NCBI GenBank assembly: GCA_965231035.1
Contig: OZ246409.1
Location: forward strand, 121,101 to 153,100
DNA from: an uncultured Muribaculaceae bacterium
GTDB taxonomy: Bacteria > Pseudomonadota > Alphaproteobacteria > Rs-D84
Length of the DNA stretch: 32,000 nt
Reading direction: 5' to 3'
In this document: one piece after another, positions 1 to 32,000 of the stretch
How positions within the stretch are numbered: position 1 is the first letter of the stretch
Layout of the letters: each line of letters opens with the position of its first letter
The notes under the pieces: generated by a model
Database searches by the model: none
Told to the model about the DNA's origin: nothing
What the model saw: the letters and a program-made list of their open reading frames with translations, nothing else
Made by a program: the position numbers and the translations under genes

Positions 1-563
1 ATATTTGACGCGAATTTTCCTGGATTAACACTCATTGTGCGAACTTGGCAATGTTTTGTACTTTTGATTGCCTGGGTTAGTCCATTCACAGCATGTTTTG
101 ACATACCATACAGAATTACATCCCATCCTGTATCTAATCCACTCATAGAAGATAAATTTACAATTGCACTGTTGTTGTTATCTGGAATATATGGCAATGC
201 TTCCTTGGTCATATTAATAATTCCAATTATATTTGTTTCAAACAACAATCGCATTTTATCTTGTTCTAAATTATTTATTGTCGTAAGATAGTTTATCCCC
301 GCATTATTTATCAATACATCTATCTTGCCAAATTTAGAGACTGCAGATTTTATAGCCTTTTGTATAGAATCTAAATTAGTTATATCCAATTCCAAACATA
401 AAATGTTTTCGCTGTTTCCCAGATAATTCAGAGTATTTACATCGCGTGCGGTGGCAACCAGATTAAATCCAAGTTTTGCAACGTATTCAGCCATGCTTTT
501 CCCAAAGCCAGAAGAACATCCTGTTATCAAAAATACTGCGTCATTACTTATATATTTTCTCAT
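1..563 (-). CDS. Short-chain dehydrogenase/reductase (SDR) family oxidoreductase; C-terminal part lies beyond the window edge
   Basis: Hand translation of the minus strand from the ATG at 563-561 gives MRKYISNDAVFLITGCSSGFGKSMAEY...INNAGINY...YGMSKHAV. It carries the TGxxxGxG cofactor motif, NNAG and the YxxxK catalytic motif. The frame is open to position 1, so it is absent from the ORF track because no stop falls in the window. Confidence 0.85.
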   Translation of the reverse strand, partial: MRKYISNDAVFLITGCSSGFGKSMAEYVAKLGFNLVATARDVNTLNYLGNSENILCLELDITNLDSIQKAIKSAVSKFGKIDVLINNAGINYLTTINNLEQDKMRLLFETNIIGIINMTKEALPYIPDNNNSAIVNLSSMSGLDTGWDVILYGMSKHAVNGLTQAIKSTKHCQVRTMSVNPGKFASN

Positions 564-587
564 ATTTTCACCTTTTGTATTTTAATT

Positions 588-1658
588 TTATAATTCTGTT
601 AATGGCCAGCGGGGACGAGGAGTAATTGGTTCGGCAACAACTTTACCAACCAAATAGTTTTCCAGTCCAGCCCAGGCAATCATTGCACCATTATCAGTAC
701 ATAGATTCAATGGTGGGGCAGCAAACTGCATATTATTCTCGACCGCCATTTTTTCCAACGCCGAACGGATTGCTGAATTTTTTGCAACACCACCTGCAAC
801 TACCAATGTTTTTGGTGCTATATTAATTATACGTTTATCATGCATGGCATTATTTAAACGATTAGTTATGCAATCAACCACAGATGCCTGAAAAGACGCA
901 CAGAAATCATTTATAAATTCTTCACTGTGTGGCTCTGGATGTTTTGCCAACATTGTTCTGGCAGATGTTTTAATTCCAGAAAATGAAAAATCACATCCGG
1001 GTTTATCACAAAGTGGTCTGGGAAAATTAAACGCACGCGGATTACCAATCTGTGCACGCTTGTCTACAACAGGCCCACCAGGATATTCCAACCCCAACAT
1101 TTTTGCGACTTTATCAAAAGCTTCACCAGCACTGTCATCAATGGTTTGACCAATCAATTCATATTTACCAACACCATTAACCAACAAAATCATTGTGTGT
1201 CCACCACTGGCCAAAACCAACAGGTAAGGGAAATCTACACTGATTGATTTTTGATTTGTATCACTGGCAGATGCACCTCGCAGACGCGGAACCAATGCGT
1301 GCCCCTCCAGATGATTCACCGCGACCAATGGTTTTCCTGTGGATTGTGCAATACCAACCGCAGCCATCCAACCAACCAGAACTCCACCAATTAACCCAGG
1401 TCCAGCCGTTGCAGCAATCACATCAATATCATTAATTGTTTTGCCAGCATCATTCAACGTTTTATTTATAACCTCATCAATTGCTAAAATATGCGCGCGC
1501 GCGGCCAGTTCAGGGACCACACCACCGTATTTCTGGTGTTCAGGGATCTGAGAATAAATAATGTGCGACAAGATATTACGATCAGAATCAACAATCGCGG
1601 CAGATGTTTCATCGCAGCTGGATTCAATGCCCAAACAAAGAATTTTTTTATCTGTCAT
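588..1658 (-). CDS. tsaD: tRNA N6-adenosine threonylcarbamoyltransferase TsaD (Kae1/Gcp family)
   Basis: The 356-aa ORF contains LGIESSCDETSAAIV, GPGLIGGVLVG, NHLEGH and ASGGHT motifs typical of TsaD. The length is typical. Confidence 0.93.
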   Translation of the reverse strand: MTDKKILCLGIESSCDETSAAIVDSDRNILSHIIYSQIPEHQKYGGVVPELAARAHILAIDEVINKTLNDAGKTINDIDVIAATAGPGLIGGVLVGWMAAVGIAQSTGKPLVAVNHLEGHALVPRLRGASASDTNQKSISVDFPYLLVLASGGHTMILLVNGVGKYELIGQTIDDSAGEAFDKVAKMLGLEYPGGPVVDKRAQIGNPRAFNFPRPLCDKPGCDFSFSGIKTSARTMLAKHPEPHSEEFINDFCASFQASVVDCITNRLNNAMHDKRIINIAPKTLVVAGGVAKNSAIRSALEKMAVENNMQFAAPPLNLCTDNGAMIAWAGLENYLVGKVVAEPITPRPRWPLTEL

Positions 1659-2364
1659 TTTTTATCTCGAAAAAAGCAACCCCAATATTTGATTTGCTTT
1701 GTTTTTGTTTTTCTATGTAATCCTTAAAATTAATATCAACAACCTTTTTTTGTTTTGTTGATGCATGTCTTAGTATTCCACCAGGTAATAAAAATCCCAT
1801 ATGCGATACAGCCAAGTCCGTACCTGCCTCCTTAACCATATTTTTATTATTCATTACAAATAATATTATTAATGGCTTTTTTAGATTGATATCTTTTAAA
1901 TTTTCGTATGGTATATATTCAATCTGAACATTTACTTTTTTAAATCTAGTATCCAAATTGTGAACTTTTTTAAACCAACTTTTCTTGTCCAAAATTTCTT
2001 TTCTTATTTTTGTTTTACCATATTTTGAACTTACATTTTTTACTAGTTCTGAGTTATTTTTTACCCAATCATATTCAACGAAATGATTTCTATTTAAGAA
2101 ATCTATATTTCCATCTTTGTATCTTATTTTATTTAATTTATCAAGATTTCCGCCAGCCAAAGATGTTTCGACAAAAGTCATACAATCAAAAGCATCGTAT
2201 CGAATTAATGGGTCTGTATCTGGTAATTTTTCTTCACCCAGTGGGTCAGAAATATATTTTTCACCAAGATATTCTGAACCTATATATTTATTATCAGCTT
2301 TTGCAGAAAAAGTTACAAATAATAAAAAACATAAAGATATTACAAAATATTTTTGCAATTTCAT
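1648..2364 (-). CDS. Secreted DUF1460-like (amidase-like) protein
   Basis: The 238-aa ORF has an N-terminal signal peptide (MKLQKYFVISLCFLLFVTFSAKA). The YISDPLGE...RYDAFDCMTFVETSLA segment resembles the DUF1460 / N-acetylmuramoyl-L-alanine-amidase-like family as I remember it. Its stop overlaps the tsaD start by 11 nt. Confidence 0.5.
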   Translation of the reverse strand: MKLQKYFVISLCFLLFVTFSAKADNKYIGSEYLGEKYISDPLGEEKLPDTDPLIRYDAFDCMTFVETSLAGGNLDKLNKIRYKDGNIDFLNRNHFVEYDWVKNNSELVKNVSSKYGKTKIRKEILDKKSWFKKVHNLDTRFKKVNVQIEYIPYENLKDINLKKPLIILFVMNNKNMVKEAGTDLAVSHMGFLLPGGILRHASTKQKKVVDINFKDYIEKQKQSKSNIGVAFFEIKNDR

Positions 2365-2373
2365 TTTGATATC

Positions 2374-2679
2374 TTAGATATTATTTTTTAACTTCACACC
2401 CATAAAGCATAAAGAAGTTGCATCGCGAACCGACATGTCCGCAGAATTAGGAAGATTGGCAACTTTATCCATACACTGAACCATCAGTTCTGTATTTTCA
2501 TCTGTTCCAGTTAAAATTTTTACAGCAGCTGCACGGCGTTCTTCGGATGCGGTTGCCCAATTTCTCATACTGTTATTTTCAAGATTGCTTGCCTTGTGAT
2601 AAAAGAAAAATATAACAGCGAATAAAATCAAGGCTGAAATTCCAATAACCAATTTGAAGTGTTTTTTAAAAGCATCCAT
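2374..2679 (-). CDS. Small hypothetical membrane-anchored protein (one N-terminal TM helix)
   Basis: The 101-aa ORF has a hydrophobic stretch LVIGISALILFAVIFFFY. It overlaps the upstream ORF by 14 nt, which suggests coupled translation. I recognise no family. Confidence 0.5.
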   Translation of the reverse strand: MDAFKKHFKLVIGISALILFAVIFFFYHKASNLENNSMRNWATASEERRAAAVKILTGTDENTELMVQCMDKVANLPNSADMSVRDATSLCFMGVKLKNNI

Positions 2680-3067
2680 TTTGTTTTCCTTGTTTTTTTA
2701 TATTAAATAATCTTTGCAAAACCGTATTTTTTATTACAGCATGTTTTGCTTCTATTGCTTTAATAATTTCTTCTTTTGTAAACGTATAGTATCCAACAAT
2801 TTCTAGTTGAGATGAATGACTTGTAACAATATATTCTTCGTATTGATCAAAAAGGTTTATATTTCCTTCTAAAACATATACATAAGCATAAAAATTTTCA
2901 TACTGATCTTTTTTATTTTTGTTTTTATTATCGGAAAAACCTATTATACGTTTTGCTTTTTCTAAATCTCTGTAAAGGATTATTTCCGCATCTTTCTTGG
3001 ACCAAAAATTTCCAATCTTATGATTTCGCCCATCTGATATCGCATAACCTTTGATCTTTGTTTGCAT
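2666..3067 (-). CDS. Hypothetical protein
   Basis: The 133-aa ORF is co-oriented with and tightly packed against its neighbours. It is Lys/Asn/Tyr-rich and AT-rich, with no recognised motif. Confidence 0.45.
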   Translation of the reverse strand: MQTKIKGYAISDGRNHKIGNFWSKKDAEIILYRDLEKAKRIIGFSDNKNKNKKDQYENFYAYVYVLEGNINLFDQYEEYIVTSHSSQLEIVGYYTFTKEEIIKAIEAKHAVIKNTVLQRLFNIKKQGKQNGCF

Positions 3068-3078
3068 GATAAAAACCT

Positions 3079-3435
3079 TTATTCACATTTTACCAACCAT
3101 AAATCATAATCTGCATTCTGCAAAGGATTATCACCTGGTTCGTTACGGCCCATCCAATTGCTAAAAATCTTGCCTTCGGAATTTTTTGTTATTTCAATAA
3201 ACATAAAAAAATCTTCTGGTTGAAAAGGATCTGTTTGTTTGCAACTGCGAACCATTAATCTTAATTTTTCGTATTGTGCTTCTTTACCAACAGTCACATT
3301 AATTGTCTGGTTTTTTCCAGCAGCCTTGTTCAAAACGCGAACCACAGCAGTCTTTTTTTCAACATAAGCATTTGCACCAAAAGTTAAAAGAAAAAAGGGC
3401 ACAGCCAATAAAAATGATAATTTTGATATTTTCAT
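3079..3435 (-). CDS. DUF2155 domain-containing periplasmic protein
   Basis: I moved the start to the internal ATG at 3435 (MKISKLSFLLAVPFFLLTFGANA signal peptide), because the 173-aa track ORF would overlap rplS. The VLNKAAGK...VRSC...PEDFFMFIEI...FSNWM...YDLWLVKC pattern matches my recollection of the alphaproteobacterial DUF2155 family. Confidence 0.72.
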   Translation of the reverse strand: MKISKLSFLLAVPFFLLTFGANAYVEKKTAVVRVLNKAAGKNQTINVTVGKEAQYEKLRLMVRSCKQTDPFQPEDFFMFIEITKNSEGKIFSNWMGRNEPGDNPLQNADYDLWLVKCE

Positions 3436-3460
3436 TTTGCCGTACCCCTTAATTTTCAAA

Positions 3461-3853
3461 CTATTGTGCGTTTGTGTTTCTTTCTTCGGACGCTGCTGCC
3501 AAATCTTCAACGATTCTGGCTTTTTTACCAGACAGTCTGCGCAAGAAGAACAGTTTAGAACGACGAACTTTACCAATACGAACCTTTTCAATTTTTTCAA
3601 TTGCTGGGCTGTACAATGGAAATTTACGTTCTACGCCAACACCATAAGATTCACGGCGAACTGTAAAGGATGCATTTGAACCCGCACCATCACGAGCAAT
3701 TACAACACCTTCAAACATCTGAATACGGAATTTATCACCGTCTTTGATTTTTACGTGAACCTTCAAAGTATCACCAGATTTGAAATCTGGAATCTTTTTG
3801 TTTGCTGCCAATTTTTCTATTTGTTTTGCTTCTATTTTTTTAATGATATTCAT
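3461..3853 (-). CDS. rplS: 50S ribosomal protein L19
   Basis: The 130-aa ORF contains [44 protein letters not shown] and [12 protein letters not shown]. It sits last in the conserved rpsP-rimM-trmD-rplS order. Confidence 0.95.
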
Positions 3854-3856
3854 TTT

Positions 3857-4543
3857 TTACTTCTTTTCGTTTAATAATTCCGGACGTCTTTGTTTGGTTA
3901 TTTCGTCCGATTTTTGTTTCCGCCATCTTTCTATATTGCCGTGATGACCGGACAGCAGGACTTCTGGGACATTACGTCCACGCCATACTGACGGGCGGGT
4001 GTATAACGGCCATTCCAACCCCCCGATTTCAAAGCTTTCGTTTGCGGTCGTATCAACGCCGCCGTGAACTACATTATCCATCAGACGAACGCAACTGTCA
4101 ATAAAAACCTGAGCTGCAATTTCGCCACCAGACAAAATATAATCGCCAATGGAAATCTCTAAAATTTCGTATTCTTCGATGATTCTTTCGTCGATACCTT
4201 CGTACCTGCCACAAATTAATGTTAAATCTTTTGATTCAGATACAAACTGACGCACCATCTTTTGATTCAAAACCTGTCCGCGTGGTGAAAAATATATAAT
4301 TTTACCACGTTTTTCAGATGAGATATTATCAATTGCGTCACCAATAACCTGGGGCAGCATAACCTGACCAGCACCACCACCGAACTGAGCATCGTCAACA
4401 CTGCCATAATTATCATTTGCAAAGTCACGAATGTTTATTGTTTTATACGACCATATTTTATTTTCCAATGCGCGCCCAACAACACCACCATTCAAAGTGC
4501 CTGGGAACATTTCTGGAAAAATAGTCAGTATATTAAAATTCAT
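3857..4543 (-). CDS. trmD: tRNA (guanine37-N1)-methyltransferase TrmD
   Basis: The 228-aa ORF contains MNFNILTIFPEMFPG, CGRYEGIDERI and GDYILSGGE motifs. It occupies the conserved operon position. Confidence 0.94.
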   Translation of the reverse strand: MNFNILTIFPEMFPGTLNGGVVGRALENKIWSYKTINIRDFANDNYGSVDDAQFGGGAGQVMLPQVIGDAIDNISSEKRGKIIYFSPRGQVLNQKMVRQFVSESKDLTLICGRYEGIDERIIEEYEILEISIGDYILSGGEIAAQVFIDSCVRLMDNVVHGGVDTTANESFEIGGLEWPLYTRPSVWRGRNVPEVLLSGHHGNIERWRKQKSDEITKQRRPELLNEKK

Positions 4544-4986
4544 TTTACATAAATTGTTTTGTTTTTTAAATCAACGTCTGCACCAGAAAAAGAAACCATT
4601 TCACCGTTATCTAATTCCAAAATATCGCCAGCACCAAAGTTTTGTATTGCTGCGACTGTGCCAATTTTATCTTTATTTTTTTCAACAACCATACCGATTA
4701 AATCTGATTGGTAATATTCACCAGCTTTTAAAGCACGCAGGGAATCACGATTAATAAATAATTCAGTACCACGCAAAGCCTCGGCCGATGTTCTGTCATT
4801 AACATTATCTATTTTGCAAATTGCAATATCGTTGCCAGCCGCACGAATAAATTTCAAATTTATATTTTCGATTTTCAGATTTTGAAAATCTGATGGGTTT
4901 TCAGTAAAGGTCTGAATACGAACTTCACCACGTAACCCTTGGGCTGCGACAATTTTTCCAACCAAGATTTTTTGTTTTTCAGACAT
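4540..4986 (-). CDS. rimM: 16S rRNA processing protein RimM
   Basis: The 148-aa ORF contains VGKIVAAQGLRGEVRIQTFTENP (RimM N-terminal barrel) and has a 4-nt overlap with trmD. It is somewhat short for the family. Confidence 0.85.
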   Translation of the reverse strand: MSEKQKILVGKIVAAQGLRGEVRIQTFTENPSDFQNLKIENINLKFIRAAGNDIAICKIDNVNDRTSAEALRGTELFINRDSLRALKAGEYYQSDLIGMVVEKNKDKIGTVAAIQNFGAGDILELDNGEMVSFSGADVDLKNKTIYVK

Positions 4987-4997
4987 ATTGTAAATTT

Positions 4998-5025
4998 AAA
5001 CACTTGGGAATGTTCCCAAGTGTTT
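4998..5025 (-). promoter_or_regulatory. Perfect hairpin in the rpsP-rimM spacer (candidate attenuator, processing or stabiliser element)
   Basis: The sequence aaacacttgggaa-tg-ttcccaagtgttt is a 13-nt perfect inverted repeat (about 11 bp of stem after opening the apical loop). It lies between the rpsP stop (5039) and the rimM start (4986). On the transcribed minus strand it is followed by aaattta rather than a clean U-run. Confidence 0.5.
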
Positions 5026-5038
5026 TGGATTAACAAAA

Positions 5039-5494
5039 TTATTCGGCTGAAGGTGTTTCTGCGGTTGCTTCGACTGGTGCTTCGACAGCGGCAGAGGCTT
5101 CGGTTGCAGCTTTTGCTGCGGCTTCGGCAGCTGCTTTTTCTGCTTCGATTTTTGCCAGTTTGTCAGCTTTGTCTTTGATTCTCATCTGAGTTTTTTCAGA
5201 TTGTAAATGTTTTTTGGTTTGAACTGGGGCTGTTTTCTTTGAAACAACGCCAGCATTTGCCAAGAATTTATAAACACGATCAGATGGTTTTGCACCCTTT
5301 GCCATCCAAGCCTTGATTTCTTCTAATTTCAAGGTTACGCGTTTATCGCTGTCGCGTGGTTGCATTGGATCATATTTACCAACTGTTTCCAATATATTTC
5401 CAGAATTACGTGCATTACGTGAATCTGTAACCACAATGTGGTAATAAGGGCGTTTTTTTGCGCCAAATCTTGCCAAACGTATAACTGTTGCCAT
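5039..5494 (-). CDS. rpsP: 30S ribosomal protein S16 with an Ala/Glu/Lys-rich C-terminal extension
   Basis: The 151-aa ORF starts with MATVIRLARFGAKKRPYYHIVVTDSRNARNSG. Its C-terminal half is a low-complexity tail (KLAKIEAEKAAAEAAAKAATEASAAVEAPVEA). Confidence 0.94.
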   Translation of the reverse strand: MATVIRLARFGAKKRPYYHIVVTDSRNARNSGNILETVGKYDPMQPRDSDKRVTLKLEEIKAWMAKGAKPSDRVYKFLANAGVVSKKTAPVQTKKHLQSEKTQMRIKDKADKLAKIEAEKAAAEAAAKAATEASAAVEAPVEATAETPSAE

Positions 5495-5618
5495 TTTGTT
5501 TATCCTTTATATTTTTTATACGACGCAAACCCATCATCAAGAGCGAACACTCGCCAGTTGATGTTCCGATACGCATACCGCGTCCAGGGTCCAATGATAG
5601 CAATCTTTGGGGATTTGC
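5495..5618 (-). promoter_or_regulatory. Candidate long structured 5' leader of the rpsP operon
   Basis: A GC-rich island of about 110 nt sits in an otherwise AT-rich spacer. The predicted 5' end gcaaatcccc (5618-5609) can pair with gggtttgc (5532-5525), just upstream of the RBS aaagga. Inner small hairpins include gcga-gtgt-tcgc and atcat/atgat. I folded this by eye only. Confidence 0.35.
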
Positions 5619-5624
5619 AGGGCA

Positions 5625-5653
5625 ATTATGCATTATAATTATTGAAAAGTCAA
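5625..5653 (-). promoter_or_regulatory. Candidate sigma-70 promoter of the rpsP operon
   Basis: On the minus strand there is TTGACT (5653-5648), a 17-nt spacer, and CATAAT (5630-5625). Confidence 0.45.
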
Positions 5654-5703
5654 ATAAATTCTGGACTTTTTATAACATCAGCTATAAAATCCTTTGGATT
5701 TCT

Positions 5704-5777
5704 GCGGGCGTAGTATAGTGGTAGAATGCTGGCTTCCCAAGCCGAAGGTGAGGGTTCGATTCCCTTCGCCCGCACCA
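5704..5777 (+). tRNA. tRNA-Gly (anticodon CCC), with encoded CCA end
   Basis: The manual cloverleaf has acceptor GCGGGCG/CGCCCGC, D-loop AGTGGTA, anticodon loop TTCCCAA, a 4-nt variable loop, and T-arm GAGGG-TTCGATT-CCCTT. Discriminator A and CCA follow. It closely parallels E. coli tRNA-Gly(CCC). Two non-canonical pairs are present (A12/A23 and C27/A43). Confidence 0.88.
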
Positions 5778-5808
5778 AATTAAAAAACACAGCATTTTGC
5801 TGTGTTTT
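5776..5808. repeat. Direct repeat copy 1 (caaat[t]aaaaaacacagcattttgctgtgtttt), starting inside the tRNA CCA end
   Basis: It is identical to 6084-6115 except for one extra T. The 27-nt core is a perfect match. Confidence 0.9.
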
Positions 5809-5810
5809 TT
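5782..5810. terminator. Bidirectional intrinsic terminator (tRNA-Gly on +, 75-aa ORF on -)
   Basis: The stem is acacagc/gctgtgt with loop atttt. It is flanked by A6 on the left and a T-run on the right. Confidence 0.75.
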
Positions 5811-6036
5811 AGTTACCTATTATTTTTTGCCACCCATAAGAAATGCACTGTAATTTTAATTTATCAAATTCTCTTAATTTATCCGATGGAATATTTTTAA
5901 TATCAACATTATGACGAATATATTTTTTATAAAACCAAAATAGATCTCCACTTTCCGGGAGTGTATATTTTCTACAAAAATCTACCATACTTCTGTAATC
6001 TTCGAAAATTTGGCTCATATATTTATATTTTGGCAT
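5809..6036 (-). CDS. Hypothetical small protein (75 aa) within the repeat-flanked cassette
   Basis: The ORF is bounded exactly by the two hairpin copies, and its stop abuts the terminator. I recognise no motif. Confidence 0.4.
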   Translation of the reverse strand: MPKYKYMSQIFEDYRSMVDFCRKYTLPESGDLFWFYKKYIRHNVDIKNIPSDKLREFDKLKLQCISYGWQKIIGN

Positions 6037-6083
6037 TTTTATGACTCCATAGCTGAAACTGTATTATATTAATAATACAATTA

Positions 6084-6115
6084 CAAATAAAAAACACAGC
6101 ATTTTGCTGTGTTTT
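6084..6115. repeat. Direct repeat copy 2
   Basis: It has the same sequence as 5776-5808 (32 of 33 nt) and lies 307 bp away. Confidence 0.9.
6089..6115 (-). terminator. Intrinsic terminator closing the LysM-gene transcription unit
   Basis: It has the same hairpin as 5782-5810. On the minus strand it is followed by TTTTTT. Confidence 0.65.
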
Positions 6116-6269
6116 ATCTTGAGTTATTTGTATTCAACTTTTCTATATCTGGCTTGCTGTTTAAAAGTTCTTCTGGAGTATTGTAACCGTATTTCGCTTC
6201 AATGGCTCTAAGGGTGGATTCTATATTATTATTTGTCTGATTATTTATAACATATTTTTTTACATCCAA
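6114..6269 (-). CDS. Possible small ORF (TTG start, about 51 aa), or the distal part of a frameshifted ORF
   Basis: My hand translation is LDVKKYVINNQTNNNIESTLRAIEAKYGYNTPEELLNSKPDIEKLNTNNSR. Its stop directly abuts the terminator hairpin. No ATG is available in the frame. It is below the ORF-track size cutoff. Confidence 0.25.
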   Translation of the reverse strand: MDVKKYVINNQTNNNIESTLRAIEAKYGYNTPEELLNSKPDIEKLNTNNSR

Positions 6270-6277
6270 AAGTTTTC

Positions 6278-6427
6278 TTAAATTTTCCCATCTCTTTTTT
6301 GATTTGCTTGTTTTATCAAAAAATCAATACGTGATAAAAGACTCTTGTTTTCCAAGTATGCTTCAGAATTTTGATGTTTTGCATCTCTAACTCTTCGCAA
6401 CTCTTCGAGTCTTTTATTAGTATTCAT
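6278..6427 (-). CDS. Small hypothetical coiled-coil-like protein (49 aa)
   Basis: The ATG at 6427-6425 overlaps the TAA stop of the upstream LysM gene (TAATG), which suggests translational coupling. The sequence is MNTNKRLEELRRVRDAKHQ.... The 94-aa track version would overlap the LysM coding region. Confidence 0.35.
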   Translation of the reverse strand: MNTNKRLEELRRVRDAKHQNSEAYLENKSLLSRIDFLIKQANQKRDGKI

Positions 6428-7716
6428 TATTTTCCTTTTACAGGTATTTTCAAGTTCTGTTTTGGATAAATCAGATTTGGGTTCTGGATATTGTTTGTTT
6501 CTGCGATAATGCTGAACAATATGCCTTTGCTTAAAAAGTTTCTTGAAATAATCCACAAACAATCGCCGCGACGAACTGTATAGAATGTATCATCTGCACC
6601 AGTTGCAGTCGGCATTGTAAATTTATGTTTTACTTCGGCAACTGTTTTATTCTGACCATCATGCAAACGAACAACCAAAGTATATTCTTTGCCTGGTTCT
6701 AATTTTTCAACATCTGCACCCAATCCAAAATATTTGTAATCAGATACGTGTGCAAAGCCCAAATATTTATCGTTCAATGTCAACGATACACGAAGGCGTG
6801 GCAATGCGTTTCCGGTTACAACTATGCGTCCACTGGATAAATAATCGATTTTTGATACGACCAAGTCACCGTTTTTCAACATTGGAACTTGCAATAATTT
6901 GCTGCCGTCTTTTGTTATTAACAAAGAAACTGAGTCTGCATAGCCGCGTTCAGAAACATAAATAAACACACTGTTTTCTGATTCTGTTTTTGGATCTGCA
7001 CCAACCAATTTAATTGTATAGTTGCCTGGGTTAAAGGCATGCTTTGGTGCATATGCAAATTCACCATTTTTATCTGTACGTTCTGTTGCAACAACTTTGT
7101 TATTCATAACAACAGAAACATTTTTATCTGCCAACCAACGTCCTGCAACTACGACGTTTCCTTCTTTGTCAATGCGAACAATATCAAAGCTGGGGGTAAC
7201 AGTATTAACAGCAACTGATGCTGTTTGTTTTGCAGCAGGCGCAACAGCAGTTTTAACAACACTTGTCTTGGCCGCTGGTTTAACTTCTTTCTTTACTGTT
7301 TTTACAACAGGTTCTGGAACAACAGGTGCAACCACAGTTTCTGTTTTTACTTCTTCGGTTCCAGCATCTTTCTTTACATTCATATCACTGCGAACAAATA
7401 CAACCCAAACACCGATGGCCAAAACGATAACTGCGCAAAGTATCGGAAACCAATAAGCTGATAAACCAGATGGTCTGTCTTTCTTTTCTTCTATACGTTT
7501 TAATTTACGAGCATTCTTTGCTGCAATTCTGGCATTTCTGGCAGTAGTATTTGCAGAAGAGCGTGCAAAAATATTCAATTTTTTCAAGAATCTTTTTGCA
7601 AAATCACGACGACGTGACATCCAAGAATTTTGGCGTGCAACTGCACCTTCGATCATATCATCTGTGGAAGTTTTTGTTTTACCAATGTTTTTGGTTTTAA
7701 CATTTTTTTGGGCCAT
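6427..7716 (-). CDS. LysM peptidoglycan-binding domain-containing membrane/periplasmic protein
   Basis: The C-terminal LysM motif is TFYTVRRGDCLWIISRNF...NPNLIYPKQNLKIP. There is one TM helix (YWFPILCAVIVLAIGVWVVFV) and a Pro/Val/Lys/Ala-rich linker. I set the start at the ATG at 7716, which is preceded by GGAGAATATTCA; the track uses an upstream TTG at 7767. Confidence 0.85.
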   Translation of the reverse strand: MAQKNVKTKNIGKTKTSTDDMIEGAVARQNSWMSRRRDFAKRFLKKLNIFARSSANTTARNARIAAKNARKLKRIEEKKDRPSGLSAYWFPILCAVIVLAIGVWVVFVRSDMNVKKDAGTEEVKTETVVAPVVPEPVVKTVKKEVKPAAKTSVVKTAVAPAAKQTASVAVNTVTPSFDIVRIDKEGNVVVAGRWLADKNVSVVMNNKVVATERTDKNGEFAYAPKHAFNPGNYTIKLVGADPKTESENSVFIYVSERGYADSVSLLITKDGSKLLQVPMLKNGDLVVSKIDYLSSGRIVVTGNALPRLRVSLTLNDKYLGFAHVSDYKYFGLGADVEKLEPGKEYTLVVRLHDGQNKTVAEVKHKFTMPTATGADDTFYTVRRGDCLWIISRNFLSKGILFSIIAETNNIQNPNLIYPKQNLKIPVKGK

Positions 7717-7805
7717 TGAATATTCTCCAATATTTAATCTTTTATCTCTGCGTACCCCTCTGGACAAATATTATTACAAAAAATCTTTCTTTGTCAACTT
7801 ATTTA

Positions 7806-7814
7806 TGATATAAT
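7806..7814 (+). promoter_or_regulatory. Candidate extended -10 promoter (TGaTATAAT) for the PFK gene
   Basis: The sequence is TG-n-TATAAT, 31 nt upstream of the ATG. No well-spaced -35 is present. Confidence 0.45.
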
Positions 7815-7844
7815 TTGGAAAAATAATTAAATTTGAGGAAAATT

Positions 7845-8924
7845 ATGAAAAAAATAGGGATTATGACGACTGGCGGCGATTGTTCTGGGCTGAATACGGC
7901 CATTCATCGTGTTGTTATTGGCGCACATCAACGCGGTTGGCAGGTTATTGGCATCCAAGACGGAACAGATGGTTTGACCTATGAAACCCCAAAAGTGATA
8001 AAATTTGATACAAACACATTGCCGATTGAAAATGCAAGATTATCGGGCAGCTTTCTTTGCAATGGTCACAGTGGTGCTGAAAACTTTCAAACTGCTGCAA
8101 AAACCGGCAGCCATGAATTGTTTAATAAGAAAATTAAAAACGCTTTGCGTAAACTGGAATTAGACTCTTTGATTTTGATTGGTGGAAACGGCAGTCTGTC
8201 ACTGGCACATAAGAATCGTGATTTGTATTCTGATGTTTCACTGGTCTGCATTCCAAAAACAATTGATATGGATATTCCAAAAACAGACACAACCATTGGC
8301 TTTTCAACCGCAGTGCAACAGCTGGTTAATTACTGCGATCAATTGCTGTTGACGGCCCGCAGTCATCACAGATGGTTTATTGTTCAAACAATGGGTCGCG
8401 ATTGTGGAAATTTGGCTTTGAATGCTGGTGTTGCGGTTGGTGCAGATGCAATTTTAATTCCAGAAATAAAATTCAACATCGATGAACTGGTAAATCATAT
8501 AAAAAAGCAACCCAGGGATTATGGAATTATTTTGGTATCCGAAGGCATTTCATTACGTGGACATTCTGGCAAGCCCGCTGAAATGGTTTCACGCGCATTG
8601 AACGCTGCTGGGATGGTCAACAGAACAGCATTCCCAGAACATATTCAAAGGGCAGGTGAAACAACCGCAGCCGACCGATTGATTGCTACACAAATGGCAG
8701 ATTGTGCATTGAATGCTATTGAAAACAATGAAACATTTGTTATGACTGCGATGATTGACGGAAAATGTAAAACAATTTCATTGGAAGAATTTTTTAACTC
8801 AGGTGACATTGTATGCGATCCAAATATTCCAAATATGGAAACGTCGGATGCGTATGTATCACCAGAAGACCCGCTGCTGACCATAGCAGAAAATATGGGA
8901 ATTTACATTGGGGAAGTTAAATGA
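7845..8924 (+). CDS. pfkA: 6-phosphofructokinase family protein (ATP- or PPi-dependent; atypical active-site motifs)
   Basis: It contains GIMTTGGDCSGLNTAI, IGGNGS, PKTIDMD, TIGFSTA, MGRDCGNL and HIQRAG, all colinear with E. coli PfkA motifs. I chose the start at ATG 7845, which follows the RBS GAGGA; the track uses TTG 7833. Confidence 0.85.
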   Translation: MKKIGIMTTGGDCSGLNTAIHRVVIGAHQRGWQVIGIQDGTDGLTYETPKVIKFDTNTLPIENARLSGSFLCNGHSGAENFQTAAKTGSHELFNKKIKNALRKLELDSLILIGGNGSLSLAHKNRDLYSDVSLVCIPKTIDMDIPKTDTTIGFSTAVQQLVNYCDQLLLTARSHHRWFIVQTMGRDCGNLALNAGVAVGADAILIPEIKFNIDELVNHIKKQPRDYGIILVSEGISLRGHSGKPAEMVSRALNAAGMVNRTAFPEHIQRAGETTAADRLIATQMADCALNAIENNETFVMTAMIDGKCKTISLEEFFNSGDIVCDPNIPNMETSDAYVSPEDPLLTIAENMGIYIGEVK

Positions 8925-9847
8925 CAGATGTATCAATTTTATATTATTTGCTTTATTTAGGGGCTTTTGCAACAGCAGGCGCAGAAGTTGGAAATTCTAT
9001 AAAAACTTTAAGTCATAAAGTCTCTTCTATGCGAAAAACAAAATTTATTGTTGCAAAAAAGAAAGTTAAATCTCAAAATGATATAGATAAAAACTACACT
9101 TTTGGTTCCTATCTACCAAATAAAAATAAAATATATTTGTACGCATTATATCTAAACCGTGAAATTGCAAAAGAAAATTCTGAATTAAAAAATCAAGTTG
9201 ATGCGCACAATAAACATTTAATTTTTACAAAAATACACGAAAAAAAACATGCTGAAAATTCTAAATATCTAAAAAATATTTACCACTTATCAAAACAAGA
9301 CCGTACTGTTTTAATGATGTTAAATGAAATAAGTGCATATATGTCAACTTATATTCGTATACGAACAAAATTACTAAAATATAAATCAAATAACACAAAA
9401 AAACCGACAATTAATATTAATATTCCAAAAGAAATTTATCCTTTATTAACTGCATATATTTATAATTTGAATAATAATAAAAATTTAGAAATTAATAGAA
9501 TATCATCAGGTGAAGCAACAGTGCTATTTAACATTGCAATTGCACATTTTATGAATGTATTTGATTGTGAATATAAAAAAGATATTTTAAAATTATCTAA
9601 TAATTCAATATCTCCAACATCGTATATGTTAAAGAAATCATTATATAAAAAATATTCCTTTGATGAGATTATAAACGCTTTCTTTACATTTGATATAGAA
9701 GGGCAGGAAATAAATATTTTAAAAAAATTATCTGAATCAAAACGTAATGACTATTTATCACAACTGACAACTATGGCAAAAAGTTTTGGCAAATTCGATA
9801 ATGAGAAAATTGCCATGGAAATTGCTTCAAAAGCTTTAGATTATTGA
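8921..9847 (+). CDS. Hypothetical AT-rich protein with a hydrophobic N-terminus and an HExxH motif
   Basis: The 308-aa ORF has an ATGA overlap with the PFK stop. It is very Lys/Asn/Ile/Tyr-rich. HEKKH lies at 9236-9250. I recognise no family. Confidence 0.5.
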   Translation: MTDVSILYYLLYLGAFATAGAEVGNSIKTLSHKVSSMRKTKFIVAKKKVKSQNDIDKNYTFGSYLPNKNKIYLYALYLNREIAKENSELKNQVDAHNKHLIFTKIHEKKHAENSKYLKNIYHLSKQDRTVLMMLNEISAYMSTYIRIRTKLLKYKSNNTKKPTININIPKEIYPLLTAYIYNLNNNKNLEINRISSGEATVLFNIAIAHFMNVFDCEYKKDILKLSNNSISPTSYMLKKSLYKKYSFDEIINAFFTFDIEGQEINILKKLSESKRNDYLSQLTTMAKSFGKFDNEKIAMEIASKALDY

Positions 9848-9850
9848 ATA

Positions 9851-9876
9851 AAAAATCCGGCTATTGCCGGATTTTT
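9851..9876. terminator. Bidirectional intrinsic terminator between the convergent 308-aa ORF and dnaK
   Basis: The sequence aaaaatccggc-tatt-gccggattttt has A and T runs on either side. Confidence 0.8.
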
Positions 9877-9892
9877 TATTTGATGTCTTTTG

Positions 9893-11782
9893 TTATTTCT
9901 TTTCAGAAAAATCGGCATCTGTTGTTTTATCATCCGCTGGCTTTTCATCTGTTTGTTCTGACGATTGCTGTTGCTGTGCCTTGTAAACTGCTTCGCCCAG
10001 TTTCATTGCTTTTTCGGTCAATGCATCTGTTTTGGTTTTCAAGCTTTCAGCAGTCGCATCAGATTTTGCCAATTCATCTGCCAATTCTTTTTTGGCAGAT
10101 TCAATTGCAGTTTTTTCTTCTTCACTGATTTTATCGCCATATTCTTTCAATGATTTTTCAATTCCGAAAATGGACGCTTCGGCGTTATTTTTTGCCTCGA
10201 CCAATTCGCGTTTTTTCTTATCAGCTTCGGCATTGCGTGCAGCTTCGTCCACCATCTTTTTAATATCTTCTTCGGACAGACCACCATCGGATTTGATTGA
10301 AATCATCTGTTCTTTGCCCGTACCTTTATCCTTAGCTGATACATGCACAATACCGTTCGCATCAATATCAAAAGAAACTTCGATTTGTGGCATACCACGT
10401 GGGGCAGGTGCAATACCTTCCAAATTAAATTGTCCCAACAATTTATTATCAGCCGCCATATCGCGTTCGCCTTGGAACACGCGGATTGTAACCGCATTCT
10501 GATTGTCTTCGGCAGTACTGAACACCTGGGATTTTTTGGTTGGAATTGTTGTGTTGCGATCAATCAAGCGTGTGAATACCCCACCCAATGTTTCAATACC
10601 CAAAGACAAAGGTGTTACATCCAACAACAAAACATCTTTTACATCGCCTTTTAATACACCACCTTGGATTGCAGCACCCAGTCCCACAACTTCGTCTGGA
10701 TTAACACCTTTATGTGGTTCGCGACCAAAGAATTCTTTTACTACTTCAATAACCTTTGGCATACGTGTTTGACCACCAACCAAGATTACTTCGTTAATTT
10801 TTGATTTATCCAAACCAGCGTCTTTCAAAGCTTTGCGGCAAGGTTCAATAGTTTTTTCAATCAAGTCTGCAACCAGTGATTCCAGCTTTGCACGTGTCAA
10901 AGTAGTATTAAAGTGAACCGGGCCAGATGCGTTTGCTGTCAAATAAGGCAGGTTGATATCTGTGCTGGTCTTAGACGACAATTCAATTTTTGCCTTTTCA
11001 GCAGCTTCTTTCAAACGTTGCAATGCCAATTTATCCGAAGATAAATCAATTCCCTTATCTGATTTAAATTCAGAAATCAAATGATTCAAAATTCGTGCGT
11101 CAAAATCTGAACCACCCAAAGCAGTATCACCGTTTGTTGATTTTACTTCGAATACACCATCAACGATTTCCAAAATAGAAATATCAAATGTACCACCACC
11201 CAAATCGTAAACAGCAACAACGCCATTTTTGTTTTTATCCAAACCATATGCCAATGCAGCAGCTGTTGGTTCATTAACAATACGCAAAACATTCAATCCT
11301 GCGATACGGCCAGCGTCTTTGGTTGCCTGACGTTGAGAATCATTAAAATAAGCGGGAACAGTGATAACTGCGTCTGTAACTTTTTCACCCAAATAGTTTT
11401 CTGCATCCTTTTTCAGTTTTGCTAAAATCATAGCAGAAATTTGCGAAGGTGCATATTTTTTGCCATCAATTTCAACCCAAGCGTCACCGTTGTCGCCAGG
11501 AATAATTTTATAAGGTACACGACCCGCAATTTCGCGTACAGAAGAGCTGTCGAAGCGTAAACCCATCAAACGTTTGATTTCGTAAACTGTGTTTTCAGGA
11601 TTAGTTACAGCCTGGTTTTTGGCAGTAATACCAACTAACTGTTCGTTTCCACCAGTAATTGCAACCACAGATGGTGTTGTGCGTTGACCCTCTGCATTTT
11701 CAATAATTTTCGGGTCAGAACCATCCATAAATGCCATTGCGGAATTTGTAGTTCCTAAATCAATACCCAATACTTTTGCCAT
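9893..11782 (-). CDS. dnaK: Molecular chaperone DnaK (Hsp70)
   Basis: The 629-aa ORF contains [28 protein letters not shown] and [17 protein letters not shown]. It looks like an alpha/mitochondrial-type sequence. Confidence 0.97.
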
Positions 11783-11818
11783 TTTTTACTCCTAGTTTTA
11801 TAAATTTATCTGTGTGGA

Positions 11819-11850
11819 ATATAGTGATAAAAAAAGTGATTTCAAGGGGG
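11819..11850 (-). promoter_or_regulatory. Sigma-32 (RpoH)-type heat-shock promoter of dnaK
   Basis: The minus strand reads CCCCCTTGAAA, then 13 nt, then CACTATAT. The E. coli sigma-32 consensus as I recall it is CCCTTGAA, 13-17 nt, CCCCATNT. It lies about 35 nt upstream of the dnaK ATG. Confidence 0.6.
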
Positions 11851-11871
11851 AATATATATAAATTTATTATT

Positions 11872-11899
11872 AAAAAAACCGCCATTTTGGCGGTTTTTT
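11872..11899 (-). terminator. Intrinsic terminator after rplY
   Basis: The sequence aaaaaaaccgcc-atttt-ggcggtttttt gives a U-run on the minus-strand transcript. Confidence 0.8.
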
Positions 11900-11909
11900 A
11901 TGACTTGCT

Positions 11910-12560
11910 TTATTTCTTTTCCGGCGCAGCAGCCTTGACAGCAGGTGCAGCAGTAGCAGCAACAGCCTCAGCAGTTGGTTTTTTAACATCTACTTCTTCG
12001 GCCATTTTTCCACCAATTGTTGCAAATGTCAGATCTGCCTGACGCAAACCTAATGAAACCCCCGCAGGTAATTCCAAAGCAGATCCGTGTACAGATTCAC
12101 CAATATTCAAATTCGCTAAATCCAACTGGATTTTTTCAGGAATAGAATCAATCAATCCAACCAGTTCAACTTTACGAACTGCAAAGTTCAAAACACCACC
12201 CAATTTAATACCTTTGGAAATTTCAATGTTGATAACTTCTACTGGAACAACAACCTTTACAGGTTTTTTTACGTCGATACGTTTGAAATCAACGTGTACA
12301 ACTTTGTCAGATACTGGATGGTATTGAATATCCATCAACATAGCGTCTTCTTTGCCGCCTTTGGTTTGAATTTCAAATAATTTTGTTCGCAATCCTGGCT
12401 GGCGGATCAGCATTTCAAAGCTGCGACCTTCTAATTCAATAGAAATAGGGGATTTTTTTTCGCCGTAAACTACAGCAGGAATATTTTTGTTATTGCGAAT
12501 TGCACGTGCGGCCCCCTTGCCAGCAACATTGCGAATTTCAGCGTTTACTTTAATTGACAT
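11910..12560 (-). CDS. rplY: 50S ribosomal protein L25 / general stress protein Ctc (long form)
   Basis: The 216-aa ORF contains RNNKNIPAVVYG and HPVSDKVVHVDF. It has an Ala/Pro/Lys-rich C-terminal tail. Confidence 0.9.
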   Translation of the reverse strand: MSIKVNAEIRNVAGKGAARAIRNNKNIPAVVYGEKKSPISIELEGRSFEMLIRQPGLRTKLFEIQTKGGKEDAMLMDIQYHPVSDKVVHVDFKRIDVKKPVKVVVPVEVINIEISKGIKLGGVLNFAVRKVELVGLIDSIPEKIQLDLANLNIGESVHGSALELPAGVSLGLRQADLTFATIGGKMAEEVDVKKPTAEAVAATAAPAVKAAAPEKK

Positions 12561-12636
12561 TTTTCGTCCTTTTTTAAGTTATACGGCCTCCAAGGGTGCC
12601 GCGCAGGGCGAATTATTAACTAAAAGTATCTAAAAA

Positions 12637-13179
12637 TCAAGCTTTTTTTATAATTAAAAATCTGGCGCGACCGTATTTCTTGTCTTTCAAGGTAATCCAA
12701 TCGTTGGAAATATTCGGATTAAACTTACCATCTTCCACTTCCCAAACAATAATCGTCCCAGATTTTGCAATTTTTGAAAGTTTATTAACCAAATCCAAAC
12801 CCAATTCAGCATTGGCATACGGCGGATCAATAAAAACCAAGTCTGAAACTGCACCATGCTTTTTTACTGCGTCAATTGTATTTGTCCGTTCCACTAAATA
12901 ATCGCCAGCAATTCTAACCAAATTTGATTTGATTGTTTTAATTGACGCATCCGATAAATCTGTAAAAATAACCCTTGTTTCATAACGGGATAAAAATTCA
13001 ATTCCAAACGCACCGCTGCCAGCAAAAGCATCCCAAACAACATTCGTTTTTATTTTCAAAGAATCTAACATATTGAACAAGGCAATACGCGCACGATTTT
13101 GTGTTGGTCGGGCATCATCGGGCAAATTTAGCTTTCGTCCGCGATATTTTCCTGAAATAATTTGCAAATTCGATTTCAT
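12637..13179 (-). CDS. rsmD: 16S rRNA (guanine966-N2)-methyltransferase RsmD
   Basis: I moved the start to the ATG at 13179 (MKSNLQIISGKYRGRKL). It contains RPTQNRARIALFNML, the SAM motif DAFAGSGAFGIE and FIDPPY. The longer track ORF would run through the tadA start. Confidence 0.88.
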   Translation of the reverse strand: MKSNLQIISGKYRGRKLNLPDDARPTQNRARIALFNMLDSLKIKTNVVWDAFAGSGAFGIEFLSRYETRVIFTDLSDASIKTIKSNLVRIAGDYLVERTNTIDAVKKHGAVSDLVFIDPPYANAELGLDLVNKLSKIAKSGTIIVWEVEDGKFNPNISNDWITLKDKKYGRARFLIIKKA

Positions 13180-13197
13180 AAGTTTAAAGTATAGACT

Positions 13198-13644
13198 ATG
13201 GATTTTATGAAACAAGCTTTTATTTCTGCAAAACGTGCGTCCCAACATGACGATGTACCAATTGGTGCAGTGATTGTCAAAGATGGAAAAATAATTGCAC
13301 GCGGTGAAAATATGGTGCAGAAAAAAAACAACCCAACACTGCATGCGGAAATTGTTGCAATCAATCGTGCCTGCAAAAAACTGGGGGCAAAGTTTTTGGA
13401 TGACTGCGAAATTTATGTGACCTTAGAGCCTTGTGCAATGTGTGCGACTGCAATTTCATACGCCAGAATTGAAAAGATTTATTTTGCAGCACGCGATGAA
13501 AAGGGTGGTGGAATTCTGCATAACGCAAGAATTTTTGAAACAGATAAACATTTGTGGAAACCAAAAATTACAGGACTGCCAGAATATGTTTCCGAATCCG
13601 CAGAAATGTTGAAAAGATTTTTTAAAGAAAAAAGAAAAAAATAA
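13198..13644 (+). CDS. tadA: tRNA adenosine(34) deaminase TadA
   Basis: The 148-aa ORF contains the HAE and PCAMC zinc-binding motifs of the CDA fold. The size is typical. Confidence 0.92.
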   Translation: MDFMKQAFISAKRASQHDDVPIGAVIVKDGKIIARGENMVQKKNNPTLHAEIVAINRACKKLGAKFLDDCEIYVTLEPCAMCATAISYARIEKIYFAARDEKGGGILHNARIFETDKHLWKPKITGLPEYVSESAEMLKRFFKEKRKK

Positions 13645-13666
13645 TCCCAACAAATGTTGGGATTAT
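13641..13666. terminator. Bidirectional hairpin terminator between convergent tadA and gpmI
   Basis: The sequence is ataatcccaac-aaat-gttgggattat. On the minus strand it is followed by a T-run. Confidence 0.7.
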
Positions 13667-13667
13667 T

Positions 13668-15152
13668 TTATATTAAACTTTTTCCTGTCATATCATCGGG
13701 CTGGGGCAGGTTTAATAATTTTAGAATCGTTGGTGCAATATCTGACAATCCACCATTTTGAACTGTATGTTTTTCACCTGAAACAACTATAAAAGAAACC
13801 GGGTTTGTTGTGTGCGCAGTCCAAGGAACATTGTTTTTATCATCCCACATCTTTTCTGCATTTCCATGGTCAGCTGTTACCAGTACAGTTCCACACAATT
13901 CCAAAGCAGCCGGAACAATTAGCGACAACTGTTCATCCAAGCATTCCATTGCTTTGATTGTTTCGGCTTCATTTCCAGTGTGTCCAACCATATCACCATT
14001 TGCATAATTCAAAATCACAACGTCAAATTTTGACAGTCTGGATAATAATTGTTTTGTAATTTCTGGTGCGGACATCGTGGGCTGTAAATCAAATGTCGCA
14101 ACATTTGGTGATGGAATCAGAACTTTTTCTTCACCATTAAAATTAACATCTTTTTCAGCATCAAAAAAATAAGTTACATGATTATATTTTTCTGTTTCTG
14201 CAATTCTTAATTGTGTTTTTCCGTTCGCCGCCAGTATTTCACCCAATGTATTTTTTACAGGAACATCCGGCAACAGTGCAGGGCAAGATTCATCTAAACC
14301 TTCGCCATATTGTGAAAAACAAAGCATACGAGCATTGGTCTTTAATAATTCACGCAAAATCTGACGTGCACGATCACTTCGATAGTTGCAAAATAATATC
14401 CCGTCATTTGGCGTTATCTTTGGATAATCCGTAATTTTTTGCTCGGTATGATGTGGTGGTCTAATTATTGTTGGTTTAATAAATTCGTCCGTTTCACCAC
14501 GTTTGTATGCATTTATAATTGCCTCTTCGGGATAATGCTCATCAAACTCTGCTATACCGTTTGCAATTGCATTGAAAGCCATTTCTGTACGATCTAGATT
14601 ATTATTTCTATCCATTGCATAGTAACGTCCCATCACAGTTGAAACAATCTCATATGGTAATTCATCTTTTAACATATCAAGATATTTTTCTGCGGATTTT
14701 GGTGGTGTATCACGGCCATCAGCAATAAAATGAACAACTATTTTTAATTTCGAGTTAATAATCCGTTTAGCAATTGTAATTATCTCATTTATATCTGAAT
14801 GAACACGACCATCAGACATTAATCCTATAATATGCACAACGCCTTTGGATTTCTTTACAGCATCTATAAATTCACTCAGTGCCTGGTTTTTATTCCAATC
14901 TTCCAATTCAAACCTGCGTAAGAATTGATTTATAATTCGACCAGAACCAATTGTTATGTGTCCAACTTCGGAATTTCCCATAACACCGTCCGGCAACCCG
15001 ACTGCAGGTCCACTGGCATCTAATTTTGAACTGGGGTATTTTTCCAATAGCTTATGAAAAAAAGGCATTTTTGCCTCAATTACCGCATTATGAGATTTTT
15101 CAGAACTTAATCCTACACCATCTAGAATACATAAAATCAAAGGTTTTGTCAT
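13668..15152 (-). CDS. gpmI: 2,3-bisphosphoglycerate-independent phosphoglycerate mutase
   Basis: The 494-aa ORF contains ILCILDGVGL, NSEVGHITIGSGR, ANGDMVGHTG and TADHGNAE motifs. Confidence 0.94.
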   Translation of the reverse strand: MTKPLILCILDGVGLSSEKSHNAVIEAKMPFFHKLLEKYPSSKLDASGPAVGLPDGVMGNSEVGHITIGSGRIINQFLRRFELEDWNKNQALSEFIDAVKKSKGVVHIIGLMSDGRVHSDINEIITIAKRIINSKLKIVVHFIADGRDTPPKSAEKYLDMLKDELPYEIVSTVMGRYYAMDRNNNLDRTEMAFNAIANGIAEFDEHYPEEAIINAYKRGETDEFIKPTIIRPPHHTEQKITDYPKITPNDGILFCNYRSDRARQILRELLKTNARMLCFSQYGEGLDESCPALLPDVPVKNTLGEILAANGKTQLRIAETEKYNHVTYFFDAEKDVNFNGEEKVLIPSPNVATFDLQPTMSAPEITKQLLSRLSKFDVVILNYANGDMVGHTGNEAETIKAMECLDEQLSLIVPAALELCGTVLVTADHGNAEKMWDDKNNVPWTAHTTNPVSFIVVSGEKHTVQNGGLSDIAPTILKLLNLPQPDDMTGKSLI

Positions 15153-15184
15153 TTTATATCCGATATTTCCTGGTCGTTTAGTTC

Positions 15185-15213
15185 AAGTTATCATAACCGT
15201 TTTTTGATTGCAA
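15185..15213 (-). promoter_or_regulatory. Candidate gpmI promoter overlapping an 11-bp palindrome
   Basis: On the minus strand there is TTGCAA (15213-15208), a 17-nt spacer, and TGaTAACTT (-10 at 15190-15185). The palindrome GTTATCATAAC (15187-15197) overlaps the -10. Confidence 0.35.
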
Positions 15214-15288
15214 AAGAAAAAGAAAACTTGTATAAATTCATTGAAAGCATAGGAAGTTTTTCATATGCATGTTAAGGAGAGGTAAAAG

Positions 15289-15702
15289 ATGAGTGGAAAG
15301 GTTTTTATACCCACATCTATAGACGAACATATCGGACAACGTATGCAATTGCGCCGCAACATGATGGGACTTTCTCAGAAAGACCTGGCGCAGATATGCG
15401 GTGTTACATTTCAACAAATTCAAAAATACGAAGCTGCTGAAAATAGAATCTCGGCATCGCGACTGTTTGATGTCAGTGCAGCTTTGGAAACTCCTGTCTC
15501 TTTTTTCTTTTCTGGACTGCCAGGGAATATGCCTGAAGAAACACGAACGAACAGGTCTATGCGTATTTCAGAACAAAAGAAAGAAGACCCGTTGGGCAAA
15601 AATGAATCCTTGTTATTGATAAATTTATATTGGAAACTGCCGAACGATGATCAAAGAAAAATCGTTATGAAAATGTTAAAAAGTTTGAACGGTACAGAAT
15701 AA
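15289..15702 (+). CDS. XRE-family helix-turn-helix transcriptional regulator
   Basis: The 137-aa ORF has the HTH region LRRNMMGLSQKDLAQICGVTFQQIQKYEAAENRISASRL. A strong RBS, AAGGAGAGG, lies 6 nt upstream of the ATG. Confidence 0.88.
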   Translation: MSGKVFIPTSIDEHIGQRMQLRRNMMGLSQKDLAQICGVTFQQIQKYEAAENRISASRLFDVSAALETPVSFFFSGLPGNMPEETRTNRSMRISEQKKEDPLGKNESLLLINLYWKLPNDDQRKIVMKMLKSLNGTE

Positions 15703-15716
15703 AAAAATAATTAAAT

Positions 15717-15749
15717 AAAAAAAGACCCAAAATTGGGTCTTTTTTTTTA
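15717..15749. terminator. Bidirectional intrinsic terminator (XRE gene on +, Cys-rich operon on -)
   Basis: The sequence aaaaaaagaccc-aaaatt-gggtcttttttttt has long A and T runs on both sides. Confidence 0.8.
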
Positions 15750-16991
15750 TTCTAAAGGATTCAAAACTTGAAGTTTTAACTTTTCTTTATCAGACTTAAC
15801 AACAGCTGTAGTTATACCCGTTGTTGTATCAATTGTTGTAGCTGTTGTCAAAGTATCTGAACCTAAGGTACATTTTTTATAATCCGATGGATTTACCAAA
15901 ATCCAACATTGCTTAGTCAAATCAGACACTGTATTTTTTGTTTTACTTTTACCATATTGTAAGTCTACTTTAGTATATGCTGATGCAGTTTTACAAGAAC
16001 TTGTAACTTTATCAAAATATTGCCCCGTTTGACACTGAACACATAACCCGTTAATCTTGCTTACACCACCTTTGATACTGACACTGCAATCTACACAAGA
16101 ATAATCATTTAATTTTGCAAAAGCTTTTGTTGCATCTGTACAGAAAAACTTAGCACATCCAGACGATTGTTCTAAAGAATGTATAGCACTGCTGTAACCA
16201 GTCTTTGCAAAACCATCACAAAACTTAGTATTCTGTGTAGCACAAATATCTTCGCTTATTGCAATACAATCTGTACTATCAGAATTAGCTTTATATCCAT
16301 TTGCGCACAAAAGCTTCTGTGTTCCAGCAACAGTTCCAACCGCAGAAACATATGAATGCGCAGAATCCCAACCGGATCTTCCACAAGTTACCTTGACAGG
16401 TCCAACAACAACTCCATGCTGTCCAAATTTTAAAATCCCAAGCAAAACATCTGATTCAGGATCATCACCAAATTGATCAAATCCAGAAACTTCACTTTCT
16501 TTTCCATTTGAACTACCACCAGACGTCTTAAGGCTTAATCCACCAAATTTTTGGCCAGCTGATATTCCATAAATCTTTGTATCACAAACAGACGGGCTGG
16601 TACTTTGTGACAAACAATTCATACCTCCATATCCAGGTTCACATATCCAGGAACACCCTACGGTGCCAGATCCATTTGGATAATAATAATTAGTCCAAGA
16701 ATGTCTTTTTCTATTAGTGTTTTCACATTGAATTTGGTACGGGCAAAAATATCCACCATGTTCAACTATCTTCTGTGCAACCATTCCAGCAATAGCCCAT
16801 TCATCATCAAAAGTACCGTGTATACCACCCATACCAAGAGATCCTGCAATCATAAAATCACCCGCAGAACCGTTAGAATCACGGCTGCTGTATCCCCACC
16901 AACTGCGCGCACCAGACAAGACATTTATTGCGTTTGCAGGTAATGCAAAAGTCAAAGATGTTAATAAAATTACAATCAGTTTGTTTTTCAT
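15747..16991 (-). CDS. Secreted cysteine-rich protein (414 aa, 20 Cys), unknown family, with an EGF-like half-signature
   Basis: I moved the start to the ATG at 16991 (MKNKLIVILLTSLTFALPANA signal peptide), because the track start overlaps the upstream gene. It contains CSWICEPGYGGMNC and CVDCSVSIKGGVSKINGLCVQCQTGQYFDKVTSSC. The C-terminal tail is Thr-rich. Confidence 0.75.
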   Translation of the reverse strand: MKNKLIVILLTSLTFALPANAINVLSGARSWWGYSSRDSNGSAGDFMIAGSLGMGGIHGTFDDEWAIAGMVAQKIVEHGGYFCPYQIQCENTNRKRHSWTNYYYPNGSGTVGCSWICEPGYGGMNCLSQSTSPSVCDTKIYGISAGQKFGGLSLKTSGGSSNGKESEVSGFDQFGDDPESDVLLGILKFGQHGVVVGPVKVTCGRSGWDSAHSYVSAVGTVAGTQKLLCANGYKANSDSTDCIAISEDICATQNTKFCDGFAKTGYSSAIHSLEQSSGCAKFFCTDATKAFAKLNDYSCVDCSVSIKGGVSKINGLCVQCQTGQYFDKVTSSCKTASAYTKVDLQYGKSKTKNTVSDLTKQCWILVNPSDYKKCTLGSDTLTTATTIDTTTGITTAVVKSDKEKLKLQVLNPLE

Positions 16992-17002
16992 TTCTTTATC
17001 TT

Positions 17003-19255
17003 TTACTGTATCACATAGCAAACGCCGTTTTCGTAATAACCATTTCCTAATAAAGTACATTTTGATTCATACCAGCTGTCAACAAATACACATTCATCTT
17101 TAGCTTGATCATATGTTGCGACAACAGCACTATCTGTATTATTTGCTAAACAACGAACCATGACATCATTTTGAACACAGCGACCCCAATCATTATTACC
17201 ATTATTACCACCATAAACATTGCTGTAGAAAGATTTTAACGGTGTTCCATTGCTGTTATCTGAATTTTGCCAGAATCCATCCAGATCTTCACATATTGTT
17301 GACATTTGATAATCCAACTGTTCAGCAATATCACTTATTATCTTGTCTCTTACTTCTCCTACAAGATTTTCATCAAATTCTTTGGTTGTTGGATCAGCAC
17401 AATAAGTGTTCGCACGGGTATTAAGAATATCTTTTAGTTCTGATTTTGTCCTGGTGCGGCAAGAATAAGGATACTTTTGATCCCCAGCAGTAGGAGTACA
17501 AACATCTTTGATATAATTTGTAAGAGAAGTTTCACAACCTTCGGCAACTTTGACATTGTCAACCGTGCCGACAAAAGTTAACAAGGCTGTTAAACCACAC
17601 TGAGTATTTTTTAATTTGCCATTGCTATCAAATTCACATTTTACATCATTAGGACCAGCATAAAGCGCAGCACACGCCGCAACCTTGTCCGCACACATTG
17701 TCCGTGCAGCATAGGCATTCAAAGCACCTGTGGCCTGTGCACTTGTGGTATCAAAGCTTGCCAATGCACCAGATTGAGTATCATAACACGCCTTCATTGT
17801 GCTAACACAACTATTCTTTACTTCCTCGATTTTCGTATCTTGGGCTTGTGCAATTTCAATCATCGCACTGCGCTTAAATTCATCCCAAACTACTGTCGCT
17901 TTGTCACTACAAGTATCTAAAGCCTTTTGTGCAAACATTTTTTTATCATCCAAGAATTTACTAAATTTCGGATTTGCAGATACAACATCACCGCTTTTTA
18001 TATTCAAATTTAAAATATTGCTTAGTTCAAACAACTGTGGTGAATATATAGGGTCCCCAGTATTAACATTTATATAACTGCCGGTATAATCCAAACATTT
18101 TTTATAATTTGCACCGCAAGCTGTATCAGCAGTAATTGTCGTTTTTACATTTGTTATACATGAATTAACATCTGCAGAATTCTTGGAACGATATTCCTCT
18201 AATCTTGCTTCACGCAAAATCTTTTCTGCTTCGTTTACTGTTTTTTGGACAGCTTGCTTCTGGGTATCTATATTTTTTTTGTAAGCATTACAGTCCTGGG
18301 TAATCAGAATACCATAAGAACTTTTTGCCATTGTTGTAACAGCGTTATTTTCACAAGAATCTTTTACCAACTGCAAACATTGTTTGTCAGCAGCCGAATA
18401 CAATTCTGCACCTTCTAAAGAGCTAAGATCTTGTGCAGATCCTGAACCGAACACAGAGCCAGAATTATTATCGCCCCAAATATTGCCAATATCAGAACTG
18501 AAATCCAAAGAAGCTGTTGACAATTTAGTTGTGGTTTTTGCCTTTTTATTACCAGATAACAAATCTCCTATTTCTGATAACACACTTGCAGCGGCACTGG
18601 TATCATTTTTTATAGCTTCTTCACCAACAGTTGCAGAATACATAGCATTAACTTCGGCTGCAGTTTTATCAATTGCATTCAAGTTATTATCTTGGAATTG
18701 CATCAACAATGTTTTTGCCTGGGTCAGGGCAGATTCAGTATCACGAAATTCGGATATCTTTGCATTACAATAACAACGACGATAAGTATCATTTGATTTT
18801 GCACAGAATTGATCCATACAGGTATTATAAGCCTCGCGACAAGAGGCATAACCACCACCAATTTTTGAAACATCGTCATAAATCGCTGTTGCACGCGAAG
18901 CTGCGGCACGTGAAACGGTTCCCGATTGTATAGAAGCGGACCTTGAATTCAAAGGAGTTACCGTAGAACGAATAGTTGCAGATCTTGAAACAATGCTGTC
19001 TGATCTATTACCAACAACTACATTTTGTCTTGCAGCAGCCCTGGTTGTCACAACACCTTGCAGAGCACCCCTGGATACAGTCGAACGTCTGACGATTTCT
19101 TTTGAATTATCGCCACGTTGGGAAACAGTTACTGAATTATTAAACCCACCTGAACGTGGATTTGGTGCTTGGGTTGCAAAAGAGCCGCCATTAAAGCAGG
19201 TTACAAAAGTAGCAAATGTAAGATATCCTACAAAATTAGACAGTTTTATTTTCAA
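17003..19255 (-). CDS. Secreted cysteine-rich protein (750 aa, 28 Cys in the mature chain), unknown family
   Basis: It has a TTG start (19255-19253) after AGGAAAGAG, and there is no in-frame ATG nearby. The signal peptide is KIKLSNFVGYLTFATFVTCFNGGSFA. An Arg/Ser/Thr/Val-rich segment of about 95 aa follows, then Cys-rich helical-looking regions (CREAYNTCMDQFC...RRCYC). Confidence 0.75.
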   Translation of the reverse strand: MKIKLSNFVGYLTFATFVTCFNGGSFATQAPNPRSGGFNNSVTVSQRGDNSKEIVRRSTVSRGALQGVVTTRAAARQNVVVGNRSDSIVSRSATIRSTVTPLNSRSASIQSGTVSRAAASRATAIYDDVSKIGGGYASCREAYNTCMDQFCAKSNDTYRRCYCNAKISEFRDTESALTQAKTLLMQFQDNNLNAIDKTAAEVNAMYSATVGEEAIKNDTSAAASVLSEIGDLLSGNKKAKTTTKLSTASLDFSSDIGNIWGDNNSGSVFGSGSAQDLSSLEGAELYSAADKQCLQLVKDSCENNAVTTMAKSSYGILITQDCNAYKKNIDTQKQAVQKTVNEAEKILREARLEEYRSKNSADVNSCITNVKTTITADTACGANYKKCLDYTGSYINVNTGDPIYSPQLFELSNILNLNIKSGDVVSANPKFSKFLDDKKMFAQKALDTCSDKATVVWDEFKRSAMIEIAQAQDTKIEEVKNSCVSTMKACYDTQSGALASFDTTSAQATGALNAYAARTMCADKVAACAALYAGPNDVKCEFDSNGKLKNTQCGLTALLTFVGTVDNVKVAEGCETSLTNYIKDVCTPTAGDQKYPYSCRTRTKSELKDILNTRANTYCADPTTKEFDENLVGEVRDKIISDIAEQLDYQMSTICEDLDGFWQNSDNSNGTPLKSFYSNVYGGNNGNNDWGRCVQNDVMVRCLANNTDSAVVATYDQAKDECVFVDSWYESKCTLLGNGYYENGVCYVIQ

Positions 19256-19276
19256 AACTTTACTCTTTCCTGCTTT

Positions 19277-19306
19277 ATTTTATCATTTTTGTTTGTAGTC
19301 AATCAA
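19277..19306 (-). promoter_or_regulatory. Candidate promoter of the Cys-rich two-gene operon
   Basis: On the minus strand there is TTGATT (19306-19301), an 18-nt spacer, and an extended -10, TGaTAAAAT (-10 at 19282-19277). Confidence 0.5.
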
Positions 19307-19314
19307 TACCAAAT

Positions 19315-19896
19315 TTACTCGATACAACAATTTACAGCATTTTTAACCCATTCGCCCAAACGCTTTACCGTAGATTTATGTTCTGTGCCAACTGATTTTT
19401 CAGATTTATCTGATTTTTCTTGGTTGTTCAAAGCAACTCCACAAACCTCTGGTTCTATTTTTTTAACACCTGCAACATTTATCAAATCCATGTTTATTCC
19501 CCAAAACAGAGAATACAAATCGTATGCTTTATTAAACAATTCATAAGCATCTTCTTTTTTACCAGCTGCATTTGCTTTGGTTCCAACTTCCATCAATCTC
19601 ATAGATGCGGCCAAAAGGTGTTTGGAAATACACCAAACTTCACCAGTTTCCGCTGTTGATTTTTTAACAATGCGTTCCATCAATTCCTTACGCATATCAC
19701 GAACAGTGTTAATCAAATCGTAAAATCCAGTTTTTCCTGTCTTTCCACCACTGAAAAAGAAATGTTCTTCCAACGAAATCAAATTCATTAACGCAATTGA
19801 TAAATCCTGATCAGAAGATAAATCCAGCGGATTCGCTTTTTTGGCGGTATCCATTTTTTTAATCATTTCTTCCATTGATAATTTTTTTTCTGTCAT
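19315..19896 (-). CDS. Hypothetical cytoplasmic-looking protein (193 aa) ending in CCIE
   Basis: The ORF has no signal peptide. The segments DLSIALMNLISLEEHFFF and EVWCISKHLLAASMRLMEVG look conserved, but I cannot name a family. It sits 15 nt downstream of the CXXC membrane protein gene. Confidence 0.6.
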   Translation of the reverse strand: MTEKKLSMEEMIKKMDTAKKANPLDLSSDQDLSIALMNLISLEEHFFFSGGKTGKTGFYDLINTVRDMRKELMERIVKKSTAETGEVWCISKHLLAASMRLMEVGTKANAAGKKEDAYELFNKAYDLYSLFWGINMDLINVAGVKKIEPEVCGVALNNQEKSDKSEKSVGTEHKSTVKRLGEWVKNAVNCCIE

Positions 19897-19911
19897 AATA
19901 TCTTCCTTTGA

Positions 19912-20412
19912 TTACAAATAAATTATTGCTGAGAATATCGCAGTTGCGACCAACAAAAACGACAATGGCACAATAACTTTTTGAAATGCAAATTTTGCAT
20001 GACCATCATTGTTTTTCTTTATTTTAGCATACCAGCGAGCCCCAAAATAAAAAGCAACAGTGCCAACAATTGTTCCCAACATAAACTTATCCATACCCCA
20101 CAATCTGTTTGCTCCAAATTTAATACCTGGCATCAAGTAAACCCCCGCCAGTAAAACATAATAAAAAACAAAAGGAACAATGATTTGCCACAACACGCTG
20201 TTTACACCACGTTTTTTTAACCATCCTGCGGTCCAAAAGAATACAGAAAGCATCAAACCACCCGCCCAAATTCCAGTGATTACATCATCAACACCAATCA
20301 GTCTGGCACCTTCCAATCCTGCACCAACTGCAACTGTGCAAACTGGGCAAACCGCATATGCCGCAGGTATAAATAACAAAGCACAAACAATAAATAACAA
20401 ATATTTTCTCAT
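19912..20412 (-). CDS. Polytopic membrane protein with an N-terminal CPVC (CXXC) motif
   Basis: The 166-aa ORF has a signal-like N-terminus, MRKYLLFIVCALLFIPAAYA, followed immediately by VCPVCTVAVGAG (motif at 20338-20349). About four further hydrophobic helices follow. Confidence 0.65.
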   Translation of the reverse strand: MRKYLLFIVCALLFIPAAYAVCPVCTVAVGAGLEGARLIGVDDVITGIWAGGLMLSVFFWTAGWLKKRGVNSVLWQIIVPFVFYYVLLAGVYLMPGIKFGANRLWGMDKFMLGTIVGTVAFYFGARWYAKIKKNNDGHAKFAFQKVIVPLSFLLVATAIFSAIIYL

Positions 20413-20466
20413 TAAACTTTCCTTTTTATTATCACTTTGAATCCTAGCGAAAAATCAATCAGTTGG

Positions 20467-21315
20467 TCAATATGATTTTACGACTGCCCGCATATGTGCC
20501 GAACGCGCACGTGGATTAGCTTCCAATTCTTTACTATCAGGGACAGAAGCCTTTAATAATTTGAACTTTGGTTCTTCAACGGTGGGCATTCTGGGGTCGC
20601 CAATTGCTGATGTCCATTCGCGAAACTTGTTTTTTACCAATCTGTCTTCCAAAGAATGAAAAGTTACACAAACACAAATTCCACCAGGAGACAGCAGGGC
20701 GGGTACAAATTCCAATGCACTTTCTATTTCCCCCAGTTCATCATTTACCGCAATACGCAAAGCTTGAAATACCGGTGCAACATCTTTTGGATTATAAATT
20801 AAATCACGTAATTCAAAAGTTGTCTGTGGCAATTTTTCTTTCATTGCGATTGCGATTGGTTTTGCTTTTTTAACATCGCCATAATCCCGCAGGATTTTTG
20901 TCAGTTCTTCAACACTGGAGTTTTTTATCAAATCACTTGCACTGGCACCAGTTCCCATACGCATATCCAGCGGTCCATCAAAACGAAAAGAAAATCCACG
21001 ATACGGTTCATCAATCTGCATCGAAGAAACCCCAAAATCAAAAACAATTGCATCAATCTTTCTACCATTAAGCCCATTAATTGATGAAAAAGGCTGATTT
21101 ACAAATTCAAAATGACTTCCGTATTCTGACTTTAATTTTTCTGCATCTGGAATAACATTCGCATCACGATCAAATGCAATTACATTTGCACCGCATTCCA
21201 AAAAAGCCCGAGTATAACCACCAGCACCAAAAGTGCAATCCACAACCGTCAGCCCGCGAATATCACCCAATGTTTCCAACACACTATTCAAAAGCACAGG
21301 TATGTGTTTCATCAT
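20467..21315 (-). CDS. rsmH: 16S rRNA (cytosine1402-N4)-methyltransferase RsmH (MraW)
   Basis: The 282-aa ORF contains HIPVLL, DCTFGAGGY, FDFGVSSMQID and FHSLEDR motifs. Its start overlaps the dnaE stop (ATGATGA). Confidence 0.92.
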   Translation of the reverse strand: MMKHIPVLLNSVLETLGDIRGLTVVDCTFGAGGYTRAFLECGANVIAFDRDANVIPDAEKLKSEYGSHFEFVNQPFSSINGLNGRKIDAIVFDFGVSSMQIDEPYRGFSFRFDGPLDMRMGTGASASDLIKNSSVEELTKILRDYGDVKKAKPIAIAMKEKLPQTTFELRDLIYNPKDVAPVFQALRIAVNDELGEIESALEFVPALLSPGGICVCVTFHSLEDRLVKNKFREWTSAIGDPRMPTVEEPKFKLLKASVPDSKELEANPRARSAHMRAVVKSY

Positions 21316-24300
21316 TCTATTTCAACCTTAATCCCAAAGCCTGACAAATCTGTTGCAGTGGTGGTGGATAATTCAACCATTTTGGGCAGAGACAATGTTG
21401 CAACTTTGTCACCGGTATAAATATTCAATTCAACTTTCGTATTACCACGCGGTAATGAATCTAAAATCTTTTTAACATCTGTTAAAGTCGATTGATCCTT
21501 GATTTCCAATGTCATTTTTTTTGCAATCTTGGCAACCCACGCAGTTAATGGAATTATATTATCAACAAAAACAGAAACCTGGGTGTCGCGATTGCTTGTT
21601 TTACCAGAAATTAAAACAACGCTTTCTTTGGATAAAATCTGGGCAAATTCAAAAGCACTGTCACCAAAAGCAACTGCATCAATATTTCCAAAACTGTCAG
21701 ACGCATTTATTGTAATCATATCTTTGCCGGTTTTGGTTCTGCGTCTGGAATAAGAATTAACGTTGGCCGCAATTTGCACAGGCTTTTTATCGCCTAATTT
21801 TTCAATTGTATTACTGGTCGCTAATTTTGCGCGCGAAATTATATTTTTATATTGATCCAAAGGATGTGCAGAAATATAAAATCCCAAAGCTGATAATTCA
21901 TTTGCCAATTTTTCACCAAAGCTCCATGCGGGGGTTTTTGATAAATTTTTCAACAAACGATTTTCTGAAACATCATCTTCAATTGTGTTTGCAAATAATG
22001 ATAAAGAATTAGAAAACTCTTTTGATTTCGAAGCATAAGATAAAATTGTATCTGCATTCATAAATACCTTGGCGCGATTAGGTTCCAATGAATCCAAAAC
22101 ACCAACGCGTGCAAATGATTCCAATATTCTTTTATTCATAATTCCAGCACAGCGTTTTGCAAAGTCAGTCAAATTTTTAAATTTTCCATGACGGTTACGT
22201 TCTGCGATAATTAAATCAGTTGCCGCAGCACCAACACCTTTTAATGCTGCCAAGCCATAAATTATTTTTCCATCACGAACGGTAAACAATGATTCACTCT
22301 CGTTTATATCTGGAGCAATAATTGGAATTTTAAAATTCGCACGTGCGTCTTCAAAGAACACCGCCAGTTGATCTGTGTCATTCAAGTTACTGGACATTGA
22401 AGCCGCCAAAAATTCCGCAGGATAATTTGCTTTCAGATAAGCACACTGATTTGCAATAACCGAATAAGCAATTGCATGTGATTTGTTAAACGCATACTTT
22501 GCAAATTCTTTGAATTTTTCCCACAAATTTTTTGCCGTGGGTGCATCCAAAGTTTTTTCACGCGCGCAACCGTCTAAGAATTTAACCTCTAATTCATCCA
22601 TCATCTTGGCAATTTTTTTACCCATTGCCTTGCGCACGTTGTCAGATTCACCGCGTGTAAATCCCGCCAAAACACGGGTCAGCTGCATAACCTGTTCTTG
22701 GTAAACAATAATTCCGTATGTTTCCTTTAATACTGGTTCAGCTTTTGGGTGAACATATTCGACCTTTTCATCACCATGCATACGCGCGATAAATTGTGGA
22801 ATAAATGCAATAGGGCCAGGGCGATTCAAAGCATTCAACGCAGATATTTCCAAAAAGTTTGTTGGCTTCATTTTTCGCAAAGTCTGTTGAATGAATTGAG
22901 CATCAAACTGGAATATGCCTTCGGTTAATCCGGACTGCCACAATTTCATAGTCTTTGGATCATCTGTTGGAATCTTATTCAAATTAATATTTATCCCGCG
23001 CGTTTGGCGTATCAAATTGATTGTATATTTTAAAATTGATAATGTTTCCAATCCCAAAAAGTCAAATTTTATTAATCCGGTTGCCTCTAAATAATGTCCG
23101 TCAAACTGTGATGATGGAACCGCATTGCCTGGATCACGATACACAGGTGCAATGCAAGTAGTAGGGCGGTCACCAATAACAACACCACATGCATGCTGTC
23201 CCAAATTTCGCAACGAACCTTCTAATTCTGTTGCAACATCGACAACCTTTTTCATATCTGAATCAGTTTGAATTACATCTTGAATTTCATAAGAATCGTC
23301 AACAGCAGCCTTTAATGTTTTTGCGTCGTTTGGTATTAATTTTGATAAACGATCTGATTTAGAATATGGGATTCCATAAACACGACCAATGTCGCGAATT
23401 GCACCACGTGCCTGTAAGCTGCCAAAAGTAATTATTCTGCAAACTGAATCATTACCATATTTTTGACGAACATAATTTATAACACGTTCTTGACCAACCG
23501 GTTCAAAATCAATATCAAAATCAGGCATTGAAATACGGTCTGGATTCAAAAAGCGTTCAAACAGCAATCCATATTTCAAAGGATCTACACTGGTAATTCC
23601 CAAAGACCATGCAACAATTGATCCCGCACCAGATCCACGTCCCGGTCCAACCAAAATATCATTATGACGACACCATTCAATATAATCCGCAACGATTAAG
23701 AAATATCCAGGAAAACCCATATTTATGATTGTCTGTAATTCGAATTCCGCTTGGTCATAATAAGGTTTTGTATCTGTAACACCTGCTTGTTCCAAACACT
23801 TTGCCAAACCCGTCATTGTTCCATCGCGAAGCAATTTACACTCTTGCTCGAAATTATCTGCAAATTTTGGCAGCAAAGGTTTTTCACGAACATTAACCAT
23901 AAAAGCACAACGTTGGGCAATTTTATTTGTGTTTTCTATTGCCTCGGGCAAATCAGAAAATAAATCTGACATTTCTTCGATCGATTTGAAATATTGTTCC
24001 GAAGATTTACGCGAACGCTCTGGATCTATTACTTTGGTCTGAGACAGAACACAACTCATTGCGTCTTCGGCTTCATAATTTTCAGGGTTTGCAAAACAAA
24101 CGTCATTTGTTGCGACAATTGGAATATTTAATTTTTGTGCTATTGCCAAGAAAACCGGCTCGGTCTTGATTTCTGCACCTAATCCATGCCTTTGAATTTC
24201 AATATAAAAACGATTACCAAATATTTTCAAAAGTTTAGATGCATAAGATTTTGCAGAATCATTTTGATCATTCAATATTGCCATTCCCAATGGACCAGTA

Positions 24301-24719
24301 TGTGCACCAGATAAACAAATTAAACCTTCATTATATTTTTCCAGTTCTTCAAAATTAATATGTGCACCCAAATGAAGGTTGTCTTCACGCATGTACATTA
24401 TTCGGCTGAATTCACACAGATTCAAATAACCCGTATGATTCTGGGCCAATAAAACTATTTTAGATAAAGAACTTTCTCGAAGAATTTTTGGATCAGCAGT
24501 ATGATGATTCAAAGATATTTCAATTCCAATAATTGGTTGAACTTTATTCTTTGGCATTACATCAGAAAACTCTGCTGTGCCAGACATCAAATTTGTGTCA
24601 GTCAACGCACAGGCGGTCATTTCTTTTTTTATGCAAAGGGCGGGGATGTCGTTTATCTTCAGCGTACCGCTTCCGATAGAAAATCTAGAATGTGTACGAA
24701 GATGAACGAATCCCGGCAT
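21312..24719 (-). CDS. dnaE: DNA polymerase III subunit alpha
   Basis: The 1135-aa ORF has an N-terminal PHP domain (FVHLRTHSRFS). It also contains GRGSGAGSIVAWSLGIT, DFDIDF and FNKSHAIAYS motifs. Confidence 0.97.
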   Translation of the reverse strand: MPGFVHLRTHSRFSIGSGTLKINDIPALCIKKEMTACALTDTNLMSGTAEFSDVMPKNKVQPIIGIEISLNHHTADPKILRESSLSKIVLLAQNHTGYLNLCEFSRIMYMREDNLHLGAHINFEELEKYNEGLICLSGAHTGPLGMAILNDQNDSAKSYASKLLKIFGNRFYIEIQRHGLGAEIKTEPVFLAIAQKLNIPIVATNDVCFANPENYEAEDAMSCVLSQTKVIDPERSRKSSEQYFKSIEEMSDLFSDLPEAIENTNKIAQRCAFMVNVREKPLLPKFADNFEQECKLLRDGTMTGLAKCLEQAGVTDTKPYYDQAEFELQTIINMGFPGYFLIVADYIEWCRHNDILVGPGRGSGAGSIVAWSLGITSVDPLKYGLLFERFLNPDRISMPDFDIDFEPVGQERVINYVRQKYGNDSVCRIITFGSLQARGAIRDIGRVYGIPYSKSDRLSKLIPNDAKTLKAAVDDSYEIQDVIQTDSDMKKVVDVATELEGSLRNLGQHACGVVIGDRPTTCIAPVYRDPGNAVPSSQFDGHYLEATGLIKFDFLGLETLSILKYTINLIRQTRGININLNKIPTDDPKTMKLWQSGLTEGIFQFDAQFIQQTLRKMKPTNFLEISALNALNRPGPIAFIPQFIARMHGDEKVEYVHPKAEPVLKETYGIIVYQEQVMQLTRVLAGFTRGESDNVRKAMGKKIAKMMDELEVKFLDGCAREKTLDAPTAKNLWEKFKEFAKYAFNKSHAIAYSVIANQCAYLKANYPAEFLAASMSSNLNDTDQLAVFFEDARANFKIPIIAPDINESESLFTVRDGKIIYGLAALKGVGAAATDLIIAERNRHGKFKNLTDFAKRCAGIMNKRILESFARVGVLDSLEPNRAKVFMNADTILSYASKSKEFSNSLSLFANTIEDDVSENRLLKNLSKTPAWSFGEKLANELSALGFYISAHPLDQYKNIISRAKLATSNTIEKLGDKKPVQIAANVNSYSRRRTKTGKDMITINASDSFGNIDAVAFGDSAFEFAQILSKESVVLISGKTSNRDTQVSVFVDNIIPLTAWVAKIAKKMTLEIKDQSTLTDVKKILDSLPRGNTKVELNIYTGDKVATLSLPKMVELSTTTATDLSGFGIKVEIE

Positions 24720-24748
24720 TTTTATCCTGTATAAAAATTTTTAAGGTA

Positions 24749-27355
24749 TTATTTTAATTTTCCGCAACAATGTTTATATTTCAAACCAGAACCACAAGGG
24801 CACAAACCATTGCGACGTTCAGCAGCAGCATTCAGCTCGGTATCATGCTTAGTTTGTTCTTTTGCTGTTTCTTTGACATCTTCTGCGGTCAATTCCATTC
24901 TGCAAATATAAGAAACCGACATTATTTTGAAATTATTTATTGTATTTCTAAACAGTTCCAAAGCTTCCTTTTTATATTCATACAGTGGGTTTTTCTGTGC
25001 ATAACCACGCAATCCAATTCCAGTTTGCAAATAATCCATTTGCTGTAAATGACGTTTCCAAACTGAATCCAAAGCCCCCAACATCATTTGACGTTGTGCA
25101 GTTTGCATTATTTCAGGATTGTATCTATTATTCTGATATTCATAACGATTTTTTGCCAGCTTTAATAATGTTTCATAAGCTTTTTGTTCCGTTATTTCTT
25201 CGTCTTTTTTCCATTGTTCAATATCAGTTATATCCAAAGCAAATGTTCTTATCATTGCATCATGAATTCCATTTGTATTCCAATCCATAGGATGAGTTTT
25301 TTCTGGAATATTATTTTCGCAAATCATTTCGATTACATCTGCTATAATTTCTGAAACCAAAGGATTCAAATCTTTGGATGTCATTAATTCATCACGTTGT
25401 TTATAAACAACATTACGTTGTTCATTCATAACGTCATCGTACTTTAATAATTCTTTACGTGATTCAAAATAACGTGCTTCGACGCGTTTCTGTGCCTTTT
25501 CCAAAGCCTTGGTAATCCAAGGATGCATAATTGCTTCACCAGATTTTAATCCCAAACTGGTCAGCATTCCATCCAAACGTGAGGCACCAAAAATGCGCAT
25601 TAAATCATCATCCAGTGAAAGGAAGAATTTGGAATCTCCTGGATCACCTTGGCGTCCAGAACGACCACGCAGTTGGTTATCAATACGTCTGGATTCATGG
25701 CGTTCTGTTCCAATTACATACAAACCACCTGCATCCAAAACCAATTTTTTATTTTTTTCTACTTGGTCATAAATTTCTTTCTTTTTGTGTTCAAAATCTG
25801 GCGCTGTGGAATCTAATTTTTCAATCAGTTCTTCGGCATTACCACCCAGTTTAATATCAGTTCCACGACCCGCCATATTTGTTGCAATTGTAACAGCACC
25901 AGGTGCACCAGCTTGGGAAACAATGTGTGCTTCGGATTCGTGATGTTTAGCATTCAAAACTGCTGGTTCAATTTCTAATTCACGACGAACAATTTTTGCC
26001 AGTTCTTCAGATTTTTCAATAGATACGGTTCCAACCAACACAGGCTGTTTTCTGTCCATGCATTCTTTGATTTGCTTTACGATTGCTAAATATTTTTCGT
26101 TTTTGTTGCGGTAAATTTCATCCTGGTGATCAATTCTGACTACTTTACGATTTGTTGGAATTGATACAACGCGCAATTTGTAAATTTCTTCGAATTCCGC
26201 AGCTTCGGTCATAGCAGTTCCGGTCATACCCGCCAATTTAGGATACAAACGGAACAGGTTCTGATACGAAATGCTGGAAACAGTTTGATTTTCCGGCTGA
26301 ACACGGACATGTTCTTTGGCTTCGATTGCCTGGTGTAATCCTTTACCAAATCTGCGACCAGTCATAACACGACCTGTGAATTCATCAACAATTAAAATTT
26401 CACCATCGCGAACAACATAGTTTACATTTTTATAATATAAATGATGTGCCAATAACGATTGTTGAATATGCATAACCAAAGCAGCATTTTCAGAAGCATA
26501 TAAATTATCACCAACTAACAATCCGCCTTCTTTTAACATATGTGTGATTGTATCAACGCCAGATTCAGTCAAAGTTACATAACGGTCTTTTTCATCTTTT
26601 TTATAATCATTATCTGAAAGTTTTGCAACAACTGCATCTACTTTTTCATAAAGCTCGCTGGTATCTTCAGCAGGGCCAGAAATAATAAGTGGTGTGCGGG
26701 CTTCGTCAATCAAGATACTATCAACTTCGTCAACAATACCAAAGAACAGTGTGCGTAAAACCTGTTGTTCTTTACCAAATTTCATATTATCTCGCAGATA
26801 GTCAAATCCCAGTTCAGAATTTGTAACATATGTAATATCACAAGCATAAGCATCTCGGCGTTCATCATCAGACATATCGTGTTGAATAATTCCAACAGAA
26901 AGTCCCAAGAATTTATAAACTTTTCCCATCCATTCTGCGTCACGTGAAGCCAAATAATCATTCACAGTAATCAAATGTGCACCTTTGCCATGCAAAGCCT
27001 TTAAGTACAAAGCCAGCGTTGCAACCAATGTTTTACCTTCACCGGTTTTCATTTCTGCGATTTGACCACTGTTCAAAACCATACCACCGATCAACTGAAC
27101 ATCAAAATCACGCATCCCCAGCGAGCGAATTGAAGCCTCGCGGGCAACAGCAAAAACATCTGGCAAAATTTCTTTTTCCTTTTCACCATTTGCCAAGCGT
27201 TCTTTGAAAATTCTTGTCTGGTCACGCAATTCTTCATCCGACATTGCATGATATTTAGGTTCCAAATCATTTATCAAAGATACTGTTTTATCGTAAGATT
27301 TTACAATTCTATCATTGGCGGATCCCATAATTTTCCGCAAAATAACTTTCAACAT
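24749..27355 (-). CDS. secA: Preprotein translocase ATPase SecA
   Basis: The 868-aa ORF contains MKTGEGKTLVATL, VDEVDSILIDEARTPLIISG, TNMAGRGTDI and the C-terminal zinc motif CPCGSGLKYKHCCG. Confidence 0.97.
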   Translation of the reverse strand: MLKVILRKIMGSANDRIVKSYDKTVSLINDLEPKYHAMSDEELRDQTRIFKERLANGEKEKEILPDVFAVAREASIRSLGMRDFDVQLIGGMVLNSGQIAEMKTGEGKTLVATLALYLKALHGKGAHLITVNDYLASRDAEWMGKVYKFLGLSVGIIQHDMSDDERRDAYACDITYVTNSELGFDYLRDNMKFGKEQQVLRTLFFGIVDEVDSILIDEARTPLIISGPAEDTSELYEKVDAVVAKLSDNDYKKDEKDRYVTLTESGVDTITHMLKEGGLLVGDNLYASENAALVMHIQQSLLAHHLYYKNVNYVVRDGEILIVDEFTGRVMTGRRFGKGLHQAIEAKEHVRVQPENQTVSSISYQNLFRLYPKLAGMTGTAMTEAAEFEEIYKLRVVSIPTNRKVVRIDHQDEIYRNKNEKYLAIVKQIKECMDRKQPVLVGTVSIEKSEELAKIVRRELEIEPAVLNAKHHESEAHIVSQAGAPGAVTIATNMAGRGTDIKLGGNAEELIEKLDSTAPDFEHKKKEIYDQVEKNKKLVLDAGGLYVIGTERHESRRIDNQLRGRSGRQGDPGDSKFFLSLDDDLMRIFGASRLDGMLTSLGLKSGEAIMHPWITKALEKAQKRVEARYFESRKELLKYDDVMNEQRNVVYKQRDELMTSKDLNPLVSEIIADVIEMICENNIPEKTHPMDWNTNGIHDAMIRTFALDITDIEQWKKDEEITEQKAYETLLKLAKNRYEYQNNRYNPEIMQTAQRQMMLGALDSVWKRHLQQMDYLQTGIGLRGYAQKNPLYEYKKEALELFRNTINNFKIMSVSYICRMELTAEDVKETAKEQTKHDTELNAAAERRNGLCPCGSGLKYKHCCGKLK

Positions 27356-27380
27356 TTTTCTTCCTTATAATTACTTAGAT

Positions 27381-27409
27381 GGTATACCAATTTGACGGTG
27401 GAACGTCAA
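27381..27409 (-). promoter_or_regulatory. Candidate secA promoter
   Basis: On the minus strand there is TTGACG (27409-27404), a 17-nt spacer, and TATACC (27386-27381). The RBS AAGGAAG follows downstream. Confidence 0.5.
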
Positions 27410-27418
27410 GGCTCTTTA

Positions 27419-27427
27419 TGATATAAT
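27419..27427 (+). promoter_or_regulatory. Candidate extended -10 promoter (TGaTATAAT) for the 72-aa ORF
   Basis: It is the same nonamer as upstream of the PFK gene and lies about 69 nt upstream of the ATG at 27496. Confidence 0.4.
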
Positions 27428-27495
27428 ACGCAAGTCTTAACAAACAAGTGACTTCCATTAAAAATATACGATTTTTTATCATAAGGCTCTGAAAA

Positions 27496-27714
27496 ATGAA
27501 GGATACTATTAAAAAACTTTGTGCAAATGACATATCCAGCGAGGTTTTTGTTATTTCGCCAACCCAGATTGAATATATTGCCCAGATTTTTGGCGATTCT
27601 GTTGCTGATGCTATGAATATGAGAACCTTTTCTCAAAAAATACGGCAAATCGCAGAACAATCTTTGCGTAAAGCTTTAACATCTGCAAAAAAACAAGGAA
27701 GTTTTAAAAAATAA
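27496..27714 (+). CDS. Small hypothetical protein (72 aa)
   Basis: The ORF is divergent from secA and is followed directly by a hairpin terminator. I recognise no motif. Confidence 0.45.
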   Translation: MKDTIKKLCANDISSEVFVISPTQIEYIAQIFGDSVADAMNMRTFSQKIRQIAEQSLRKALTSAKKQGSFKK

Positions 27715-27730
27715 CCGCAAACGCGGTTAT
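27711..27730. terminator. Bidirectional hairpin terminator (72-aa ORF on +, Cys-repeat gene on -)
   Basis: The sequence ataaccgc-aaac-gcggttat is flanked by A5 and T4-5 runs. Confidence 0.75.
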
Positions 27731-27732
27731 TT

Positions 27733-30327
27733 TTACATACTGTCATCAACTATGGAATAATTTGTACCACCATAGTTTGCTTTTAATAACCCTTTGTTAT
27801 CTGTGGTCATATTTCCGTAATAAGTTGAACCGCTTAATTGTATAAACAATGAAGGACTGGTCTTTTTAACGCTGCGAAGATAAACTTTGCTGCCACTGAC
27901 ATTAAATACTTTTCCACAATCACCGACCTCGTCTGCACCAGCACCATAACCAATTGTAGTCAGACCAGAAGTGCAGGCTGTTCTGGTACTGGAATTATTT
28001 GCAGACCAATAACCTGATCCAACTTCTGTGCATTGACCACCTGAAATATAATACCCACCAGAACAACCATTGATTGAACATAAATTAGTAACCGTATTAT
28101 TTGTATTCCACGTCGCAGTTACCCAAGAAGTATCATAAACACCATCGTTTGAACAAGCTGTACCGCATGATGTCATTCCTGAACTGGCCGTGGTTGTTCC
28201 ATTCTGACACGCAATACAAGCCGAAGCACCAGTCGCACTGTACGAACCCACTACACATTCCGTACATGCAGTTGCACCAGAAGTTGAATATGTTCCACCC
28301 AGGCATTGGCTGATTGAACCAGTGCTGCCATAATTTATTAATGCAACTGGACAATATGATCCAGCAGTGCAGTTTGTCTGGGTTGATGAATTTGCTGTTG
28401 CAATATATTGTCCAGCGGTGGTTTGTATCTGACATTGTGTATTAGCAGTTTTTCCAGCATCTGTGTTCGCAGTATAAGAACCTGGGCAGGTGGTACAACT
28501 GGATGCACCAGACCCAGAATATGTAGCACCAGTACATTGAGTTATAGATCCAGTGCTGCCATATGTAATCAATGCGGCTGGACAATAAGAGCCAGCTGTA
28601 CAAGTTGTCTGTGTTGATGAATTTGCTGTTGCTATATACTGACCAGCAGTAGTTTGTAATGCACATTGATTCTGTGTCGACAAACCGGTTCCACCATTTA
28701 CATAATTTGTGGGGCATGATGTCCTGGTGCCGGTACTTCCATAGTTTATCAACGCAACTGGGCAATAATAAGTAGCAGGGCAGGTTGTTTGTGTTGATGA
28801 ATTTGCAGCCGCAATATAAGTTCCACCAGCTGTTTGTATCTGACATTGATTTTGTGCTGTTTTACCAGCTGTCGTATTTGCAGTATAAGATCCAGGACAA
28901 GTAGTACAACTGGATGCACCTGCACCAGAATAAGTCGCACCAGTACATTGCGTTATGGATCCTATGCTGCCGTAACCAACTAATGCGGCTGGGCAATACG
29001 ACCCAGCTGTGCATGCTGTCTGAGTTGTTGCATTCGCAGTTGCAATATATTGGCCAGCTGTGGTTTGAAATTTACAATCTGACTGAACTGTTAATCCTGT
29101 TCCGCCAGATCTATAACTGGCCGGGCATAAAGTTCTGGTTCCCGTACTTCCATAGTTTATTAATGCAGCTGGGCAATAATAAGTAGCAGTGCAGGTTGTT
29201 TGGGTTGATGAATTTGCTGTTGCTATATAAGTTCCACCAGCTGTTTGTATCTGACATTGATTTTGTGCTGTTTTACCAGCTGTCGTATTTGCCGTATAAG
29301 ATCCAGGGCAAGTAGTACAACTGGATGCCCCCGTACCAGACCATGTTGCCCCAGTACACTGTGTTATTGAACCAGTGCTGCCATAATTAATATATTCTGA
29401 AACACAATAACTACCGGCCGGACATGTTGTTGCCGTGGTATCATAAGCATTGGCAACATATTCCCCATCATATGTCCACATCTGGCATTGATCTTGCGAG
29501 GAAGCCCCCATATCACCATCTGTATAACCACTTGGACAAGATATTCTTGATCCTGTGCTGCCATAATTAATCAATGCCGCAGGGCAATAATACCCATAAC
29601 TGCAACTACTTTGTGTTGAAGAATTTGCGGTTGCAATATAACTGCCAGCGGTTGTTTGCAACTTACATTGGTTTTGTGCTGATAATCCAGTTCCACCATC
29701 ATCATAATTTGTTGGACAAGTATTTCTTGTTCCAGTACTTCCATAACTGATTAAAGCAGCTGGACAATAATATCCTGATGGACAAGTTGTCATACTGGTG
29801 TCATTTGCTGTTGCTATATAATTTCCAGCCGTAGCTTGTATTTGGCATTGTGTTATTGCAGTTTTTCCAGATGTTGTATTTGCCGTGTATCCATCAGGAC
29901 AATCAGTGCAACTGGATGCACCAGAAGCAGAATAAGTTGCACCTGTACATTGTGTTCTGTTGCCAGTGCTGCCATATGTAATTAATGCAGCCGTACAATA
30001 ATAACCAGCAGTACAAGTCGTTTTTATAGTAGAATAAGCAGTTGCAATATATGTACCATCTGTAGTTTGTATTGGGCACTGATTTCGTGCGGTTAATCCA
30101 GTATCACCAGATCTATAACCTGTTGGACACAATGTGCGTCCATAATTTACTGCGGGGTTATTTCTTGTAAAGCCAGTGCAATAATAGGTTGCAGTACATG
30201 TTGTGCAAGCTGAACCATTCCAATAAGTTCCAGCTGAACATGTTACTTTGGCGGCAAAAGCATCGTTTGCAAATGTGACTGCAAACACACAAAAAAAGAC
30301 CCGCAGAAAAATTCTGAGTTTTTTCAA
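27733..30327 (-). CDS. Exported cysteine-rich modular repeat protein (864 aa) with ephrin-receptor-like / GCC2-GCC3-like Cys spacing
   Basis: It has a TTG start (30327-30325) 5 nt after AAGGGGAG. The signal peptide is KKLRIFLRVFFCVFAVTFANDAFA. Nine modules of about 60 aa follow, four of them with a 17-aa prefix, and then a 190-aa C-terminal domain. I count about 60 Cys in the mature chain. Confidence 0.85.
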   Translation of the reverse strand: MKKLRIFLRVFFCVFAVTFANDAFAAKVTCSAGTYWNGSACTTCTATYYCTGFTRNNPAVNYGRTLCPTGYRSGDTGLTARNQCPIQTTDGTYIATAYSTIKTTCTAGYYCTAALITYGSTGNRTQCTGATYSASGASSCTDCPDGYTANTTSGKTAITQCQIQATAGNYIATANDTSMTTCPSGYYCPAALISYGSTGTRNTCPTNYDDGGTGLSAQNQCKLQTTAGSYIATANSSTQSSCSYGYYCPAALINYGSTGSRISCPSGYTDGDMGASSQDQCQMWTYDGEYVANAYDTTATTCPAGSYCVSEYINYGSTGSITQCTGATWSGTGASSCTTCPGSYTANTTAGKTAQNQCQIQTAGGTYIATANSSTQTTCTATYYCPAALINYGSTGTRTLCPASYRSGGTGLTVQSDCKFQTTAGQYIATANATTQTACTAGSYCPAALVGYGSIGSITQCTGATYSGAGASSCTTCPGSYTANTTAGKTAQNQCQIQTAGGTYIAAANSSTQTTCPATYYCPVALINYGSTGTRTSCPTNYVNGGTGLSTQNQCALQTTAGQYIATANSSTQTTCTAGSYCPAALITYGSTGSITQCTGATYSGSGASSCTTCPGSYTANTDAGKTANTQCQIQTTAGQYIATANSSTQTNCTAGSYCPVALINYGSTGSISQCLGGTYSTSGATACTECVVGSYSATGASACIACQNGTTTASSGMTSCGTACSNDGVYDTSWVTATWNTNNTVTNLCSINGCSGGYYISGGQCTEVGSGYWSANNSSTRTACTSGLTTIGYGAGADEVGDCGKVFNVSGSKVYLRSVKKTSPSLFIQLSGSTYYGNMTTDNKGLLKANYGGTNYSIVDDSM
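28306..30129 (-). repeat. In-frame tandem repeat array of alternating 60-aa and 77-aa modules, including a 411-bp super-repeat
   Basis: The module boundaries were derived by hand: aa 67-126, 127-203, 204-263, 264-323, 324-400, 401-460, 461-537, 538-597 and 598-674. DNA at 28814-28881 is identical to 29225-29292. Confidence 0.9.
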
Positions 30328-30347
30328 ATATACTCCCCTTGTTAAAC

Positions 30348-30377
30348 ATTCTAGAAAAAACTATGCAAAACTCGCAA
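30348..30377 (-). promoter_or_regulatory. Candidate promoter of the 864-aa repeat-protein gene
   Basis: On the minus strand there is TTGCGA (30377-30372), an 18-nt spacer, and TAGAAT (30353-30348). It lies in the 68-bp spacer between the two paralogs. Confidence 0.5.
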
Positions 30378-30395
30378 GGTAAAAATTTTAATTTT

Positions 30396-32000
30396 TTACA
30401 TATTATCGTCATAAACTGAATATTGGGTACCTTGTGAATTAACACGTAAAGACCCCTTGGTATCAGTTGTCATATTTCCATAATAACTTGTGCCATCAAC
30501 TTTTACATTTAACGATGGTGTGGTTTTTTTATCGCTACGAAGATAAACTTTTTCATCGTTAACATGTAATAATTTTCCACAATCTCCAGATTCATCTGCG
30601 CCCAAACCATAACCAATTGTCATAGTACCAGCAGGACATGCTGTTCTGGTAATTGAATCATTTGCAGACCAATAACCAGTTCCAACATCCACACAAGATC
30701 CATCAGATAAATAATACCCACCTTGACATCCACCAACTGTACACAAACCAGTTACAGTATTATCACTGTTCCAAACGGCTGTTGACCAAGAACTTTGATA
30801 TTCGCCGCCACCAGCAGAACATGCAGCGTCACAGAAAGACAAGCCAGGCACACTGGTTGTTGTTCCATCCTGACAAGCTGAGCAATAACCAGATGCAGCT
30901 GTGCTGTATGAACCAATTGTGCAGTTTGTACAAGTTGATGCCCCTATATCTGCATAGGTTCCAGCCAAGCATTCAAACAATGGTCCAGTGCTGCCATAGC
31001 TTACAAGTGTAGAAGGACAATAGTGTCCCGCAGTGCAAGTTGTTGCCGTTGTATCATTTGCCGTGGCAATATAAGTACCTGCCGTAGTCTGCCATTTACA
31101 TCCTGTTTGTGCGGTTACGCCAGTTCCACCATCATCGTAATTGATTGGACATTCAGTTCTTGTTCCAGTGCTGCCATAATTAACCAACGAAGCAAGACAA
31201 TAATACCCAGCAGTACATTTTGATTGTGTCGTTGTGTTAGCTGTTGCTATAAATCTTCCAGCTGTCGTTTGAATCTGACATTGAGTATTTGCAGTTTTAC
31301 CCGGGTCTGTGTTTGCGGTATATCCACCAGGGCAAGATGTACAACTGCTTTGACCCGACCCAGACCACAATGTGCCTGTACATTGTATAATTGAACCGGT
31401 ACTACCATATGTGACCAAAGCAGTTGGACAATAGCTGCCAGCAATACAATCAACTTGTGTTGTAGAATATGGGGTGTCAATATATTTACCACCAGTTGTT
31501 TGCAATGCACACTGATTTTCTGAATAAAGACTCGTACCGCCAGCTGTGTAACCTGTTGGACAAGCTATCAAAGATCCTGTGTCACCGTAAGTAACCAATG
31601 TGGACGGACAATAATATCCTGATAAACATCGATTCTGAGAAGTGGAATTAGCGGTTGGAATGTAGAAACCTGAACTTGTTAAAATTTTACACTGGTTTTG
31701 TGCAGAAAGCCCCGTGCCACCATTTACATAATTTGTTGGACATGCAACCTGGGGTCCTGTGCTACTCCATCCCACCAGACCACCGGGACAATATGTTCCA
31801 GCGGCACAAATTGTTTCAGTTGTAGCATTTGATGTCGCAATATAATATCCGGCCGTTGCTTGAAATTTACATCCGCTTTTTGATGTTACGCCTGTACCAC
31901 CTTTATCATAATTAGTTGGACAAACAGTTATAGATCCGGTGCTGCCATAATTTATTGATGCAGAGTCACAATAGTATCCAGATTCACAAGTTGTTAATGT
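30396..32000 (-). CDS. Paralogous cysteine-rich modular repeat protein; N-terminal part lies beyond the window edge
   Basis: The track ORF start at 31775 is an internal GTG. My translation shows the frame stays open to position 32000 (TLTTCESGYYCDSASINYGSTGSITVCPTNYDKGGTG...). It has the same module types and the same C-terminal domain as 27733-30327. Confidence 0.85.
   Translation of the reverse strand, partial: TLTTCESGYYCDSASINYGSTGSITVCPTNYDKGGTGVTSKSGCKFQATAGYYIATSNATTETICAAGTYCPGGLVGWSSTGPQVACPTNYVNGGTGLSAQNQCKILTSSGFYIPTANSTSQNRCLSGYYCPSTLVTYGDTGSLIACPTGYTAGGTSLYSENQCALQTTGGKYIDTPYSTTQVDCIAGSYCPTALVTYGSTGSIIQCTGTLWSGSGQSSCTSCPGGYTANTDPGKTANTQCQIQTTAGRFIATANTTTQSKCTAGYYCLASLVNYGSTGTRTECPINYDDGGTGVTAQTGCKWQTTAGTYIATANDTTATTCTAGHYCPSTLVSYGSTGPLFECLAGTYADIGASTCTNCTIGSYSTAASGYCSACQDGTTTSVPGLSFCDAACSAGGGEYQSSWSTAVWNSDNTVTGLCTVGGCQGGYYLSDGSCVDVGTGYWSANDSITRTACPAGTMTIGYGLGADESGDCGKLLHVNDEKVYLRSDKKTTPSLNVKVDGTSYYGNMTTDTKGSLRVNSQGTQYSVYDDNM
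30972..32000 (-). repeat. Module array of the second paralog (at least five full modules plus one partial, one with the prefix)
   Basis: The same CP.xY...GTG...C..QTTAG.YIATAN......C.AG.YCP..L..YGSTG consensus is present. It is more diverged from the first gene than the internal repeats of that gene are from each other. Confidence 0.85.

Follow-up and report, generated by a model that had tools for sequence, protein, structure and literature searches.

The window analysed here, 32,000 nucleotides long, comes from the chromosome of an alphaproteobacterium of the GTDB order Rs-D84, an uncultured relative of Ca. Enterousia with a reduced genome. It carries a genuine bicistronic unit with a promoter of its own, in which an extended -10 promoter and a leader of about 27 nt are followed by the TTG start of gene A, by gene B and by an intrinsic terminator (Table 1). 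A longer, 437-aa version of B, starting at 17060 and overlapping A, is not supported, since every homologue begins with the MKK... signal peptide.

Table 1. Features of the A-B unit, with positions numbered from the first letter of the window.
Feature	Position	Strand	Remarks
Sigma-70-type promoter, extended -10	19277..19306	-	TTGATT, N15, TGATAAAAT
5' leader	19256..19276	-	Shine-Dalgarno-like GGAAAGAG at 19270-19263, before TTG start
Gene A	17003..19255	-	750 aa, TTG start; exported, cysteine-rich
A signal peptide, aa 1-27	19175..19255	-	cleavage between ...GGSFA and TQAPNPR
A polycationic disordered tail, aa 28-125	18881..19174	-	recurring ARSAT / VSRAA-like motifs
A core, aa 126-535	17651..18880	-	all-helical, 16 Cys; signature CxxxYxxCMDQFC...RRCxC at its start
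A C-terminal region, aa 536-750	17006..17650	-	alpha/beta, 12 Cys; ends in Cys-closed hairpin CTLLGNGYYENGVC
A-B spacer	16992..17002	-	11 nt, without promoter or terminator
Gene B	15747..16991	-	414 aa, ATG start 11 nt past the A stop; exported, cysteine-rich
B signal peptide, aa 1-21	16929..16991	-	cleavage between ...LPANA and INV
B N-terminal beta-rich domain, aa 22-228	16308..16928	-	long antiparallel hairpins, conserved VEHGGYFCPYQxQC motif, EGF-like insert near C113-C126
B Cys-closed hairpin modules, aa 229-335	15987..16307	-	e.g. CANGYKANSDSTDC, CQTGQYFDKVTSSC
B C-terminal helices, aa 336-379, then disordered Thr-rich tail, aa 380-414	15750..15986	-	AF2
Bidirectional intrinsic terminator	15717..15746	.	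13-bp stem flanked by A-run and T-run; common to B and the convergent HTH gene

The promoter combines TTGATT and TAAAAT at an 18-nt spacing with the TG of an extended -10, matches the hexamer consensus at 9 of 12 positions and is the single match to its pattern in the whole 32 kb. Taken by itself, the sequence does not make it significant: promoter-like sites number 30 where 20.7 are expected, and 23-30% of shuffled sequences hold at least one match to the pattern. We accept it as real because of its conservation across related loci and not on single-sequence statistics: the element is kept at the same position in 75-77 of 79 such loci, whereas the background rate is 0.03 per 270 nt, its spacing is invariant, and upstream of secA, dnaE, rsmH, p166, p193, B, the HTH gene and iPGM it occurs in at most one locus each. 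The leader of the relatives, about 27-28 nt long, has AGAGAG 5-10 nt ahead of the A start in 74 of 77 loci, and the start codon itself is non-ATG in 71 of 76 (TTG 56, GTG 15, ATG 5). A separate promoter, as an earlier note on this DNA had claimed, is thus borne out by an element, a spacing and a leader that are conserved throughout the order, and the 5' end of the transcript is predicted to lie near 19270. That the two genes form an operon, also claimed there, is suggested by the short gap (mostly about 3-28 nt in relatives, the negative values being due to over-extended ORF starts), by the lack of a conserved promoter ahead of B in the related loci and by the common terminator, so that A and B are probably co-transcribed. 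The terminator stem contains 4 GC pairs and scores on both strands, with T-runs on both, in agreement with its description as bidirectional, and 45 of 64 related loci have an equivalent hairpin and T-run after B.

By inspection of the sequence, A starts with the signal sequence MKIKLSNFVGYLTFATFVTCFNGGSFA followed by TQ and B with MKNKLIVILLTSLTFALPANA followed by IN, both being of the Sec/signal peptidase I type. These signals, proposed previously for both products, are conserved in both families: the FA-x-QAPNPR junction is kept among A homologues, its residues N32, P33 and R34 being invariant at 90% or more, and B homologues share the consensus AxA before IN. Neither protein has a lipobox or, in its signal peptide, a twin-arginine motif; the sole hydrophobic 19-mer of B lies within its signal peptide, and no additional hydrophobic segment is found in either chain. 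Given conserved signal peptides of this type and no further hydrophobic segment, A and B should be soluble, Sec-exported proteins. No secretion system other than Sec is seen within the window.

A and B are two protein families without a match among described families or solved folds, and the notion that neither belongs to a known family has therefore withstood homology, profile and structure searches. Neither protein matched Pfam, NCBIfam, PADLOC, PDB sequence profiles or the PDB and BFVD sets of Foldseek; the window's own A and B returned no Pfam family at E up to 0.1, and no significant match to a solved fold came from sequence profiles or Foldseek. PHROGs gave a single match of unknown function (E 0.003), tblastn against phage genomes and against plasmids gave none, and Ephrin_CRD was matched by just 1 of 61 A homologues (E 0.015). 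Homologues number at least 1194 for A and at least 57 for B and are, bar a few mislabelled bins, labelled as uncultured Alphaproteobacteria, Rickettsiales or Ca. Enterousia. There are 825 representatives at 50% identity and 273 GTDB species genomes, and A is the core member of a lineage-restricted, multi-paralog family.

Across the order the genes are found in the sequence secA-dnaE-rsmH-p166-p193-A-B-HTH-iPGM. Synteny of the pair, which the earlier note had put forward as a check in related genomes, holds for A in 82 of 82 loci and for B in 67 of 82, and in at least 8 loci B is missing and A abuts the HTH gene. Furthermore, median identity is 51% for A and 34% for B; B is accordingly an accessory component that changes more quickly than A and that some lineages lack. 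A search for Rosetta-stone fusions of A and B found none, and the partial correlation of their evolution, 0.23, is not above controls.

The mature chains contain 28 cysteines in A and 20 in B, the even counts given previously both being confirmed. In the alignments 26 of those in A are invariant and the other 2 are kept in at least 90% of sequences, while 18 are invariant in B. The AF2 model of A is moderate overall (pLDDT 62.5, pTM 0.35), but it is informative region by region. The N-terminal segment, earlier described as basic and probably disordered, indeed has a pI of 12 over residues 28-125, which are rich in S, R, A, V and T, and a pLDDT below 50 across residues 16-134; in 104 homologues it averages A 20%, S 16%, T 13%, R 12% and V 11% with a mean net charge of +12.7, and paralogs have an equivalent T/A/R-rich tail that is kept in composition and not in sequence. 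Long helices follow, as anticipated, in the core of about 410 aa (pLDDT mostly 50-85), which is the most conserved part of the protein, with a column identity of 72-85%. Every paralog cluster has a median of 16 cysteines in this core, of which 15 are invariant and 1 is kept at 90% or more down to 18% identity; at 18-28% identity almost nothing else than these 15 is invariant. The C-terminal region is modelled well (pLDDT 81-90 over residues 570-750), is less conserved in sequence than the core and is swapped for unrelated sequence in paralogs. The even counts and the 16 core cysteines kept across paralog clusters suggest a constraint of the disulfide type. Several exported proteins encoded in this genome are very rich in cysteine; paralogs have up to 70.

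The AF2 model of B is confident (mean pLDDT 87.8, pTM 0.74), apart from the tail at residues 380-414, which has a pLDDT below 50 and is not conserved. For its N-terminal beta-rich domain no fold match is found in Foldseek PDB or BFVD. Its hairpin modules give weak Foldseek matches to the cysteine-rich domains of mGluR/CaSR and to TNFR-like ones (E at least 0.14), and cEGF is seen below threshold in 14 of 57 family members (best E 0.003). The C-terminus of A had been said to echo the repeat proteins at 27.7-32 kb. This holds for the terminal motif, which reads CTLLGNGYYENGVC in A, CSGGYYISGGQC in the 864-aa and CQGGYYLSDGSC in the 459-aa repeat protein, but not for homology, since profile comparison by hhalign found no relationship between A and the 864-aa protein, nor between A and B. 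As a whole the earlier reading is supported, all its elements having been borne out on testing. Three points are absent from it, namely that A is one member of a multi-paralog family, that B is dispensable in some lineages and that the likeness to the repeat proteins is only one of a short Cys-hairpin motif.

Members of Rs-D84/Ca. Enterousia are widespread in the guts of humans, ruminants, horses and birds, and have genomes of less than 1 Mb with no synthesis of amino acids, nucleotides or lipids, which are obtained from partners (PMC12306168). Such metabolically deficient bacteria of the lineage are thought to depend on a partner organism. The unit takes up some 3.6 kb, or about 0.4%, of an 849-kb contig, and its own strong promoter is conserved across hundreds of species. 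This share of the genome, the conserved promoter and the membership of a multi-paralog exported family single the unit out as a leading candidate for the lineage's envelope or contact apparatus. We tentatively propose, as a possibility somewhat short of an even chance, that A and B are disulfide-stapled and form part of the cell envelope or surface, where they would serve integrity or contact with a partner. After Sec export both would fold oxidatively into disulfide-stapled, protease-resistant modules belonging to the envelope or surface. A would be the rigid scaffold, and its cationic tail (about +13) may act as an electrostatic tether to an anionic polymer, for which peptidoglycan, the surface of the outer membrane and that of a partner cell are the candidates. 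B, translated from the same mRNA, would add a binding subunit that is accessory and varies between lineages, and the unit would probably function in envelope integrity or in contact with a partner organism. A paralog of the P0300 type is always found divergent beside genes for a Pom porin, a DUF3078-like OMP and other exported proteins, and near A2M/PBP1C, and we count these porin and OMP neighbours as an envelope link for the A family.

The same neighbourhood of OMP, PBP1C and A2M genes may however also be read in favour of A and its paralogs being soluble periplasmic housekeeping factors and not a surface or adhesion structure, with B as a lineage-variable cofactor. Candidate roles are an envelope-biogenesis chaperone or scaffold, an OM-peptidoglycan tether replacing Lpp/Pal-type links, or a carrier of partner-derived lipids or metabolites, the last in line with a lineage devoid of lipid synthesis. 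A is near-universal, single-copy and syntenic among housekeeping genes, its identity is high for a host-selected adhesin, which favours a housekeeping role, its cationic tail could bind peptidoglycan, and with no dedicated secretion system nearby export would end in the periplasm by default. We nonetheless regard this explanation as rather unlikely, since known periplasmic chaperone, tether and lipid-transfer folds show no similarity, families of many paralogs whose C-terminal domains vary are commoner among surface proteins, and hairpins of the EGF/furin-like kind mostly belong to binding proteins outside the cell.

It seems improbable that A-B is part of a larger module with the upstream p166 and p193, in which p166 would be a dedicated thiol-disulfide oxidoreductase for A, B and other cysteine-rich exported proteins and read-through from upstream would add to transcription. 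The notion stems from the conserved order rsmH-p166-p193-A-B on one strand, the p193-A interval without a terminator, the several very cysteine-rich exported proteins of the genome and p166 itself, a polytopic membrane protein with a CPVC motif after its first hydrophobic segment that is 100% invariant in 52 sequences. However, Enterousia-type loci lacking p166 still have a full 28-Cys A, the strongly conserved promoter belongs to A itself, and p166 has just two conserved cysteines and no match to the Dsb, VKOR or CcdA families.

It is very unlikely that A and B act as effectors or toxins secreted against a eukaryotic host or protist, with EGF/furin-type modules mimicking host ligands or receptors. 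In favour are signals of the cEGF and ephrin-receptor-like types, below threshold, in B and the neighbouring repeat proteins, the weak Foldseek matches to mGluR, CaSR and TNFR domains, the host association of the lineage and the ankyrin-repeat genes near a distant paralog cluster, but every such match is below significance, A has no such module except one terminal hairpin, no secretion system, immunity or chaperone gene or mobile-element context is present, and fixed synteny and strong sequence conservation are unlike effector repertoires. There is equally little to be said for the cysteines being ligands of zinc, Fe-S or another redox centre in exported metallo- or redox proteins, since, even if periplasmic disulfides are unexpected in a strict anaerobe without respiratory chains and A has cysteine clusters such as Cx6Cx4Cx9CxC, the export signals are of the Sec and not the Tat type, without a twin arginine, no Pfam model of an Fe-S protein or zinc finger is matched above noise by the spacing, and the cysteines are even in number, scattered across 600 residues and in part found in GYY-type Cys-closed hairpins, which are classic disulfide modules.

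Disulfide-stapled envelope or surface proteins remain the tentatively preferred reading. The organism is reported to be a strict anaerobe lacking respiratory chains, and oxidative folding of A and B is therefore non-trivial, raising the question of how proteins with 20-28 cysteines, and paralogs with up to 70, are folded without respiratory quinones. In a bolder version, which we consider a long shot, the A paralogs, B and the other cysteine-rich exported proteins would make up a new disulfide-cross-linked envelope layer or attachment structure, a hallmark of the lineage that mediates obligate contact with a partner cell; if true, this would imply an unrecognised route of oxidative protein folding in a quinone-less strict anaerobe, possibly by way of the CPVC protein p166. 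The locus also adds A and B as new protein families, B with a confident model unmatched among solved structures; if both prove to be no more than common housekeeping factors of the periplasm, their worth is more modest, namely two new Pfam domain families and a set of marker genes for the order.

Among known systems, A resembles TraN of F-like conjugation, a cysteine-rich outer-membrane mating-pair adhesin with about 22 conserved cysteines and a role in cell-cell contact, in being a large exported bacterial protein with many conserved cysteines. The fold content differs, however, and identity with TraN was rejected, there being no TraN Pfam match, no T4SS or plasmid context but housekeeping neighbours, and no plasmid match by tblastn. 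The trypanosome VSG combines a long helical scaffold and conserved disulfides with a small cysteine-rich C-terminal domain in a multi-paralog family, an arrangement that the A family shares, with its proposed disulfide-stapled helical scaffold followed by a cysteine-rich C-terminal domain. This is a structural analogy only, between unrelated organisms and without sequence or Foldseek similarity, and A is highly conserved and syntenic and not antigenically variable. The hairpins C-x2-3-G-[YF]-[YF]-x4-6-C of EGF/cEGF (PF12662), ephrin-receptor-like (PF07699), furin-, TNFR- and VSP-like proteins are shared by the C-terminus of A, by B, which has several, and by both repeat proteins, of 864 and 459 aa (27733-31775 of the window), which give weak ephrin-receptor-like matches. 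No score for PF12662 or PF07699 reaches the Pfam gathering threshold, so that the likeness is one of motif only, and nothing in the EGF, ephrin-receptor-like, furin-, TNFR- or VSP-like families corresponds to the core of A or the beta-domain of B.

In organisation the A-B unit recalls the chlamydial omcAB operon, which encodes OmcB and OmcA, the cysteine-rich envelope proteins of the outer-membrane complex. Identity was rejected, since there is no Pfam or NCBIfam match, A is helical whereas OmcB is beta-rich, and A and B have no lipobox whereas OmcA is a lipoprotein; neither sequence nor fold is related, and the analogy is one of organisation only, against which the rod-shape and peptidoglycan genes that the lineage is reported to keep must also be set. 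In both cases, however, a two-gene operon encodes two exported, very cysteine-rich proteins in a small-genome, host-dependent bacterium, with an envelope role proposed for A-B, and disulfide cross-linking is presumed to give rigidity. In both, the larger protein has a basic N-terminal segment, which in OmcB binds glycosaminoglycan. A porin gene of the Pom family, named after Protochlamydia outer-membrane proteins, adjoins an A paralog. If the layer envisaged above exists, its function would parallel that of the cysteine-rich outer-membrane complex of chlamydiae, while the fold on which it is built, all-helical with 16 Cys, would be new.

The genes for A and B, the 750-aa and 414-aa exported Cys-rich proteins, are separated by 11 nt in the window, and an alternative 437-aa reading of B starting at 17060 inside A is unsupported, since homologues of B all start at the MKK... 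signal peptide. The promoter element upstream of A is followed by a Shine-Dalgarno-like site (GGAAAGAG) and the TTG start, and the terminator after B scores on both strands, being common to B and to the convergent gene for the helix-turn-helix protein HTH. Judged on the window sequence alone the promoter constitutes weak evidence: its hexamers give 9 of 12 matches, there are 30 promoter-like sites in the region where 20.7 are expected, and the pattern is the sole match in 32 kb, yet occurs at least once in 23-30% of shuffles.

Features of the A-B region and of other loci discussed (window positions)
Feature	Positions	Strand	Description
tRNA-Gly(CCC)	5704-5777	+	only RNA gene in the window (Rfam, ARAGORN)
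308-aa ORF	8921-9847	+	Lys/Asn-rich
HTH	15289-15702	+	137 aa, XRE family, convergent with B
Terminator	15717-15746	both	perfect 13-bp hairpin, A-run and T-run flanks, directly after B stop
ORF B	15747-16991	-	414 aa, ATG start
ORF A	17003-19255	-	750 aa, TTG start
Start codon of A	19253-19255	-	
Promoter element	19306-19277	-	TTGATT-N15-TGATAAAAT, upstream of A
p193	19315-19896	-	193 aa, no signal peptide
p166	19912-20412	-	166 aa, polytopic membrane protein
864-aa repeat protein	27733-30327	-	exported, 61 Cys
459-aa repeat protein	30396-31775	-	exported, 30 Cys

The comparative set consisted of 80 related loci fetched from GTDB species genomes, 79 of which were usable for the promoter. TTGAYW-N17-19-TAnnnT, with a background rate of 0.03 per 270 nt, occurs just upstream of the A orthologue in 77 of these 79, and in 76 of the 77 the -35 hexamer is TTGATT and the spacer, 18 nt long, has TG at its end. 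The strict extended -10 pattern is likewise found upstream of A in 75/79 loci, and in at most one locus upstream of any of secA, dnaE, rsmH, p166, p193, B, HTH and iPGM. Furthermore, AGAGAG follows the element in 74/77 loci with a leader of about 27-28 nt, and conservation across the order extends to the weak start codon of A, which is other than ATG in 71 of 76 related loci (TTG 56, GTG 15, ATG 5). No conserved promoter of its own was found for B across the related loci, the A-to-B spacing is roughly 3-28 nt in most relatives, and a hairpin with T-run follows B in 45 of 64 loci. Since element, spacing, leader and terminator are conserved across relatives, phylogenetic footprinting lends good support to the proposal of the earlier note that A and B form a separately promoted two-gene operon, and indeed its factual statements on the ORFs, the gap, the promoter element, the terminator, the Cys counts and the basic segment of A were all correct. 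The architecture of the transcription unit is in itself ordinary. In the related loci p166 (49/52) and iPGM (51/59) are frequently preceded by generic sigma-70-like sites, whereas p193, rsmH and B are not, a distribution that suggests the transcription units [dnaE-rsmH], [p166-p193] and [A-B].

The window is ordinary chromosome, carrying tsaD, trmD, rimM, rpsP, rplS, pfk, dnaK, rplY, iPGM, rsmH, dnaE and secA. An 849-kb JGI contig encodes a protein with 100% identity to A, and an NCBI MAG protein labelled Alphaproteobacteria bacterium is identical to B. The labels of relatives include Candidatus Enterousia, which lies within the GTDB order Rs-D84, uncultured Rickettsiales and Alphaproteobacteria, and their samples stem from human, ruminant, horse, chicken and other gut sources. 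Some clear orthologues with full Rs-D84 synteny (loci L077 and L013, proteins P0071 and P0114 among them) are labelled Bacteroides fragilis, Muribaculaceae or Lachnospiraceae, most likely because the source assemblies were wrongly binned or labelled. The earlier note had also asked whether the pair is syntenic in related genomes, and the order secA-dnaE-rsmH-p166-p193-A-B-(HTH, opposite strand)-iPGM is kept essentially throughout, with A present in 82/82 loci examined, B in 67/82, p193 in 68/82 and p166 in 53/82. Median identity to the window is 83% for secA, 77% for dnaE, 65% for rsmH, 51% for A and 34% for B. B thus evolves faster and is occasionally lost, and since in at least 8 loci A and the HTH gene adjoin, with too little room for B between them, the latter is dispensable in some lineages.

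Among the neighbours, p166 has about 4-5 hydrophobic segments and a 100% invariant CPVC directly after the first of them (VCPVCTVAVGAG); it gave no match in Pfam, NCBIfam or PDB, and it is a candidate for a thiol-disulfide oxidoreductase that would act on the Cys-rich secretome. The p193 protein, about 70% identical across the order, carries an invariant PLDLSSDQDL motif and a C-terminal CC-I-E, and matched no known family; its gene is always immediately upstream of the A promoter, with the stop codon about 8-12 nt from the -35 element. HTH has a median identity of 74% and is present in 63/82 loci, and no conserved operator-like repeat is evident between the -35 and -10 of the A promoter. Further away, the 308-aa ORF belongs to no family and falls where the GC content of the window is lowest (9001-10000; 25% vs about 37%). 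In the related locus L001, pfk and dnaK likewise flank an unannotated gene of about this size.

The predicted Sec signal peptides of A and B are conserved among their homologues, and the mature chains, which hold 28 and 20 Cys respectively, have no transmembrane segments. Residues 28-125 of A are rich in S, R, A, V and T and have a pI of 12, as opposed to 4.7 for the rest. The AF2 model of A is moderate (pLDDT 62.5, pTM 0.35), with residues 16-134 disordered, followed by a long-helix core, in keeping with the helical stretches anticipated in the earlier note, and by a more confident alpha/beta C-terminal domain (residues 570-750). Conservation peaks over residues 101-600 (65-85% column identity) and is lower at both ends. 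In 104 homologues the disordered tail keeps its composition (A 20%, S 16%, T 13%, R 12%, V 11%; net charge about +12.7) and recurring ARSAT / VSRAA-type motifs, but not its sequence, and the signal-peptide cleavage site is followed by a nearly invariant QAPNPR.

Homologues of A number at least 1194 in a set of 5.8 billion proteins, all unnamed, with 825 cluster representatives at 50% identity, and they fall into several clades: A-type, P0300-type (900-1176 aa, up to 42 Cys) and P0236/P0239-type. The P0300-type has the cationic tail and the core in common with A (28% identity); the 16 core Cys all align, but the C-terminus is unrelated. The two types are paralogs, since both occur in one MAG assembly, JAGBGA01 (L021, L087). 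The P0300-type gene is always divergent beside genes for a Pom-family porin, a DUF3078-like OMP and other exported proteins, and lies close to an A2M (alpha-2-macroglobulin)/PBP1C pair. In four loci (L083, L084, L086, L087) it also adjoins a gene for a 205-213-aa exported protein, and more Cys-rich exported proteins are encoded nearby, e.g. of 407 aa with 27 Cys and 328 aa with 28 Cys. The P0236-type adjoins infA, and next to it lie two very remote members of the family, which match the A profile at E 1e-13 to 1e-25. In two contigs of another lineage, from JGI samples 3300042612 and 3300027984, three members cluster around infA and secG (L088 2655-10793, L089 1588-11432), one of 930-1143 aa with 53-70 Cys and two very distant ones of 673-881 aa with 36-37 Cys; a conserved 245-252-aa exported protein with 10 Cys is encoded downstream, with ankyrin-repeat genes nearby. 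No further A or B paralogs were found in the window or in the sequence flanking the first 82 loci fetched. The A family is multi-paralog and diagnostic of this uncultured host-dependent order.

For B only 57 homologues are detectable. Its AF2 model is confident (pLDDT 87.8, pTM 0.74), the N-terminal half forming long antiparallel hairpins with a conserved VEHGGYFCPYQxQC motif and an EGF-like insert, residues 229-335 several Cys-closed hairpins, and the C-terminal part short helices before a Thr-rich disordered tail that is not conserved. A relation to A beyond the operon was sought in two ways. A Rosetta-stone comparison of the long C-terminal extensions of paralogs and of the genes downstream with the B profile gave no relation, and a mirror-tree correlation controlled for dnaE distance (r = 0.23) does not exceed that of unrelated neighbours, which makes this test of co-evolution uninformative. 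Neither the mirror-tree nor the fusion search thus supports an A-B complex beyond the probable co-transcription.

At curated thresholds nothing was found for A, B, p166 or p193 in Pfam, NCBIfam, PHROGs or PADLOC, Pfam having been run also on each member of the A and B alignments; the family libraries gave noise or sub-threshold cEGF matches only, the latter in 14/57 members of the B family. PDB sequence-profile searches with the A, B and superfamily profiles and PDB sequence searches with p166 and p193 gave nothing, and Foldseek gave nothing significant for A against PDB or BFVD, nor for B against PDB (best E 0.14, Cys-rich domains of mGluR/CaSR), and no match for B in BFVD. Since tblastn against plasmids and phages returned no match, a mobile-element origin is excluded within those collections. 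A search of the literature turned up no account of A or B, only genome-level ones of the lineage, and they are two undescribed protein families, as the earlier reading had it. That reading had further noted an echo between A and the repeat proteins, and a C-x-(x)-G-G-Y-Y-x4-C motif is indeed common to them; hhalign of A with B and with the 864-aa repeat protein, however, gave only a signal-peptide match or a 40-residue match of low probability, so that the resemblance is one of motif, not homology. The repeat proteins are highly repetitive, have sub-threshold ephrin-receptor-like matches and a common conserved C-terminal region (...GYGAGADE.GDCGK...YDD.M), and since homologues are recognisable in only 9/82 related loci, evolution or turnover is much faster in them than in A and B. 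The larger one has, like A, a TTG start directly at the signal peptide, preceded by a promoter-like TTGCGA-N18-TAGAAT and a AAGGGGAG Shine-Dalgarno site.

We propose that A and B would be exported by Sec and then fold oxidatively into disulfide-stapled proteins, A serving as a scaffold in the envelope or at the surface, with a cationic tail that may bind an anionic polymer, and B perhaps as an accessory binding subunit. A rival notion is that both are purely periplasmic housekeeping proteins, to be weighed with the presence of A throughout the related loci and the position of its P0300-type paralog beside OMP genes; another is that they are host-directed effectors of these gut bacteria. The cysteines might alternatively be metal ligands; in the core of the A family, down to 18% identity, 15 Cys are invariant, one is at least 90% conserved and almost nothing else is invariant, a pattern as would be expected from structural disulfides. 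A larger module with p166 as dedicated oxidoreductase, suggested by its CPVC, is weakened by the absence of p166 from the Enterousia clade. The A-B unit, with its proposed scaffold role, is a strong and testable candidate for the apparatus that forms the envelope or makes contact in a widespread gut lineage, and it raises a puzzle, that of oxidative folding in an anaerobe.

The chlamydial operon omcAB encodes a pair of exported, Cys-rich envelope proteins, of which the larger begins with a basic segment. Every test of membership of A-B in this system came out negative, but the two are alike in the single operon, the two exported Cys-rich products and the basic N-terminus of the larger one, and omcAB is probably the closest functional analogy that can be named, TraN and VSG being looser ones.

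Follow-up and report, generated by a model that had tools for sequence, protein, structure and literature searches.

Two adjacent genes in the window (the whole 32,000-nucleotide stretch of DNA that was analyzed), here called A and B, encode proteins that are probably exported by the Sec pathway and displayed as rigid, disulfide-laddered adhesins or fibrils at the cell surface, with a conserved C-terminal domain for sorting or anchoring and a fast-evolving, exposed array of cysteine-rich modules. A rod of this type, whose other known occurrences are chiefly in eukaryotic receptors, would here occur in very large exported bacterial proteins. The source organism is a reduced-genome alphaproteobacterium, a close relative of Candidatus Enterousia in the GTDB order Rs-D84, whose genomes are smaller than 1 Mb and for which dependence on partner organisms has been inferred (PMC12306168). 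As noted in an earlier reading based on the sequence alone (hereafter, the sequence-only reading), the two genes are tandem paralogs on the same strand; both lie on the minus strand, as do all features given below with window coordinates, with B upstream of A.

Gene A (27733..30327) is a complete coding sequence in the ORF list of the window and specifies 864 amino acids, including 61 cysteines, with a mature product of approximately 85 kDa; its product is identical to NCBI protein PKJ33_02050, a "hypothetical protein" from an Alphaproteobacteria MAG. A Sec-type signal peptide (residues 1 to 25; 30253..30327), assigned by inspection and from the layout of orthologs and with predicted cleavage between AFA and A, is followed by an N-terminal cysteine cap (residues 26 to 62, beginning with VTCSAGTYWNGSACTTCTATYYC; 30142..30252), which was delimited from repeat family D10 and the translations and also opens each of four A-like units within B. 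Splitting at ..YGSTG then yields an array of 11 modules (residues 63 to 670; 28318..30141). The remaining C-terminal region of 194 amino acids, with 12 cysteines, comprises a terminal cysteine block (residues 671 to 789; 27961..28317), supported by Pfam, Foldseek, and PDB profile matches, and the core of the C-terminal domain (residues 790 to 864; 27736..27960), supported by its presence in homologs and by an AlphaFold2 model with six predicted beta-strands. The composition of A (T, 18%; G, 12%; A, 12%; S, 11%; Y, 7.5%; C, 7.1%; D, E, K, and R together, 6%) bears out the earlier description of a Thr/Ser/Gly/Ala/Tyr-rich protein with few charged residues.

Of gene B, the window holds the C-terminal 534 codons and the stop codon (30396..32000, from the translation), the start lying beyond the window edge. 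The gene does continue past position 32000, as had been anticipated, but what lies there is the N terminus of the upstream gene and not its end. On the source contig (L001, 2682-9932), full-length B has 2,416 amino acids and its own signal peptide, and its four A-like units, each with a cap, modules, and a terminal cysteine block, are linked by InlB-B/Flg_new repeats (Pfam Flg_new, 95 bits in four stretches, every one outside the window). Within the window, module splitting placed the array at residues 1883 to 2221 (30984..32000); it is followed by the terminal cysteine block (residues 2222 to 2341; 30624..30983), in which Pfam locates an Ephrin_rec_like-type stretch (30843-30962), and by the C-terminal domain core (residues 2342 to 2416; 30399..30623), recognized by a profile of that domain, which matches P0156 (identical to B) with an E value of 1.8e-28. 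Extension of the contig, which had been proposed as a means of counting paralogs, thus added the rest of B but no third tandem copy within a further 10 kb upstream. Since an independent ENA assembly differs from the source by one mismatch in 19,932 overlapping bases and the exact gene B sequence is present on eight contigs, the array is not an assembly artifact.

The modules come in two forms, one of 60 amino acids with four cysteines (CPxxY..GTG..C..QTTAGxYIATAN..C..GxYCP..L..YGSTG) and one of 77 amino acids with six, the latter being the former preceded by CTGATYSGxGASSCTxC, which brings the two additional cysteines. Both the even number of cysteines per module and, nearly residue for residue, the module consensus given in the sequence-only reading agree with the alignment. 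At the DNA level, a 45-nucleotide core is found in 27 in-register copies, spaced 180 or 231 nucleotides apart, and Tandem Repeats Finder reports a 411-nucleotide unit (one 77-amino-acid plus one 60-amino-acid module) in 2.6 copies with 80% identity (28328..29391). The AlphaFold2 model of one module pair of A (residues 457 to 593; pLDDT, 95.7) consists of beta-hairpins only.

By inspection, the signal peptides satisfy the rule of n-region, h-region, and A-x-A motif (MKKLRIFLRVFFCVFAVTFANDAFA and MPRFARLFTFLLMVLFAGNAFA, each followed by A at the cleavage site), and their layout is kept in orthologs. Other hydrophobic segments, including a C-terminal membrane anchor, were absent from these proteins. 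Taken together, these sequence features support the export of A and B, as previously claimed. Gene A starts with a TTG codon, 5 nucleotides downstream of a clear ribosome-binding site (GGGGAG; 30333..30338) that was read from the sequence. The promoter that had been ascribed to this gene along with the ribosome-binding site is less evident: a consensus scan found one weak promoter-like site, TTGCGA-18-TAGAAT, in the 68-nucleotide spacer between B and A (30328..30395), which matches 9 of 12 consensus positions and belongs to a set of 16 such sites, not a clear excess over the 9.8 ± 3.2 expected from shuffled sequences. Since the spacer contains no terminator, cotranscription of B and A is possible.

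The interpretation of the arrays as eukaryote-like is largely supported. The Pfam Ephrin_rec_like match in A (residues 678 to 720; 28168-28296) lies within that block and falls exactly on the segment CLGGTYS...CQNG that the sequence-only reading had singled out; with 18.5 bits for A, 20.4 for the window part of B, and 22.6 for full-length B, all scores remain below the Pfam cutoff of 23.1 bits. At the homologous place, ortholog P0005 reaches 32.1 bits, above the cutoff, and this and other homologs exceed the Pfam cutoffs for Ephrin_rec_like (29 to 70 bits), NCD3G, and TNFR_ELAPOR1. A profile of the C-terminal region matched Chlamydomonas Mst1 (E = 1.6e-5) and TNFRSF11B (E = 0.033) among PDB sequences, scores that a cysteine-rich, low-complexity composition can inflate. 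In Foldseek, the AlphaFold2 model of this region (pLDDT, 88.4) matched ELAPOR1 (E = 3.3e-3) and Mst1 (E = 3.7e-3), both with a probability of 1.0, these E values (~3e-3) and the TM-scores (0.24 to 0.29) being weak; cysteine-rich domains of TNFR (4-1BB), Eph (EphB2 and EphA2), and CaSR (57 columns, 35% identity, rmsd of 2.7) followed at E values of 0.07 and weaker. The Pfam models VSP, TNFR_c6, and Furin-like, which had also been suggested, gave no match at an E value of ≤1. The 60-amino-acid module alone has no significant fold match in Foldseek (E > 1), yielded nothing but noise in a PDB profile search, and matches no Pfam model, NCBIfam model, or PDB entry; it is therefore the terminal block, the prefix of the long module, and the homologs that connect these proteins with eukaryotic folds. 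The view that no characterized bacterial family accounts for these proteins still stands, as named matches are all "hypothetical" or "InlB B-repeat-containing protein." Published work regards the Ephrin_rec_like domain as essentially restricted to eukaryotes and attributes the rare bacterial examples to horizontal transfer (PMC6993872).

With Ephrin_rec_like/GCC2_GCC3 (PF07699), ELAPOR1, the NCD3G domain of class C GPCRs, and the TNFRSF, A and B share the C-x2-C-x2-G-x-Y...C spacing and a predicted architecture of disulfide-pinned beta-hairpins stacked into rods; unlike those proteins, they are bacterial, carry no transmembrane or kinase part, and consist predominantly of a module that is unmatched. 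Poxviral TNFR homologs act as decoys that modulate signaling, and A and B might likewise be released as soluble mimics of TNFR- or Eph-like receptors, capturing ligands of a host or protist. The fold class, weak Pfam matches to poxvirus T4/TNFR-like N termini, and the gut-associated lineage would fit such a role, which we nevertheless consider improbable: arrays of 11 to 30 near-identical modules and protein lengths of up to 4,949 amino acids do not resemble a ligand-specific decoy, members of the family are also known from anoxic habitats outside animals (the Zodletone spring MAGs and the source MAG), and adhesin-type passengers (LRR, PKD, and Flg_new) bear the same C-terminal domain.

Mst1 (PDB entries 8wa2, 8tx1, and 9b4h) ranks first among the sequence-profile matches and is, together with ELAPOR1, among the top two fold matches. 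It forms a long extracellular rod whose ephrin-receptor-like cysteine-rich domains carry a disulfide ladder with a regular spacing of approximately 11 Å (PMC10602792). We propose the same principle for A and B, and just as Mst1 joins cysteine-rich and Ig-like beta domains, B joins cysteine-rich modules and InlB-B repeats. However, Mst1, a filament subunit from a eukaryote, is heavily glycosylated, has a polyproline tail, and is anchored by PKD2, whereas A and B have no polyproline helix, no enrichment of N-x-S/T sequons, and an unrelated C-terminal domain. That this closest PDB relative is a filament subunit also brings to mind a structural envelope component, either an S-layer-like coat or self-polymerizing, mastigoneme-like filaments, protecting or shaping a small cell. 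The conserved core-genome position, the conservation of both termini, and the Thr/Ser/Gly/Ala-rich composition are compatible with this idea, but cysteines are scarce in classical S-layer proteins, the divergence of the passenger is far more rapid than a self-assembling lattice would lead one to expect, no polymerization interface was identified, and typical adhesin domains are found among the passengers of the C-terminal domain; on balance, we regard it as rather unlikely.

The C-terminal domain (TTIGYGxGADExxDCG...YLRS.KKT.PSL...YYGNM...YS..DDSM) occurs in 105 of the 120 homologs, mostly at the extreme C terminus, and is the best-conserved part of the protein. It has no match in Pfam or NCBIfam and is an undescribed tail domain, unannotated so far; the sequence-only reading had overlooked it, although no part of these proteins is better conserved or more diagnostic. 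In all, 608 representative clusters, almost all from Enterousia-like MAGs, are defined by the domain, which is single copy and C-terminal in them and sits on proteins of up to 4,949 amino acids. Its passengers contain 0 to 19 modules each, and those lacking the 60-amino-acid module bear adhesin-type domains (Flg_new, BspA-type LRR, PKD, and Ephrin_rec_like). Because the domain has no recognizable relative, its role can be guessed from position and conservation, which suggest that it may sort or anchor these putative surface proteins. By analogy only, cargo of the type IX secretion system (T9SS) has a similar layout, with a Sec signal, diverse passengers, and an all-beta C-terminal domain of about 80 amino acids (here, about 75). 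In contrast to such cargo, the proteins described here are alphaproteobacterial and not from Bacteroidota and match no Pfam or NCBIfam model of the T9SS C-terminal domain; no T9SS genes were seen, and no outer-membrane export route for these proteins was identified.

The adhesin-type passengers agree with the preferred reading of A and B as surface adhesins or fibrils. B shares its four Flg_new repeats with giant InlB B-repeat adhesins (Flg_new/List_Bact_rpt), relatives with the same C-terminal domain carry the LRR_5 and PKD domains of BspA-type LRR and PKD adhesins, and giant repeat adhesins have, like this family, a signal peptide, a very large size, and a variable number of repeats. The stalks of bacterial adhesins usually contain few cysteines and are Ig-like, beta-helical, or coiled-coil, whereas the rod of the A/B family would, unusually, be made of disulfide-laddered cysteine modules, with 60 to 157 cysteines per protein.

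Of the 136 loci at which the family was found, nearly all belong to MAGs labeled as uncultured gut Alphaproteobacteria, Ca. Enterousia, or "uncultured Rickettsiales," and several related genomes carry two or more loci. An alignment of A with its closest ortholog, P0002, contains a single exact gap of 137 amino acids, a module pair; its length equals that of the 411-nucleotide tandem unit, yet the indel affects a different set of modules within the array. Orthologs that occupy the position upstream of secA range from 454 to over 2,200 amino acids, with 22 to 61% identity in the passenger and 46 to 67% in the C-terminal domain, and within a species-level group comprising 44 clusters, both termini hardly vary while the middle is an indel mosaic. 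The variation in module number and passenger sequence is evolutionary, between strains and species, and assembly errors could account for some of the length differences among homologs derived from metagenomes.

These differences between strains, together with the tandem paralogs, the multiple loci, and a cysteine-rich, surface-type composition, could be seen as favoring programmed antigenic variation, in which a single cell line would switch or recombine its paralogs to evade a host or predator. Giardia VSPs and ciliate immobilization antigens are indeed also Cys-rich and Thr/Ser/Gly-rich, exposed, and highly diverse, with CXXC-type repeats. The suggestion of a VSP-like variable system was not borne out, however, and we consider such switching very improbable: the locus has two copies only, with no third within 10 kb and no silent cassettes, DNA identity is merely 60 to 80% between repeats and between paralogs, and inverted repeats and an adjacent recombinase gene are absent from the locus. 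Moreover, assemblies made independently from other samples agree except at a single base, the syntenic place beside secA is conserved, and, unlike those antigens, A and B have no Pfam VSP match, C-terminal transmembrane anchor, CRGKA tail, large gene family, or switching machinery.

For A and B as adhesins or fibrils, we envisage that the proteins would first cross the inner membrane by Sec export and then fold, each 60- or 77-amino-acid module forming beta-hairpins held by two or three disulfides. An end-to-end stack of such modules would give a stiff ladder of the TNFR/ephrin-receptor cysteine-rich-domain type, roughly tens of nanometers long for A and perhaps 100 nm for B. The lineage is reported to be anaerobic and to have no respiratory chain (PMC12306168), which we count against the 30 to 80 disulfides per protein that such a ladder would entail. 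The C-terminal domain (approximately 75 to 105 amino acids) would be the part that the cell recognizes when it sorts the protein across the outer membrane or anchors it there, leaving the array exposed and able to bind a partner cell or surface, as such metabolically dependent bacteria need. In-register recombination between modules would alter their number and, with no programmed switching, generate the diversity in length and sequence among strains and species.

The conserved downstream neighbor of A, secA (24749..27355, identified by its Pfam SecA domains), is genomic context and not part of the A/B proteins. In 37 of 81 related loci, secA is the next gene downstream and has the same orientation, and the SecA of the window is 81 to 87% identical to that of related Enterousia-like loci; the position of A and B beside it may be mere reduced-genome synteny. 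On the other side, immediately upstream of B, a tolQ-tolR-tolA-like cluster suggests a diderm cell.

Genes A and B both lie on the minus strand. Gene A (27733-30327) starts at a TTG codon with a GGGGAG sequence 5 nt upstream, and its 864-aa product, when split at the recurrent ..YGSTG motif, resolves into a putative N-terminal signal peptide (25 aa), a cysteine cap (37 aa), an array of 11 modules of either 60 aa (4 Cys) or 77 aa (6 Cys), and a C-terminal region of 194 aa with 12 Cys. The longer module is the 60-aa module with the prefix CTGATYSGxGASSCTxC, and alignment confirmed the module consensus derived earlier from the sequence alone. At the DNA level, a 45-nt core recurs in 27 in-register copies spaced by 180 or 231 nt, in addition to a 411-nt tandem unit. 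Gene B, which runs from 30396 to beyond position 32000, is indeed open at the window edge but is the upstream gene of the pair, not the second one as described in the sequence-only reading. In the source contig, from an Alphaproteobacteria MAG of 228 kb (GCA_035352695.1), full-length B comprises 2416 aa and has a putative signal peptide of its own, approximately 20 modules and the same C-terminal region as A; in essence, it is a string of four A-like units (repeat family D10). Full-length B also contains Flg_new (PF09479)/InlB B-repeat sequences (95 bits, against a cutoff of 27) in four stretches, all outside the window; Pfam found none in A. An independent ENA assembly differed at 1 base in 19,932 overlapping, and the exact gene B sequence was present on 8 contigs, so the repeats are not an assembly artefact. 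Together, the two genes take up some 10 kb at this one locus. The 10 kb further upstream of B contains housekeeping genes and a tolQ-tolR-tolA-like cluster, and no third paralog. The GC content is 42 to 44% over most of A and B (28000-32000; 39% in 30001-31000), against approximately 37% elsewhere in the window, which probably reflects Gly/Ala/Thr/Cys-rich coding and which we do not take as a sign of foreign origin.

The pair had been put forward as a candidate variable surface-protein system, with a cysteine spacing also seen in protist antigens such as the Giardia variant surface proteins (VSPs). The A/B region contains neither inverted repeats nor near-identical cassettes, no recombinase genes are found near the locus, there are two copies with repeat DNA identities of 60 to 80%, and the proteins lack a C-terminal transmembrane anchor. 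Nothing at this locus indicates programmed switching, and we consider programmed antigenic variation highly improbable. Turnover over evolutionary time, however, is high. The alignment of A with its closest ortholog (77% identity) shows a single gap of exactly 137 aa, the length of one long plus one short module. Orthologs in the corresponding position upstream of secA vary in length between 454 and more than 2200 aa and contain 30 to 148 Cys, with identities of 22 to 61% in the passenger (the part preceding the C-terminal domain) and 46 to 67% in the C-terminal domain (CTD) itself. In one group of 44 clusters at the species level, the N-terminal 50 aa and approximately the final 300 alignment columns are nearly invariant, with a mosaic of indels in between.

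The proposal that the CLGGTYS...CQNG segment is ephrin-receptor-like was right as to the site, which coincides exactly with the Ephrin_rec_like match (PF07699, formerly GCC2_GCC3), but the scores, confined to the terminal block (the cysteine block that follows the module array), fell just below the gathering cutoff of 23.1 bits (18.5 for A, 20.4 for the window part of B and 22.6 for full-length B). The homologous place in an ortholog 63% identical to A (P0005, residues 471-514) scored above that cutoff, with 32.1 bits, as did four other homologs (P0014, 53.5; P0063, 70.4; P0249, 59; and P0245, 29.4 bits), and more distant homologs pass the cutoffs for Ephrin_rec_like, NCD3G and TNFR_ELAPOR1. 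Of the other Pfam families named in the sequence-only reading, TNFR_c6, Furin-like and VSP (PF03302) had no match to A or B at an E value of ≤1. Among NCBIfam models, the same threshold yielded no match to the Myxococcus-type cysteine-rich repeat (TIGR02232), and the hits to A and B were noise only (lasso peptide, NrdI).

AlphaFold2 models of a 77+60-aa module pair (pLDDT, 95.7) and of the C-terminal 194 aa (pLDDT, 88.4) were both all-beta, consisting mainly of short strands and hairpins. In a Foldseek search of the PDB, the C-terminal region matched ELAPOR1 (E value of 3.3e-3) and Chlamydomonas Mst1 (3.7e-3), both with a probability of 1.0, and more weakly 4-1BB and other TNFRs and the cysteine-rich domains of EphA2/EphB2 and CaSR; a profile of the same region, searched against PDB sequences, retrieved Mst1 (1.6e-5) and TNFRSF11B (0.033). 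The module pair gave nothing below an E value of 1 in the PDB, with families of the ELAPOR1/Mst1/TNFR/Eph type appearing only above it, and its profile retrieved only a chance match to cutinase (E value of 1.1) among PDB sequences. Thus, a relation to eukaryotic folds is well supported for two parts, the terminal block and the prefix of the long module, and only plausible for the 60-aa core module, which drew these families only at E values above 1 and nothing by sequence. An hhalign comparison of the module profile with the C-terminal profile (probability, 99.2%) is partly circular, since some C-terminal alignment rows include ordinary modules upstream of the CTD; it does no more than hint that the CTD opens with a Cys loop that is a degenerate module start. 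Modules without a CTD also occur on proteins with prepilin-type N termini (N_methyl motif; homologs P0026 and P0063, outside the window); one protein of this type comes from a "Bacilli bacterium" MAG, and other modules sit on proteins anchored in the membrane by their N terminus, which makes the cysteine module a portable unit across phyla.

The Mst1 domains matched here resemble ephrin receptor cysteine-rich domains, and their regular disulfide ladder stiffens a filament (PMC10602792). A structural coat or self-polymerising filament, as the matches to Mst1 might suggest, seems unlikely; that the proteins act as soluble receptor decoys, a role the TNFR and Eph matches could bring to mind, we regard as improbable.

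The family is most conserved in its last 75 aa, a part overlooked in the sequence-only reading (TTIGYGxGADExxDCG..YLRS.KKTTPSL..YYGNM..YSVYDDSM), with conservation reaching approximately 30 aa further upstream. This CTD was present in 105 of 120 homologs, in most of them at the very C terminus. A profile search against 1.84 billion representative proteins returned 608 clusters (392 at E values of ≤1e-10), in which the domain always occurs once, at the C-terminal end; the proteins that carry it reach 4949 aa. Passengers carry between 0 and 19 of the 60-aa modules, and those without any carry Flg_new, BspA-type LRR, PKD or Ephrin_rec_like domains. Modeled as three consecutive beta-hairpins, the CTD had no match in Pfam or NCBIfam and no informative fold match in Foldseek searches of the PDB and BFVD. 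In the latter, nothing fell below an E value of 0.2 for the C-terminal model; three uncharacterised gut-phage proteins (A0A8S5NPH6, A0A8S5SL66 and A0A8S5SD73) aligned over approximately 66 to 70 columns (rmsd of 3.0 to 3.5 Å, probability of 0.93 to 1.0, E values of 0.2 to 0.75). When 50,697 phage records were searched by tblastn with the 194-aa C-terminal region, none matched. In some family members (homologs P0012, P0097 and P0109 and a P0062-type group), the sequence continues past the CTD, with a conserved 16-aa tail (ILYGERDFETNTRITQ) or, elsewhere, a cysteine-containing domain of approximately 133 aa.

A scan of one genome per GTDB species located the CTD at 136 loci, almost all in MAGs of Candidatus Enterousia, "uncultured Rickettsiales" or uncultured Alphaproteobacteria from the gut, with further loci in Zodletone spring MAGs; a few were on short contigs assigned to Bacteroidales, an assignment that looks like mis-binning. 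The CTD is a clean lineage marker, and SecA from the window is 81 to 87% identical to that of the CTD-bearing lineage. At 37 of 81 loci, as in the window, secA is immediately preceded by a CTD gene of the same orientation, and in 23 of these 37 dnaE comes next. Enterousia belongs to the GTDB order Rs-D84, fermentative bacteria with genomes below 1 Mb and without respiratory chains, which are inferred to rely on a partner (PMC12306168).

By inspection, A, B and their orthologs have putative signal peptides with n, h and c regions and an A-x-A site; A and B lack a lipobox and have no hydrophobic segment after the signal peptide. The CTD does not fit an autotransporter (type V), with no Pfam match and a beta part of only approximately 60 aa and six strands ending in ...DDSM, as opposed to a C-terminal beta-barrel translocator with a terminal aromatic residue. 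Type IX cargo (Por_Secre_tail/TIGR04183 type) was likewise rejected, as the C-terminal 105 aa had no Pfam or NCBIfam match and the lineage is alphaproteobacterial, not Bacteroidota. N-glycosylation was also dismissed, as N-x-S/T sequons show no enrichment relative to composition (z = 1.9 in A and 0.7 in B). Upstream of B, outside the window, the source contig (L001) carries a tolQ/exbB-acetyltransferase-tolR/exbD-tolA-like cluster (33-2235), suggesting a diderm envelope, which is ended just before B by a strong GC-rich bidirectional terminator (2241-2256).

The best-supported reading, which we consider rather probable, is that A and B are Sec-exported, disulfide-laddered, rigid surface fibres or adhesins. 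In this reading, the CTD would engage the machinery by which the cell itself sorts or anchors proteins, and the module array, which evolves fast, would be exposed and make contact with the partner. Far more tentatively, and with the odds against it, the CTD may mark an unrecognised sorting or anchoring system specific to Rs-D84/Enterousia, displaying giant eukaryote-type disulfide-ladder fibres that latch onto an obligate partner, possibly the eukaryotic source of the module.

The domain class and giant repeat adhesins are already known. Neither the dominant module nor the CTD, nor the confinement of both to a poorly understood gut lineage with reduced genomes, is described in the searchable literature, where we found no account of the A/B family among work on Ephrin_rec_like/GCC2_GCC3 in bacteria or on Enterousia/Rs-D84. 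Cysteine ladders of the TNFR/ephrin receptor type are regarded as essentially eukaryotic (PMC6993872); our results suggest that uncultured bacteria commonly use them as building blocks, the CTD alone accounting for 608 clusters. Rs-D84/Enterousia is widespread in animal and human guts, and the large share of these small genomes given to A/B-type proteins (approximately 10 kb here, with relatives of up to approximately 4900 aa) makes them leading candidates for the structure by which these bacteria attach. The 60-aa module and the CTD, two unannotated families, can now serve as search handles. For an anaerobe without a respiratory chain, making and exporting rods with 30 to 80 disulfides would pose a biochemical puzzle.

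Elsewhere, the window carries housekeeping genes (tsaD, trmD, rimM, rpsP, pfk, dnaK, rplY, gpmI, rsmH, dnaE and secA), amid which several open reading frames had no match in Pfam or NCBIfam: a Lys/Asn/Ile-rich ORF of 308 aa on the plus strand between pfk and dnaK (8921-9847), in a GC trough of 25% against approximately 37% for the window; adjacent minus-strand ORFs of 437 and 750 aa (15747-19255); and, following these, ORFs of 193 and 166 aa (19315-20412). The gap between A and secA holds an ORF of 72 aa on the other strand (27496-27714, plus strand) with no match in precomputed Pfam annotation or NCBIfam. Homologous ORFs occupy a similar place, just downstream of the CTD gene and on the opposite strand, at 8 related loci, and it is therefore probably a real small gene.
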